Source: Candidatus Ruthia sp. Cpac_8_S14
GTDB taxonomy: Bacteria > Pseudomonadota > Gammaproteobacteria > PS1 > Pseudothioglobaceae
Length of the DNA stretch: 64,000 bases
Direction of reading: 5' to 3'
Assembly (NCBI GenBank): GCA_021730205.1
Contig: CP072533.1
Coordinates: 585,380-649,379, forward strand
Part shown: positions 1 to 64,000 of the stretch, piece after piece
Layout: every line of letters begins with the position of its first letter
Numbering within the stretch: position 1 is the first letter of the stretch
Notes under the pieces: generated by a model
Told to the model about the DNA's origin: nothing
Databases searched by the model: none
The model's input: the letters and a program-made list of their open reading frames with translations, nothing else
Made by a program: the position numbers and the translations under genes

Positions 1-1
1 A

Positions 2-385
2 ATCCAAGGTCAATCCACCTCCAACCCTTGTTCAATTGCTCAGGCTGCTGCTTTAGAAGCTTTAAATGGCGATCAAAACATTATCAACATAATGATTTGC
101 GCCTTTGAGAAAAGGCATGACTTTATTGTTGACGCATTAAATGCAATTGATGGCGTTGAATGCCCTAAATCACAAGGTGCTTTTTATGTCTTCCCAAGAG
201 TTAAAGGATTAATTAGTCGCCTTGGTTTAAAAAACGATATTGAACTCTCTACTTACTGTCTAGAAGTGTTAAACATTGCATTAGTCCCAGGTTCAGCCTT
301 TGGTGCGCCAGACTATGTGCGTTTTTCGTTTGCCACAAGTATGGATAAGATAAAGCAAGCCATTGAAAGACTCAGCAAGGTTTAA
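2..385 (+). CDS. aspC: PLP-dependent class I aminotransferase (aspartate aminotransferase-like), C-terminal part; gene starts upstream of the window
   Basis: Frame is open from base 2: IQGQSTSNPCSIAQAAALEAL...GAFYVFP...VPGSAFGAPDYVRFSFATS, the typical class I/II aminotransferase C-terminus. Confidence 0.85.
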   Translation: MQGQSTSNPCSIAQAAALEALNGDQNIINIMICAFEKRHDFIVDALNAIDGVECPKSQGAFYVFPRVKGLISRLGLKNDIELSTYCLEVLNIALVPGSAFGAPDYVRFSFATSMDKIKQAIERLSKV

Positions 386-386
386 A

Positions 387-420
387 AATATTAGTATTCA
401 AAAAAAAATACTAATATATT
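387..420. terminator. AT-rich inverted repeat, probable bidirectional terminator
   Basis: atattagtatt-N-aatactaatat stem directly after the aspC stop and downstream of the displaced tRNA-Asn 3' end. Confidence 0.5.
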
Positions 421-442
421 AGATAGGATTTTTTTATATTAA

Positions 443-456
443 TGGCTCCCCGAGCT
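443..456 (-). repeat. att core: displaced copy of the tRNA-Asn 3' end (AGCTCGGGGAGCCA)
   Basis: Direct repeat of the last 14 nt of tRNA-Asn including CCA, with one A/G mismatch that still pairs as G-U in the acceptor stem. Confidence 0.75.
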
Positions 457-630
457 ACTCTTACTACGAACCGTGGTTTTTTATATTCCTGACACATTTA
501 AAAAAAAGAGACTCAGAAACGCCAATATTTTCACACTTCAAGATTGGGTAAATACTAACGGCGGACTAATGCTTGATTTGTCTTTATAAAGTGTTAGTTT
601 AGGAGTTTGGTTAGCAGCTAGATATTGTGT

Positions 631-1530
631 CTAGTGTTTAGATTTATATGTTTGTGAACATATAAAGGTTAATCTGTTCAAATAGTGGGTTTTTTTGAAC
701 AGTTGTGAGAATATCGCAGCCACAACATTAACAGTAACCCGCATTACCACAGCACTTGTATTTTTGTCTATTATCGCTAATCTTTTTGCCCTCAGCACCA
801 AACTTAGTTCAATCGTCAAAAAAACCTTGCAACCGCTCGCTTTCAATAGGCATCAACTTACGAATACGATTATTGATCAACATGCCGTGCTTATCTTGCG
901 CAGTAAGAGTAAAGCTTAGTTCGTTGCTTATTTAATCTATCGGATGTTAGTACTGGCACGGCGTAAAGAGCAGTCTTAGGACCACCACCTAATGCTGATT
1001 GAGTTGTGGCCAAGCCTGTCGGGCAATAAACATGATTACCTTGAGAGTCACTAGCTAACTACACCATGTGATTGCTATGCGTCTTTGTTAGCACATAACT
1101 AATACCATCTTGTCTGCTTAGAATGCCAGAGCCGCCCTTGTTATTATTTTGCTTATCACGCAAGCCACGCTTCGCATTAAAATACATCACTTTTGGTTCA
1201 ACAAATTTATTAAGAGCAGGTGCCAGCCCGAATGGGTTGTATACACAATCCTAGTAATAAGACTGTGTACCGCCGTTGCTTTTTAAAATTGCTTTTAACC
1301 CCCTCACCCCTGTTTATCGCCAGTGTCGGGCATAGTCCATTAGTATTGAATATCTTGCCATTTGCACTGTTACTACTTGGGTTGACATTGCCTAAATGAA
1401 TACCCGTTCTCTATTTTGTGGCACGCCAAAATCTTTACTATTAAGCACTTGTCATTCGACAAAGTACCTCAAACTCATCAAACGTGTTGACGATATGCTT
1501 AAACATTGAACTGAAGAATGTAGTTGTCAT
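631..1530 (-). pseudogene. DNA (cytosine-5)-methyltransferase, C-terminal two-thirds
   Basis: Hand translation across lesions gives QVLNSKDFGVPQNRERVFI (motifs VII-VIII, ~1396-1447), AFTLTAQDKHG, RIRKLMPIESERLQGF (IX, ~820-870) and KYKCCGNAVTVNVV (X, ~720-770). Several stops and frameshifts; motifs I and IV not found. Confidence 0.85.
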
Positions 1531-1560
1531 CATTAGCACTCAATAGGTCGCTAAAACTCT

Positions 1561-1904
1561 CTATTGAATTTTAAGCATTTTCATACCCAAGCCATCGCTA
1601 ACTTGATAGCGCACATTAATGACATACGTCTCATAGAGTATTAAATCATTTAACTGTTCAGTAGGATGAAACAGATCATTCATTGAATTCACAAAATAAG
1701 TAGTGGATTTTTTACGTAAAAACGGCTGTGGTAATCCGCTCATGCAGTAGTGTTAATTCAAAACCATTGTCATAGCCGTAAGCGCCCATTGCCTTTAATC
1801 TTTTAGACACTTGCCTCGGCGTAGCAATTTTTACAACCTGACGATACTTTAGTGCATCCAACGGTTGGATTCTAAGCTTTCTCTGCCCATTCTATTTTTG
1901 ACAT
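1561..1904 (-). pseudogene. DUF5131 / phage Gp37-Gp68 family (radical-SAM-like) protein, truncated
   Basis: RBS gaggag then [30 protein letters not shown], then KRLKAMGAYGYDNGFELTLLHE, then QPFLRKKSTTYFVNSMNDLFH. These are the family's three-Cys and FVNSMSDLFH motifs. Confidence 0.8.
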
Positions 1905-2076
1905 GCTGGGCGCTCCTCTTTTACATTCTCAGAATTAATCTCAGCTCTTGATAGCATTTCTAAAATCTCTTATCTTTATTTATCTGTGTCGTTATCAGTT
2001 GAAAAGTAAGGTATTTCAAACGCCAAAGAGATGTCTTTAACGTTTGGTTTAATTGTTAAAACTATTCTATATATCA

Positions 2077-3450
2077 TTACTTTTTCCCTTCAAAAACCCA
2101 GCAATGTAAAACCTTTGTTTGCAATTTTTGAATTCACCTTTTTTATTGCAATAAACTTATGGCGCTTACTGTCACGCAGACTTCGTTGCAGCGCAACAAT
2201 GTCTATTTGCTGTCTGCGTTTATTAGCAAAGTCTTTAAAGTAATTGAGATTAATGGCAATCTTCTCTTTAGGGTCAAAATGATTAAGATTAGATCTGGCA
2301 AACTGGCAAATTCGACCATACTGTTAGAATTAATAACATCCTCGTTGTAACTTTCGTAAAAATTCCAAGACTGCTGAACAACTAAAGTGTCTGAGCTACA
2401 ATCACACTGACGCTTAACTACGCGTTCAACAATAAAACTGTCCCAATTCTTTAGCACCTCGTTACTACAGTTGTGGCACAATTAATTGCAAAGCTTTTCC
2501 AAGCGCCATAACTTGAGCATGGGTCTCAGCAATACGCACTTCATTAATTGTCTCTTTGCGTAGTAAATAATATACTTATCTTGATAAACTTATATAATCT
2601 CACCCTCGTGAACCAAAGCATCATGCAAAAATTGCACACACTATTCGATGGTGTGTGTTTTTAACCGATTAGCGAACGGGCGTAGGTCTCGTTATTAAAA
2701 TGAGCCTTGCTTGCTGCGCATTTAACGATTCGGCTGATAATTTGTGGCGCACCTTCAACGGCAGCATTTTGAGAAATCACAATAGTACCTAAGAATGGGT
2801 CGTTGCTAGTTTCAATGTCTTTATTCTTAATCGTTCTACCATAGGGCTTTTTCACTCTGAATAAGATTTTGATTTGATTCATAGAGAACCTCTTGCAATG
2901 ATCGTTTTCATTACGATCGCTCTCAAGCATTACTACTGGTATATTAAACGCCTGCATCATGGTACGTACTAATGCCACAAAGCTCATTTTCTCTGGATCT
3001 TCACTTTTATAGTTTCAACGGCCAGTTAATCGTCACAAAAATCAATATGCTCACCCCTGCAACACCGGTATATTCCCAAAAAAGAATGCTGCCATGACAA
3101 CTTCTAACTTGTTATGCAAACAAACTCATAAGCCAAAAGGGTAGGCCTGTTAGTGTATTATTATCACCCGCTAATAGAGATCATCAAACCAATTTGGGTT
3201 AGGGGAATGTGTAGCATCCGTTAAAAACTGTTTTAATAGCCTGATTACCAATTTACACGTAGTCGTGTGCTTATTGATGAAGTATTTAGCCATCTTTGCT
3301 TAACACGAGCCTCAACTATGCCCTATGTATAACGCTCTTGAACTGTATTAGTAACAAGCTTTTGTCTGTGAAAATAAACTGCACCACATCACCACTCTCA
3401 AAACAATTAAAGTAGTCGTTCTTAACGCTAAACGACATATCACCACGTGT
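2077..3450 (-). pseudogene. Toprim primase-helicase of P4/PICI-type satellites, helicase/C-terminal half
   Basis: Fragments WLMSLFA..HGS..WEYTGVAG (degenerate Walker A region), NIPVVMLESDR, PFLGTIVISQNAAVEGAPQIISRIVK, THAQVMALGKALQLIVP, NHFDPKEKIAINLNYF and terminal HCWVFE. Order and motifs match satellite primase-helicases as I recall them. Confidence 0.65.
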
Positions 3451-3456
3451 TTAAAA

Positions 3457-3726
3457 TTACACATCGTTTATCTGCTTAAGATTATCAATCTCGTTTATTT
3501 TTTCCTTTAATTCTCGCTCCAGTTTTTCTCTAGTAGGGTCATAGTTATCGCCTCTCAATTCTAACCTGAGTATTTCTGGGTTTATAAACTTTATATTTGG
3601 TTTTAATGTTTGAAAATCGCTATTTTCAATTGAATATAAATATGTAGTTTCGGGCCCGTTTGCATTCCAGATTTCAAATTGCACGCCTTCAATTTCAACT
3701 TTTAACATCGTGGCTAATAAATCCAC
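3457..3726 (-). CDS. Hypothetical protein within the island
   Basis: 89-aa ORF, co-oriented with the island genes, charged C-terminal helix; no family recognised. Confidence 0.4.
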   Translation of the reverse strand: MDLLATMLKVEIEGVQFEIWNANGPETTYLYSIENSDFQTLKPNIKFINPEILRLELRGDNYDPTREKLERELKEKINEIDNLKQINDV

Positions 3727-3779
3727 ATTCTCGCAGTCACAAAGTTCATCTAATAATCAAATTTTAAAACCAGAATAAG

Positions 3780-4028
3780 AAATGGAAAATCTTTAGCGTA
3801 CAATTGAGTCTGGAAATTTACTAGATAATAAAAAAAATTTAAAAACAGAGCTTTCAAAAATTAGAACGCCTAAAAAATTGCTAAACTCATGACAAAAATG
3901 TTGCAAAAACTCATATTTCAAAAAAATTTTTATCAATGTTTATTGAAAATTAGAATATCTGGTGATACTGTAAAGGTGTCTATCCAGACAAAATCACTTC
4001 AACGTGTTCGATTCATAGTGAGTACGAT
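3780..4028 (+). pseudogene. Possible C-terminal remnant of a large serine recombinase reading into the att site
   Basis: Charged coiled-coil-like fragments, then KIRISGDTVKVSI...VRFIVS, running into the tRNA 3' end. This layout is typical of integrase C-termini. No catalytic motif seen. Confidence 0.3.
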
Positions 4029-4104
4029 TGGCTCCTCGAGCTGGGCTCGAACCAGCGACAAATGGATTAACAGTCCATTGCTCTACCAACTGAGCTATCG
4101 AGGA
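4029..4104 (-). tRNA. tRNA-Asn (GTT)
   Basis: Reverse complement tcctcgatagctcagttggtagagcaatggact-gtt-aatccatttgtcgctggttcgagcccagctcgaggagcca folds as a 76-nt cloverleaf with CCA. Confidence 0.97.
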
Positions 4105-4179
4105 ATGAGGATGAAATTATAATGATATATGTATGCTAAAGCAATCTAAAAATCAGTTATTTTTATAGTTTTTTTTAAA

Positions 4180-4467
4180 TTAGTATGGTAGCACTGAAAA
4201 GCCATTGCTAGAGGTGTAACCTAAGTGGCCCCTTTTGCCATAATTCTCAAATTGACCTTTGTAATAAGTGTTTGCATTGCTCTTAGTATAGCCATTTATG
4301 CGCCCCATAATACGTTTTCTTAACTCGTCTGCATATTGTCCATTTGCTCTAGCGTAGCTCTTATCATTATAATCAGAACTAAATAGCATCCAAGAAGTAG
4401 TTTTTGCAATACTTAAAACCAATAAAATTAAACTCAAAAATATTCTTATTATTTTTTTATACTCATA
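4180..4467 (-). pseudogene. Small secreted Gly/Tyr/Asn-rich protein, probable distant paralog of 5002..5541; 5' frameshift in an A-run
   Basis: The ATG near 4466 gives MSIKK then a stop; one extra A would join it to the hydrophobic leader of ORF 4180..4437. Contains KSYARANG and YTKSNANTYYKG, echoing the AYAKG repeats. Confidence 0.4.
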
Positions 4468-4562
4468 TCATATCTTTAGATATGTCAGAAACTACACTAA
4501 TAGGCATTTTATACGCTAATTTACATTAAACAAAAGAGACACAATTGTGTTCTTAATTAGTC

Positions 4563-4915
4563 ATAATGAATAATTATTTTATCGCAGATGTTGAAACTGG
4601 AGAAGCATAATGTTACTCTCTAAAACTTAGCCCAGCATTAGATTTTTCATCCTCATAACCCTTGGCATAAGCATTAGCCCTCTGAAGCATTAGAAATATT
4701 TTTAGTAGAATTTTTATTATTATAATAAAAATCCCAATCAGAATCATTATTCATATCGTTACTATTTGAAAATGAATTCATATTAGAATATGCCATTAAT
4801 TGTTAGCACTTGAAAAAGAGCCCTAGTTAGCTGATACTGAAGTTGCTACAACTACTGTTACAATTATTAATGTTTATATTAATAATTTTAGTTATGTATT
4901 AGCACTACCGAAATT
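4563..4915 (-). pseudogene. Degraded paralog of the 5002..5541 secreted repeat protein
   Basis: Translates to VVATSVSA, SNSNDMNNDSDWDFYYNNKNSTKNISNASE and ANAYAKGYEDEK, nearly matching NNNDMNNDSDWGFHYNNKNKTKNVSNAT and ANAYAKGYADAK of the neighbour. Contains stops. Confidence 0.8.
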
Positions 4916-4924
4916 TATTCAAAC

Positions 4925-4958
4925 ATAAAAAAATCACCCCAAGGGGTGATTTTTATTT
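4925..4958 (-). terminator. Rho-independent terminator
   Basis: aaaaaatcacccc-aa-ggggtgattttt hairpin flanked by A/T runs, 45 nt after the stop of 5002..5541. Confidence 0.85.
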
Positions 4959-5001
4959 AACCTTAAACTGCTAGATTAATCCAGCAGTCAATTGACAAGC
5001 C

Positions 5002-5541
5002 TTACTTAGTAATCACTTGATCACGACTGTCAATTGTTGCATTAGCTTTAGCATCTGCATAACCTTTAGCATAAGCGTTAGCTTGTGCTTTAGCGAATGC
5101 ATCGGCTTGACCTTTGGCATAAGCGTTAGCAACGCCTTTAGCATTAGCACCAGCGGTTCCTGCATATTTACCATCAGCAGTTGCGTTAGAAACGTTCTTA
5201 GTTTTATTTTTGTTGTTGTAATGGAAACCCCAGTCAGAATCGTTGTTCATGTCGTTGTTATTTGAAAAAGGACCCCAGTTGTTAGCGCCGTTAAACGGAC
5301 CCATGTTTGAACCGCCGTTGAAAGGACCCCAGTTTGAACCGCCATTCATTGGACCCCAGTTAGAACCGCCATTCATTGGACCAAAGTTAGAACCACCGTC
5401 AAAAGGACCCCAGTTGTTAGCACCATTGCCATAGCCGTAACCGTTGTTGTTATTACCATAGCCGTTGTTAAAGAAACCAGCTGATGCTGATGTGGCAGCT
5501 ACTAAAGTAGCAATTGCAACTAGTTTTATTGCGTTTTTCAT
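5002..5541 (-). CDS. Secreted Gly/Asn/Trp-rich repeat protein, putative sulfur globule envelope (Sgp CV1-like) protein
   Basis: Strong RBS aggaga, signal peptide ending ASA, six G(G/A)(S/N)N(W/F/M)GP(F/M)(N/D/S) repeats, then AYAKG-type Ala-rich repeats. The Sgp assignment is by composition only. Confidence 0.6.
   Translation of the reverse strand: MKNAIKLVAIATLVAATSASAGFFNNGYGNNNNGYGYGNGANNWGPFDGGSNFGPMNGGSNWGPMNGGSNWGPFNGGSNMGPFNGANNWGPFSNNNDMNNDSDWGFHYNNKNKTKNVSNATADGKYAGTAGANAKGVANAYAKGQADAFAKAQANAYAKGYADAKANATIDSRDQVITK
5263..5424 (-). repeat. Six tandem 27-bp coding repeats
   Basis: Units like ggaccccagtt(a/t)gaaccgccattcatt, in frame, with no spacers. Confidence 0.9.
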
Positions 5542-5650
5542 TTTATCTCCTAATTAAAATTATGTAGTATAAGTAAGAAAATTAACATCTACCTGAACGA
5601 ATAGTACACAACTAGAGAATAGAGTGCAACTCTATTAGTAGACAATAATT

Positions 5651-6901
5651 TTATAATATAGAATCAATAATTGCATCGCCAAACTCAGAACATGACAGTA
5701 ATGTCGCATTATTCATTAGTCTTTCTAAATCATAGGTGACAGTTTTATTTTGAATAACATTAGACATCGCCTCTAAAATCATATCAGCCGCCTCAAGCCA
5801 ACCCATGTGTCTAAGCATCATTTCTGCTGAAAGGATAATTGAACCTGGATTAACTTTATTAAGTCCTGCATACTTTGGTACTGTACCATGTGTTGCTTCA
5901 AATACGGCTGTTGTATCTGAAAGGTTCGCACCTGGCGCAATGCCAATACCGCCCACTTGAGCAGCCAATGCGTCCGAAATATAATCACCATTTAAGTTAA
6001 GCGTAGCAATGACCGAATACTCTTCAGGACGTAAAAGAATTTGTTGCAAAAAAGCATCTGCAATGACATCTTTGATCGTAATTATTGTCCCTGTATTTGG
6101 ATTCTTAAATGATTTCCACGGCCCATCATCAACGATAGTTGCGCCAAATTCATCACTTACCAACTGATAGCCCCAATCTCTAAATCCACCTTCAGTGAAT
6201 TTCATAATATTACCTTTATGTACTAAGGTTACTGAATCTTTATCGTTATCAATAGCATATTGAATAGCTGCGCGTACCAAACGATTTGTACCTTCTTTTG
6301 ATACTGGCTTAATACCAATTCCTGAAGTGTCGGGAAAGCGAATTTTTGTAGTGCCCATTTCATTTTGTAAAAAATTAATGATTTTTTTTACCTCAGTAGT
6401 GCCTTCTTGATATTCAATGCCTGCATAAATATCTTCAGAATTTTCTCTAAAAATAATCATATCAATCTTTTCAGGCACTTTAACTGGCGAAGGCGTGCCT
6501 TCAAAATACTTAACTGGACGCTGGCAAATAAACAAATCCAACGTTTGGCGAATAGCCACATTCAAAGAACGCATACCACCACCTACTGGCGTGGTTAATG
6601 GACCTTTAATAGACACTGCAAACTCTTCTATGGCATCTAAGGTTTCTTGTGGTAAATATTCGCCATAAATATCATTTGCCCTCTCACCCGCATAAATCTC
6701 CATCCATTGAATTGTTTTTGAACCATTGTAAGCTTTAGCAACAATAGCATCAATCACTTTTTTCATCACTGGCGACACATCTACACCGATACCATCCCCT
6801 TCAATATAAGTAATAATTGGATAGTTTGGTACTTTGATAATACCCTTTTCAAAGCTAATTTTTTCACCATTTTTGGGCACTTGAATGTGTTGATAACTCA
6901 T
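5651..6901 (-). CDS. icd: NADP-dependent isocitrate dehydrogenase
   Basis: [63 protein letters not shown]. Confidence 0.97.
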
Positions 6902-6907
6902 ATTACT

Positions 6908-7320
6908 TTAGTTTGCAGTTACAAACTGCATTATTTTAGCATCTTCCCTATTTAAATAGTATTTTTCTTGCTTGGAAATTTGTTCAAATCCAAATCTTTG
7001 ATACAACTGAAAAGCCTTAAAATTATCCTCTCGAAGCTCTAAAATAATTGATTTATTTAATTGTTTTAGAGCTTCAATTAACGCAGTTGCCACACCTTGG
7101 TTTTTAAAATCATGGTGTGTTGTAATACGAAAGATTTTAACCATATCAGTCGTTTGATACATCACAAAGTCAAGAATTTGATTGACAATTATTGCAATTC
7201 TACTAAATCTCGACGATTAAAAAAAGATAACTTCCAGTGATAATTTTCATCACTCAGTTGATCCAACTGATAAAGCACGTTCAAACCATCAGCATTAGCC
7301 TCTCTAAAAGAAATATTAGT
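6908..7320 (-). pseudogene. rimI: Ribosomal protein N-acetyltransferase RimI-like GNAT, frameshifted
   Basis: C-terminus QGVATALI...ILELREDNFKAFQLYQRFGF...YY..REDAKIM. The N-terminal part (ISFREAN...LYQLDQ) lies in another frame upstream of 7165. Confidence 0.65.
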
Positions 7321-7759
7321 AATTATTTACAACCGAATAGGGTAAAATTTCACGCCATTATGCTCGACATATATTCCTTTAATATAAAGATGTTGACGCA
7401 GATAATTAACCGCCTCAGTATAAACTTGTTGACGAGACTTGCCTTGCAAACAAAATCACCACTTCACCATTTTTTCTAACATGGTACGAAGTCAGTTCGC
7501 TTAAACCTTGGTTAGAACAAGCAATTATTAATAATACCAATATTATTCACGCAACTTATTTCATAATTCTTTACAATCTATTACTTAATTTAACTGGTAC
7601 ATTGTTAGATGTGGTTTTCCGAACGCTTTTATTTAGTCCTCTTCATCAGATATTTCACAAGAATAAACCTCACCAACTTTGAATTTAGGCAAGCTTAGAG
7701 ATGCTAAAAAACTTCTATAATTAATCTAACAATAATTAAAAATTTATTAGAGATTTTTA

Positions 7760-8003
7760 AAAATACTTTGCATCATCAAAAATTGAATCAGCAACAAATT
7801 GCGATTATTCATATACAAATGTTAAAAACTACAGAAAAGCTAAAGGCTTTCCTCAATTAACATTGTCAAGCAAATTGAGTTATCAATCTGACAGCCCAAT
7901 TACCGTGACTGAAACGAATTACAGAGGCAAACACTTTAATATTGAACATTTAGCCAATATTGGTATGACTGATTTACTCGATGGTGTCGACGAGTTATTA
8001 TAA
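7760..8003 (+). pseudogene. XRE-family helix-turn-helix regulator, no start codon
   Basis: Open frame NVKNYRKAKGFPQLTLSSKLSYQSDSPITVTETNYRGKHFNIEHLANIG is the HTH_3 pattern; it is preceded by a stop and has no ATG. Confidence 0.6.
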
Positions 8004-8019
8004 AAAATATTGATAGGCT

Positions 8020-9270
8020 TTATTATTGGTTTCATTTTGATAAAAATAGCCTAACTTATCAAATTTTTGCTCAAGTTTAGATGCATCACTGGCTTGTAAA
8101 CCAATTAGTATACGACCAAAATCAGCACCATGATTACGATAGTGAAATAATGAAATATTCCAATAACTACCAATTTTTTTAGGAAATTAAACAAAGTACC
8201 TGGTCGTTCAGGAAATTAAAAACAATAAATTACTTCATTTTCACAAGTTGCACGACTACCTACCACATAATGAATGTGTATTTTTACAATTGAATTATCA
8301 CTCATGTCTAAACACATCAAATGATTTTGATAGCTTGTTCAATAAGGCTTTCTTTTCGCTTAATCCCTCATTCAAAGCCACGCCAACAAAAATGCGTGCT
8401 TGAGTATCAGATTCAAAACGATAATTAAACTTAGTCATTACGTGATTGTCTAACATCTGACAGAATATTAAAAACTCCCTAATTTTTCATCAATAGTAAC
8501 GGCAATAATGGTTTCATTATGCTCACCCAAATCAGCACGTTCCAAAATATAACGTAAATGGTCAAAATTGATATTTGCACCTGATACGATTGAGATAATG
8601 TTCTCATTTTTTATATTGTTATTTTCAATATGTTTAGTTGCCACGCCCATCAGCAAAACACCCTACATCTTTTAATACCACATGGTTGTTTTTCAATGCT
8701 TGATAAAGTGTGGGTGAATCTTCCGGCTCAACACTAATTACTTTAATATTGGGTGCACAATGCTTGATATAAGTCGCCATACTAGAAGTTAAGCCACCGC
8801 CACCAATAGGAATAAAAACCTTATCCATACTTGGCAATTGCTCTAATAATTCCTTAGCAATAGTTGTCTCTCCTGCCATAACCTCAACATCATCAAAGGT
8901 GTGAATAAAGACTAATCTTGGCTTTTTTTCTAACTGTTTTAGCATATTGATAGGCATCATCATACAACATCACCACGTAGAACAACTTTTGCGCCTAATT
9001 GCTCAACAGCACTAACTTTAATCCTAGGCGTTGAAAGTGGCATAACAATAATTGCACTAATGCCTAATTTTTTAGCAGATAGGGCAAACACCCTGTGCGT
9101 GATTACCTGCACTCGACGCTACGACACCTTATAGAGGCTTGCTTGGCCAGATAGGTTTGAAATTTAAAGGTGTGAATAGCTAGTTTATCTTCTCTTCTAA
9201 GATGAGTTCTGTTACAAGTGCGCTTAGACAATGGCGTAACACTTGCCACCTCATAAACACATGTATCGTT
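8020..9270 (-). pseudogene. ilvA: Biosynthetic threonine dehydratase, heavily fragmented
   Basis: VYEVASVTPL, IHTFDDVEVMAG, VFIPIGGGGL, ISVEPEDS, VGCFADG, SGANINFDHLRYILERADLGE and FPERPG/LFHYRNHGADFGRILIG (ACT-like domains) spread over many frames. Confidence 0.92.
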
Positions 9271-9277
9271 TGCCAAA

Positions 9278-10039
9278 TCAACAATACGTTGTATACAGTT
9301 TTCGTAAATATGCCACATCAACACAAGTTGCATTAGTTGTATTGCCTCTGATTAAACTAAAAGGCTTGTCTTTATCACCCAAATGGTCAAGCACGGCCAG
9401 CGCACCATCAAATTCATGCTTGTCTGTATATTCGTTAACCGTAATAATGGTTTTAAGTCCAGCTTGTGTTGCTGAAATAATACCATTATGTGAATCTTCA
9501 AAAGCTAAGCATTTCATGGGATCTAAGTTCATTTTCTTTAATACATAGGTATAAATATCACCAGCTGGTTTTAACTTTGACACAATATTACCAGCACCAA
9601 TCACTTCAAACCAATCTAGCGCTTCAGCTCCTAATGTATTTGCAATCAAGGCATCAACATTATCAAGGGTTGTTGTTGTGGCAATTGCCAATCTAAGATT
9701 GGCTTGTCTTGCCTCATTAAAAAGACGCTTAACACCTATTCGCAAAGGCACCGCACCTTCGTCCATCAAACGCACATAAATTTTAGTTTTTAACTGATGG
9801 ATAGAGGCAATAAAATCATCCAAATATTGATGTTCAAACGTTGAGCTGTATTTTTTTAAATAATATTTAATCCGCAATTGTCCTCCTGTCACGTTGAGTA
9901 GTTCGTGATAAACCTCATTTGACCAATGCCAATCTAAACCCAATTCTTTAAATGCCAAATTAAAGGCCTTCAAATGCCCATCACGTTCAGTATTTGCCAA
10001 AGTTCCGTCAACGTCAAAAATTAATGCTTCTAATGCCAT
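9278..10039 (-). CDS. cbbY: CbbY-like HAD hydrolase (xylulose-1,5-bisphosphate phosphatase family)
   Basis: ALIFDVDGTLANTERDGHLKAFN, VTGGQLRI, KPAGDIY, LAFEDSHNG. Confidence 0.85.
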   Translation of the reverse strand: MALEALIFDVDGTLANTERDGHLKAFNLAFKELGLDWHWSNEVYHELLNVTGGQLRIKYYLKKYSSTFEHQYLDDFIASIHQLKTKIYVRLMDEGAVPLRIGVKRLFNEARQANLRLAIATTTTLDNVDALIANTLGAEALDWFEVIGAGNIVSKLKPAGDIYTYVLKKMNLDPMKCLAFEDSHNGIISATQAGLKTIITVNEYTDKHEFDGALAVLDHLGDKDKPFSLIRGNTTNATCVDVAYLRKLYTTYC

Positions 10040-10179
10040 AAAAATTTATAATTAAAAAATAAATTGCTATTTTAAGACAGTTTAGGTATAAATACACTTT
10101 TTTTAATTAATCTAGTTATTATGTCACAACCAAACTACCAAGAAATTCCTGATTATCAACTTAAAAAAATGAAGAGTTT

Positions 10180-10530
10180 ATGAATGACACTCAACTTGAG
10201 CATTTTAAAAATAAACTAAATTCATTGAGAGATCAATTGGTTGATGATGCTGAATCAACCATCAATCATATCCAGGAAGATTCAAACCAAGTTGCTGATA
10301 TTAACGACAGAGCCACCCTTGAAGAAGAGTTTGCTTTAGAGTTGAGAACACGCGACCGTGAAAGAAAACTGATTGGCAAGATTGACAAAACTTTGCACAT
10401 TATTGAACTGGGTGATTATGGCTTTTGTAAAACCTGTGGTGCTGAAATTTCCTTAGTACGACTAGAGGCGCGCCCTACTGCTGACGAATGCATTGATTGT
10501 AAAACTATTGCAGAGAAAAAAGAAGTTTAA
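10180..10530 (+). CDS. dksA: RNA polymerase-binding transcription factor DksA
   Basis: ADINDRATLEEEFALELRTRDRERKLIGKI plus CKTC...CIDC zinc finger. Confidence 0.95.
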   Translation: MNDTQLEHFKNKLNSLRDQLVDDAESTINHIQEDSNQVADINDRATLEEEFALELRTRDRERKLIGKIDKTLHIIELGDYGFCKTCGAEISLVRLEARPTADECIDCKTIAEKKEV

Positions 10531-10542
10531 ACATATATTACA

Positions 10543-10563
10543 CGAGCAGAAAATATCTGCTCG
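10543..10563. terminator. Hairpin between convergent dksA and thiL
   Basis: cgagcaga-aaata-tctgctcg perfect 8-bp stem. Confidence 0.65.
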
Positions 10564-10567
10564 CCAA

Positions 10568-11497
10568 TTAGAAATGTTGATAAGAACAACACTGCTTATC
10601 AAAAGATCCAATCTTAGTTAACACCATAGAGTCGTTAATAATGCCAATTTGGGTAACTTTAATATCGTTCCTACTTTGTAATGCTTTTAATAAATCCATA
10701 TTTTTAACTGCTACGGTAAAACATAATTCATAATCATCACCACCTGCAAGCACCAAACACCAATCATTGGTTTTTTTAATATAAGCTTTAACTTCATTAA
10801 TCAATGGAATATCATTAAGATTAATACTTGCACCTACGTTAGAACGAGTCAAAATATGTGTTAAATCTTGTTCCAAACCATCAGAAATATCAATACAAGC
10901 ATTGGCAATGTCTGATAGTTGCTGCCCTAAAAATAGTTGTGGTTCTGGTCGATTAAATTGGTTAATAACGCACTCAGAAGGTGTTTGGTTGTTTTGTAAC
11001 TGTTTCCAAGCGTAAGCTGCGTTACCAATCGTATTAGACACAAAAATTAAATCCCCTATTTGGGCAGATGAGCGCAATAAAGCTTTGTTCTTTTCAACCA
11101 CACCAGTAACATTGATGGTGATGCTAAGTGCGCCTTTTGTGGTATCACCGCCAATCAATGCAATGCCAAATTCATCTGCTAAAGATTTAAGCGAGATAGA
11201 GAACTGACTAAGCCATTTTTTGTTGATATTTGGTAATGTTAACGCAAGTGTGAAGTATTTTGCACGTGCACCCATTGCTGCCAAATCACTTAAATTAACT
11301 GCTAGGGATTTATAAGCAATATCACTAGCACTGGTATTTGAAGGAAAATGCACACCTTCAATCAAAGTATCAACACTAGTTACTAATTGGTAATTAGCAT
11401 CTATGTTAATAACGGCACAATCATCACCGATACCCAAATTAGCTAAATTTGAACCACCCCAATTAAAATAGGCTTCAATTAAAGAAAACTCATTCAC
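10568..11497 (-). CDS. thiL: Thiamine-monophosphate kinase
   Basis: GIGDDCAV, AVNLSDLAAMGA, LIGGDTT, CIDISDGL, GGDDYELCFT. Confidence 0.97.
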   Translation of the reverse strand: MNEFSLIEAYFNWGGSNLANLGIGDDCAVINIDANYQLVTSVDTLIEGVHFPSNTSASDIAYKSLAVNLSDLAAMGARAKYFTLALTLPNINKKWLSQFSISLKSLADEFGIALIGGDTTKGALSITINVTGVVEKNKALLRSSAQIGDLIFVSNTIGNAAYAWKQLQNNQTPSECVINQFNRPEPQLFLGQQLSDIANACIDISDGLEQDLTHILTRSNVGASINLNDIPLINEVKAYIKKTNDWCLVLAGGDDYELCFTVAVKNMDLLKALQSRNDIKVTQIGIINDSMVLTKIGSFDKQCCSYQHF

Positions 11498-12012
11498 TAA
11501 CTTTGTGGATATTTTTGTGCCAGTTTTTGATCAACTTCACCACGACCCGCATTAAACATTGAGCCAGAGCCCAACACAACAGATACTAAAATACAAAAAA
11601 ATAATGGCACCACACCTAACAAACTTAGAATTGAATCAATAATTCTTGTACCATCCATGCTTGCAGGTGCATCGTTTAAAATAATCAACGTTAGCGAAGT
11701 AACTAAAAAATAAAAAATATAAGCACCAATTAGTAATCTGTAACGATTAAGTGAAAGCTGCCAGTGTAAATAAACCAGATACGGGTCGTTGCTTTTGGCT
11801 TTTTTAGTCCGAAAATAAGTATAGATGATGATTATGAAGGAAATTAAAATAGACAAACCAATTGCACTGCTCATATCAGTATTTAACAATTTAATCAAAC
11901 CTAAGGTAAGAAATAAATGGACAATAACTGTATTAATAGTGAACAATTCGTGCGCTACTTTAGCGTCTCTACGTTCTTTAGCGCTGGCATCAATAGTAAT
12001 AATCATAACCAC
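11497..12012 (-). CDS. Hypothetical integral membrane protein
   Basis: 171 aa with about four hydrophobic segments; translationally coupled to thiL. Confidence 0.7.
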   Translation of the reverse strand: MVMIITIDASAKERRDAKVAHELFTINTVIVHLFLTLGLIKLLNTDMSSAIGLSILISFIIIIYTYFRTKKAKSNDPYLVYLHWQLSLNRYRLLIGAYIFYFLVTSLTLIILNDAPASMDGTRIIDSILSLLGVVPLFFCILVSVVLGSGSMFNAGRGEVDQKLAQKYPQS

Positions 12013-12053
12013 TAAGTTTACAGCATATTATCTCAAACCTAGCAGAGTGTTAC

Positions 12054-12632
12054 TTACATATAAGCGTTATCAGTATTGGAGTGGTCTGTTACATCACGTA
12101 CTGATTTAATCTCTGAAAAATGCGCTTTAAGCTGTGCTTCAACACCTTGTTTTAAAGTGGATTTAACCGATGAACAGCCCTGACAACCGCCACCAAAATT
12201 AAGAATAACGTCCATCTGCTTAGTAATCTCAACCAGTTCAACAAAACCACCATGAGAGGCAAGTCCGGGGCTGATATCAGCAGCAATAACGTATTTGATT
12301 TTCTCTTCAAGAGGTGCATCTTCTTTTGGCTCTTCGCCTTTAGCATTAGGCGCAGTGATTGTTAATTTCTTGCCAGTACCTGCATCTTTTAATGTTACTT
12401 CTGAGTCTCTCAAATATTCAAAATTTAGCTCATCAATATAAGCATAAAACCCTTTATATTCAAATTTTTGATACGTTTTACTTAACTCTTTAGGAAAGCA
12501 AAAATTAAAAGTGATGGCGGCGGTAGGTGTGCCAGATTTTTCAACATCTACCTTTAAGCCAAGGTCTTTTTCATCTTGTTGGGCAAATAAGTCAGCCACG
12601 TAAACTCTTGCTTCGTCAGTAATACTAAACAT
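12054..12632 (-). CDS. nfuA: Fe-S cluster carrier NfuA
   Basis: PGLASHGGFVELVE...FGGGCQGC NifU-C domain with an N-terminal degenerate A-type domain. Confidence 0.93.
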   Translation of the reverse strand: MFSITDEARVYVADLFAQQDEKDLGLKVDVEKSGTPTAAITFNFCFPKELSKTYQKFEYKGFYAYIDELNFEYLRDSEVTLKDAGTGKKLTITAPNAKGEEPKEDAPLEEKIKYVIAADISPGLASHGGFVELVEITKQMDVILNFGGGCQGCSSVKSTLKQGVEAQLKAHFSEIKSVRDVTDHSNTDNAYM

Positions 12633-12634
12633 GG

Positions 12635-13471
12635 TTATCCTTTTTTAAAAATTATATTGTCAATGAGTCGTACAGAACTTAACAACACTGCAGATAATAT
12701 AATAATTTGATGTGTATTACCAGTAATTTGTCTAAGGGTATTCGCATCTAACACCTCAAGATAGTCCAATTTAAAGTGTTTCTTTAAGTCAAATTCTGCC
12801 AATTTTTTTAACGCATCAATTTTTTTATTTTGTAAAATTTCACACTTAAGATAAAATAAAATTTTGTACAAATTAGTGGCAATCTTAGCCTCATTTTCAG
12901 ATAAATACTGATTTCGAGTACTCATTGCCAAGCCGCTTTTTTCTCTAATGATTTCACCAGATTTTATACATATATCCAATGACAAACTTTTGACCATTTG
13001 TTTAATAACCAATAACTGCTGATAATCTTTTTGACCAAAAACTGCAACATCAGGGCGTACAATCCCAAATAATATTTCCACAATCTGCGCCACTCCATTA
13101 AAAAAATGCGGGCGTGTTTTACCACATAAAATTTTCCCAATCTTACCAACATCAATATGTTTGCCGATGCCATTAGGATAAATTTGTTTAACATTTGGAA
13201 TAAAAACACCATCAACATTTGTCTCTAATGCTATTAAATCAGCATTAAGCGTGCGTGGATAACTATCTAAATCTTCATTTTTACCAAATTGAGCTGGATT
13301 AACAAAAATACTAACAATAACTTTATCTGCTTTTTGTTTAGCAATATCAATTAATGATAAATGCCCTTGGTGCAAACCACCCATCGTAGGAACAAATGCA
13401 ACAATTTTCCCCTGCGCGTGCCAGTCGTTAACCAGTTTAGTTATTTGAGTATTTTTATGACACAGCTGCAT
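12635..13471 (-). CDS. panC: Pantoate-beta-alanine ligase
   Basis: VPTMGGLHQGH, SIFVNPAQF, RPHFFNGV, FGQKDYQQ, GLAMSTRN, VRLIDN. Confidence 0.97.
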   Translation of the reverse strand: MQLCHKNTQITKLVNDWHAQGKIVAFVPTMGGLHQGHLSLIDIAKQKADKVIVSIFVNPAQFGKNEDLDSYPRTLNADLIALETNVDGVFIPNVKQIYPNGIGKHIDVGKIGKILCGKTRPHFFNGVAQIVEILFGIVRPDVAVFGQKDYQQLLVIKQMVKSLSLDICIKSGEIIREKSGLAMSTRNQYLSENEAKIATNLYKILFYLKCEILQNKKIDALKKLAEFDLKKHFKLDYLEVLDANTLRQITGNTHQIIILSAVLLSSVRLIDNIIFKKG

Positions 13472-14253
13472 TAATAACTGTGTTGTCTACTTGGAAAGGA
13501 CTTGTCTTTTACCGCCTTGATAAAAGCACTCACAGCAGACTTTACATCACCATTATTAATCAAGAAATTTTTAACAAATTTTGGCACGTGTCCTACATGA
13601 ATACCCAACATATCATGGCTCACCAATACTTGCCCATCACAATTCACACCAGCACCTATACCAATAGTAGGAATACTTAAAGATTGTGACACTTGTTTAG
13701 CCAGTTCAGCAGGGATGCATTCTAGCACGATTGCTTTAACACTCCAAGATGCCAAAGCCAAAGCATCTTTAGTAATTTTATCAGCGCTTTGCCTATCCCT
13801 ACCTTGCACTTTATAGCCACCCATTTCTATTACCGATTGTGGTTGCAAACCTAAGTGCCCACAAACAGGAATGTCATTATCTTGCAAAATTTTAAAAGAC
13901 GCTTCATGTTCACATCCGCCTTCAAGTTTTACCATTTGTGCACCTGCCATTATTAAACGCTTGGCGTTTGTTAAAGTTTGTTTAGTATTGGTATAACTTT
14001 GATAAGGCATGTCTACAATTCTTAATGTATTTTGCGTGCCCTTGGCAACCGCTTGTGCATGGTAAATCATGTCATCCATGCTTACACCTAATGTATTTTC
14101 ACAACCTTGAATAACACTACCGAGCGAGTCTCCTATTAAAATAATATCAATACCACACGTATCAAAAACTGATGCAAATGAAGCGTCATAAGCAGTTAAG
14201 CAAACAATTTTCTCGCCAGACTGTTTAAAAGTCTTTAGCGCTTCAATGTTCAT
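13471..14253 (-). CDS. panB: 3-methyl-2-oxobutanoate hydroxymethyltransferase
   Basis: LTAYDASFA, IGDSLG, VKLEGG, GHLGLQPQSV, IGIGAG. Confidence 0.97.
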   Translation of the reverse strand: MNIEALKTFKQSGEKIVCLTAYDASFASVFDTCGIDIILIGDSLGSVIQGCENTLGVSMDDMIYHAQAVAKGTQNTLRIVDMPYQSYTNTKQTLTNAKRLIMAGAQMVKLEGGCEHEASFKILQDNDIPVCGHLGLQPQSVIEMGGYKVQGRDRQSADKITKDALALASWSVKAIVLECIPAELAKQVSQSLSIPTIGIGAGVNCDGQVLVSHDMLGIHVGHVPKFVKNFLINNGDVKSAVSAFIKAVKDKSFPSRQHSY

Positions 14254-14716
14254 AATTTAACCAATTTAGTGATGTCTAGTTTAGCAATCAAATCTTGAAT
14301 GGGTCCTAAAACTGGCACCTTCAAATTAGGCTCTAATTCTGCTAGTGGCACTAACACAAACGCTCTATTCATTATTTGTGGATGTGGAACAATCAATTGT
14401 TTAGAAGCAATCACTTGCACACCATAAATAATAATATCCAAGTCAATCGTTCTTGCGCCCCGTTTTTTCTCGCGTACGCGATGCTGTTTAGTCTCAATAT
14501 CTTGACAAATATACAACAATTCTAATGCAGTTAAATGCGTATCAACTTGACACATGGCATTGATATAATCAGGTTGCTTTGAATTGTCAATCGGCTTGGA
14601 TTGATATAAACTTGATAAACTCACCACCTTAACATCTTTAGTAGAATTGAGTAGAATCAACGCATTTTTAATTTGTTTTTTAGGGTGGTTAAGATTCGAC
14701 CCTAATCCAATATATG

Positions 14717-14723
<7 letters not shown>
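14250..14723 (-). CDS. folK: 2-amino-4-hydroxy-6-hydroxymethyldihydropteridine diphosphokinase
   Basis: YIGLGSNL, RTIDLDII, VPHP, RAFVLVPL. Confidence 0.95.
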
Positions 14724-17798
<3,075 letters not shown>

Positions 17799-18014
17799 TT
17801 TTAAATTTACAATATAAAAAATAAGTTGTTGCAATACAAAAGACAATGAAAAACAGTAATATTACTGTTCTAACATTACTGAAAGCGCCTACATAGAAGC
17901 TATAAAACAAGGAAAAGCAAATGTCTTAAAAAGATTTGTTGTGTTTCAAACCAAGCACAATCGCTGTCATTGCAAAAATCTGAGTCCTTCGGGTCAATAC
18001 TGTTTAAAAAAAAT

Positions 18015-20911
<2,897 letters not shown>

Positions 20912-20946
20912 GAATATTATATACCTTAATTTTTTGAGAAGTCATT

Positions 20947-21684
20947 ATGGAAAATAAATCATTATTTAGCTCAATTTTTTTAACAATCGCTCTGCTTGTT
21001 GGTTATTTTATCCACAATAACCAAGTTATTAAACTTAACAATGAAATCAGTAATCTTGCACAAGAATACAACACCAAACTGACAGCACTTCAACCTAACA
21101 ATGCTAAGCAAGTTGTAAAATCTTTTACCGCCACAGGCAGTACAGATGCACTGGAAAGTCTCAATAACCAACTAATCAGAACGCGTTCAGAATTAAAAAA
21201 AGCACAAGATAAACTTTCATTGGCAACCAGTAAAGGCTATGTCTTAAATGATGAAATTTTACAAACAAATGATGCAAGAGTCAAGGTAAAAACCTTAAAA
21301 AGTTCACTAACTTCAATTCAAGAAAAATTACAAATCTCTGATGAAAGGCTTAAATATTTAAAAAGTATCTTTGAAGAGCAAAATAAAAACACAGTCACAA
21401 AAAACATTACCCGCATTAAAAAATTAAAAGAAACCTCAGCAGGCATTGCTATAACAGGGCTTATTGTGCCTGTTATTGGTGTGGCAACCTTAATCTCTTA
21501 CACTGCTGAAGAAGTACAAAACTACTGTGATGATATTAAAAATATCATGGACTTAGAATACAAAGTATTTGGCAAAGTTGTTTCATTAGATAACGATATG
21601 CAAACAAGTTATCATCAACAATGCATGTTAAGTCTTAAAGATAAAATTAAGCAAGGTTTTCAGGAAGTATTAACTGCTGAGTAA
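20947..21684 (+). CDS. Hypothetical membrane-anchored coiled-coil protein
   Basis: N-terminal hydrophobic helix, long heptad-rich region, second hydrophobic segment near aa 165-185; ORF intact. Confidence 0.7.
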   Translation: MENKSLFSSIFLTIALLVGYFIHNNQVIKLNNEISNLAQEYNTKLTALQPNNAKQVVKSFTATGSTDALESLNNQLIRTRSELKKAQDKLSLATSKGYVLNDEILQTNDARVKVKTLKSSLTSIQEKLQISDERLKYLKSIFEEQNKNTVTKNITRIKKLKETSAGIAITGLIVPVIGVATLISYTAEEVQNYCDDIKNIMDLEYKVFGKVVSLDNDMQTSYHQQCMLSLKDKIKQGFQEVLTAE

Positions 21685-21695
21685 TGCCATTCATA

Positions 21696-21747
21696 AAAAA
21701 TAACAACACTAAGTAATTAGTGGTATTTAGTGTTGTTATTTTTTTAA
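21696..21747. terminator. Bidirectional terminator between convergent genes
   Basis: aaaaaataacaacactaa...ttagtgttgttattttt long inverted repeat with A/T tails. Confidence 0.85.
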
Positions 21748-21750
21748 ACC

Positions 21751-23664
21751 TTAAACGACTCTATTTTTAATCAAATCTTCAACGACTTTTGGTTCTGCCA
21801 AGGTTGAAGTATCGCCCAAATTATCATAATCATTTTGTGCAATTTTTCTTAAAATTCTACGCATAATTTTACCACTGCGCGTTTTTGGCAAACCTGATGC
21901 AAATTGAATTTTATCCACCGTAGCAATAGGTCCAATTTCACGGCGTACTAATTTGACCAATTCAGCTTTAAACTCATCCGTTAGTTCAACATCATTCATA
22001 GTTGATACATAAGCATAAATACCCTGGCCTTTAATATCGTGAGGATAGCCTACCACTGCAGCCTCTGAAACACCATCATGCAAAACCAGTGCAGATTCAA
22101 TCTCTGCTGTACCTAAGCGATGTCCGGAAATATTAAGTACATCATCTACGCGTCCAGTAATCCAATAATAACCATCAGCATCGCGCCTAACACCATCACC
22201 CGTAAAGTACTTGCCTGGGAAAGTGGAAAAATAAGTTTCCATAAAACGCTGATGATTGTTATACAAAGTGCGCATTTGCCCTGGCCAAGACCTTGCTAGT
22301 ACTAAAATACCCTCGGTTTCACCTGTTAATATTTCACCTTTCTCATTCACAACTTGTGGCTCGATACCAAAAAACGGCTTGCTGGCTGACCCAGGCTTAA
22401 GTGCGGTTGCATAAGGCAAAGGTGTAATCATATGACCACCTGTTTCTGTTTGCCACCAAGTATCAACAATAGGACACTTGCCTTTTCCAATAGTGTGATA
22501 ATACCATTCCCACGCTTCAGGGTTAATAGGCTCGCCAACCGTGCCCAAAATACATAAACTTGAACGTGAGGTATTAGTAACATTTTTATCGCCAGCACCC
22601 ATTAGTGCGCGAATTGCTGTCGGTGCAGTGTAAAAACTATTGACTTGATGTTTATCAATAATTTGCCAAAAACGTGAGGCGTCAGGATAGGTTGGAATGC
22701 CTTCAAACATTAATGTAGTTGCGCCATTTGCAAGTGGTCCATAAATAATGTAGGAATGTCCTGTTACCCAACCAACATCTGCTGTACACCAATACACATC
22801 GCCTTCTTGATAATCAAAAACATATTGATGCGTCATCGCAGCATAAAGCAAATAACCACCTGAGGTATGCAATACGCCTTTGGGTTTCCCAGTGGAACCA
22901 GAAGTGTAAAGAATGAACAGCGGTGTTTCAGCATCAAATGACTCACACGGACATTCGGCTGAAACATCAGCAACTAAATCATGGTACCAAACATCTCTAT
23001 CGTTCCAATTAACATCACCACCTGTACGCTTTACCACAATCACTCTATCAACACAATCGCACTCGCTAACTGCTTGATCAACATTTGCCTTTAGTGCAGT
23101 GGCTCTACCGCTGCGCATGCCTTCATCAGCGGTGATAACAATCTTACACTCAGAGTCTAGAATTCTATCTTTTAATGCTTCTGGTGAAAAGCCACCAAAT
23201 ACCACAGAGTGAATAGCACCAATACGAGCACAAGCCAACATAGCGTAACCTGCTTGTAAAATCATCGGCATATAAATACAAACTCGATCGCCTTTTTCAA
23301 TCCCTAATGCTTTAAGAGCATTGCTAAGTTTTGCCACCTCGTCATGGAGTTGTTGATAAGTAATATATTGATTTACCTCAGGATCATCACTTTCCCAAAT
23401 AATAGCTGTTTGATTTGCACGCTTTGGTAAGTGTCTATCAATGCAGTTGTAAGTAACATTTAACTCGCCACCCTTAAACCACTCAATTTGACCTTTTGTA
23501 TAATCAACATTGGAGACTTGCGTCCAATCCTTATCCCAGTCTAGGAGTACTTTGGCTTGTTGCGTCCAAAATGAATCACTATCATCAATTGAATTTTGAT
23601 ACATTAATTCATAAGTTGCTTCATCACATACGGGTGGCTTACTAGGTTTAATAATTGGATACAT
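21751..23664 (-). CDS. acs: Acetyl-CoA synthetase
   Basis: [53 protein letters not shown]. Confidence 0.98.
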
Positions 23665-23767
23665 AGTGATTGATTTAAGAAGTAAAAAATTTTAATCATA
23701 CCTAGAAAATTATGTTTAGACATATCATTTCTAGATAATCAATTCGCCCAATTTAATGGTGTCAATA

Positions 23768-24403
23768 TTACCCATATAAGCCACTTGGGCTAAAAAACAA
23801 CTCTGCTGTTGAAAATGGCGTCTTGCATGGCATATGGGCTTTATAATAAGGCAAGTTGTATTGATTTCTAAGTGAAAACAATCTTAAATTCTCGGCATTA
23901 ATACGGGTTTGATTAACGGTGCGTTTTCTGGTTTCAATTTTTGAAGTATCTACTATTCTCATTGGTAAATTGCCAACACGCTTCATTAATAAAACTTTTT
24001 TTCAAAATTATTAAAGTGTACAACAAAAACTTAGTTTGTCATTGCTTGAAATAAATCAGTCATCATATGAGAGAGCGTTAACCCTTTAGAAACCTCATCA
24101 TCAGTGAGTTGATGAATACCAACATTTTGCTCAGTTAATAAACGTTTAGGCTTGACCAAAATATGAGTACTGTCTTTTAAAGATAGATGCAAACCCTTAA
24201 TCAAACCCTACTCCATTAACAATTCTATCTTGTTTAGCCGCTCAATCCTGTGGTTTCAAAATCAAGCACTAAAAATTCAATATCTTTAACTAGTGTTCGC
24301 TTGCTAATAAAAGGGTAAAATAAATAATGTTAGATGATTCATCATTTTTGAGCAAATATTAGCGGTATTTTTCTGGAAAAAGACGATAAACCTTTTCAAT
24401 CAT
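23768..24403 (-). pseudogene. DEDDh 3'-5' exonuclease (Pol III epsilon-like, acs-cluster type)
   Basis: LVLDFETTG, VGIHQLTDDEVSKG and LRNQYNLPYYKAH in broken frames. Confidence 0.75.
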
Positions 24404-24404
24404 A

Positions 24405-25200
24405 TCATAGTAAAGCAGTTTTATATTGAGAAGCCATCGCGCTTTGCATTTGTTTCACAATATGAAAAACATCTTTCAAATGTTTTTTATCCAATGAAGA
24501 CATCTCTTCAGACAGTACATAATTATTCATATCACGTCCCTCTTTAATTTGACGCACCTGGTGTTTTAATACGCACAAAATTAATAAACTTATACGCTTC
24601 AATTGAATCTCAACCGCTGAACCACTCAAGCCCTTTTGGTCAATTAGCTCTCTAAGCTCATCCTGCGTATTTAACTGCAGATATCGCTGATGACAAAGCA
24701 TAAACCCGAGTAAAATCAATAATCGGCGCAACGCCATTTTGTTTTTAAATTGAATGCTTTATGATTGAGCCCATTTTTATCTAAAATAAAATGACGAAAA
24801 AATCCTAGTGGTGATTGGTAATACTGTGCATTACTAGCCATATAAGATTGAAAAATGGTGTTTTCTTGAGTTTTATCCAACATGCCAGATAATAAAAGAA
24901 GAATCATCATATAATACATTCATATTAAAGCTTTAGATTTAGGCGATTCAATTCATTGATTAAAATCAAATTGCCCGCTTTCCCAGCGACAATTGGGTTT
25001 AACTAGCATTTTATACAACTCACTCTATTGAGCAAATAATCAACCGAAAAATAACTGATAATTACCAAAATCGGCGCAACAATCATGCTGGTAATAACGT
25101 GTTTATTTTTAAAAAAATAATGACACTAAAAAGTGCTGGTAACTGTTTATTTTAGCATGCTTAAAAAGACAAGGATTGGTATTTCTTGAATAACAGTATT
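24405..25200 (-). pseudogene. DUF294 nucleotidyltransferase-like protein, C-terminal part
   Basis: YMASNAQYYQSPLGFFRHFILDK...NLK and LKHQVRQIKEGRDMNNYV..EEMSSLDKKHLKDVFHIVKQMQ match the DUF294_C pattern. Extent above 24920 is approximate. Confidence 0.75.
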
Positions 25201-25266
25201 TATCATTTTCTTTAAAGGAATAAAATACTCAGCATTACTGGGCATTTTAAACAAACTTAAATAGTA

Positions 25267-25510
25267 TTAATTATGAGAGGGAACACGAATGTTCTCAATC
25301 ATTTCTTCAACTTCTTTAGGTGCTGGTGCTGTACGACTCATTACAAGAAAGGCAACCGAAAATTAACTGCTTTGTCACCCGTATATTGGATTAAACTATC
25401 GTATTTTTATCCTCAAACTTTAACAAACCTGTTTTTTTCCCAATTCTTAAACCAAGAAGGACAAATCAGTATAAGCCAAGTTTTGTGCTTGATCTGGCTG
25501 ATCAATGACA
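25267..25510 (-). pseudogene. C-terminal remnant of a sodium:solute symporter (ActP/VC_2705-like)
   Basis: VNF-VAFLVMSRTAPAPKEVEEMIENIRVP is the conserved tail of acs-linked symporters; the rest is deleted. Confidence 0.6.
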
Positions 25511-25686
25511 GTCATTAAGTTTAATCTTACTATACCCTCTCCCTTTTTTTTATTAAAGCCAAATAGATTAAAAACGCATAATACAACAATAAAGAAACAC
25601 TTGTTAACTATCATATGTTGCTAATAGATAACAAGTGTTTTTAGACATGACGCAAGTGCGTCATTTTTTAAATAATTAAATGTTAA

Positions 25687-26019
25687 TTACTGCTCAATTT
25701 CTGTCATCTCATCAGCAACTTCATCAACCACTGCTATTGATAATTCATCTTCAATTTCAGACATCTTTGCGCTATCCACTACTTTTTGCTGTGCTGATAA
25801 TTGCTCTTCTACTTCATAAGTTTCACTTAAAATTGAAGCATCAATAAGCCCTGCCTCAATCTCTCTTAATGCCACTACTGTTGGCTTGTCTTTGCCTGCA
25901 TCTAATAGTGATTTATAACCACCAGAACTTAATTGATGTGCACGCTTTGCTGCAACCAATACCAACTCAAAGCGATTTTCTACATGTTCTAAACATTCTT
26001 CAACTGTTACTCTTGCCAT
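25687..26019 (-). CDS. rpoZ: RNA polymerase omega subunit with an acidic C-terminal extension
   Basis: [38 protein letters not shown]. Confidence 0.96.
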
Positions 26020-26089
26020 AATATTTACAATTTTACTATATGATAAAATCGGACAATTTTACACGAAAAATAAATTCAAGGAATATTCG

Positions 26090-26761
26090 ATGGAAAGACT
26101 AATTGCACTAGATACTGAGACCACGGGCATTGAACCTTCTGAAGGTCATCGCATCATTGAAATTGGTTGTACAGAAATTGTAGACAGACAAATCACTGAA
26201 AATAATGAATATCATAAGTACATACAGCCCAGTCGTAATGTTGGCGATTCGGTACGAATTCATGGCATTACTGATAAATTCTTAATAGATAAGCCTAAAT
26301 TTAGAGCCATTGTTAAAACGTTTTTAACTTATATTGAAGGTGCAACACTCATCATTCACAACGCCTCATTTGACCTTGGTTTTCTAAACCATGAACTTAA
26401 ACTTATAGGCGTTGATGAGCGCATTGAGGATAAATGTAGCATTATTGACTCATTAGAACTTTCTAAACAACAACGACCTGGCACATTGCACAATCTCGAT
26501 TCCTTATGCCGACGATTTAAAATCGACTCAAGTGCAAGAACTGTACATGGCGCACTACTAGATGCGAAAATTCTAGCACAAGTTTATCTGGCAATGACTG
26601 GTGGACAATCTACTTTATTTGGCAATGAACAAACCTCCAACGAGCAAGCCAATAATACTAATAATATTATTCGAGTAGGGCGTGCCATTGACAAAATCAA
26701 AGTTGTTTATGCAAATGAACAAGAACTGGCAGCGCACACAAGTTACTTTGAAAAAATTTAA
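26090..26761 (+). CDS. dnaQ: DNA polymerase III epsilon subunit
   Basis: LDTETTG, HRIIEIG, IHNASFDLGF, HGALLDAKILA, YLAMTGGQ. Confidence 0.96.
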   Translation: MERLIALDTETTGIEPSEGHRIIEIGCTEIVDRQITENNEYHKYIQPSRNVGDSVRIHGITDKFLIDKPKFRAIVKTFLTYIEGATLIIHNASFDLGFLNHELKLIGVDERIEDKCSIIDSLELSKQQRPGTLHNLDSLCRRFKIDSSARTVHGALLDAKILAQVYLAMTGGQSTLFGNEQTSNEQANNTNNIIRVGRAIDKIKVVYANEQELAAHTSYFEKI

Positions 26762-26781
26762 TTAATTTAAGGCGATCATCA

Positions 26782-27838
26782 ATGCAATATCAAGATTTAC
26801 GAGAATTTATCACTAAATTAGAAAAACAAGGGCAACTCAAACGCATTCAAATACAAATTAATGCCCATTTAGAAATTACTGAGATTTGTCGCCGAACATT
26901 GGATAAACAAGCCCCTGCACTTTTGTTTGAAAATGTTAAAAATTCAAACATACCAGTATTGGCAAATTTATTTGGTACGATAAAACGTGTTGCTGTCGCT
27001 ATGGGGCAAAAAAAGACCTAACCGCATTAAGAGAATTGGGAAAACTACTAACTGAATTGAAACAACTTGAACTACCTAAGGGGTTTAAAGATGCCATTAA
27101 AAAATTATTCACGCTAAAAAAATACTTAATATGCCTGTTAAATTGGTTAAAAAAAGGCCAGTACCAAGCGGTGGTTATTGAAGGAGATGAGGTTGATTTA
27201 TCTAAATTATCCATTCAAACTTGTTGGCCTAAAGACGCTGCACCACTACTTACTTGGGGACTAACTCATTACCAAAGGACTATATAAGAAACGGCAAAAT
27301 TTAGGCATTTATCACTCCACTTATACAGGCAAGCCCGTTGATGAAACTGATGAAACTACTGTATTAAGTGTGGCACTAAACGAGGTGTTTGCATCACTTT
27401 TACAACAACAATTTTCAGAGATTATAGATTTTTACTTACCACCTGAAGCTTGCTCATATAGAATAGCGACTGTTAGCATTAGAAAGCAATACTCAGAGTA
27501 TGCTAAGCGTGTAATGATAGGCGTTTGGTCGTCCTTACGTCAATTTATGTATACCAAATTTGTAATTGTTGATGATGATGACATTGATGTTAAGAATTGG
27601 AAAGAGGTGATTTGGGCATTAAGTACACGTGTTGACCCAAGTCGTGACATCACTTTATATAGACAACACCCCTATTGATTATCTTGATTTTGCCTCACCA
27701 GTCTCTGGTCTTGGCTCAAAAATGGGCATTGATGCCACCAATAAACTGGCTGGCGAAACTAATCGTGAGTGGGGAGAGAGCCGATTGAAATGGATAAAAA
27801 CGTTGTACAAAAAATTGATGCTATTTGACATGAACTAG
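26782..27838 (+). pseudogene. ubiD: 4-hydroxy-3-polyprenylbenzoate decarboxylase, frameshifted with an internal deletion
   Basis: [37 protein letters not shown]|[46 protein letters not shown] spread over at least four frames. Confidence 0.95.
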
Positions 27839-27913
27839 GGATTGATTAATTGCAAGTCATGAGTAATTTAACTATTTACATTTCAATTTAACAAAGTATA
27901 ATTATCGTTTTTT

Positions 27914-27990
27914 CGGAGTGTAGCGCAGTTTGGTAGCGTATCTGGTTTGGGACCAGGTGGTCGGGGGTTCAAATCCCTCCACTCCGACCA
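27914..27990 (+). tRNA. tRNA-Pro (TGG)
   Basis: cggagtgtagcgcag...tctgg-tt-tgg-ga-ccagg...ggttcaaatccctccactccgacca, 77 nt. Confidence 0.96.
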
Positions 27991-28041
27991 AAAGAATACC
28001 TTACATTTAAAGCGCTTTAACAACAACCTTTTTTGGTATAT

Positions 28042-28115
28042 GCGCCCATAGCTCAGCTGGATAGAGCAACGGCCTTCTAAGCCGTAGGTCACACGTTCGA
28101 ATCGTGTTGGGCGTA
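28042..28115 (+). tRNA. tRNA-Arg (TCT); followed by CTA instead of CCA
   Basis: gcgcccatagctcagctggatagagcaacggcc-tt-cta-agccgt...gttcgaatcgtgttgggcgta cloverleaf with anticodon loop cttctaa. Confidence 0.95.
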
Positions 28116-28151
28116 CTACTTCAAGGTAAAATACCTGAAATAGTAGTTTAT

Positions 28152-28228
28152 GGCGGGAATAGCTCAGTTGGTAGAGCCCCGGATTGTGATTCCGGTTGTC
28201 GCGGGTTCAAGACCCGTTTCTCGCCCCA
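28152..28228 (+). tRNA. tRNA-His (GTG)
   Basis: G-1, anticodon arm ccgga-ttgtgat-tccgg, discriminator C and CCA. Confidence 0.96.
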
Positions 28229-28323
28229 TATTTCATAAGGGTTTTACCCCCCCTTCTTAACTAAATTCAAAGTCGATAAATCTTCTTTGCGTGTAGTTTT
28301 GCGTGCAATTTATGGAGATTGCT

Positions 28324-29303
28324 ATGGCTTACATACAAAAGGCTCAACGTAAAGGTGTTACTTATCGTGTACATATCCGCCCACCTGGTTTAAACCTATA
28401 ACCAAAACCTTTACTACTAAACGTGAAGCTGTTCGATTTGTTAACAGACTAGACGATGATAAGAGACAAATTCAAGCCTTTCAACAGAATAAACACAAGA
28501 CGCTATTGTCTAAAGTAATTGATGACTATCTAGTTAATGAATACAAAGGTCAAAGACCTAAAGAAGAGGAATATAAGCTTAACTACTGGAGGTCTTAGAT
28601 AGGAAGAAAGCAGATCTCAGAAGTTAGTAGAGTAGACATATCAAATGCTACTGTTAATTGCTATAAGGCCACTATTTCAGTAGTATTCACTTATGCCTGT
28701 AGATACTATAATTTATTAGACAATTCTGTTAAAAGCATACCCTCTAGACCAGAGAATAATGCTCGTATCAGATACTTGTCTAAGGATGAAAGAGCTTTTC
28801 TATTTAAAACAGCCAAAGAGTCAAAATGGAGTAAGTTGCATCTCATTACTTTGATGGCCATTACTACTGGAGCACGCAAAGGTGAGCTGCTAAGTTTGAA
28901 GTGGAATAATATAGACTTTAATCGGAATACTGCTTATATTGCCACCACTAAGAATGGAGATTCAAAAGTATTACCTTTAGTGAATGAAGTAATAACTGAA
29001 TTGAACAAATTCAAATAAGAAGAGTCTGGACTTGTATTTAATTCAGAGATCAAACCTAGTAAGCCTTACGACTTCTTTAAGCTATGGAAGAAAGCACTAG
29101 AACAAGCAGAACATTCAAGACTTTAGATTCCACAATTTAAGGCACACTACAGCCTCGTATTTAGCTCAGAATGGAGCTTCTTTGCTTGAGATAGCTTTTT
29201 GATGGTATTAGGTCACAAGAAAATTCAGATGACAAAGCGATATGCTCGCTTATGTATTGACCACAAGCAGAGGTTAATTAATAGTGTAATGTCTAACTTG
29301 TAA
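28324..29303 (+). pseudogene. Tyrosine recombinase/phage integrase
   Basis: MAYIQK...YRVHIR..TKTFTTKREA, AITTGARKGELLSLKW (catalytic R), TKNGDSKVLPL, FHNLRHTTASYLAQNGASLLEI..VLGHK..QMTKRYA (HxxR, H, Y). Many stops and frameshifts. Confidence 0.92.
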
Positions 29304-29484
29304 CTAATTCCTGTCTATAAATAACACCTCTCATAATGGGGAAAGTTGATCTAAATAGGTATTTCCTAGGAAGTGACATTTTTGCACTATTTTTAAAAAT
29401 TTATTCTAATAATTTCTTAATAACAGACACAGCTATGCCTATGAATTAATCGTATAGGTTATTATATCTGTTATTAGGAATTAA

Positions 29485-30730
29485 TCAGTAAAGGTGCTTA
29501 ATACTAGCAGTAATCGGCACATCATAGAATTCAAAGAATCGTTCTTGCATTAACTCTTGGACTTTCTTTGCGTGTTTAGATTTCGTAATTAAAGCATCAT
29601 GAAGAGGAAGAGGAGGAATGTTAAGTTTGATAAATTGTTTAATAACATCTATCATTATCCTTAATTCATCATTAGCAAGCTCTAACCCTATTCCAGAGTA
29701 GAAGTGTTTAGCAATCTTAGGGTGTTTATCTATGATTAATTGAATAGTAGAATCATAATCTAGACCCTTAAACTCACGCTTAATGGTTGCATCACTACAA
29801 TGACTAAAGCTCTTAGCAAGAGTGCTCTTGTTAATCATTCTCTGTGTCTGCTTCTTAATGCCATCTCTACTAACACCCAATGCAAACAAGCTCTGGAATA
29901 TCATAATCATCTGAATGGGAATATCTATCAAGTGCATACAGCTGAACTATGTGCATCGAACTAAAGTCTACTTCACTACAAGATTCGCCATTAATGATCA
30001 TACCTTGTCGTAATTCCTTCTTGAGGTTAATCCAGTAACCACCGTACATCCTGCCACCTAGGTCAAATGAATCGTGGCTGAATATTCTATGTATTTGGTT
30101 ATCTGTTGTATCTCTGTAAAGTGGACCCTCCTAATGGAATGTATGGTGTATCTATCTATTTAGGGTTTTGTACTTCTGTTCCTACTGCTGTTTCTATTGT
30201 TTGTATATCTAATATCTAATTCTCTTAAGTACTTATTAATCCCTTCTACTTCTTCTCTCATTAGGTTAGTGCTGCTATTGTCTTCGTAATCAACATTCCT
30301 ACTTTATCTTCTTAAAGTAGTGAGTAGTAGTAGTTTCTCTTAGGACGATCAGCTCATTCTATTTAAAGTAGGATGAAGCACAGCCAAATGGTTTGAAGTA
30401 CTCCATAAACTTATTTGTCTACCTTCTCCTTCCTCATCGCAATGTGATATGACTTATTTTCTCTAAGTATGTTCGAAACTATCTTCTCTAATGTATTAGC
30501 TAGTTTCATCCTTACACTAGCTCTAAATGAGTGAATTTACCTTTGGCAGCACTCTTTCTTTCTACATCTATTCTCTTACAGTATTCTTCTGACTGTTCTA
30601 TTGAGAAACTGTGTATAGCCCAATATAATTTAGTATCCTTATCTATTTCTATATTTGCTGGCATTCGTATTCAATTGTGTCTTTTTCAAATAATGTCACC
30701 ACTTCTTCATGGAACAGCTTATGCAATAGA
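29485..30730 (-). pseudogene. Family-A/T7-like (TV-Pol-type) polymerase-like protein
   Basis: IHRIFSHDSFDLGGRMYGGYWINLKKELRQGMIINGESCSEVDFSSMHIVQLYA (motif A-like), frameshift near 29885, RDGIKKQTQRMIN (motif B-like R..xK), PPLPLHDALIT (motif C-like HD). The region above 30130 is badly broken and its extent approximate. Confidence 0.6.
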
Positions 30731-30769
30731 GATTGTGCAGGTAGTTCACATAATTCTGTATGACTAATG

Positions 30770-31232
30770 GTGTTTGTTAATAACAATACTCTATCCCAAT
30801 CTTATTGAATATTTTACTTGCTATCTGGCATTTTTTGAATCAACATGGCTGATAAATTATCTTGATTTGATGATATCCAAATTTTGGAATGCCAATTAAT
30901 CTGATTGAGAAAAATAATCTTCAAATGTTTGTATCAATCCTTTTGAATTAATAGGCACTAATGACTGAAAATTATGCTTAGTTTGCGTATTATATAGGGT
31001 GGCAACGATTCTCCCTTTGCCTAAAATTTGACCAAAGTTATCATGCTCATCAATAACGCCATTCACTTTAACCATACCGCGTATCTTTAAATCATCGCTC
31101 AATTCACCAAATAGCTGTTTAAGCACTTTGAAATAATCAGATTTTTAATCATCTGCTACAAGGTCTGTTAATTGATAAATGTTGCCCACGGATGTTTAAC
31201 GCTTGGAATAAAAATCTTCTAATATTGTTCAT
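30770..31232 (-). pseudogene. hslO: Hsp33 redox chaperone, truncated before the Zn-binding Cys domain
   Basis: MNNIRRFLF..LNIRGQ, FQSLVPINSKGLIQTFEDYFSQS, KIWIS...AMLIQKMP, DWDRV. No CxC/CxxC segment follows. Confidence 0.8.
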
Positions 31233-31329
31233 AAAAGATACTTTAGTTAAAGTAAAAATTAATAATGAAATTTTTATTTATTCTAATCAAAAAAAATTAT
31301 CTTCAGTAGCAATACCACTAAAATTATGT

Positions 31330-31883
31330 ATTAGGCAAACAAGATTACAGCATTTGGTTTAAACCAGCAGGCGTATTCACCCAAGACTCAAAATGGGGCA
31401 ATCACTGTGCACTCACAGACTGGTTGAAAAATCTTTAAATCGTCATAGTTTCTTAGTACACAGGCTTGACAGAGCAACCAGTGGACTGATGATTATTGCT
31501 TACACAAAAACAACAGCACGGAACTTGTCTGACATGTTTACCAAACGACAAATTAAAAAAACGTATGTTGTCATTTTTAAAGGAAAATTTCCAAGTAGCA
31601 GCATCACACTGGATGAAAGAATTGACAAAAAAAGATGCACTTAGTTTTGCAACCTCAATAACGCATAATCATAACAAATCCTTATTAGAAATCAATATAA
31701 AAACAGGCAGAAAACACCAAATAAAAAAAGTATTTAAATAGCTATGGCTACCCAATCATTACTGATAGACTTTACAACAAAACTGAAAAAGTGTACATGG
31801 AAGATTTACAACTCCAAGCAACTTCACTTGAATTTATTTGCTCTATTGAATTAAAAGGAAACAAAAGATTTGAATTTAAATAG
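31330..31883 (+). pseudogene. RluA-family pseudouridine synthase
   Basis: WFKPAGV, LVHRLDRATSGLMIIA, IKTGRKHQI, frameshifted at ~31630. Confidence 0.85.
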
Positions 31884-31936
31884 TGATACCCTTATATAAT
31901 TAGCATCGATATTGATTAACTTTTAGGGAGTTTAAG

Positions 31937-32545
31937 ATGGAATTTTTGACACAGAATTGGCTATTGATTACAGTTATGATTATTTTATTTATTTGGATTG
32001 TCAGCATTTATAACAACTTGGTTTCTTACAAAACTCAGTATCAAAATGGCTTTGAGCAGATTTCAGTACAACTCAAACGACGCTTAGACTTGATTGGTAA
32101 TTTAGTTGATGTTGCCAAAAAATATATGGAGCATGAAAGGGAAACGCTAACTGCTGTTACTGAAGCTAGAGCAGGATTAACAGAGGCCAACGAAGCAGCG
32201 CAAAAAAATCCAGGTGAGGCAAGCACCATGGCAAATTTAGCCAGTTTTCAGGTAGCACTGGACAGTGCAATGGGTGGTTTTAACTTAAAAATGGAAGCCT
32301 ATCCTGATTTAAAAGCAAGCGAAAACATGATGCAACTAAGTGAAGAAATGACCACCACAGAAAATCGCATTGCCAGTGCTCGACAGGGGTATAACGACTT
32401 AGTTCAAAAGTTTAATGAGTACAAGAAATCATTTCCTAATGTATTGTTTGCTGGTGTATTTGGCTTTGGTGTGGATGCGCAAAATTTAGAATTTAGCAAA
32501 AACATGGAACAATTAAACCAAGCGCCTAAAGACTTGTTTGCTTAA
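31937..32545 (+). CDS. lemA: LemA family protein
   Basis: IYNNLV, ISVQLKRRLDLIGNLV, EAYPDLKASENM.QLSEE.TTTENRIASARQGYND. Confidence 0.95.
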   Translation: MEFLTQNWLLITVMIILFIWIVSIYNNLVSYKTQYQNGFEQISVQLKRRLDLIGNLVDVAKKYMEHERETLTAVTEARAGLTEANEAAQKNPGEASTMANLASFQVALDSAMGGFNLKMEAYPDLKASENMMQLSEEMTTTENRIASARQGYNDLVQKFNEYKKSFPNVLFAGVFGFGVDAQNLEFSKNMEQLNQAPKDLFA

Positions 32546-32666
32546 GGGTGTATCAAGAAACCACAATACAATTTATACCAATGGCAGACTTCGTACTGAA
32601 ATACATAAAACAATGCCTTTCTTCCATCCTTCAAAAAGGCGCTAAAAATACTACACTTCCTAAATC

Positions 32667-33713
32667 ATGCTGGGATTTCTGGAGGTGTCCTTAACAATGG
32701 ATTTTAGGGAGCATCAAGATAAAGCCAAAAAAAACACGCTAATCATTTGGTTTTTATACTTTATTTTATTGCTAATTTCATCTATATTGATTGGCTATAC
32801 TTTGTTTGTTGGTCTCAATTTAGCACAGTTTTATCAGCTTGAATATCAACAATACAACTTTGGTGAAAAGTTCATTGCTGCCAATCAAATCGTCTTTCAA
32901 AATCAAGAGCAATTGTTTGGTTTTTTAAGGTTTTCACTGGTAGCATTATTAGCAATGCTGAGTGCCACTGCATTTGGTTTTTTTCAAAAATCAAATGGGC
33001 ATAAAATCGCACTTGCCTTTGGCGGTAAACTAATTAGTGATGAAGACGAGCTGTCAATTGAGGAAAAACAAGCGCTTAATATAGTTACTGAACAAGCTTT
33101 GGCAGCTAACATTCCTGTTCCTGTCTTATATATCATCCCGGATAATGCCATTAACGCCTTTGCTGCAGGAAAAACTACTCAAGAGGCGATTGTTGCTATT
33201 ACTCAAGGTTCAATAGTAAATTTTAATCGCGCTCAATTATCTGGTGTCATTGCTCATGAGATTGGGCATATTGTCAATCATGATATCAAGCTTAATATCC
33301 AAATCAGTGCCTTTGTGTTTGGCTTTACTGCGCTGTTTTTTCTCGCCAGGATGATATTTTACCAAGCCGCTTATAATCGCCGTATGGATGGTCGAGCAAA
33401 ATTGGTATTATTTGCAATTGCTGCCATCATTGCATTAATTGGGGTGATGACAGTTTGGTTTGGGCGTATTTTACAAGCAGCAATGTCACGTCAACGTGAA
33501 TATTTAGCTGACGCCTCTGCTGTTCAATTTACTCGTTATCCTAATGGTTTGGTTGAAGCGTTTGAAGTTATGCAAAATGGTGGTAAAACCAAACTTAAGA
33601 ATCCTAATGCCAAAGAGTACGCCCATGCCATGCTGTTTGGTATGGGTGGGGACTTGTTTGCCACACATCCGCCGCTAGATAAGCGTATTAAAAGAATTCA
33701 AAATAGAATCTGA
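32667..33713 (+). CDS. M48 (HtpX-like) membrane zinc metalloprotease
   Basis: INAFAAG, GVIAHEIGH (HExxH), SRQREYLADASAVQFTR, FATHPPLDKRI. The true start may be MDFREHQ. Confidence 0.92.
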   Translation: MLGFLEVSLTMDFREHQDKAKKNTLIIWFLYFILLLISSILIGYTLFVGLNLAQFYQLEYQQYNFGEKFIAANQIVFQNQEQLFGFLRFSLVALLAMLSATAFGFFQKSNGHKIALAFGGKLISDEDELSIEEKQALNIVTEQALAANIPVPVLYIIPDNAINAFAAGKTTQEAIVAITQGSIVNFNRAQLSGVIAHEIGHIVNHDIKLNIQISAFVFGFTALFFLARMIFYQAAYNRRMDGRAKLVLFAIAAIIALIGVMTVWFGRILQAAMSRQREYLADASAVQFTRYPNGLVEAFEVMQNGGKTKLKNPNAKEYAHAMLFGMGGDLFATHPPLDKRIKRIQNRI

Positions 33714-34489
33714 TGTCAATAGCCATTAAATCAAAAGATGATATTGGAAAAATGCGTGTAGCTGGACGCTTAGCAGCTGGTGTCATTGATATGATATCGC
33801 CTTATGTTAAAGCTGGGGTTAGTACTGATGAATTGGACAAAATTTGCTATAATTATATTGTTAATCAGCAAGGCGCTATTGCTGCACCACTTAATTATCA
33901 CGGCTTTCCAAAATCTATTTGTACCAGTGTTAATCATGTAGTTTGCCACGGCATTCCTGGAAATAAGAGACTTAAAAAAGGAGATATAGTTAACATTGAT
34001 ATCACCATTATTAAAGATGGCTTTCATGGTGACACTTCAAAAATGTTTATCATTGATAAACCTAGTGTTAAAGCGCAACGCATTTGTAGAATTGCACAAG
34101 AATGTTTATATATCGGCATTAAACAAGTAAAACCCGGTGTTCATTTAGGTGAGATCGGCAAGGCAATTGGCGCTCATGCGAATAAAAATAATTGCACTGT
34201 GGTGCGTGATTATTGTGGGCATGGTATTGGAACTGAGTTCCATGCTGAACCCCAAGTGACTCATTATGATGATGGAAAATTAGACATTAGTCCAATCCTT
34301 GGAGCGGGTATGACTTTTACAATTGAACCTATGATTAATCTAGGCGGGTTTGAGGTTGTTACTTCTAAAGTCGATAACTGGACAGTAACCACAAAAGACC
34401 GCACGCTTTCTGCACAATGGGAGCACACCATTTTAGTCACGAAAAATGGATACGAAATCTTAACACTCAGAGATGAAGAGTCGGTATAA
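33713..34489 (+). CDS. map: Methionine aminopeptidase type I
   Basis: SICTSVNHVVCHGIP, GFHGDTS, CGHGIG, FTIEPMIN, SAQWEHT. Confidence 0.98.
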   Translation: MSIAIKSKDDIGKMRVAGRLAAGVIDMISPYVKAGVSTDELDKICYNYIVNQQGAIAAPLNYHGFPKSICTSVNHVVCHGIPGNKRLKKGDIVNIDITIIKDGFHGDTSKMFIIDKPSVKAQRICRIAQECLYIGIKQVKPGVHLGEIGKAIGAHANKNNCTVVRDYCGHGIGTEFHAEPQVTHYDDGKLDISPILGAGMTFTIEPMINLGGFEVVTSKVDNWTVTTKDRTLSAQWEHTILVTKNGYEILTLRDEESV

Positions 34490-34547
34490 AAATAGTGCGA
34501 TGCTTATGCTAAAATAGCCTTTTTTTTATCGCTATCATTTTAAACCG

Positions 34548-35159
34548 TTGAAACGCTTACGAAATTATTTTATCTCTGGTCTATTATTCTGGATACCCTT
34601 AGGGCTGAGTATTGTTGTTATTAAATTCTTTTTAGAATTAGTCAATAACATTATTCCCACCCAATACCTACCAGAAGCTTTATTTGATTTAGACAAGGTT
34701 ATTCCTGGATCTGGTATTGTTTGGGTTATTTTAATCATGCTGATAACAGGCGCTTTGGTTAATAACTTTATTGGTCGTAAACTCATCCAACTTTGGGAAA
34801 AACTACTCAATAAAATTCCAGGCTTTAGAGGTATTTATAGCGCACTTAAACAACTTTCAGATACTGTGCTTAGCCCATCTGGTGAAAGTTTCAAAAAAGC
34901 ATTATTGGTTGAATATCCGCGTAAAGGTATGTGGGCCGTTGCCTTTCAAACAGGCAACTATGGTGGTGAGGTGGCGAAAAAAATTGGGCAAGAAACGATT
35001 AATATTTACGTACCCACCACGCCCAACCCTACTTCTGGTTTTTTCATTATGCTCGCAAAAAAGGATGTGATTGAACTTGACATGAGTGTTGATGAAGCAT
35101 TCAAATTGGTTATTTCTACTGGCGTAGTAACACCAGCACAAACAAAGGAGAGGCTATGA
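34548..35159 (+). CDS. DUF502 family membrane protein
   Basis: [47 protein letters not shown]. Confidence 0.9.
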
Positions 35160-36907
35160 GAACACATTATTGTGGCGAACTAAATAAAAACAATATAGAC
35201 CAAACAGTACAAATTTGTGGCTGGGTTAATCGTAGGCGTGATCATGGGGGTGTTATTTTTTTAGACATGCGTGACAAACGCGGTATTGCTCAAGTGGTTA
35301 TTAATCCTGATAATGCAGATTTCTCTTTGGCCGAAACTATTCGTAACGAATTTGTATTAAAAATTACAGGCACAGTGATTGCCAGAGGCGAAGGCTTAAC
35401 CAACCCAAAACTAAGTACTGGCGAGATTGAAATTAAAACACAAAATATTGAAATTCTTAACACCTCCAAACCAACCCCGTTCCAAATTGATGCAACTGAT
35501 ACCTCAGAAGAAGTGCGACTTAAATATAGATATCTAGACTTACGTAGTGGTGCCATGCAAAATCGTTTGCGTTTGCGCTCTCAAGTTACTCGTTACATGC
35601 GTGAATTTATGGATGAGCATGATTTTTTAGATATTGAAACTCCGTTTTTAACTAAAGCCACCCCAGAAGGTGCGCGCGATTATTTAGTGCCTTCGCGCGC
35701 TCATCCGGGTGAGTTCTTTACCTTATCACAATCGCCACAATTATTCAAACAACTTTTAATGATGTCAGGATTTGAGCGTTATTATCAAATTGTTAAGTGC
35801 TTTAGAGATGAAGACTTACGCGCTGATCGCCAACCTGAATTTACTCAACTTGATGTTGAAACTTCATTTATGAGCGAAAATGAAATCATGACAATGATGG
35901 AAAAAATGACTAGAGGCTTGTTTAAATCAATTATTAACGTTGATTTAGATGACAATTTTCCCACCATTACTTATGCAGATGCCATGGAAAAATACGGGCT
36001 AGACCGCCCAGATATGCGTATTTCAATGCAAATAGTCAGCATGGACAAGCTAATGCAAGATGTTGATTTTAAAGTATTTTCAGGTCCTGCTAATGATGAT
36101 GGCTCTCGTGTTACTGCTTTAAAAGTACCAGGTGGTGCTAGTATTAGTCGTAAAGATATTGATAAATACACAAAATACGTTAGTATTTATGGCGCAAAAG
36201 GCTTGGCTTATATTAAACTTAATAAGGATGGCCCAACTTCCCCTATTTTAAAATTCTTAAGTGATGAAGTGACCGCTAAAGTTATCGAAATGACAGGTGC
36301 AAAAACAGGGGATATTATTTTCTTTGGCGCTGATAAAACTAAAATTGTCAATGAAGCTTTAGGTAATTTACGCGAGCAACTTGCTAAAGATTTAGACTTA
36401 TTTGACAAACAATGGGCACCTATTTGGATAATTAACTTTCCAATGTTTAAAGCGGATGATGATGGCTCATTAAATGCAATTCATCACCCATTTACCGCAC
36501 CCAGTGTTGATACTAAAATCCTAGAACAAACTGCCACAACCGCCCTATCCAAAGCCTATGATTTAGTCATTAATGGCTCTGAAGTAGGTGGTGGTTCTAT
36601 TCGCATCCACCAAGTTGAGATGCAAAAAATGGTGCTAAAATTATTAGGCATTCCTGATCAGGAGGCACAAGATAAATTTGGCTTCTTGCTAGATGCTCTA
36701 GAATACGGCTGCCCACCTCATGGCGGCATGGCATTTGGGCTTGACCGCTTGGTGATGATCATGACAGGTGCAGATTCTATTCGTGATGTAATTGCCTTTC
36801 CTAAAACTCAAACTACCGCTTGTTTATTAACCAATGCACCTGCAGGTGTACCAAGAAAATTATTACGTGAATTAAGCGTTAAAGTTAGCCTGGCAGAAAA
36901 AGACTAG
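35156..36907 (+). CDS. aspS: Aspartate-tRNA ligase, probably non-discriminating
   Basis: [59 protein letters not shown]. Confidence 0.98.
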
Positions 36908-36913
36908 TCATTC

Positions 36914-37864
36914 GTGTTGTTAATCCAAGAACAAATCAGAACAGCACTAAAAGCACGTAATGCAGTCTTAGTTACACACTACTACGTAGATACTAAATTG
37001 CAAATTTTGGCAGAAGCAACTGGGGGTGTCGTTTCTGATTCATTAGAAATGGCACGTTTTGGTCAAAATTCTAATGCAGATTTAATTATTGTTGCTGGGG
37101 TTAAATTCATGGGTGAGACCGCTAAAATCCTCTCCCCTGAAAAAACAGTGCTTGTTTTAGATAACAACGCCACTTGCTCTTTAGATGAAGACTGCCCCAT
37201 TGAGGCATTTTCCAAATTTTGCGATCAACATCCTGATAGAACAGTTGTCGTTTATGCTAATACTTCAGCACAAGTTAAAGCAAGGGCAGATTGGGTGGTC
37301 ACTTCTGGCAGTGCGTTTAACGTTGTCAAACACTTAAAAATCAATGGCAAAAAAATCTTATGGGCACCTGACAAGAATTTGGGTAATTATGTTAAGAATA
37401 AAACAGGTGCTGATATGCTACTTTGGCAAGGTGCTTGTGTGGTGCATGAACGTTTCAAAGCCAAAACACTCATTCAATTGCAAAATAAATACCCAGAAGC
37501 TGCTACTTTAGTTCATCCAGAATCGCCACAAGAAGTGGTTGATTTGGCAGATATAGTCGGCTCAACCACCGCACTGATTAATGCAGTCAAAAACAGGAAA
37601 GAACAAACTTTTATCATTGCAACTGATAATGGCATTTTTCATAAAATGCATGAAGTTGCTCCCAATAAAAAACTTATCGAAGCGCCAACAATGGGTGTTG
37701 GTGCAGATTGTGAGTCATGCGCACATTGCGAGTGGATGGCGATGAACACGCTAGAAAATTGTTTAAGCGCCTTACAAACAGGTAATAACGAAATATTTAT
37801 TAATACTGACATTCGTAAAAAAGCAAAAAATGCGATTCAAAAATTACTTGACTTTACCGCATAA
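36914..37864 (+). CDS. nadA: Quinolinate synthase
   Basis: [49 protein letters not shown]. Confidence 0.96.
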
Positions 37865-37901
37865 AAAGTAAAACTTATGCCCACACTAACGGAGCATTAT
37901 T

Positions 37902-38642
37902 ATGGCAGGACATAGTAAATGGCACAATATTCAACACCGCAAAGGCGCACAAGATGCCAAACGTGGCAAAATATTCACCAAGTTGATTAAAGAAATCGTC
38001 ATCGCTGCCAGAATAGGTGGTGATATGATTGAAAACAACCCCTCTCTTAGAATGGTAATTGATAAAGCCTTGGCAGCAAATATGAAACGCGACACCATTG
38101 AAAATGCCGTCAAACGTGGCAGTGGCGACCTTGATGGGGGTAATTATGAAGAAATCCGTTATGAAGGCTATGGCTTAGGCGGTACTGCTATTATGATTGA
38201 CTGTTTGAGTGATAATCGTAATCGCACAGTATCTGATGTACGTCACGCTTTCTCAAAACACGGCGGTAATTTAGGCACAGATGGCTCGGTGTCTTATCTA
38301 TTCATCAAACAAGGCTTTATTAGCTTCGAGACAGGCGATGAAGATCAAATTATGGGAGTAGCACTTGATGCAGGTGCGCAAGATATCATCACTAACGACG
38401 ATGGCTCTATTGATGTCATCACTACACCTGAGGATTTTTTTATAGTTAAGGATGCACTCACAAATGCAGAACTTAAGCCAAGCCACGCCGAAGTAACCAT
38501 GGAACCTGCTAACCGTGTTGAACTTAATCTGGGCGATGCAGAAAAATTCATGAAACTGATTGACCGCTTAGAAGATTTAGACGATACCCAAAAAGTCTAT
38601 CACAATGCCGATATTTCTGATGAAGTGATGGCGCAGTTATAA
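37902..38642 (+). CDS. yebC: YebC/PmpR family protein
   Basis: [45 protein letters not shown]. Confidence 0.97.
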
Positions 38643-38680
38643 GTTATAATAATGACACGATAATAACTTTATTTCGAACC

Positions 38681-38902
38681 GTGCAACACATACACTTACA
38701 AGTCCAAGACAACCACATGCAAAAGCTAATGCTTATATTGGGCAATTTGAAAAATGTCATGATTAAAAAAATACAAATCGATAATGAAAATGACAAACAA
38801 GCACTAATCAACTTACAAAAATCTAGCATGGCATCCACTTGGAACAACGAATCAAGCAACTTTTTTGTGATGCTATTTTATAATTCATGTGGCAACCCCT
38901 AA
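38681..38902 (+). other. Small ORF resembling a type II antitoxin-like protein; tail possibly frameshifted
   Basis: MQHIHLQVQDNHMQKLMLILGNLK...QKSSMASTWNNE. Weak resemblance only. Confidence 0.25.
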
Positions 38903-38959
38903 AAAACCGTCATTCAAAATATATTCTTTATACTTGCCAGTACTATTGTATTCATCTTT

Positions 38960-39637
38960 AAACAAAACCTCGGCACGCATAGGGCAATTTATGTCTTATG
39001 TAAACTAGCAAAGGAAGAAAAGAAATATCGCAAACAAGTTGTACAAATTCTCTGCTCACACATTTGCTCAAAAACACAAGAAAAAAAACGAACAAGGTAA
39101 GTACACCTATCGAACACAACACAAAGACCGTTTATCAAATGAAATACAAACCATAATTAATCTTTTATTTGCAAAAAAAGTAGTTTTCCTAAGATTGATT
39201 TATCTCACGCCTATTTATAGCAGGGGCAGATTTTATTTTGATACGATGTCAAGGAGTAGTCTTTGATAGAGTTTAGTGTCAGGGAGCAAGATTTACTGAA
39301 TCAAAAGTGCCAAGGGGCGAATTTCTACCGCACACAGTGTCAAGGTGCTTATGCCTATAGCTATAAGGGAAATGAAATTCTTTCTTTAAAAAACAGAATA
39401 GACAAAAATACTGAATTCAAAAACTTAGTACTTAAAGGTAGTATTGACAAAGAGATAATCAAAACAATTGAAAATTTAAGACTCTATTTGCCTAATTATT
39501 GGTATCAAAAGATGCAGAAAGTTATTAAAGATAATGAAAATATAGAGTCAAGTTATGCTGTAGTACTAGCAGACGATTGCATTCCTGGCATCTTAGAAAA
39601 CAACAAAGAAATCCAAGTAATTATTAGACGAAATTGA
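38960..39637 (+). pseudogene. Pentapeptide-repeat protein
   Basis: AIYVLCKLAKEEKKYRKQVVQILCSHI, NEIQTIINLLF, IDLSHAY, then decamer repeats RCQGVVFDRV*CQGARFTES-KCQGANFYRTQCQGAY. Several frameshifts. Confidence 0.7.
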
Positions 39638-39659
39638 TAGTCAAAACCATTAAAAGATC

Positions 39660-42600
39660 ATGATTAAAACCGTTCAACATATTCAAGCATCAAGCAGTTT
39701 TAAACAAGGTATGCTTAATAAAAAAATAGCTCGCCTTGGCGTTAAACTAATCGGCACTGAATTTGTGCATTTTTCAGATTGTGGAAATGCACTAACTAAT
39801 AGTGAGGTAGCCACACTTGAAAGGCTTTTAAATTATAGCACACGTCTTGAGATAACAAGCAGTACACAAATTATTGTCATTCCACGTCTTGGCACAATCT
39901 CACCTTGGTCGTCAAAGGCGAGTGACATTTTGCATTTGTGCGGGCTTGAAAAAGTACGTCGTATTGAGCGAGGAATTATTTATCATTTTGATAAGAAAAT
40001 CACAGATAAAAAAGCAATTTTATCTATCATCATGGACAAAATGACTGAGTCAGAACTTAGCTCAATTGATGATGTACATTTAATTTTTGACAACTCTGAG
40101 CCTCAACCACTAACAAATATTGATATTTTAGTTGAGGGGAAATCTGCGCTAGAACGTACTAATGCAGAACTGGGTTTGACGTTATCGAGTAGAGAAATTG
40201 ACTATTTGGTGACTAGTTTTACTAAGCTAAAGCGCAATCCTACAGATATTGAATTGATGATGTTTGCACAAGCAAATTCAGAGCATTGTCGGCATAAAAT
40301 TTTTAATGCAGATTGGACGATTGATGGTGAACGCCAAGCAAAAAGCCTATTTTCTATGATTCGCAATACTTATCATCAACATCCAGAAGGTTTGTTGAGT
40401 GTTTATTCAGACAATTCAGCGGTGATGGCAGGTTATCAAGGTGAGCGTTTTTATGCAGACACCAAGGGTAAATACACCACTTCAAAAGAACACCGAGCGA
40501 TTTTAATGAAAGTTGAAACTCACAACCATCCTACTTCCATTGCACCTCATTCAGGAGCAGCTACAGGCTCTGGCGGGGAAATTCGTGATGAGGGTGCAAC
40601 AGGTCAAGGCTCCAAGCCTAAAGTAGGCTTATGTGGATTTAGTGTTTCTAATTTAAACATTAAAAATGCTCAGCAACCTTGGGAGATTGATTACGGCAAG
40701 CCCAATCAAATTAAATCAGCACTCGAAATTATACTTGAAGGGCCAATTGGAACAGCCAGTTTTAATAATGAATTTGGTCGTCCAAACACCTTGGGCTATT
40801 TTAGAACTTTTGAGCAAAAAACGCCGAATGGCGACGTGCGTGGCTATCACAAGCCAATTATGTTGATAGGTGGTTTGGGACACATTCAAGAGCAACACAT
40901 TAAAAAAGGTGACATTCCAGTGGGAAGTAAGATTATCGTTTTAGGTGGTCCAGCAATGTTAATCGGTTTGGGCGGTGGCGCGGCATCAAGTATTAAAAGT
41001 GGTGAGCAAAGCGAGGATTTAGATTTTGCTTCAGTACAACGTGCTAATCCTGAAATGCAAAGGCGCGCTCAAGAGGTAATTGATAGTTGCACCAATATGG
41101 GTAAAGACAATCCGATTGTTTCTATTCACGATATTGGCGCAGGTGGTTTGTCTAATGGCTTGCCTGAATTGGTGAATGATTCTGGTAGGGGTGGAGAATT
41201 CCAATTACGCGCCATTCCAAATGATGATTTTAAAATGTCACCACTTGAAATTTGGTGTAACGAATCACAAGAACGCTACGTGTTAGCAGTTAAAGAAAAC
41301 AACCTTAAAACATTTACAGATATCTGTACTCGTGAGCAGGCACCTTTTGCGATATTAGGCGAATCAACCAAGGAACAAATACTTATCTTAAACGATGAGT
41401 TGTTTGACAACAATCCCATTAATATACCCATGGGTGTATTGCTTGGCAATTCACCAAAAAGTAGTATTAATGCACGCTCAACAGGTGATTATCTTAATGC
41501 GCTGGATACTAGTAATATCACTATTGATGATGCTATTTCTAGATTATTACAACTCCCAACCATTGCCAGTAAAAACTTCTTGATTACCATTGGTGATAGA
41601 AGCGTCACTGGCTTGGTCGCACGCGACCAGTTTGTAGGACCGTGGCAAGTACCTGTTGCAGATTGCGCCATATCATTAGCAGACTATACAGGCTATCAAG
41701 GCGAAATTATGTCTTTGGGTGAAAAAACACCTTTGGCATTGTGTAATGCTGAATCTGCAGCCAGAATGACAATTGGTGAAGCTTTAACCAATATATTAGG
41801 TGGTTTTATAGAAGATATTCACCACATTAGTTTAAGTGCCAACTGGATGAGTGCCAGTGGACATACAAACGAAGACGCAAAATTATTCTCAGCCGTTAAA
41901 ACTGTGGGCATGGATTTATGTCCAGAATTAGGCTTGACAGTGCCTGTAGGTAAAGACTCAATGAGCATGAAAACCTCATGGCAGGAACAAGGTGAGAATA
42001 AATCAGTCACTGCCCCACTTTCACTCATTATTACTGCTTTTTCTAAAACCTCTGATGTTCGCTTGCAACTTACACCACTACTTGAAACTGACCAAGATAG
42101 CGAGTTGTTGTTAATTGATCTTGGCTTTGGAAAAAATAGGATGGGTGGCTCTTGCTTGGCACAAGTTTATAATCAAGTCGGTAAAGATGCACCTAATCTT
42201 GATGATGCTTCTGTATTTAAGAGTTTCTTTACCACAATTAATCAACTCAATAAAGACAATCTAATCAGTGCTTATCATGACAGAAGTGATGGTGGCATTA
42301 TCACCACTTTAATGGAAATGGCATTTGCTTCACATTGTGGCTTAGACATTACTTCTAATGGTGAGATTGAAGAGTTATTTAGTGAAGAGTTAGGCTGCGT
42401 TATTCAAGTTAAAATACAAAACAAACAAGCCGTTATTGATGTTTTAAACCACGTTGGATTGTCAAATTGCACACGAAAAATTGCCTCGATTAATCACACT
42501 GATACAATTGAAATCATTTCAAATAATAAAATTATTTACACTAAATCAAGGACCGAACTACAATCCTTATGGTCAACTACCTCATTTGAAATCGCCAAGT

Positions 42601-43484
42601 TAAGAGACAATCCAGATTGCGCTAAAGAAGAGTTTAATAACATTAGTGACAATACATCAGGCATTAAAATTGATTTAAGTTTCGATATAAATCAATCTGT
42701 ATCAGCACCTTATATCAAAACCTCAACCAAACCAAAGATCGCCATTCTAAGAGAACAAGGCATTAATGGGCAAATAGAAATGGGTGCTGCATTCACCAAA
42801 GCTGAATTTGATGCCATTGACGTACACATGAGTGATATTTTATCTGGCAAAGTATCTTTGACTGGCTTTAAAGGCTTGGTAGCTTGTGGTGGTTTTTCCT
42901 ATGGCGATGTGCTTGGTGCTGGTAGAGGTTGGGCAAGTTCTATTCTTTATAACGCACGTGCTAAAGACGAATTTGAGGCTTTTTTCAATCGTAATGACAG
43001 CTTTGCACTCGGCGTGTGTAATGGCTGTCAAATGATATCTAATTTAACAGACATTATCCCTGGTAGTAAGCATTTTCCAATTTTTAAGCGCAACACTTCT
43101 GAGCAGTTTGAAGCGCGTTTTTCCTCAGCTCAAATCAAACAATCAAACTCAATTTTCTTAAAAGATATGGCAGGTTCAATCATGCCAATTGCTATTGCCC
43201 ATGGCGAAGGTCGTGCAAGCTTTACACTCCAAATGGATAAAAACCACTTAATCATGCAATATGTTGATCATGATGGTAAACCAACACAAAACTATCCACA
43301 CAATCCAAATGGCTCAGATTTTGCCACAGCAGGTGTTACCAATGAATCTGGACAGATCACCATCATGATGCCACATCCAGAAAGAGTGTTCAGAGCGGTG
43401 CAAAACTCACACCATCCAAAAAAATGGCATGAGCGTAGCCCCTGGATGAGAATGTTTGAAAACGCTAGAGCTTGGGTTGATTAA
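39660..43484 (+). CDS. purL: Phosphoribosylformylglycinamidine synthase (large form)
   Basis: [56 protein letters not shown]. Confidence 0.99.
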
Positions 43485-43659
43485 TACAAACTCTAACAAT
43501 TATTTGAAAAAGTTGTGATTAATTGATACTTAGTTTTTGGGTTGTATCGCTGTCTTTAATTGCTTTAAGCGAAAAACGCTAAGATTAGAAATTTCTGGCA
43601 GAACTGTTGGTACTAGCACTAAACAGGTTAAGTGTCAAAAAAAAAATTGAAAGCTTTAT

Positions 43660-44162
43660 TCATGAAAAGCAATATTGGATTGGAAAAAACAAGCACTGAT
43701 TAAAAATACCATAATGAAAAATGCACTAGGAGTTTTTGTATTTAGGCAACACCTACCCGCTCAAATCATACATATGCAAAAACCACAAATACATTTTGAT
43801 GGTGCGTACTTTTATCTAAGTGGCGATGATGAAACACATTTTCACACGTGATATAAAAATTCATTTAGAAATATTTACCCCTACCTAGGCTTGATTATTA
43901 CGCCAACTTGCACCAGCTGAATTACAACAAAACATATCTAAAGGCGCAAAAAACTCGATGGGGTTCTTATAGCCATATTAACAATATTAACTTAAATTAT
44001 CTATTCATCATAGCGCCAATGAGTGTGATTGATTATGTCATTATGCATGAGCTTATCCATATCAAACACAGGTGTACCATCAAAGTGAATTTTGGCAGTT
44101 GGTTGAATCTATTTTGCCTAACTATCTCAAAGAACAAGGCCTATCAATTAAGAAGATTGTAA
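43660..44162 (+). pseudogene. YgjP/DUF45-like zinc metallopeptidase
   Basis: QKTRWGS.S...INLNY..IIAPMSVIDYVIMHELIHIKH, then frameshift; upstream part is eroded. Confidence 0.75.
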
Positions 44163-44578
44163 AAATAAATCCAATTTTAATTTTTTCCTTACAAAGCCGC
44201 TTAGTTAAAGTTTGTAACTGAACGACTTTCTCACTCAAATAGTTTGACTCTTCTAAAGTATGTATAGTCAAGTTACATTCTAGTTTAAAACGCAGTGGTA
44301 AAAAGATTCTTACTCTATCTTCAATCGTATTCCACAAATCAAGCTTTGCTACTAAGTCATATTGATTAACAATCACTGATATAACCAGGTCTCTGGCTAC
44401 TCACCCACTTACCCGTAGCGTGCGGACTAAACAGAATAACCTTACTCAACTTACCTGTTTTTCTTTTGCCTGACGTCGCACTTACAACTGAATCAAATTC
44501 TTCACGAATGACTTGGAGAATTTGCCTTAAATGGGTTTGCTTATTATTAGGTAAATGCTCTAAAAGAGGGTCTTTCAT
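44122..44578 (-). pseudogene. Nucleotidyltransferase(MNT)-HEPN fusion protein, N-terminal part only
   Basis: LEHLPNNKQTHLRQILQVIREEF...KRKTGKLSKVILFSPHATGKWV...GYISD and IVN...W..IEDR...NLTIHTLEE. No HEPN RxxxxY domain remains. Confidence 0.7.
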
Positions 44579-44814
44579 TTAGTTTGGTCGGAAAACGCTT
44601 GTTGGTTAGATGTTGATATTCATTGTTGGTGTGGATTATACAGATACAGTGATGACGGTGAGGTGGAGGGTAGATTCTCTAATTTTAGATGATTCTTAAT
44701 GCTACACAATAACATGAAAGCAATTTTAAGTGGTAGTAAAAACAAAGTTTCCACCGCTCTAAGAACAAATAGATACTATTTATATCTGGTTGTATTAATA
44801 CGCTAAAAGAAGCC

Positions 44815-45144
44815 CTATTTAGCATCAAACTTTTCGCTAGCTTTCTCCATTTCGCCTTTTAAAGTACCCATTTTAGCCATTTCAACAATAATATCACCAC
44901 CACCCACTAACTCTGAGTTGAAATAAATTTGAGGGAATGTTGGCCAGTCTGCAAATGCAGGCAAGTTCTGAAACACTTCCTGATCTTCAAAAATATTAAC
45001 ATAGGTAAACTCAACACCTGTTGAGGCAAGTGTTTTCGTCGCTGTAGCAGAAAAACCACACTGTGGGAATTGCGGCGTGCCTTTCATATAAAGTACAACT
45101 GCTGCACTGTCTACTTGCTGTTGAATTCTGTCCATTACGTTCAT
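44815..45144 (-). CDS. grxD: Monothiol glutaredoxin Grx4
   Basis: YMKGTPQFPQCGFS, WPTFPQ, VGGGDI. Confidence 0.96.
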   Translation of the reverse strand: MNVMDRIQQQVDSAAVVLYMKGTPQFPQCGFSATATKTLASTGVEFTYVNIFEDQEVFQNLPAFADWPTFPQIYFNSELVGGGDIIVEMAKMGTLKGEMEKASEKFDAK

Positions 45145-45210
45145 TTTGTTACTCCTATTTAATGTTTAATTGCTGAATATTTTACTCATGTATTATTTTA
45201 CAAATACTTT

Positions 45211-45798
45211 CTATTTAATCGCTTGGGAAATGGTATATTTTTGCCCTTGTTTGAGTTTTTTATAATTACCAAATACGGATTTAAAATTATCTTTAATAAA
45301 GTGTTTCAAACCGTTAATGGTTACAAATGTTATTCTACCGCCTGATTTTAACGCATCATAAGCATCATACAAAATAATACTGAGTTGCTCTCTGCCTACT
45401 TTTGCGGGTGCGTTTGATAATATTTGATCAAAATAATTTGTTTTATTAACACTTAAAAACGTATCTGACAAATAAGCCTGAGCATTATCAATATGGTTAA
45501 GTTTAGCATTGATGTTTGACAATTCTACGGCAACAAAATCTTTATCCACCATGTGTACTTCTGTTTGTGGAGAAGACTTAGCAACTGCTAAACCAATAGG
45601 ACCATAACCACAGCCTAAATCAAGGCACTTGTCATCATTGGCAATCTTTAAATGCTTCATGAATAACTCAGTACCATCATCAATAGAGCGAGGGCTAAAT
45701 ACACCCCAGCGCGTTTTTAGGGTTAAATTAGCTCCAAGTAGATTTGTTTGAATAGTTAAATCTTGCTTTAATCTTGGAATGTCTTTTTTTGTAAACAT
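45211..45798 (-). CDS. Class I SAM methyltransferase, MTS/RsmC-like
   Basis: GVFSPRSIDDGT, LDLGCGYGPIG, ILSNAP. Confidence 0.85.
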   Translation of the reverse strand: MFTKKDIPRLKQDLTIQTNLLGANLTLKTRWGVFSPRSIDDGTELFMKHLKIANDDKCLDLGCGYGPIGLAVAKSSPQTEVHMVDKDFVAVELSNINAKLNHIDNAQAYLSDTFLSVNKTNYFDQILSNAPAKVGREQLSIILYDAYDALKSGGRITFVTINGLKHFIKDNFKSVFGNYKKLKQGQKYTISQAIK

Positions 45799-45836
45799 AT
45801 CGCGCCTTATTATACATAAGGGTATTTAATAAACTG

Positions 45837-47213
45837 ATGATGATAAAATACACGAACATGAACAGACCAGAACTACTTTCCCCTGCTGGTAGCCTTAAAC
45901 ATATGCGCTACGCTTATGCTTATGGTGCAGATGCCATCTATGCAGGACAACCAAGATACAGCCTCAGAGTGCGTAATAACTCATTCGATGCCAAAACTTT
46001 AGAGCAAGGTATACTTGAGGCACATGCAAATAATAAAAAATTCTTTGTTGCTTCAAATATTATTCCCCACAATGGCAAAATTAAAACTTACATGAAGGAT
46101 ATTGAACCCATCATTAATTTTAATCCTGATGCTTTAATTATGGCAGACCCTGGTTTGATTATGATGGTGAAAGAAGAATTTCCCAACCAAGTAATTCACT
46201 TATCAGTTCAGGCAAATGCGATTAACTATGCAACAGTAAAATTTTGGAAAAATATGGACATTAGTCGCATTATTCTTTCGCGTGAATTGTCATTAAATGA
46301 AGTTAAAGAAATTCGCCAAGAATGCCCAGATATTGAACTAGAAGTATTTGTGCACGGTGCATTGTGTATTGCCTATTCTGGTCGTTGCTTATTGTCAGGC
46401 TATTTTAATCACCGCGATCCAAACCAAGGCTCATGCACCAATTCTTGTCGTTGGAAATATGACGTTAAAGAGGCCGAAGAAACCCTTGAGGGTGATATTA
46501 AAGCAGTTGAAATTAAAACCCCTGAAAATCAAGTTGTGTTACTTGAAGAACAAGGTCGCCCTGGTGAATTAATGCCCACTTTTGAGGATGAACATGGCAC
46601 TTATATCATGAACTCCAAAGACTTACGCGCCGTTGAGCACGTACATACACTCACAACCATGGGGATTGATTCCCTTAAAATCGAGGGTAGAACCAAATCA
46701 CACTACTACGCTGCACGTACAGCACAAGTATATCGACAAGCCATTGATGATGCTGTTGCGGGTCGTGAGTTTGATAAAGATGCCTTTGGTGTGCTAGAGA
46801 ATCTTGCTAATCGAGGGTATACCGATGGCTTCTATCAAAGACACCAGCCAGAAGAATTGCAAACTTATTTTGATAATTATTCACGCTCACACAAACAACA
46901 AGTAGTGGGGGAAATTTTAGATTATAAAGATGGTAAGGCGTTTATCGAAGCCAAAAATAAATTTAGTGTGGGTGATTCTATTGAAGTTATCTTGCCTGAT
47001 GGTTGTTTTAATACCAGGGTTGAATCGATGCTAACTGAGCATAACGAAGTGTTGGACGTTGCTAAGGGTAGTGGCTATCGAGCGTGGATTCCGATGCGAA
47101 AAATTAAGCCAGAATTTGGCTTTATTGCTAGAAATTTTGACGAAAAGATTAAAATTAAAAACAAAAATATTCAAAAAAACCCTTCGCTAAAAATTCGTCG
47201 CCCTTCTTGGTAG
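45837..47213 (+). CDS. trhP: U32-family tRNA 5-hydroxyuridine modification protein (YegQ/TrhP)
   Basis: PELLSPAG, VFVHGALCIAYSGRCLLS, GSCTNSCRW, SLKIEGR, NRGYT. Confidence 0.92.
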   Translation: MMIKYTNMNRPELLSPAGSLKHMRYAYAYGADAIYAGQPRYSLRVRNNSFDAKTLEQGILEAHANNKKFFVASNIIPHNGKIKTYMKDIEPIINFNPDALIMADPGLIMMVKEEFPNQVIHLSVQANAINYATVKFWKNMDISRIILSRELSLNEVKEIRQECPDIELEVFVHGALCIAYSGRCLLSGYFNHRDPNQGSCTNSCRWKYDVKEAEETLEGDIKAVEIKTPENQVVLLEEQGRPGELMPTFEDEHGTYIMNSKDLRAVEHVHTLTTMGIDSLKIEGRTKSHYYAARTAQVYRQAIDDAVAGREFDKDAFGVLENLANRGYTDGFYQRHQPEELQTYFDNYSRSHKQQVVGEILDYKDGKAFIEAKNKFSVGDSIEVILPDGCFNTRVESMLTEHNEVLDVAKGSGYRAWIPMRKIKPEFGFIARNFDEKIKIKNKNIQKNPSLKIRRPSW

Positions 47214-47271
47214 TTTTAAAATAGCCTTATTATTACCAGTATAATTATTTCTTTTTAAATTAAGTCCTTAT

Positions 47272-49077
47272 TTGGTGTTAAATTCAATAACGTCTCCTGC
47301 AGATATTAAACAACTTGACATTGTACAATTGCAGTCTTTAGTTGAAGAAGTACGTACATTTTTAATTGAGAATATTCAAAAAACAGGTGGCCACTTAGCA
47401 TCTAACCTTGGCACAATTGAGATGACCATTGCCATGCATTATGTGTTTGACACACCGTATGACAGTTTTGTCTTTGATGTTGGTCATCAGGCTTATACCC
47501 ATAAAATCCTTACAGCTCGTCTTAACAAAATGCACACATTGCGCCAAAAAGATGGCTTATCTGGTTTTACAAAACGTAGCGAAAGCGAGCACGATAGCTT
47601 TGGTGCTGGACATTCATCAACCTCAATTAGTGCTGCTTTAGGCATTGCTATTGGTAATGGTATTAATAATAGCAATGGTAAATCTATCGCTGTAATTGGC
47701 GATGGCGCACTCACAGGTGGCATGTCATTTGAAGCGCTTAACCATGCAGGTGATAGTGATGCAGACCTGCTCATTATCCTAAATGACAATGATATGTCAA
47801 TATCAAAAAATGTGGGTGCTATGAATAAATACCTTACCAAGCTTATCTCTGGCAAGGTTTATTCAATCATGAAATCAAAGTCACTAGGGTTTTTAGAAAA
47901 AATGCCTAAAGTCCATGAATTTGCCAAACGCTCAGAAGAGCACCTTAAAGGCATGGTTTTGCCTAGTACTTTGTTTGAGGAATTGGGACTTGATTATTTT
48001 GGACCCATTGATGGACATGATTTATCCACCTTAGTCCAAACACTACAAAACCTCAAACAGCAAACAAAACCAAGACTCTTACACATTATTACCAGAAAAG
48101 GTTACGGGCTTGAAACAGCAGAAAACGATCCGTGTAAGTTTCATGGCGTAGTGCCCGCCTCATCAAACTCTTCCAATCTACCCAGTTACAGTACTGTATT
48201 TGCTACTTGGCTAAATAATACCGCACTTCATCATAAAAATCTAATTGCCATTACACCTGCCATGTGTACTGGGTCTGGCATGAGCGAATTTGAAAAAAAT
48301 TACCCTAAGCAATATTTTGATGTGGGTATTGCAGAACAACACGCCATCACTTTTGCAGGTGGACTTGCCACCCAAGGCCTAAAACCGATAGTGGCTATCT
48401 ATTCTACTTTTTTACAACGTGGTTATGACCAACTTATTCATGATATTGCACTACAAGATCTAAGTGTTATTTTTGCAATTGATCGAGCTGGGTTAGTGGG
48501 TAGCGATGGCGCAACTCATGCAGGTAGTTTTGATTTGAGTTTCCTAAGATGTATCCCCAACTTAACCATTATGGCGCCAAGTAATGCAATGCAAATGTAT
48601 CAAATGTTCAATACCGCATTTGAAACCAATGGCACTATTTGTATACGCTACCCTAGAGGCACATCAGATCTTCAAAATTACATCACTGATGAAAAAATTT
48701 CACTGGGTAAAGCAAAAGTCATACTTGAAGGCTCTAGTGTGGCAATTTTTGCTTTTGGCATCATGGTTAAAAGCGCACTTGCTGCAGGTAAAAAACTAGG
48801 TGCAACTGTGGTTGATATGCGCTTTGTTAAGCCACTTGATGAAACATTAATTATTAAATTAGCCAATTCACACACCAAACTTATCTCTATTGAAGATAAT
48901 GCTATCACAGGTGGTGCAGGTGGTGCAATCAGTGAACTTCTACATCAAAAAAAAATCAACATACCTTTAAGTATCTTAGGCTTGCCAGACAAGTTCAGTG
49001 AGCAAGGCGAGCAACAAGAATTATATAATTTGTATGGATTAAATGGAGCGGGCATTATCAATGCTGCACGTTCATGA
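47272..49077 (+). CDS. dxs: 1-deoxy-D-xylulose-5-phosphate synthase
   Basis: GGHLASNLG, FDVGHQAY, GDGALTGG...LNDN, DVGIAEQHA, RYPRG. Confidence 0.98.
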   Translation: MVLNSITSPADIKQLDIVQLQSLVEEVRTFLIENIQKTGGHLASNLGTIEMTIAMHYVFDTPYDSFVFDVGHQAYTHKILTARLNKMHTLRQKDGLSGFTKRSESEHDSFGAGHSSTSISAALGIAIGNGINNSNGKSIAVIGDGALTGGMSFEALNHAGDSDADLLIILNDNDMSISKNVGAMNKYLTKLISGKVYSIMKSKSLGFLEKMPKVHEFAKRSEEHLKGMVLPSTLFEELGLDYFGPIDGHDLSTLVQTLQNLKQQTKPRLLHIITRKGYGLETAENDPCKFHGVVPASSNSSNLPSYSTVFATWLNNTALHHKNLIAITPAMCTGSGMSEFEKNYPKQYFDVGIAEQHAITFAGGLATQGLKPIVAIYSTFLQRGYDQLIHDIALQDLSVIFAIDRAGLVGSDGATHAGSFDLSFLRCIPNLTIMAPSNAMQMYQMFNTAFETNGTICIRYPRGTSDLQNYITDEKISLGKAKVILEGSSVAIFAFGIMVKSALAAGKKLGATVVDMRFVKPLDETLIIKLANSHTKLISIEDNAITGGAGGAISELLHQKKINIPLSILGLPDKFSEQGEQQELYNLYGLNGAGIINAARS

Positions 49078-49568
49078 AAAAACTATTAAAACGCTACAGT
49101 CCTAACCCAGATGAATTAAAAGATTACAAGCACTTAGGCTGGCTTGGCAAGCATTTAAATCACTCAAGCTTGTGGAACTTTAATAGAAAGTCTATCTCTA
49201 AAGCATTTGCAGTTGGAGTGTTTTGTGCATTTATTCCCATTCCCTTCCAAATGTTATTAGCCGCGCCAATTGCGGTTATATCTAGTGCAAACCTACCACT
49301 ATCTATTGCTCTAGTTTGGATTACCAATCCTATTACCATGCCAGTTATTTTTTATGGTTGCTATAAACTTGGCGCTTGGATTTTGAATGTTAGTATCGAA
49401 AAGGGCTTTGTTATGTCACTTGAGTATGTTTGGCAAGTATTTGATGTTATTTGGCAGCCTTTCTTGCTTGGGTGCTTGATTGTTTCTATCGCCAGCTCAA
49501 TACTTAGCTACTTGTTGATACAATTTATTTATCGCTACAAGATTTACAAAAGAGTTAAAGGCTTCTAA
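49074..49568 (+). CDS. DUF2062 family membrane protein
   Basis: [17 protein letters not shown]....P, VWITNPIT. Confidence 0.88.
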
Positions 49569-50631
49569 GACTGTTTCTAACCTGAGCTTCAAGTCCATCT
49601 ACCAAGTTTTCATTGGTTATTTTAGAATGGATCTTACCATCAAGATACAAAAGATTAGGCTCACCACCTGTTAAGCCGACTGACACTGCTTTTGCTTCAC
49701 CGGGTCCATTGACCACACAGCCAATCACTGCCACATCAATTGGTTCAATGATGTCCTCAAGGCGAGACTCTAACTCATTAACTACTTTAATCACATCAAA
49801 CTTCTGTCTAGAACACGACGGACAAACAACTAAATTAACGCCTTTTTGGCGTAAATTTAAAGATTTTAAAATATCAAAGCCAACACGCACTTCATCAACT
49901 GGATCAGAGGCTAAAGAAACTCTAATTGTATCGCCAATACCTTCTGATAATAACAAACCTAAGCCAATCGAAGACTTAACCGTGCCAGAACGTAGCGACC
50001 CTGCCTCAGTAATGCCTAAATGTAATGGGTTGTCAATTTGAGAGGCCAGTTGTTGATAAGCAAATACAGTCATAAAAATTTCACTGGCCTTGAGTGAAAT
50101 TTTAAAATTATCAAAATTTAATTTATCTAAAATATCAACATGTCTAAAAGCAGATTCAACCATTGCCTCAGGTGTTGGCTCGGTGTATTTTTTTTGTAAA
50201 TCCTTTTCCAAAGAACCTGCATTCACACCAATACGAATTGGAATATTATGATCTATGGCTGACGCCACTACTTCTCTTATTTTATTTTCTCGCCCAATAT
50301 TACCTGGATTGATACGTAGGCAATTGGCACCATATTCTGCCACCTTAAGTGCAATTTTGTAATCAAAATGAATATCGGTAATCAGTGGAATATTGACTTG
50401 TTTCTTTATGGCTTTAAAGGCTTCTGCCGCATCCATTGTCGGCACAGAGATACGCATCAAATCAGCACCCGCGTTTTGAATGGCTTGTATTTGTGCAACC
50501 GTTGCCTTGACATCGGTCGTTTCAGTATTGGTCATACTTTGCACTGAAATGGGCGCATCACCACCAATTGCAACATCACCGACAAATATTTGCCTAGATT
50601 TTCTTCTTTGAATTATATGTATTGGCTTCAT
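49555..50631 (-). CDS. ispG: (E)-4-hydroxy-3-methylbut-2-enyl diphosphate synthase
   Basis: [45 protein letters not shown]. Confidence 0.98.
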
Positions 50632-50936
50632 TGATATTTATTGGTGTAATTATGAATTGCTTCATCTAGGGATTTTGGATCAACAATATTGTTATTAGAA
50701 TCAGAACCAAGCAATGGCTGATTATCAATTACAACGGTACTTACAGCCTCTTTTTGTTCTTCTTCGCCTTTGCTAATGACAATTAAAACGGGTACTTTTC
50801 TTACTTTTTTAGTGTTGTCTTTTTGATTTAAATACCAAAAAATACCTGAAATAAAGGCTAAAATAAGTGGCATCCACCGTTTTAATTTAAGCTTTTTCTT
50901 GCTTTTTTTAGGGTAATAATCAATGTCTTCTAGCAT
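50628..50936 (-). CDS. Hypothetical single-pass membrane protein
   Basis: Basic patch, one TM helix, polar tail; occupies the pilW/rodZ position between rlmN and ispG. Confidence 0.6.
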
Positions 50937-51990
50937 AAATTCTTTTGGTTTTATCTAGCACCTTTCCAGCTAACTGTCCACAAGCGCTATCAATATCTTC
51001 ACCACGGGTACGGCGTGTCATTGTGCGAATACCCTGTTGATACAAAACATTCTGAAACTTTTCAATGGTCTGTGCACTTGATGTTTGATATTGAGTTTTC
51101 TTAAATAGGTTAAAGGGAATTAGGTTTATTTTAGCCGAGATGCCTTTTAATAATTTTGCTAATTTATTAGCGTGTTCAATAGAATCATTCACATCTTTAA
51201 GCATAACATATTCAAACAAGATGTGACGTTCCTGAGTGCCAGCATGCAAATATACTTTGCAAGCTTTTAATAATTCTTCAATTGAATATTTTTGATTAAT
51301 GGGCACTAATTTATCTCGCAGATGATTATCAGGTGCATGCAAAGAAACAGCCAAACTCACAGGTGTTCGCTCACTCATGCGTAACATAGCTGGCACTATG
51401 CCAGAGGTAGAAATGGTGACCTTGCGTCTAGATAAACCAAACGCTAAATCATCAAGTAGCAAATCACAAGCGTTATACACTGCATGTTCATTTAACAAAG
51501 GCTCACCCATACCCATAAACACAACATTAGAAATACGCTTAGCTTTAGGATTGAGATACTGATTAGCAATCAACACTTGGGCAATAATCTCAGCCGTTGT
51601 AAGATTTTTGTTAAACCCTTGCATGCCAGTTGAGCAAAAAGTACAGGCCAAAGCACAACCTACTTGGGAAGAAATGCAAAGCGTCCCACGATCTTTCTCA
51701 GGAATATAAACCATTTCAATATGATTGTCTTCACCCAATGCTAGCACCCATTTAATCACCCCATCTAGAGCAAAGTTTTGTTTAATAACTTTAGGCAGCT
51801 CAACACAAGCTACCTTGCTTAGTTCCTCTCTTAGAGGTTTGCTAAAATTAAGCATTTTATCAAAATCAAACTCATAGGCTTTGTAAATCCACTGTATGAT
51901 TTGTTTGGTACGATAAGGCTTTTCACCTAAACCCACAAAAAAATCATACAGCGCATTCTGGTTAAAACTTAAAAGATTTTGTTTATTCAT
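50920..51990 (-). CDS. rlmN: Dual-specificity RNA methyltransferase RlmN
   Basis: CISSQVGCALACTFC, MGMGEPL, ACGQL. Confidence 0.97.
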   Translation of the reverse strand: MNKQNLLSFNQNALYDFFVGLGEKPYRTKQIIQWIYKAYEFDFDKMLNFSKPLREELSKVACVELPKVIKQNFALDGVIKWVLALGEDNHIEMVYIPEKDRGTLCISSQVGCALACTFCSTGMQGFNKNLTTAEIIAQVLIANQYLNPKAKRISNVVFMGMGEPLLNEHAVYNACDLLLDDLAFGLSRRKVTISTSGIVPAMLRMSERTPVSLAVSLHAPDNHLRDKLVPINQKYSIEELLKACKVYLHAGTQERHILFEYVMLKDVNDSIEHANKLAKLLKGISAKINLIPFNLFKKTQYQTSSAQTIEKFQNVLYQQGIRTMTRRTRGEDIDSACGQLAGKVLDKTKRIYARRH

Positions 51991-52039
51991 GCATTTTTTT
52001 GTATCAATTCTTGTTTAATGTAAGGAAGGTGTATTAGTG

Positions 52040-52465
52040 CTAACGAGTTCTTGGGCACACACCATCTTTACCAAAAAAATACTCGATTTCAATAGCTGCA
52101 TTTTCTAAAGAATCAGAGCCATGTACTGTATTTTCGTCTAAAGAGTTTGCGAAATCAGCACGAATAGTTCCGACATCAGCCTCTTTAGGATTGGTAGCGC
52201 CCATAATTTCACGATGCCTAGCAACGGCATTTTCACCCTCTAAAACCTGAACCATTACTGGGCCAGAGGTCATAAATTCAACCAACTCACCATAAAATGG
52301 ACGATTCTTATGCACTGCATAAAAACCATCTACCAAATCATTATCAAGATGAATCATTTTGCTGGCAATAATTTTAAAACCAGCTTCTTCAAAACGAGAA
52401 TAAATTTGACCGATTACGTTTTTTGCAACCGCATCTGGCTTGATAATTGATAAAGTACGTTCCAT
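52040..52465 (-). CDS. ndk: Nucleoside diphosphate kinase
   Basis: [35 protein letters not shown]. Start moved from the ORF-track 52528 to the conserved Met. Confidence 0.97.
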
Positions 52466-52518
52466 AAAATCTCCACTAATCGTAAATAAAGCGAGTATTC
52501 TACCAAATTTCGGACATA

Positions 52519-52545
52519 AAAAAAGCACCTAAAAGTGCTTTTTTT
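52519..52545 (-). terminator. Rho-independent terminator after hup
   Basis: aaaaaagcac-ctaaaa-gtgctttttt. Confidence 0.75.
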
Positions 52546-52562
52546 AGAATCAATTAATAAGC

Positions 52563-52838
52563 TTACTTATTAATCGCCTCCTTTAACACTTTACCTGCTT
52601 TGAAAGCAGCCACTTTTGATGCTTTGATTTGAATCGTTACACCTGTTTGTGGATTACGACCTGTGTGTGCTGCACGATCTCTAACAACAAAACTACCAAA
52701 GCCAGTAAGTTGTACACCATCACTGCTAGTCATAGCTCTAGTAATAGCGTCTGTTATTGCATTTAATGCACGAGAGGCATCTGCTTTGGATAAGTTTGCC
52801 ACTAATGCAATTGCATCAATTAATTCTGATTTATTCAT
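52563..52838 (-). CDS. hupB: Histone-like protein HU
   Basis: MNKSELIDAIA, GFGSF, GRNPQTG, AFKAGKVLK. Confidence 0.93.
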   Translation of the reverse strand: MNKSELIDAIALVANLSKADASRALNAITDAITRAMTSSDGVQLTGFGSFVVRDRAAHTGRNPQTGVTIQIKASKVAAFKAGKVLKEAINK

Positions 52839-53038
52839 TCTTTCTCCTCGAAGAATTAATTTGTAAAGTACTAAATACTAAAGGTTGATTATTAAAGGAG
52901 GTAGAGAATGAAAAACAAATAAAAACTATCTATTACCACAACCTCCAACATTCAATCTGTTTAATTATAAAGATATTTTTCTTAATAAATTACAAATTTA
53001 CTAAGAAAATAAATAATCGTCAATCAAAGCTAAAATCT

Positions 53039-53524
53039 TTATTTGTTTATCTCTTTTAGCATCCTTTGTTTATCTCTTTGCCAATCTCTTGACTTAACAT
53101 CTTGGCGTTTGTCATAAGATTTTTTACCCTTAGCCACGCCAATTTCTAATTTCACCTTGTCTCTAATCCAATAAAGCTTAAGCGGTACAACAGTGGCACC
53201 TTTTTGATTAATTTTATCCTTAATACGATTAATTTCTAAACGATTAAGTAATAATTTACGAGTACGAGTAGAATCAGCATTGACATGTGTTGATGCGTTT
53301 TTAAGTGGTGAAATATGCGCACCAAACAAAAACAATTCATTATTTTTTAGAATAATGTAACTTTCTTTGATTTGGGCTTTGGAGTCTCGCAAACTTTTTA
53401 CTTCCCAGCCCTCTAAACTTAAACCAGCTTCCAGGGTTTGTTCGATAAAATAGTCACGTCTTGCCTTTTTATTAAGCGCAATGGTGTTTGAACTTGTTTT
53501 TATTTCTTTATTTTTTTTAGCCAT
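53039..53524 (-). CDS. smpB: SsrA-binding protein
   Basis: NKKARRDY, GLSLEGWEVKSLR, RKLLL, KGKKSYDKR. Confidence 0.97.
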   Translation of the reverse strand: MAKKNKEIKTSSNTIALNKKARRDYFIEQTLEAGLSLEGWEVKSLRDSKAQIKESYIILKNNELFLFGAHISPLKNASTHVNADSTRTRKLLLNRLEINRIKDKINQKGATVVPLKLYWIRDKVKLEIGVAKGKKSYDKRQDVKSRDWQRDKQRMLKEINK

Positions 53525-53969
53525 GCATCATATTTCTAAAAATGCCATTGTTGCCTATTCTTGTAAACAAATGTATCAATTGGTTAATCAGGTTAATCAA
53601 TATCCTCAATTTCTTAATTGGTGCTCAGATGCTTCTATTTTAAAGCAATCTGATCATAAAATCATAGCCTCAGTTAAGATTAATAAAGGGGTTTTTAATC
53701 AAATTTTTACAACAATCAACATTTTAACTCCTCATCAAAAAATTGATATGCAACTTAAGGAGGGGCCATTTAAATATCTAAGTGGTGCTTGGATATTCAC
53801 AAAACTAAGTAGCAGTGCCTGCAAAATTGAACTCAACCTGGAATTTAGCTTTTCATCAAAACTAGTGGACATTGCCATAGCGCCCATTTTTACCTCAATT
53901 GCCAATTCTCAACTGGATGCATTCATAGCAAGAGCTAAACAAGTCTATGGCTCAAACTTATCTATCTAA
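53523..53969 (+). CDS. ratA: RatA/Coq10 START-family protein
   Basis: ISKNAIVAYSCKQMYQLVNQV..YPQFL.WC, GPFKYLSG.W.F. Start placed at MHHISK. Confidence 0.9.
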   Translation: MHHISKNAIVAYSCKQMYQLVNQVNQYPQFLNWCSDASILKQSDHKIIASVKINKGVFNQIFTTINILTPHQKIDMQLKEGPFKYLSGAWIFTKLSSSACKIELNLEFSFSSKLVDIAIAPIFTSIANSQLDAFIARAKQVYGSNLSI

Positions 53970-54578
53970 TAACCTATTGTTAGTTTTGCAAACACAGGAT
54001 TAATGGTCGCTTTGTTGTCTTGATTACATGAAATATCTACAATTTCCATCACGCTTTTTACAATACTAACTGGTTTGGCACTGACTGTTGTTGATGTTAA
54101 AAATGCCACTGATGCAGCGCTAATTAATTACTAATGTTTGAAGTTTCATACTTCTTTCCTTTTTATTATAAATAATGACTCTTTGCTGAATTTTTTATTG
54201 ATAGCCTTCCAAATAGAAAAAACTAAAAATTCTTATGATTAATCCACAACTAGGCTCTTCTTTCAAATTGTGATTTGCAAAATAATCCATAACATAATAC
54301 CCTTCTGATTATCTTCTTTGTCATCGCAAGAGTCTTTTGCAACATCACGAATAACTTGTCTTTACGCTTCCGTAGGATTGACACTTAATGATTAACCCCG
54401 TATTTTGCATCAGAAAAAGCATTAAAACTTAAGAAAAATCCGAACAATATAACTAATTCCCTCACACTCAACCTCCTAGTTTGAATAGTCAAGAATTACC
54501 GTTATACCATCACTATTTTTGATTGCAAGTTTCTTTGAGACTATTTAAATATTATAATTATTAATTAAACATTTCAAC

Positions 54579-55022
54579 TCAATTACTGATTTTATCCATG
54601 GCTAAATTTGCCAGTGCATCCGCCATATCATTACCTTTATCGCCACTATGACCCTTGACCCAATGCCAAACAACATTGTGCTGATTGTTAAGCACATCTA
54701 AGCGCTGCCATAAATCTATATTTTTAACTGGTTTTTTATTGGCAGTTTTCCAACTTTTAGCCTTCCAGTTTTTAATCCACTCACTAATACCTATCATCAC
54801 ATATTTAGAATCGGTAAATAAATCAATCGCAATGTTGCTAGATTTAATTGCTTCTAATGCTCTAATAGCAGCAATAAGCTCCATTCGATTATTGGTGGTA
54901 TCATATTCTGCGCCTTGAAGTTTTTTATCATGGTCGCTATATCTAAGCCATACGCCCCAGCCACCAATACCAGGGTTACCACGGCAGCCACCATCTGTAT
55001 AAATGATTATTTTATTCATCAA
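54579..55022 (-). CDS. rnhA: Ribonuclease HI
   Basis: [42 protein letters not shown]. Confidence 0.98.
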
Positions 55023-56784
55023 TATTTATTTGTAACCAATATTCCAATAATACCAAATGCCATAAACGCGAACCATTGAGTGCAGTCATATAGTTTCGCG
55101 GCTTGTTAATTACTTTATCAATAAATACCTGATTAAACACACCACGATTGACACATTTACTTGAAGTTAGTATGTCTGACATAAAGTCTAAAAATTCACC
55201 ACGTACGTATTTAAGTGCTGGCATTGGAAAATAGCTTTTTTTACGGTCAATCACACTATCGGGCAGTAAACCTCTGGCAATTTGTTTAAGGGGGTGTTTT
55301 CCTTTATTGAACATTTTTAAGCTTGGTGGCATGCTCAAAGCATGCTCTACCAACTTATAATCCATAAATGGTACGCGCGCTTCTAAGCCCCAAGCCATAG
55401 TCATGTTATCCACTCTTTTCACAGGGTCGTCTACCACTAAACGAGTAATATCAGTGCGAAATACTTTGTCCATAAACGTATCTGCATTTGCCTTAGTAAA
55501 TTCGCGATGAAGCCAAGTTTCGGTATGATTACCGCTGTGATATTGTTGATTAACCGTTTGCAGATACTCTTCATACGATCTATCTACATAATGTTTAGTA
55601 AAACGTTCAATCTCGGACCCTATCTGTGCTTGCATACGCTCATACCAAAAGTAACCTGCAAAAACCTCATCTGCACCTTGACCAGAAAGCACCACTTTAA
55701 TATGCTTAGATACTTGTTCAGATAATAAATAAAATGCCACTGCATCTTGAGCCACCATTGGCTCACTCATGTTTGCAACTGCTTCGCCAAGGCGTGGTAA
55801 TACTTGTGAATTACTAATGACATATTTTTCATGCTGGGTTTTAAACTGGGCAACAATTTGATCAGAGTATTCAAATTCAGACCCAACTTCATCATCAATA
55901 TCTTCAAAACCAATTGAAAACGTACGTATATCTTTATGCTCCGCTTCTCTAAGTAATGCGACTAAAAGTGATGAATCTAGCCCACCAGAAAGTAACACAC
56001 CAATTGGCACATCTGCAGCGTTCATGCGTTTTAAAACACTCTTTGTTAAGAGTTCATACGTGCACTGAATAAATTGCTCATCCGTCAATGCCTTTTCTGG
56101 GCGCACGGCCTTTGGCTGCCAATAAGTTTTTTCAACAACTTTACCCTTAGTGCTAATGGTTAATGTGGTTGCTGGTTTGATTTTATTCACACCATTAATG
56201 ATCGTATTAGGCGCTGGTACAACACCATGCAATGAAAGTTGCTGCTGCAGAGCAATAGGATTAATGCTTTTATCTATGCCTTGCGTTACCAGCGCCTGTA
56301 TATTAGAAGCAAAACTAAATACTTTGTCTGTTAGATTAAAATAAAGTGGCTTAATCCCCATTCGGTCGCGAGCAACAAACAATTGATTTTGAGCTTTATT
56401 CCAGATACAAAAAGCAAACATACCATCTAAATGCATGACACAATCCTCACCCCAATGATGATAAGCTTTGATAATAACCTCAGTGTCAGAATACGAGAAA
56501 AATTGATAACCTTGCTGGATTAAATCTTGGCGCAAAGCTTGATAATTATAAATCGTGCCATTGAAAACCAAAATCAGACCAAGATTTTTATCAATCATTG
56601 GTTGATGAGCATGATTAGACAAGTCAATAATAGCAAGCCTTTGATGCCCAAAGCCAATATTACCATCAACCCAGAGGCCACTAGAATCAGGACCACGACG
56701 CGCAATTTTTTGCATCATTGCCTTGAGTCCATCATCACTCACCACTTGAGTATCAAATCTTAACTGCCCACAAAGTCCGCACAT
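55012..56784 (-). CDS. Asparagine-synthase-family glutamine amidotransferase (N-acetylglutaminylglutamine amidotransferase-like)
   Basis: Ntn N-terminus [56 protein letters not shown]. Start placed at MCG. Confidence 0.88.
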
Positions 56785-56838
56785 AAAGTTTAATAAAAAT
56801 GTAAAATGGCCCATTTTACCAAGTTTTACGTATTAATA

Positions 56839-58239
56839 ATGGCTCAAACACTCTATGACAAACTAATGGATGCACATGTTATACGTAAAGACGGCTCAAT
56901 GGTACTTATTTATGTTGACAGGCAGCTTATTCACGAAGTGACCTCGCCTCAAGCATTTGAAGGCTTGGCAATGGCAGGTAGAAAACTTTGGCGCACAAGT
57001 GCCAACTTGGCAGTACCTGATCATAACGTACCCACAACCAATCGTTCATCAGGTGTTAGTGGTATTAGCGATGCTATTTCAAAGTTGCAAATTGAAACCT
57101 TAGACAAAAACTGCAAAACTTTTGGTATTGATGAAATATCTATGAACGACATTCGCCAAGGCATTGTGCATGTCATTGCTCCTGAACAAGGTGCTACTCT
57201 GCCAGGCATGAGCATTGTCTGCGGCGATTCACACACCTCAACTCACGGCGCACTAGGCATGCTAACATTTGGCATTGGTACCAGCGAGGTTGAACACGTT
57301 TTAGCCACAGGTTGTTTGTGGCAATCTAAATCTAAAAATCTTAACATTGAAGTTAATGGCAAACTTAACAAACACGTCAGTGCAAAAGACATTGCGCTTT
57401 ACGTTATTGGTCAAATCGGCACTTCAGGTGGTACAGGCTATGCGATTGAATTTAGTGGCTACACCATTCAAAATTTATCCATTGAAGGTCGTATGACCTT
57501 ATGCAATATGGCAATTGAAGCAGGTGCACGTGTAGGCATGGTTGCTGTTGATGATAAAACCATTAACTATGTCAAAGGTCGCCCACTGGCACCTTCAGGT
57601 GCTAAATGGAATAAAGCAATAGAATATTGGCGCACACTACATTCTGATAAAGATGCACACTTTGATAAGATCGTACATTTTGATGCGCAAGACATTAAGC
57701 CTCAAGTTACTTGGGGTACGTCTCCAGAAATGGTGGTGGCGATTGATGGATATGTGCCCAATCCTGCTAATGCCAAGAATCAAATTGAAAGAATTAGTTG
57801 GGAAAATGCACTTAATTACATTCAACTCACTGCTGATACAAAAATATCAGATATTAAAATCGATAAAATCTTTATTGGCTCATGCACCAACTCACGAATT
57901 GAAGACTTGCGTATTGCAGCCAGTGTTTTAGAAGATAAAAAAATTGCTAGCAATATCAAACTTGCCTTAGTCGTACCTGGCTCAGGACTGATTAGAAAAC
58001 AAGCCGAAGAAGAAGGACTGGATAAAATTTTTATCAATGCAGGTTTTGAGTGGCGTGAAGCGGGCTGCTCAATGTGTCTGGCTATGAATGCTGATAAACT
58101 AGAAGTAGGAGAGAGATGCGCAAGCACCTCAAATCGTAACTTTGAGGGTCGTCAAGGTCAGGGCTCGTTTACTCACTTAGTCAGTCCTGCCATTGCAGCT
58201 GCAAGTGCCATTGCTGGCTATTTTTCAGAGATCAAATAA
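56839..58239 (+). CDS. leuC: 3-isopropylmalate dehydratase large subunit
   Basis: [38 protein letters not shown]. Start placed at MAQTLYDK. Confidence 0.98.
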
Positions 58240-58853
58240 TGCAAAAATTTAGCACATTTACTTCAATAGCCGCACCACTTGAACGTGCTAATGTTGATAC
58301 TGATGCAATTATCCCCAAACAATTTTTAAAATCTATTAAACGTTCTGGTTTTGGTGTTAATTTATTTGATGAGTGGCGTTACCTAGACCATGGTGAAGTT
58401 GGCATGGACAATTCTAAACGTCCGCTTAATATGGATTTTGTATTGAATCAGGCAAAATACCAAGGTGCAAAAATACTACTGGCACGAGAGAATTTTGGCT
58501 GTGGCTCAAGCCGTGAACATGCACCTTGGGCATTAGAAGATTATGGTTTTAAAACAATTATTGCCCCTAGTTTTGCAGATATTTTTTATAACAATTGTTT
58601 TAAAAATGGCATTTTACCTATTGTGCAAGATGATAGCATTATGGATGAATTATTTATCTCAAGCGAAGAAATTACAATTAATCTTGATGCTCAAAGTATC
58701 TATCTGAATAGTAAAACTTATCTCTTTGAAATAGACGTAGAACGAAAAAGACGTTTAATCAATGGTCTTGATGATATTAGCTTAACTTTGCAATATACGC
58801 ATGATATTAAAGCTTTTGAGAAAAGCTATTTTAATAAATACAACTGGTTATGA
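58239..58853 (+). CDS. leuD: 3-isopropylmalate dehydratase small subunit
   Basis: [34 protein letters not shown]. Confidence 0.98.
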
Positions 58854-59428
58854 TTGGTAAACTCACGGGCATCATTTTAGAAAAAAATCCACCTGAAATC
58901 TTGCTTGAAGTGGGCGATATTGGCTATGAAATTCTATGTCCAATGTCAAGTTTTTATGCAATGGGTGAGGAGAAGCAACTCTCGTTATACACCCACTTAT
59001 CAATTAAAGAAGATACGCATACCTTGTACGGCTTTATCTCTAAAGATGAAAAAACCTTATTTAGAGAACTGATTAGAGTAAATAGTATTGGCCCTAAAGT
59101 AGCGCTGGCTATTTTGTCTCACCTTGATACTGTCTCACTAATGAATGCTGTTGCTAATGAAGATGATCTTTTACTGGCTAAAACCCCGGGCATTGGTAAA
59201 AAAACAGCACAAAAACTCATTGTAGAACTTAAAGACCGTTTAGAAAAATTAGAATTAAGTAGTCAAAATTATCGAAACATTAATACAAATCCCAATATTG
59301 AGCAAGCATCGGCCGCTTTACAAGCACTTGGATTTAAATCCAAAGAATCTGAAAGGATGTTGGCTGTTATCAATGACAAAACACTCTCCACTGAAAACAT
59401 TATCCGCCTAGCACTTAAAAATAAATAA
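58850..59428 (+). CDS. ruvA: Holliday junction branch migration protein RuvA
   Basis: [46 protein letters not shown]. Confidence 0.96.
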
Positions 59429-59433
59429 TCTTA

Positions 59434-60425
59434 TTGATTGTTATTAGTTACACCAACCGGCCTCCTAAGCCAATCTAATTTGTTCTTGCATATTAATCTC
59501 GTTTCAGTATTACCATAACCAGAATCGGCACTGATCATGCCCGCCTTGGCAGCGTGAAAAGTACTATTTCGTAGCTAGTAGTTTTTATTAGCATCTAGAA
59601 CAATTCTAATTGCATTGATAATACTAGTAACATTAACGCCACTATTGATATGAACGCCGAAAAAATCATTATAATCAGTTGGTGTGGCGCAATTAGTCAT
59701 ACCTGTTAAAAGCTAATTATCGCTTTTGTAAGTATTTGGATAATGAACCCTTTCCTCTGCCACTGGCTGATAAACAGTATCATCTTTGATTATTTTATAA
59801 TCATAGTAATCTTGATATATATGATACTTACTTCCCGGGTTCTTCATTGATCGATAAGGCTTATCTGCGAAACTAATGAGCCAATTATCTGTTCCCGTAG
59901 AACGTTCTATAGCAATATCCAGCCAATCTGAGAAAGCCTCATTTAACGCACCTGATTCACGCGAATATATTAAATTAGAGTTCCTGCTAGTAATGGCATG
60001 TTTCCACTCATGAGCAGCAACATTAACAATCAAAGATAGGCTTTATCATATCCTTTAATAGGTATAGCAGGTGTGTAATAGATACTATTGTCAGAGTAAA
60101 AAAGCATTAAACTAAGAACCTGGATTAGGTCAATCTCAGGATGAGGAAACAGGTAGTCAGTAACAGCCGCTATAGAAGCGCCTTGATTGTCATAACTATT
60201 CAAAACCCTAAAGTATTAAATCACAATAGAATTTGCATGTACATCAACCTCTAATTGCTCTAAACCTTCGGTCAACTCGACACTATGTCTAGTAAATTTA
60301 TACTCCCCTAGTCCAATAGGTTCTAAGGTTTATGTATTTGAATTTGTAGCAAGCCCTATTGTTACGATGGTTAATATCATGCAAATAGAAACAACTGTCT
60401 GTTTTAGTTACTACTAAATACTCAT
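59434..60425 (-). pseudogene. Secreted M4 (thermolysin-like) metallopeptidase
   Basis: Leader MILTIVTIGLA, LNSYDNQGASI, VAAHEWKHAIT (HExxH), YSRESGALNEAFSD, GVHINSGV, NSTFHAA. Many stops. Confidence 0.88.
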
Positions 60426-61405
60426 AGCTTTTGCCCACCCCCCCCCTTTTTTTTTTCTTTCCTTCCTCTATTCGTTTGTTTTAGAACCATCTAATATTCA
60501 TGAATTAATAATGTGAAGGTCAAGATAATAACACCGCTCTCCTAACAGTTTGACCGTCTTTGACCGTCAATGTAATATCACCACACTATCATTACTTTGT
60601 GTAATAAACCTTACAAAGTTTCCATCATCTTCAACAACTTTTTGTATGCTACCCTCTCCACTTACGGGCAGCTGACAACAAGACACCTCAAAACAGAGCT
60701 ACCTGTCTGCATTTCAATTTCAGAAAACTCTGTACTAACTAACAGTAGATAAAGTGTGAGTTCTAGGATTCATCTGTAGACAATTGATTAAATCCAATAA
60801 TATTATTTATATCACTATCAATCGTACCTTGCATATATTATATTGCTATACTCATATCAACGAGCGTTTTTCCTGTACTAATTTCATCAATTGCTTCTTG
60901 TTAAGTATTGGTAACGTAACTTATACCTTTAAGTCGTACTACCTCTAAAATAACCAATTCTAGCATCACTACTACTATTCCACAGGACGATATAAGAAAA
61001 ATAACAACTATTATAACCCCATTTTATACATTTAATATTTAATGTCTAATTGTTTGAATAATAACCTGCATATTATCAATTTCAAGCCCTTGACAAGCTA
61101 AATCGAAAATTCTGATTGCCAAAATTGTCTATGCTGGATTTGATAAAAATCAAATCAGCTCTACTTTTTATATCAAGTTTTATTTTATACTGCAAATAAC
61201 TTCTGCACTAAAAAACCCATTGATACCTTAAGCATAAATATTATTCAATAACAAAATAAACGTGGTAATAGACGCCATGTATGTTCCAAAAAAAAATATC
61301 TGGTATAATAAAGGATTATTTCGTTTTACTTCAATTGATGCAAAAAAATTGACGTTAGAGAATATTTATATCTTTGGTTTTCATACCCCTACTAAAGACA
61401 CCCCT

Positions 61406-63226
61406 ATGAATGAGTTAGAACAAGCTTATCGTGATAAAGGTAAGAACTACATACTCAGAATACAGCACCTTAATCAGCAAAGTCATGCTAAATTTGTTAA
61501 TTATCTTATTCTAACATCCTCACCTTATTTATTACAATTAATATGGGTTCTCAGATGAAGCTTTTGACAAAGCAAAAGCTGAAAATAAACCTGTTTTTAT
61601 CTCTATTGGCTACGCTATTTGTCATTGATACCACGTAATGGAAGAAGAGAAAAGTTTTGACGATATTGAAGGACATTGATGAATTTGAAAAAGGGGGGTT
61701 GGATAAGTGCCGAAATTTCCACATAAATCTATGTTGCTATTGCTTATCGATTAACAAAAACGAAATCCTAGTGCGAATAAATTAAATACTATTACAACGA
61801 CACTAAATATAATGGAAAGTGGTGGTTTTCATCGGTATTCAACAGATAATGCTTGGCTTGTACCACACTTTGAAAAAATGTTATATAACCAAGCACAAGT
61901 CTCGCTGGTTTATGTTCGCGCCTTTATACACTAACAAGAAAACCTTTATACAAATACATCTTCAAGCAAATCTTAAATTACATATTGGCAGGAATACAAG
62001 ATACCGATGGTGGATTTTTTTCTGACACTGATGCTGATTCCCAAGGTAAAGAGGGCGTATTTTTTGTCTGGTCAATTGATAAACTAAATACTATTTTTAA
62101 TCAACAAAAGTTAGCGCAATTCAAACAATGGTTTGATTTATCAAGCAATACCGATTTTGAGAGGGTCATATTATTCGCTTTAAAGATACCAATAATGTCG
62201 ACCCAAAAGACGACAAAGCAATTGATGCCTTATTAAGTAAGTCATACCAAATTAGAAACAAAAGAGTGCCGCCTCTCATGGATAACAAGATATTACTGTC
62301 ATGGAATGTGTTAATGATTTGTAGTTTATTTGAAGTGAGTGTGCGGTATTTGATGAAAAAAAAGTACACCCAATTAGGTATAAACTTAACCGAGTATTTA
62401 AATACTCATTTCAATAAAAATAACCAGCTTCACAGAGTGTTAATTAACTTTGAACTTGGAACCTCTGTTCTCTATTTGAAGACTACGCTTATTTATCTGT
62501 ATTTAACCAAACCAATGATAAAAAATAGCTTGATAAAGTTGTTAACCTTGTGAAGATAATGAATGAAAAATTTTGGGATAAACAAAACCATGGCTTTAAT
62601 ATAGGAAATAACACAAAATATTTAAACATAAACCAAAAAGAAGGTCTTGATGGTGCAATTTTCTCTACCAACGCAACAGCTTATAGGATATTGACAAAGC
62701 TAAGCAGCAGAATCAATACAGATGATTTTAAACAACAGACAGCTTAATTATTAAGCATCTTTGCTAAACAAATTAACCAAAATTCAAGCGGCCCCACGCT
62801 TCATTTATTTTAGGTATTAATAACCAATTAAATAGAGAATTAAGCCCTATTCAAACGATTTATAATGGACATATTCGTGTACATTCTCGCTTTCATAATG
62901 ATCAGTTATTAATCAATCTTGAATTACAACCGCTTTGGCACATTAATTCCAATCAACCCCTACAAGATACTTTAATTGCTACCAAAATTGTCAACACTGA
63001 CACTGATTATTGGACGATAAACCACATCGCTTATCCGAAAAGCGAACTGGTTGATTTAGGCTTTCCAAAAGAAAAAAACTTCTATTTACAAAAATAAAAT
63101 ACAAATTAAGTCGCCCTTACAAACAATGCAAAACGATATCGCCCACCAACTTTACAATTAACCTTACAAGCTTGTAGCAGTAAGACGTGTCTAGCACCCG
63201 AAACTATCACCATACAACCTAACTAG
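61406..63226 (+). pseudogene. Thioredoxin-domain YyaL/DUF255 protein with a C-terminal DsbD-N-like domain
   Basis: LILTSSPYLLQ, EAFDKAKAENKPVFISIGY..CH*YHVMEE, PHFEKM, GGFFSDTDADSQGKEGVFFVW, PLMDNKILLSWN, WHINSNQP, LQACSSKTCLAP. Extensively fragmented. Confidence 0.85.
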
Positions 63227-63249
63227 AATAGTTTTTAATACTTACCATC

Positions 63250-63830
63250 TAACAATATTGCACAACCATTCAAATAGTAAGCAAGCCTAACTCCTTCATA
63301 TTAATCTTCTGCATCATAAATATTACTTTTATCTTCTCCATTCCATACAAAACATTAATCGAATCCCTTGCTACCCCCAACCATATTTGTCGATTCTTTT
63401 TCTTTCGACGAAAATAACTTTTTGAGCTTAATAAATCGTCTTTCACTTTTGGCAAGCTAATCTTTAAATTATTGCAATTTTTACTCCTGTTATCATCGCT
63501 GATTGCATTAGCAAACTCAAACAACACTGAAACAAGAAAGAATATTACAAATACATATGATAAATTCTCTATTTATTCTTGCTGATTAATAATAAGTTGT
63601 TCTTTTGCTATTCTCAGTAACCTCTTTGTTGCTGAAATCACGTTACAAACATTTTATAAATATTCATCTACAGGTATTTTATTCAGTGTAGCGAAGTTTA
63701 ACGACTCATAGACATACCTATTAACGATTGGCGCTAAGTTATATTCTTTATTGTTAGTCATAAAACAATTTAAAAAGGCAGTAGCATAGTACAAAGCGCT
63801 GATTAAGCAAGTAAAACACTACTTGAGAAC
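63250..63830 (-). pseudogene. Fragmented gene of unknown family
   Basis: Coding-like fragments in shifting frames, including the 85-aa ORF 63270..63527. Confidence 0.3.
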
Positions 63831-63860
63831 AACTTATTGACTAAATTTTAACAATTTACC

Positions 63861-64000
63861 CTAAAGTTTTTTTACCCAGCTGATAAACTTATGGTTAATT
63901 AAATACAAACAAGGCAATAGAACAAGTGTCATTAATGTGCCGAACAACAAGCCATAGCCAAGTGAAAGCGCCATGGGTTGTAAAATAAAGTCAGTGCCAC
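63861..64000 (-). CDS. RND efflux permease (AcrB-like), C-terminal end; gene starts beyond the window
   Basis: [34 protein letters not shown] matches the final RND TM helices. Confidence 0.75.

Follow-up and report, generated by a model that had tools for sequence, protein, structure and literature searches.

What kind of mobile element once occupied the 3' end of the tRNA-Asn gene in this genome, and which recombinase placed it there? In the stretch of DNA that we analysed (64,000 nucleotides, hereafter the window), the original prediction had recognized, from a short repeat and three broken genes, the fossil of a P4- or PICI-like satellite. We retain its integrated and eroded mobile element, and we part from it on the satellite identity and on the origin of an A/G variant at the end of the tRNA: the interval 443–4028 is very probably what deletion has left of a temperate prophage. 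The features of the island are as follows (window positions, strand, description; LSR, large serine recombinase):

443–456, minus: attR core, a copy of the tRNA-Asn 3' end, AGCTCGGGGAGCCA in tRNA sense, with the phage-type G
443–514, plus: putative displaced 3' tail of the LSR ORF, reading WLPELLLLRTVVFYIPDTFKKKRL
457–472, minus: putative phage P-arm half-site, GGTTCGTAGTAAGAGT in tRNA sense, with the GGTTC motif and spacer of the attP inverted repeat
740–1508, minus: C5 cytosine DNA methyltransferase pseudogene (PF00145), with the N-terminal ~120 profile positions gone and internal stops
1660–1901, minus: DUF5131 (Gp37/Gp68) pseudogene (PF07505, 48 bits, E 8e-13), profile positions 2–85 only
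2089–3438, minus: phiCTX-type primase-helicase pseudogene, with its CHC2 finger at 3355–3435, then residues ~474–888; ~400 codons deleted
3457–3726, minus: orphan open frame of 89 codons, possibly spurious, the only such frame in the island
3751–4028, plus: candidate remnant of the LSR 3' body, antisense into the tRNA (..YPDKITSTCSIHSEYD|WLLELGSNQRQMD*)
4029–4104, minus: tRNA-Asn(GTT), intact, single copy (ARAGORN); 4029–4042 is the attL core with the native A

An eroded element between two att ends

The tRNA-Asn gene is the only one for this amino acid among the 36 tRNAs of the genome (ARAGORN), and it is 100% identical to its counterparts in the congeners G009, G010, G011, G006 and G003. As had been noticed earlier, its final TGGCTCCTCGAGCT (4029–4042) recurs ~3.6 kb away in the same orientation, as TGGCTCCCCGAGCT at 443–456, with 13 of 14 positions identical; we find this to be the sole copy of the tRNA-Asn 3' end at ≤1 mismatch anywhere in the genome (1,184,132 bp, both strands), and shuffles of the window lead one to expect 0.09 matches at ≤2 mismatches. 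The displaced copy and the intact tRNA gene thus delimit the island, as in other tDNA-integrated elements. In G002 and G009 the site is empty: the aspC terminator abuts the tRNA (in the order aspC terminator, ATTAA, tRNA 3' end), flank homology stops exactly at the 14-nt repeat, and the empty-site junction coincides with the attR core. These empty sites, for which the original prediction had suggested a search, support its view that a mobile element entered the 3' end of tRNA-Asn, left both att ends readable and has since eroded. The island's G+C content (36.5%) equals that of the genome (36.6%) and composition is therefore uninformative on origin.

The empty site that had been predicted, ending in AGCTCGGGGAGCCA, is not the one present in relatives. 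The A-form, ending ...TCGAGGAGCCA, is found in all empty sites, in all other remnants at this site and in Clade-I-type tRNAs, and all eight related phage contigs have the G in their attP; the proposal that the element gave the tRNA its A in place of a G therefore has the direction reversed. The GGTTCG and ten nucleotides that precede the copy on the minus strand were correctly read, and are kept both in the orthologous islands of G010 and G011 and in related phage attP. Judged from these alignments, the G variant and "ggttcg-N10" are phage attP features, and the A is native to the tRNA. A terminator-like hairpin at 463–477 was considered and set aside: it is no commoner than in shuffles, and its bases are better read as LSR tail codons and attP arm.

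The orthologous islands are larger (G010, 5.8 kb; G011, 8.3 kb; island of the window, 3.6 kb); they share with the window's island the flanking sequence, an att remnant that carries the same variant, and blocks with 75–91% identity. Since the island is confined to these three closely related genomes, and more distant congeners have empty sites, the distribution points to a phage insertion within one sublineage, and it lends no support to the earlier dating of the event to a time before or early in host restriction. The aspC/tRNA-Asn junction is still an active landing pad, because G006 holds a different, intact 16-kb defence island at the same junction. G003 has tRNA fragments of 35 nt and 56 nt at this site; in G001, no att remnant survives in the 2.4-kb spacer between tRNA and aspC.

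Interior remnants and the case for a phage

The window's short ORFs mostly gave no matches in Pfam and PHROG scans, and the interior gene calls rest on six-frame family searches and on tblastn with intact homologues. By these means the three broken genes reported previously, all on the minus strand, prove to be real. The primase-helicase aligns with an intact 889-aa homologue (tblastn, E 6e-62; residues 72–473 missing), and also with an 815-aa homologue from IMG/VR (tblastn) and with phrog_1139 (E 5e-18); its Walker A motif is gone, and it carries several stops and frameshifts. The DUF5131 ORF fragment matches PF07505 at E 0.003, and is 81% identical over 21 aa to a second copy in G011 (tblastn). 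The methyltransferase retains two PF00145 matches, at 1377–1508 (E 1e-9, 37 bits) and 740–907 (E 2e-4, 20 bits). The 89-codon frame at 3457–3726 was dropped as a lead: it is an orphan with a poor predicted fold (AlphaFold pLDDT 47), with no homologue among 5.8 billion proteins and no Pfam or PHROG match.

Another line of evidence comes from what the congeners have kept. Between blocks common with G011, the G010 island has an extra 2.76 kb. It contains a piece of a large terminase, which matches a 582-aa terminase on a viral contig (49% identity, E 9e-39) and the 'DNA packaging protein' of Microcystis phage yong1 (E 2e-27), together with a piece of a Mu-I-like protease (51% identity, E 3e-22) and ParB/methylase pieces; of such packaging and head genes, zero are left in the window. 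The G011 island holds LSR fragments (PF07508, PF13408) and a frameshifted, full-length Xer-like tyrosine recombinase (PF00589, E 6e-19); in the window itself, recombinase sequence is limited to the LSR end remnants. Pieces of terminase, protease, ParB-methylase, LSR and Xer-like recombinase in two congeners argue that the ancestor was a phage. Among intact relatives, the nearest are phage contigs that encode a terminase, a portal and a tape measure protein: one of them, a 28-kb viral contig, carries alongside these three genes a primase-helicase copy that is 67% identical to the G011 fragment. Pfam and PHROG scans found no tail or lysis gene remnants among the ORF fragments of the three islands, which is weak evidence because the islands are heavily deleted; contigs of relatives carry tape measure or baseplate genes.

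We consider it very unlikely that the fossil is instead a satellite remnant (P4-like, PICI or capsid-forming PICI), as first proposed. PICIs are helper-dependent elements of 10–15 kb with int, regulator, pri-rep and packaging genes and no tail genes; capsid-forming PICIs also encode terminase, portal and protease. The small present size of the island and its pairing of a primase-helicase with a recombinase would suit such an element, as would head and packaging remnants unaccompanied by tail remnants, and in G046 an island of ~10 kb has a homologous primase-helicase and a P4-type integrase and no virion genes. On the other hand, an intact primase-helicase homologue from a relative (P0001) matches phiCTX orf37 end to end (32% identity, E 2e-113), whereas P4 alpha is not a detectable orthologue, its match being marginal (E 0.028) and limited to the Zn-finger/Toprim region. 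Pfam and PHROG scans of the island ORF fragments, which are of limited sensitivity on such material, gave no match to the Psu, Sid, Delta, epsilon, AlpA or terS families or to a P4-type integrase with an arm-binding domain; the G011 recombinase matches PF00589 only. The inferred gene content of the ancestor is ~14–15 kb or more (an estimate that sums the intact lengths of the genes with pieces in the three islands), the att-sharing relatives lie on viral contigs of 41–61 kb, and a tape measure protein is encoded beside the closest primase.

The att site and the large serine recombinase

LSR remnants on the plus strand at both island ends had been overlooked by the original prediction. A related LSR is encoded on eight viral contigs, five of which have a free attP, and three of which are integrated directly beside tRNA-Asn. 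The free attP, GGTTCNNAGT-N10-CGGGGAGCCA-N9-ACTNNGAACC, lies inside the LSR 3' end, among the final ~30 codons; CGGGGAGCCA is invariant across the five free attP and the three proviruses, in which a complete tRNA-Asn abuts the LSR gene. The half-site at 457–472 is kept in G010 and G011, and the consensus of the viral-contig alignment is GGTTCNNAGT-N10-core. The window's GGTTCGTAGTAAGAGTAGCTCGGGGAGCCA is matched at 27/30 positions in the viral contig IMGVR_UViG_3300022221_000252. The products of this contig include homologues of three island proteins: the tyrosine recombinase of G011 (41%, E 9e-68), its LSR fragment (E 9e-11) and the terminase piece of G010. In addition, the P' arm is shared between the island attL and one free attP. 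The viral contigs have a conserved cassette of primase, Xer-like tyrosine recombinase, ~165-aa protein and LSR. A remnant of the ~165-aa protein was read from a translated ORF in G011. In the genome contig collection, a scan for the att pattern gave no matches, and the relatives retrieved with a tyrosine recombinase profile were all at ≤29% identity.

At the aspC side, the frame at 443–514 may be compared with the LSR tails of free phages (WLPEHALLGTIKLNVSLPQKLCKAA and WLPERDLLGTKVIKLDLPEKLQKKAA). At the tRNA side, 3751–4028 is 68% identical at the DNA level to the block that adjoins the tRNA in G011, a block that runs upstream into Recombinase and Zn-ribbon fragments; the match of 3751–4028 to LSR C-termini is at the motif level (tblastn E 2.1), so that the window's LSR body remnant is weak by its own sequence and owes its assignment to synteny with G011. 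There, the 112-aa tRNA-proximal ORF gave no significant BLASTP match to an intact LSR, and the similarity to LSR is found just past the stop codon of that ORF. When the two ends of the island are joined, they give an LSR C-terminal reading frame that resembles those of the free phages.

The island's replication module is not of the type found in the att-sharing viral contigs, and the orientation of the LSR gene relative to the tyrosine recombinase is inverted in the islands compared with all eight contigs; these differences indicate that the ancestor was a mosaic relative and not the same phage. The different replication module could also be explained by a composite, in which two unrelated elements stood in tandem and an internal att copy was later deleted: an LSR-bearing phage beside the tRNA, and an element with the primase, DUF5131, methylase and tyrosine recombinase genes beside aspC. 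The site is indeed a hotspot, given the intact island in G006 and the tRNA fragments in G003. We nevertheless give this arrangement a very small probability: the tyrosine recombinase, ~165-aa remnant and LSR of G011 all match the one conserved cassette of the viral contigs, the two outer island ends join as a single LSR ORF, and a whole-genome search found no internal att copy.

Candidate integrases

Given a single prophage, we lean slightly towards the LSR as its putative integrase. The LSR of UViG2 has all three of the Resolvase, Recombinase and Zn-ribbon domains, and att lies within or beside the LSR 3' end in the eight contigs and in the islands. The inverted repeats of attP, GGTTCNNAGT and ACTNNGAACC, are 29 nt apart and ~15–24 nt away from the centre of the dyad. 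Counted from this centre, the start of GGTTC is at 24 nt in attP and at 19 nt in the tRNA, and the central GG/GA dinucleotide is the same in both. In serine integrases the zinc-ribbon motif is at 16–24 in attP and at 11–19 in attB, a 5-bp shift (PMC3783163); as we read the alignment, the GGTTC offset is this shift. Furthermore, the common core is short, at 10–15 nt, and admits a mismatch 2 nt away from its centre, whereas tyrosine-integrase tRNA sites have common cores of 25–76 bp (PMC8092301). The geometry thus agrees with a serine integrase that acts on a tRNA gene; such a combination would be unusual. The right chromosomal half-site (TTAATGCGAGAAAA...) has nearly no motif match, and both attP arms lie in LSR coding sequence (VHS and LLGT codons), so part of their conservation may reflect protein constraint.

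The same prophage, with the same boundaries, might have been integrated by the Xer-like tyrosine recombinase, the LSR serving elsewhere, for example in inversion, resolution or excision control; we regard this account as rather unlikely. tRNA genes are classically targeted by tyrosine integrases (PMC4383910), and reports of tRNA targeting are limited to the tyrosine recombinase family (PMC4383910, PMC5704250). Moreover, the G011 recombinase adjoins attR and is co-oriented with the primase module, like int and attP in phiCTX, and a tyrosine recombinase is kept in every relative examined. The LSR co-occurs with it in every one of these, so that covariation cannot assign the att site to one enzyme; it is the LSR that is always beside att, whereas the position of the tyrosine recombinase relative to att is not conserved. 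The latter enzyme has a SAM-like N-domain only, without an arm-binding domain. Nor does the site offer it a closely spaced, core-type inverted repeat around a 6–8-bp overlap, the conserved repeats being 29 nt apart, and attP lies inside the LSR ORF.

Proposed history and significance

With the LSR as integrase, we envisage that a temperate phage from the family of the eight viral contigs, with attP within its LSR 3' codons, entered the 3' end of the sole tRNA-Asn gene by conservative site-specific recombination, in the common ancestor of the source genome and its two close congeners, G010 and G011. In the left half-site of attB, the T-loop GGTTC would have served as the motif for the zinc-ribbon domain. 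Strand exchange would have taken place 3' of the A/G difference, within GGAGCCA and in the last ~5–6 nt of the tRNA; the acceptor stem would therefore stay the tRNA's own, with only its last few bases phage-derived, and the phage would rebuild the CCA end. The LSR gene would have been split, its body left beside the tRNA and its tail beside aspC, and, as attP lies in the integrase's own 3' codons, integration would swap its C-terminal ~25 residues for ~11 encoded by the antisense of the tRNA. This exchange of tails could work as a switch that depends on integration. In the ancestor of the source genome and G010, deletion would then have removed the tyrosine recombinase and DNA next to it, and later lineage-specific deletions and frameshifts would have reduced the islands to their present sizes. 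To the general proposition, a phage family that integrates into a tRNA gene by means of an LSR, with T-loop motif, CCA rebuilding and LSR tail swap, we assign about an even chance; the window would be a fossil of such LSR-tRNA integration in a reduced symbiont genome.

The fossil is in itself ordinary: a dead prophage at a tRNA gene. It indicates that lysogeny occurred in a lineage of vertically transmitted, genome-reduced, clam-type symbionts, and a preprint reports prophage fragments to be absent from most of these symbiont genomes (10.64898/2026.10.22.761039). Tracing its att led to viral contigs that share one recombinase cassette and an att inside the serine-integrase gene, and that lie directly against tRNA-Asn when integrated. 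Should integration be the work of the serine integrase, it would be an exception to the rule that only tyrosine integrases target tRNA genes, and the known set of such enzymes would gain a compact member that is directed at a tRNA and has readable attP and attB sites.

Comparison with known systems

The island resembles Islander-type tRNA islands in its intact tRNA, displaced 3' fragment, empty site in relatives, recombinase genes and decay by deletion. It differs from them in that the identity block is 14–15 nt with one mismatch, attP lies within the LSR ORF, and the geometry of att is that of serine integrases more than of tyrosine integrases. With P4 and P4-like elements it has in common integration at a tRNA gene and a large primase-helicase for replication; unlike them, its orthology to alpha is limited to the Zn-finger/Toprim region, it has neither P4 hallmark genes nor a P4-type arm-binding integrase, and the orthologous islands contain virion-gene remnants.

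The P2-like Pseudomonas phage phiCTX (Citexvirus) integrates at the 3' end of tRNA-Ser. Its orf37-type primase-helicase (32% identical end to end to the relative's intact homologue) and its co-oriented order of primase, accessory genes, tyrosine recombinase and att are those of the islands. In contrast, phiCTX int shows no similarity to the tyrosine recombinase of G011, the pieces of packaging and head genes resemble a Mu-I and Microcystis phage yong1 type and not P2, and phiCTX is without an LSR.

To our knowledge, the known serine integrases target protein-coding genes. Their phages (A118/LI, Bxb1, phiC31; Rutherford et al. 2013) have, as here, a ~50-bp attP whose inverted repeats occupy half-site positions ~15–24, a motif 5 bp nearer the centre in attB, an integrase gene that adjoins attP, and an LSR with Resolvase, Recombinase and Zn-ribbon domains. 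What sets the present family apart from them is its tRNA target, with the 3' end rebuilt, the location of attP within the integrase ORF, and the Xer-like tyrosine recombinase that always accompanies the LSR.

A displaced tRNA-Asn end marks the integration boundary

The genome is a single contig of 1,184,132 bp with 36.6% G+C, of which the window covers bases 585380-649379; congener genomes measure 1,022,154 and 1,160,782 bp, and PMC3202245 gives 1.02 and 1.16 Mb for two published vesicomyid clam symbiont genomes. The only tRNA-Asn among its 36 tRNAs ends, on the plus strand, in the 14 nt TGGCTCCTCGAGCT, and a second copy, TGGCTCCCCGAGCT, lies 3.6 kb away. This repeat had been seen in the original prediction, and it is the only near-copy: no further one was found at ≤1 mismatch in the whole genome on both strands. 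The features of the region are:

385, end of aspC, followed by its terminator
443-456, second copy of the 14-mer
740-907 and 1377-1508, minus, C5 methyltransferase remnant
1660-1901, minus, DUF5131 remnant (profile positions 2-85 only)
2089-3438, minus, primase-helicase pseudogene (tblastn with an intact 889-aa homologue; also matches phrog_1139)
3457-3726, minus, 89-codon ORF, the only open frame of such length within the island
4029-4104, minus, tRNA-Asn(GTT) (ARAGORN)

In congeners G002 and G009 the sequence after the aspC terminator, ...ATTAA, leads straight into the tRNA-Asn 3' end, the empty arrangement that had been anticipated. The left flank of the window can be aligned to these sites through the 14-mer and diverges beyond it, so the 14-mer is the true integration boundary. 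Together, the boundary repeat, the empty sites and the broken interior genes bear out an integrated, eroded element with readable ends. tblastn aligns residues 42-71 and 474-888 of the homologue to the primase-helicase pseudogene, which is interrupted by stops and frameshifts and has lost its Walker A motif. No second copy of the island DNA was found elsewhere in the genome. The 89-codon ORF sits in the island's lowest-G+C part; it has no homologue among 5.8 billion proteins, and a DNA search of G010 and G011 gave no counterpart.

Orthologous islands and the nature of the ancestor

The closest congeners, G010 and G011 (aspC 96% and 94% identity, icd 97% and 96%; remaining congeners 83-93% and 86-90%), carry islands of 5.8 and 8.3 kb at the same position. 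Their aspC-side att remnants, TGACTCTCTGAACT and TAGCTCCCTGAGCT, share with the window a C (G in the tRNA sense), and their lineage-specific changes are all GC to AT, which argues that the window holds the ancestral remnant. Among the three islands, identity in the interior blocks is 75-91%, lower than in the flanking genes, as would be expected for dead DNA. The window and G010 share a deletion junction at about window 560-567, at which 1.9 kb still present in G011 was lost. In G011, fragments of a large serine recombinase (LSR) adjoin the tRNA, and a full-length but frameshifted Xer-like tyrosine recombinase adjoins attR; besides the frameshift, the latter (L011, 12400-12460) has a (GT)n-derived insertion near the first catalytic Arg region (LIGTGTGTGTGARVSG versus LLGCGLRISG). 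An extra 2.76 kb in G010, flanked by blocks common to G011 and so part of the same element, contains ParB/methylase pieces, a large-terminase piece and a Mu-I-like head protease piece. G011 also has, in a variable region (L045, G011:C1:535016-537409), a second, slightly broken DUF5131 and C5 methyltransferase pair, together with HipA-like and ParA-like genes and one more C5 methylase gene; the two genes of the pair behave as a mobile unit.

The original prediction took the element for a PICI/P4-like satellite. P4 alpha matches the intact primase-helicase only in the Zn-finger/Toprim region (E 0.028), whereas phiCTX orf37 aligns with it end to end (32% identity, E 2e-113), and its 40 matching phage records are mostly P2-like phages. 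A homologue with 67% identity to the G011 fragment is encoded on a viral contig of 28 kb that also has terminase, portal and tape measure genes. With a phiCTX-type primase and packaging and head pieces in the orthologous island, the satellite reading is not supported: the terminase and head protease pieces in G010 indicate that the ancestor was a phage that had packaging and head genes, and each lineage has retained different scraps of it. The intact homologue itself lies in a prophage of G096, a family-level relative of free-living size (1.47 Mb). This prophage (L043, G096:C1:575600-587000) is P2/Mu-like, partly deleted and located at tRNA-Glu, where its integrase lies; besides the intact phiCTX-type primase-helicase it has genes for a cI-like HTH protein, Ogr/Delta, a ClpP-type protease and baseplate components, as well as truncated Dam and C5 methylases.

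Timing and other occupants of the junction

The island is limited to three close relatives; in congeners further away the site is empty or has other occupants. Most simply, the element would have inserted within this sublineage, its tyrosine recombinase being lost before the window genome and G010 split. The timing first proposed, before or early in host restriction, is not supported. A recent preprint (10.64898/2026.10.22.761039) reports that most of these symbionts lack prophage fragments; eroded ones do exist in them, as the island shows.

The aspC/tRNA-Asn junction is a live integration hotspot. That of G006 (L030, G006:C1:844200-861000) is occupied by another island of 16 kb, apparently intact, with a P4-type integrase (arm-binding domain) adjoining the tRNA, an att remnant of ~12 nt, an MmeI-type restriction-modification enzyme, UvrD-like and DEAD helicases and a T5orf172 protein. 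G003 (L032/L031, G003:C1:313058-313092 and 609956-622023) has a 35-nt tRNA-Asn 3' fragment beside aspC and a 56-nt one about 300 kb from it, 12 kb from the intact tRNA. This pattern points to another two elements, whose att cores were longer, and to a rearrangement of the chromosome between them. In the ~1.0-Mb genomes, 2.4-2.6 kb separate tRNA-Asn from aspC (L029, G001:C1:402500-405300; similar in G004, G005 and G008); this spacer holds an intact ORF for a 419-aa coiled-coil protein; no att remnant was found in it.

The attachment site and a split LSR gene

An att pattern derived from the 'ggttcg-N10' of the original prediction was searched in viral contigs. One contig matched, IMGVR_UViG_3300022221_000252 (GGTTCGTAGTAAGTACAGCTCGGGGAGCCA, 27/30 identical to the window). 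In a collection of this size such a match by itself might arise by chance, on a rough estimate. The same contig, though, has genes related to three of the island pieces: the G011 tyrosine recombinase (41% identity, E 9e-68), the LSR (E 9e-11) and the terminase piece of G010 (49% identity, E 9e-39). Between its LSR gene and attP (L054, 5197-6405) are an IS256/mutator-type transposase and a small two-gene cassette, and the inverted repeat is no longer seen in its P' arm; this copy may have lost the ability to integrate.

A profile built from two LSRs found eight viral contigs with an LSR. An alignment anchored on the LSR 3' end shows an invariant CGGGGAGCCA in all eight: five hold a free attP, GGTTCNNAGT-N10-CGGGGAGCCA-N9-ACTNNGAACC, and the other three are proviruses, with N9-ACTGNGAACC and the LSR gene directly beside a complete tRNA-Asn whose end is ...CGGGGAGCCA. 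The island carries, immediately 3' of the tRNA, a match to the P' arm of a free attP (ATTGTACTCACTATGAACCG in G011). A cassette of primase, Xer-like tyrosine recombinase, ~165-aa protein (C-terminus HTH-like by eye), LSR and att is conserved in the IMG/VR contigs (L061, L065, L066, L068, L070, L071).

In free phages the core TGGCTCCCC supplies the LSR codons for W-L-P, after which comes a tail of ~25 residues; in proviruses the ORF runs antisense through the tRNA, ending ...GSNQGPAD*. On integration the last ~25 residues of the LSR are replaced by ~11 from antisense tRNA-Asn. The window's plus strand reads ..YPDKITSTCSIHSEYD upstream of 4029, continuing WLLELGSNQRQMD* across the tRNA, and WLPELLLLRTVVFYIPDTFKKKRL from 443; fusing the island ends at the core yields a single free-phage-like LSR C-terminus, ..PVHSEERWLPEHALLGTIKLNVSLPQKLCKAA. 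Bearing in mind that the LSR and the tyrosine recombinase have the opposite relative orientation in the islands from that in all eight contigs, and that the island replication module is of a different type, the ancestor is a mosaic relative of these contigs.

A native tRNA ending with G, the A having been restored by the element, had been proposed. Since the empty-site tRNAs terminate ...TCGAGGAGCCA with A, as does the window's present tRNA, and A also occurs in the junction remnants of G003 and G006 and in the Clade-I-type tRNA, this fails. The viral att pattern instead assigns the G variant and GGTTC-N10 to the phage and the A to the tRNA, which retained its native base, with exchange 3' of it. 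The fossil itself is ordinary; the att architecture traced from it is the part of value.

Candidate integrase

tRNA genes are known as targets of tyrosine integrases only (PMC4383910), and serine-recombinase elements usually disrupt dispensable genes (PMC5704250). Because every relative has both recombinases, and the inverted-repeat arms (about positions 15-24 of each half-site) lie within coding sequence, we hold the chances that the LSR performed the integration to be evenly balanced. The centre GG/GA is the same in both partners, 2 nt 3' of the A/G difference, a position that agrees with the observed recombination products. The distance from the dyad centre to the start of GGTTC is 24 nt in attP and 19 nt in the tRNA; in the serine-integrase model the zinc-ribbon motif lies at 16-24 in attP and 11-19 in attB (PMC3783163), and this 5-bp shift is reproduced by GGTTC here.

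Follow-up and report, generated by a model that had tools for sequence, protein, structure and literature searches.

A probable genomic-island stump with decayed integrase and polymerase-like genes at tRNA-His in a Candidatus Ruthia genome

A decayed and truncated stump of a genomic island, once inserted in the 3′ end of a tRNA-His gene in an ancestor belonging to the SUP05 clade, is in our estimate (probability of about 0.8) the best explanation for positions 28229-30664 of the DNA analysed here. This DNA, the window, is a stretch of 64,000 nt from Candidatus Ruthia sp. Cpac_8_S14 (GCA_021730205.1, CP072533.1, 585,380-649,379, forward strand), and all positions refer to it unless they carry a locus label (L) or denote protein residues. 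The host of the island would be a SUP05-clade forebear of the present mollusc symbiont, which is vertically transmitted. The stump now does nothing and is a fossil of reductive genome evolution, recording a mobile island at tRNA-His in the ancestor of the symbiont. For annotation, the stretch becomes two island-stump pseudogenes plus a truncated hslO gene instead of a set of anonymous ORFs. The stump itself is a case of ordinary decay, and the family of its polymerase-like gene is already published and very large.

The island status of the stump follows from its borders, as homology with island-free relatives ends just past tRNA-His and resumes at an hslO relic, while the left arm is confined to island-bearing loci. 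The tRNA-His(GTG) gene (28153-28228, + strand), the apparent integration target and left island junction, was called by ARAGORN and scored 62.6 bits with the Rfam tRNA model; an Rfam scan of 27500-31500 matched three tRNAs and no other RNA. Homology with the island-free relatives L012, L019, L024 and L013 stops 2-5 nt past the 3′ end of this gene, and comparison of the loci places an insertion at this end. The non-coding left arm (28229-28323), which separates the tRNA from the first codon of the integrase, carries the direct repeat TTTGCGTGTAGTTTTGCGTGCA. In the alignment, this arm is conserved in the island-bearing loci L002 and L007 and missing from the island-free relatives. Moreover, a T-loop base (AAG versus AAA) correlates with the presence of an island, a hint that the tRNA-His gene may owe its 3′ part to the island. 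On the other side, the conserved backbone resumes with the relic of the host gene hslO (Hsp33; 30655-31232, - strand), which lies outside the island, and blastn synteny with L019 picks up again at 30824. A sequence-only reading of this DNA had placed the element at 28324-30730; both limits had to be corrected, the left one to 28229 and the right one by about 70 nt, since it fell inside the hslO relic. The tRNA-His site is variable across the clade: L013 has a different integrase there, L012 has an IS transposase and a gene that, judged by eye, is probably of the toxin-antitoxin type, and the assemblies of L015 and L018 break at this site.

Directly after tRNA-His, as had been read from the sequence, lies a tyrosine integrase pseudogene (28324-29303, + strand) with its ATG at 28324 and its stop codon at 29301-29303. 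On read-through it matches Pfam Phage_integrase (PF00589) with an E-value of 2.5e-27, and it shares 70% identity with the 336-aa integrase of L007, which is intact. The conserved tyrosine-integrase catalytic residues (R, HxxR, H and Y) are legible in ARKGE, FHNLRHT, LGHK and KRY, scattered over shifted frames. Converging on it from the minus strand is a polymerase pseudogene of the divPolA2 / TV-Pol-like type (29485-30664), consisting of an N-terminal globular domain and a minimal family-A core. The anonymous 150-aa ORF at 29485-29937 indeed turned out to be the C-terminal tail of this longer gene, which starts at 30664. With the frames joined near 29885, the relic matches phrog_4756 (E 2e-28) and is 77-85% identical to the intact metagenomic proteins P0001, P0002, P0003 and P0006. 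Frameshift-aware translation across this join yielded GGRMYGGYW, EVDFSSMHI..LYA, SRDGIKK and LPLHDALI in the order that had been proposed, so that the motifs GGR, EVD, D..Y, R...K (SRDGIKK) and HD (LHD) can still be read. The spacer of the convergent pair (29304-29484) contains an imperfect inverted repeat with arms at 29387-29427 and 29467-29507, as detected by a repeat search. Judged by eye with the sequences side by side, it resembles the 175-nt spacer between the two genes in L007, including AATAACAGA...TCTGTTATT.

The same gene arrangement recurs in intact relatives. In all 12 of the close SUP05-clade loci with enough downstream sequence, the polymerase gene converges on a tyrosine recombinase. 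In five loci the adjoining tRNA gene is tRNA-His, and in L098 it is tRNA-Arg; the expectation that intact homologues would sit beside tyrosine integrases at tRNA genes was thereby borne out. Among the distant members, a resolvase lies beside the gene in L010 and L011 and an integrase in L103 and L104. The integrase and polymerase genes of L007-L009 are directly adjacent, with a 175-nt spacer, as in the window. The other relatives mostly have a conserved Cys-rich gene of 87-92 aa after the polymerase gene, that is, between the pair; its product had no match in Pfam, PHROG or PADLOC, and no trace of such a gene was found in the spacer of the window. The cargo beyond the polymerase gene varies and includes a 1577-aa helicase matching Mokosh defence-helicase profiles, a giant Ig-domain protein and a gene of the UDG superfamily, so that only the integrase-polymerase pair is conserved in every relative. 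The polymerase-like gene was not accompanied by a gene for a helicase, an SSB or any other replication protein. The contigs from the metagenome scan were all short, and for this reason none of them spanned an entire island from one end to the other.

The polymerase fold of the family was revealed by structure comparison only. Neither the relic nor 47 intact relatives had a meaningful match in Pfam or NCBIfam, and phmmer and profile hmmsearch against PDB sequences returned nothing at E≤10. When the AF2 model of the intact relative P0007 (pLDDT 88.9, pTM 0.85) was compared with the PDB by Foldseek, each of the best 50 matches listed was a family-A DNA polymerase, in most cases KlenTaq or Bst, and the top match (E 5.5e-6, probability 1.0) extended over ∼280 columns of the polymerase domain only. 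In an alignment of 47 sequences, most of them 23-28% identical to the reference, R252 (of GGR), D280, K320 and H405-D406 were invariant, and D302 and R316 were near-invariant (R316 in 46 of the 47). The motif A Asp, the motif B RxxxK and the motif C (H)D stand in family-A order both in the family and in the window relic. The model and the alignment support the view that the family of the relic has a family-A polymerase palm and fingers with all catalytic motifs; the family-A-like palm suspected from the sequence was thus recovered in an intact relative. R252 was placed in a hairpin from the secondary-structure string of the AF2 model, not by superposition.

At ∼430 aa, the protein shows neither the canonical family-A thumb nor the 3′-5′ exonuclease domain of Pol I. 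Its N-terminal 190 residues form a separate globular domain that is possibly winged-helix-like, judging from weak structure matches to the model (best E 1.2e-2), and the helices at 166-184 and 196-204 could represent a reduced thumb. An hhalign comparison of the family profile with the single E. coli Klenow polymerase-domain sequence gave a weak match (probability 4%, E 0.0098) that sets ELDY on DYSQIELR and R...K on RRSAK. In this weak register, none of the 47 members has Glu at the position aligned to the steric-gate Glu of Klenow; the residue there is His, Ala or Gly. A polA gene was found neither in the window nor in the fetched loci of the relatives. The family comprises 5749 clusters at 50% identity (E≤1e-3), is labelled 'unknown function' in PHROGs, and has no member for which an assay was reported in the literature surveyed.

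The family proved to be the same, over almost the whole protein, as divPolA2, a diverged PolA described from Caudoviricetes phages (Virol J 2024, PMC11348598). An hhalign comparison of the 47-sequence profile with the divPolA2 representative AUR84708 gave 99.4% (E 6e-22, 322 columns), and the tblastn phage match lies within AUR84708.1 (MG592441.1). Both have an N-terminal globular domain of uncharacterised type joined to a PolA palm and fingers bearing motifs A, B and C, and neither has an exonuclease. However, the published divPolA2 examples reside in the genomes of large lytic phages that have a separate replicative polymerase, with variable neighbours, whereas the window copy and all its close relatives are chromosomal, without phage genes, and converge on a tyrosine integrase next to a tRNA, usually with the small Cys-rich gene after them. 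Motif C is FDE in the phage representative and HD(S/A) in the window family, and the steric-gate position is Glu in the former but His, Ala or Gly in the latter. A BFVD structure search also matched a barbavirus 'DNA polymerase' (E 7e-17).

Neighbourhoods of TV-Pol with lambda-type integrases were described in 2008 by Iyer, Abhiman and Aravind, where the neighbourhood criterion was a lambda-type integrase, resolvase, transposase or D5 helicase (PMC2579912). The sequence-only reading, which knew of no characterised example in this symbiont lineage, therefore overrated the novelty of the locus, as both divPolA2 (PMC11348598) and the TV-Pol-integrase neighbourhoods (PMC2579912) had already been published. 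The window family resembles TV-Pol in its minimal family-A core without a nuclease, the Arg preceding the palm (GGR), the two catalytic Asp residues, and the fingers Asp with RxxxK. It further resembles a TV-Pol subset in having an extra N-terminal domain and adjoining a lambda-type integrase, resolvase or transposase. In contrast, the N-terminal domain was predicted in 2008 to be all-helical, while that in the AF2 model is mixed alpha/beta. This likeness is drawn from the published description of the TV-Pol family, whose founding members are Sputnik V13, the SCCmec CCPol and the Brucella element. Indirectly, Foldseek matched the 778-aa Zamilon 'DNA replication protein' (E 8.9e-4), which we take to be the counterpart of Sputnik V13, and placed the family nearer to bacterial Pol I than to this V13-like protein. 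The data connect phage divPolA2 with chromosomal TV-Pol-type elements that are linked to integrases and resolvases.

Another similar system is CCPol-MP of SCCmec, a DNA primase-polymerase and the only assayed enzyme of the TV-Pol class (PMC7581432). The CCPol gene precedes those for a small OB-fold, ssDNA-binding partner and the helicase Cch2, and its product is thought to copy the excised element (PMC7581432; bioRxiv 10.1101/2022.12.02.518924). Here, too, a truncated A-family polymerase lies beside a recombinase on an integrative element, with a small partner gene directly downstream. Unlike in SCCmec, no helicase is linked, and the partner in the relatives, likened to the OB-fold protein by position, is Cys-rich and is absent from the window. 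The layout also recalls the tycheposons and PICI-like islands of marine bacteria, which combine an inward-facing integrase at a tRNA with a small replication module and variable cargo (bioRxiv 10.1101/2020.12.28.424599), are without capsid or conjugation genes, and have degenerate fragments that pile up at the tRNA. Tycheposons, however, are defined by a specific integrase lineage and hallmark-gene profiles, so that the likeness is one of general layout only; their replication genes are other primases, helicases and polymerases, and the text describing them does not mention TV-Pol (bioRxiv 10.1101/2020.12.28.424599).

In the intact relatives, the core near the tRNA consists of the inward-facing tyrosine integrase and the gene for the ∼430-aa polymerase-like protein converging on it, usually with the Cys-rich gene between them, and variable cargo follows past the polymerase gene. 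From established tRNA-integrase biology and the junction observed here, the integrase of a live element would be expected to join the island attachment site with the tRNA-His 3′ end. By analogy with CCPol-MP of SCCmec and the 2008 prediction for TV-Pol, we infer a replication or priming role for the polymerase-like protein, which would prime and/or copy the excised circle. Speculatively, replication could start at direct repeats upstream of the gene in some relatives. The motif CTTATATAGTGAAAT occurs in 6 copies within the 720 nt upstream of the polymerase gene in L095, versus 0.35 expected per locus, and might just possibly mark a replication origin. It is absent upstream of the gene in L007-L009 and L097 and is thus not a family-wide feature.

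The island may have been identified correctly while its polymerase-like protein was not the replicase or primase of the element. It may instead have been an RNA polymerase, an enzyme of repair or translesion synthesis, or an effector of defence or counter-defence carried along with the integrase. We consider this unlikely, though deserving of serious attention. Members of the family occur in 106-107 phage genomes, including ICP1 and 90-145 kb phages of Vibrio, Aeromonas, Klebsiella and Shewanella. Large phages encode them in addition to a regular replicative PolB, in regions of variable gene content and in some cases with 2-3 paralogues, and their describers suggested that they are either DNA polymerases for repair or RNA polymerases (PMC11348598). 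The replacement of the steric-gate Glu in the 47 cellular members would be compatible with the use of ribonucleotides, but this assignment depends on the weak single-sequence register described above. The missing link to a helicase and the defence-like genes in the island cargo point the same way. On the other hand, the tight conservation of the gene beside a recombinase amid unrelated cargo argues for a core role in mobility or maintenance rather than for a cargo function, the assayed CCPol-MP is a DNA primase-polymerase, and PADLOC, which also left the UDG-like protein and the small ORFs unmatched, had no match to the polymerase-like protein.

A wider proposal, which we hold to be less likely than not, can be put forward tentatively. 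The integrase, polymerase-like and Cys-rich genes might form the core of a hitherto unrecognised class of cargo islands that integrate at tRNA genes, replicate themselves without a helicase and are widespread in the SUP05 clade and other marine proteobacteria. Under the same proposal, a DNA-binding N-terminal domain and the minimal PolA core might together serve as a single-polypeptide initiator/primase-polymerase acting at repeats next to its own gene. Synthesis might even begin with ribonucleotides, since His, Ala or Gly stands in place of the steric-gate Glu. If this were true, the window would preserve fossil evidence that such elements lived in the ancestor of the vertically transmitted symbiont. 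The intact SUP05-clade copies are candidates for asking whether a minimal A-family polymerase alone suffices to prime and copy a small mobile element. One intact example suitable for an assay is the 425-aa ORF at L001:3824-5101.

The stump could also be read as a complete minimal element of two genes, integrase and polymerase, that decayed in place without losing any other gene. The direct adjacency of the pair in L007-L009 and its conservation as the only shared part of all relatives would suit this view, which we nevertheless regard as improbable. No relative has these two genes alone, as further genes lie past the polymerase gene in all of them, and every intact copy has an upstream region of 290-790 nt, followed by cargo, where the window has none. 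Instead, the polymerase match begins at 30655, with its ATG at 30664, and abuts the hslO relic. In tblastn with the intact 280-aa HslO of L019, this relic matches as three pieces, each in a different frame, and contains 2 in-frame stops; its match ends at 30655, which corresponds to codon 227 of 280, so that the last 53 codons (228-280) are missing. Such a joint (30655-30665, from the tblastn ends), at which the polymerase relic runs at its 5′ end directly into a truncated hslO, carries the signature of a deletion, and the two-gene appearance is best explained by it. A far-side attachment repeat is likewise absent: searches for an attR, or for a direct repeat of at least 11 nt derived from the 3′ end of the tRNA, were negative in the window and in L002, L003 and L007-L009, which leaves the far island boundary undefined. 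The cargo side, the upstream region of the polymerase gene and the far attachment site thus appear to be gone from the window, its far end deleted. In the simplest account, one deletion would have removed the cargo side and the polymerase upstream region and at the same time clipped the 3′ end of hslO. The earlier description of the locus as a fossil two-gene element accordingly holds for the fossil, both genes being dead, but not for the number of genes.

A prophage remnant, rather than a small non-viral island, is a still poorer candidate. The integrase does belong to the phage-integrase family and polymerase-like proteins are common in the large phages named above, but the phage copies are only ∼25-29% identical. 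All close relatives (60-90% identity) are located in islands, where neither capsid nor terminase nor tail genes were seen within up to 10 kb, and an IMG/VR search with P0007 gave no close relative.

That the frameshifts are sequencing or assembly errors in genes intact in vivo is scarcely credible: homopolymer errors can cause frameshifts, and one C-run differs in length at 28246, but in-frame stops and deletions of 11, 44 and 3 codons are not of the homopolymer type, the long ORFs nearby (up to 1274 aa) are intact, and contigs from an independent second study cover 28100-31300 at ≥99% identity with the extra C at 28246 as the sole difference. As these contigs reproduce the stretch without a difference inside either gene, the lesions are true decay, and both genes are dead. 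The polymerase relic has 6 frame changes (near 29885, ∼30127, ∼30170, ∼30310, ∼30416 and ∼30530), 2 in-frame stops and a 3-codon deletion. The frame change at ∼30416 coincides with a deletion of ∼44 codons, by which the near-invariant RY motif was lost. The lesions upstream of 30127 go beyond those noticed in the initial reading. The integrase relic has 3 frame changes (∼28392, ∼29105 and ∼29195), in-frame stops at 28596-28598 and 29016-29018, and an 11-codon deletion. At 28391, adjoining the frame change placed at ∼28392, a related sequence from a vent metagenome carries one additional A, and one A may therefore have been lost from the window at this point.

Downstream of a plus-strand cluster of genes for tRNA-Pro, tRNA-Arg and tRNA-His (27914–28228, from tRNA gene calling), the window carries an integrase relic on the same strand, with its start ATG at 28324 and its stop codon at 29301–29303. 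On read-through this relic matched Pfam Phage_integrase (E = 2.5e-27), and it is 70% identical to the intact 336-aa integrase of the metagenomic relative L007. It has accumulated three frame changes (~28392, ~29105 and ~29195), two in-frame stops (28596–28598 and 29016–29018) and an 11-codon deletion. The 95 nt that follow tRNA-His are common only to island-bearing loci. A tandem half-repeat, TTTGCGTG(T/C)AG-TTTTGCGTGCA (28286–28310), which is kept in such loci (the L002 and L007 equivalents), shortly precedes the integrase start and might serve in regulation or as an arm-type site.

The facing relic on the minus strand has its start codon at 30664 and ends in a 150-aa ORF (29485–29937). When the minus-strand frames were joined near 29885, the polymerase motifs named in the sequence-only reading were recovered in the same order, and the joined frames matched PHROG 4756, a family of unknown function with 440 positions (E = 2e-28). 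Upstream of this join there are five more frame changes, one of which coincides with a deletion of ~44 codons that removed a near-invariant RY motif; two in-frame stops and a 3-codon deletion were also present. Every catalytic motif is still legible. The lesions in both relics are real. In an independent study, metagenome contigs (run X2) span 28100–31300 with at least 99% identity and depart from the window only by an additional C at 28246, in a C run of the non-coding left arm, outside both genes. The source-like run, X1, is from a mollusc metagenome. The content of the relic pair is non-functional.

The borders of the inserted DNA were placed by using the neighbouring dnaQ gene as a genome-scan query, which yielded genomes of Ca. 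Ruthturnera, Ca. Thioglobus and relatives. Similarity to the island-free relatives stops 2–5 nt past tRNA-His (28230–28233) and resumes at 30824 by blastn. Protein-level comparison extended the relic of the host gene hslO (Hsp33) from 31232 down to 30655, without codons 228–280, and the polymerase-like relic begins at 30655–30664. Intact polymerase-like copies are preceded by 290–790 nt of upstream sequence and then by cargo. Since the 3′ codons of hslO are missing together with this upstream region and cargo, a deletion that took the hslO 3′ end seems also to have removed the far part of the island. The minimal two-gene element proposed from sequence is not supported: its two-gene look is a product of decay. 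No attR-like repeat was found in the window or in the island-bearing relatives searched. We conclude, with a probability of roughly 0.8–0.9, that 28229–30664 is the stump of a genomic island.

The relatives show what such islands contain. Loci L001–L003 run from tRNA-His (an ARAGORN call in two of the three, L002 and L003) through the integrase, a UDG-superfamily gene and small ORFs, including a 92-aa Cys-rich one, to a 425-aa polymerase-like gene and then a giant Ig-domain protein. Loci L007–L009 share the window's arrangement, with the integrase and polymerase-like genes next to each other (spacer 175 nt), followed by two small ORFs and a 1577-aa helicase, with a Sel1 protein also in L008. 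In PADLOC the helicase (L007:685–5418, minus strand) hits MkoA and MkoC, two Mokosh profiles (E ~1e-38), as well as PDC-S37, and these islands therefore carry defence-like genes. A convergent tyrosine recombinase was present in all 12 close-relative loci with enough downstream sequence; the adjoining tRNA was tRNA-His in five of the close-relative loci and tRNA-Arg(CCG) in L098. The expected linkage of intact homologues to integrases and tRNA genes was thus borne out. More distant members adjoin a resolvase (Kordiimonas L010; L011) or other integrases (L103, L104).

In eight island types the polymerase-like gene is immediately followed by a Cys-rich ORF of 87–92 aa (L001:5194–5472, L095:2162–2431, L104:7094–7357 and five more loci), which is 72–88% identical between islands and carries the motif CPxFxSCxSAFCPASMEG. 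It had no match in Pfam, PHROG or PADLOC, and it is absent from L007–L009 and from the window. Its product is a candidate partner of the polymerase-like protein. Two island types encode a UDG-superfamily protein (PF03167, E = 1e-10) between the polymerase-like gene and the integrase (L001:6270–7034; L097:3827–4585). As the CCPol-bearing SCCmec elements code for an inhibitor of UDG (PMC7581432), uracil handling may, by analogy, matter for such polymerase-carrying elements.

A word-indexed search returned six close relatives (69–99% identical), one being the window's own ORF; intact ones are ~360–370 aa as called, and the true ORF in L001 has 425 aa. An exhaustive search returned 5749 clusters at E ≤ 1e-3, typically of 400–500 aa. 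No Pfam domain was found in any member searched, and neither sequence nor profile searches matched the PDB. Across an alignment of 47 members, mostly 23–28% identical to its first sequence, the invariant positions (numbered on the intact relative P0007) are R252 of GGR before the palm, D280 of motif A (ELDY), K320 of motif B (RxxxK) and H405-D406 of motif C; R316 of motif B is kept in 46 of the 47 and the fingers residue D302 in 45. The AlphaFold2 model built from this alignment was confident (pLDDT 88.9, pTM 0.85), and the best 50 Foldseek matches listed from the PDB were all family-A DNA polymerases (KlenTaq, Bst, Taq and M. smegmatis Pol1), the top one with E = 5.5e-6, probability 1.0 and ~280 aligned columns. 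The suggested palm-and-fingers fold is therefore supported. The N-terminal ~190 residues make up a domain of their own which, modelled alone (pLDDT 78), weakly matched winged-helix DNA-binding proteins (MarR and the CodY DNA-binding domain; best E = 1.2e-2), a lead towards a possible DNA-binding role.

This kind of element has known precedents in TV-Pol-plus-integrase neighbourhoods and in divPolA2, and tycheposon-like islands share its layout. A structure search of BFVD matched the model to ~430-aa phage proteins over the full length of these proteins, among them one of Aeromonas phage 4L372D (E = 3.8e-21) and a Rheinheimera barbavirus 'DNA polymerase' (E = 7e-17). The divPolA2 group, named in 2024 from barbaviruses and other phages that encode a regular polymerase alongside, has a PolA palm, no exonuclease and an N-terminal globular domain of unknown type, a definition that fits exactly the protein described here (PMC11348598). 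Its representative AUR84708, which underlies a tblastn match in MG592441.1, aligned with the 47-sequence profile at 99.4% hhalign probability (E = 6e-22, 322 columns). TV-Pol, described in 2008 as a minimal A-family core, has the same conserved core residues, and a subset has an extra N-terminal domain and adjoins resolvases, lambda-type integrases or transposases (PMC2579912). The features compared fit TV-Pol. The only link to its founding members is a Foldseek match (E = 8.9e-4) to the Zamilon 'DNA replication protein', regarded here as the Sputnik V13 counterpart. Matches to the family occur in 106–107 phage genomes, some with two copies, and the C-terminal region of Vibrio phage ICP1 GP100, a 555-aa hypothetical protein (L094:2972–4639), resembles it (tblastn E = 6e-10). 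The finding is chiefly of value in directing attention to a family of predicted polymerases that is very large.

Insertion at the 3′ end of tRNA-His is seen in the window, the catalytic signature is intact in the relatives' polymerase-like proteins, and integrase and polymerase-like gene are tightly linked across islands with unrelated cargo. Excision and integration by tRNA-targeting tyrosine integrases are established biology, and the integrase of a live element would do the same. The polymerase-like protein might then prime and/or copy the excised circle, by analogy with CCPol-MP of SCCmec, a primase-polymerase (PMC7581432), and in line with the TV-Pol prediction; we hold this role tentatively, at somewhat below even odds. 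A weak lead in its favour is a same-strand direct repeat, CTTATATAGTGAAAT, upstream of the polymerase-like gene (L095:70–582, L100:1638–1951, L004:1700–1789, L001:3484–3498), with six copies in 720 nt in L095, where 0.35 would be expected per locus, and three in L100. Such repeats might act as an iteron-like origin or as an array of operators; L007–L009 and L097 have none upstream of the gene, and the region that would hold them is deleted in the window. A counter-lead is that the describers of divPolA2 favoured a DNA polymerase for repair, or else an RNA polymerase (PMC11348598). Another is the column aligned, in a weak hhalign register, with the Klenow steric-gate Glu710 (P0007 residue 285): of the 47 cellular members, 26 have His there, 7 have Ala, 7 have Gly and none has Glu, which is the residue in the phage protein AUR84708. 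This residue could bear on sugar selectivity.

We found no earlier account in the literature of the polymerase-like family beside tRNA-His in genomes of the SUP05 clade or of symbionts of clams and mussels; a clam-symbiont preprint notes that free-living relatives typically have mobile-element islands, which the reduced symbionts lack (10.1101/2020.02.01.930370). The tRNA-His site is a variable spot across the clade. It is followed in Ca. Ruthturnera (L012:12540–14240) by a 131-aa ORF, HicB-like by eye, an IS transposase and then unrelated genes, and in L013 (11355–12200) by a different integrase, 26% identical; two further contigs (L015 and L018) end exactly at tRNA-His. At least five pseudogenes lie within a 5-kb stretch, counting hslO, an RluA-type gene and ubiD. 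The RluA-type pseudouridine synthase relic (31105–31850, plus strand; type named from sequence) aligns in three frames, with internal stops, to an intact 274-aa protein of the island-free locus L019. Between dnaQ and the tRNA cluster, a gene named ubiD-like from its ORF translation by eye (26782–27838, plus strand) is split, again by eye, into several ORFs and is ~400 nt shorter than in Ca. Ruthturnera (window 27313/27306 corresponding to L012 11221/11628); it is probably another pseudogene.
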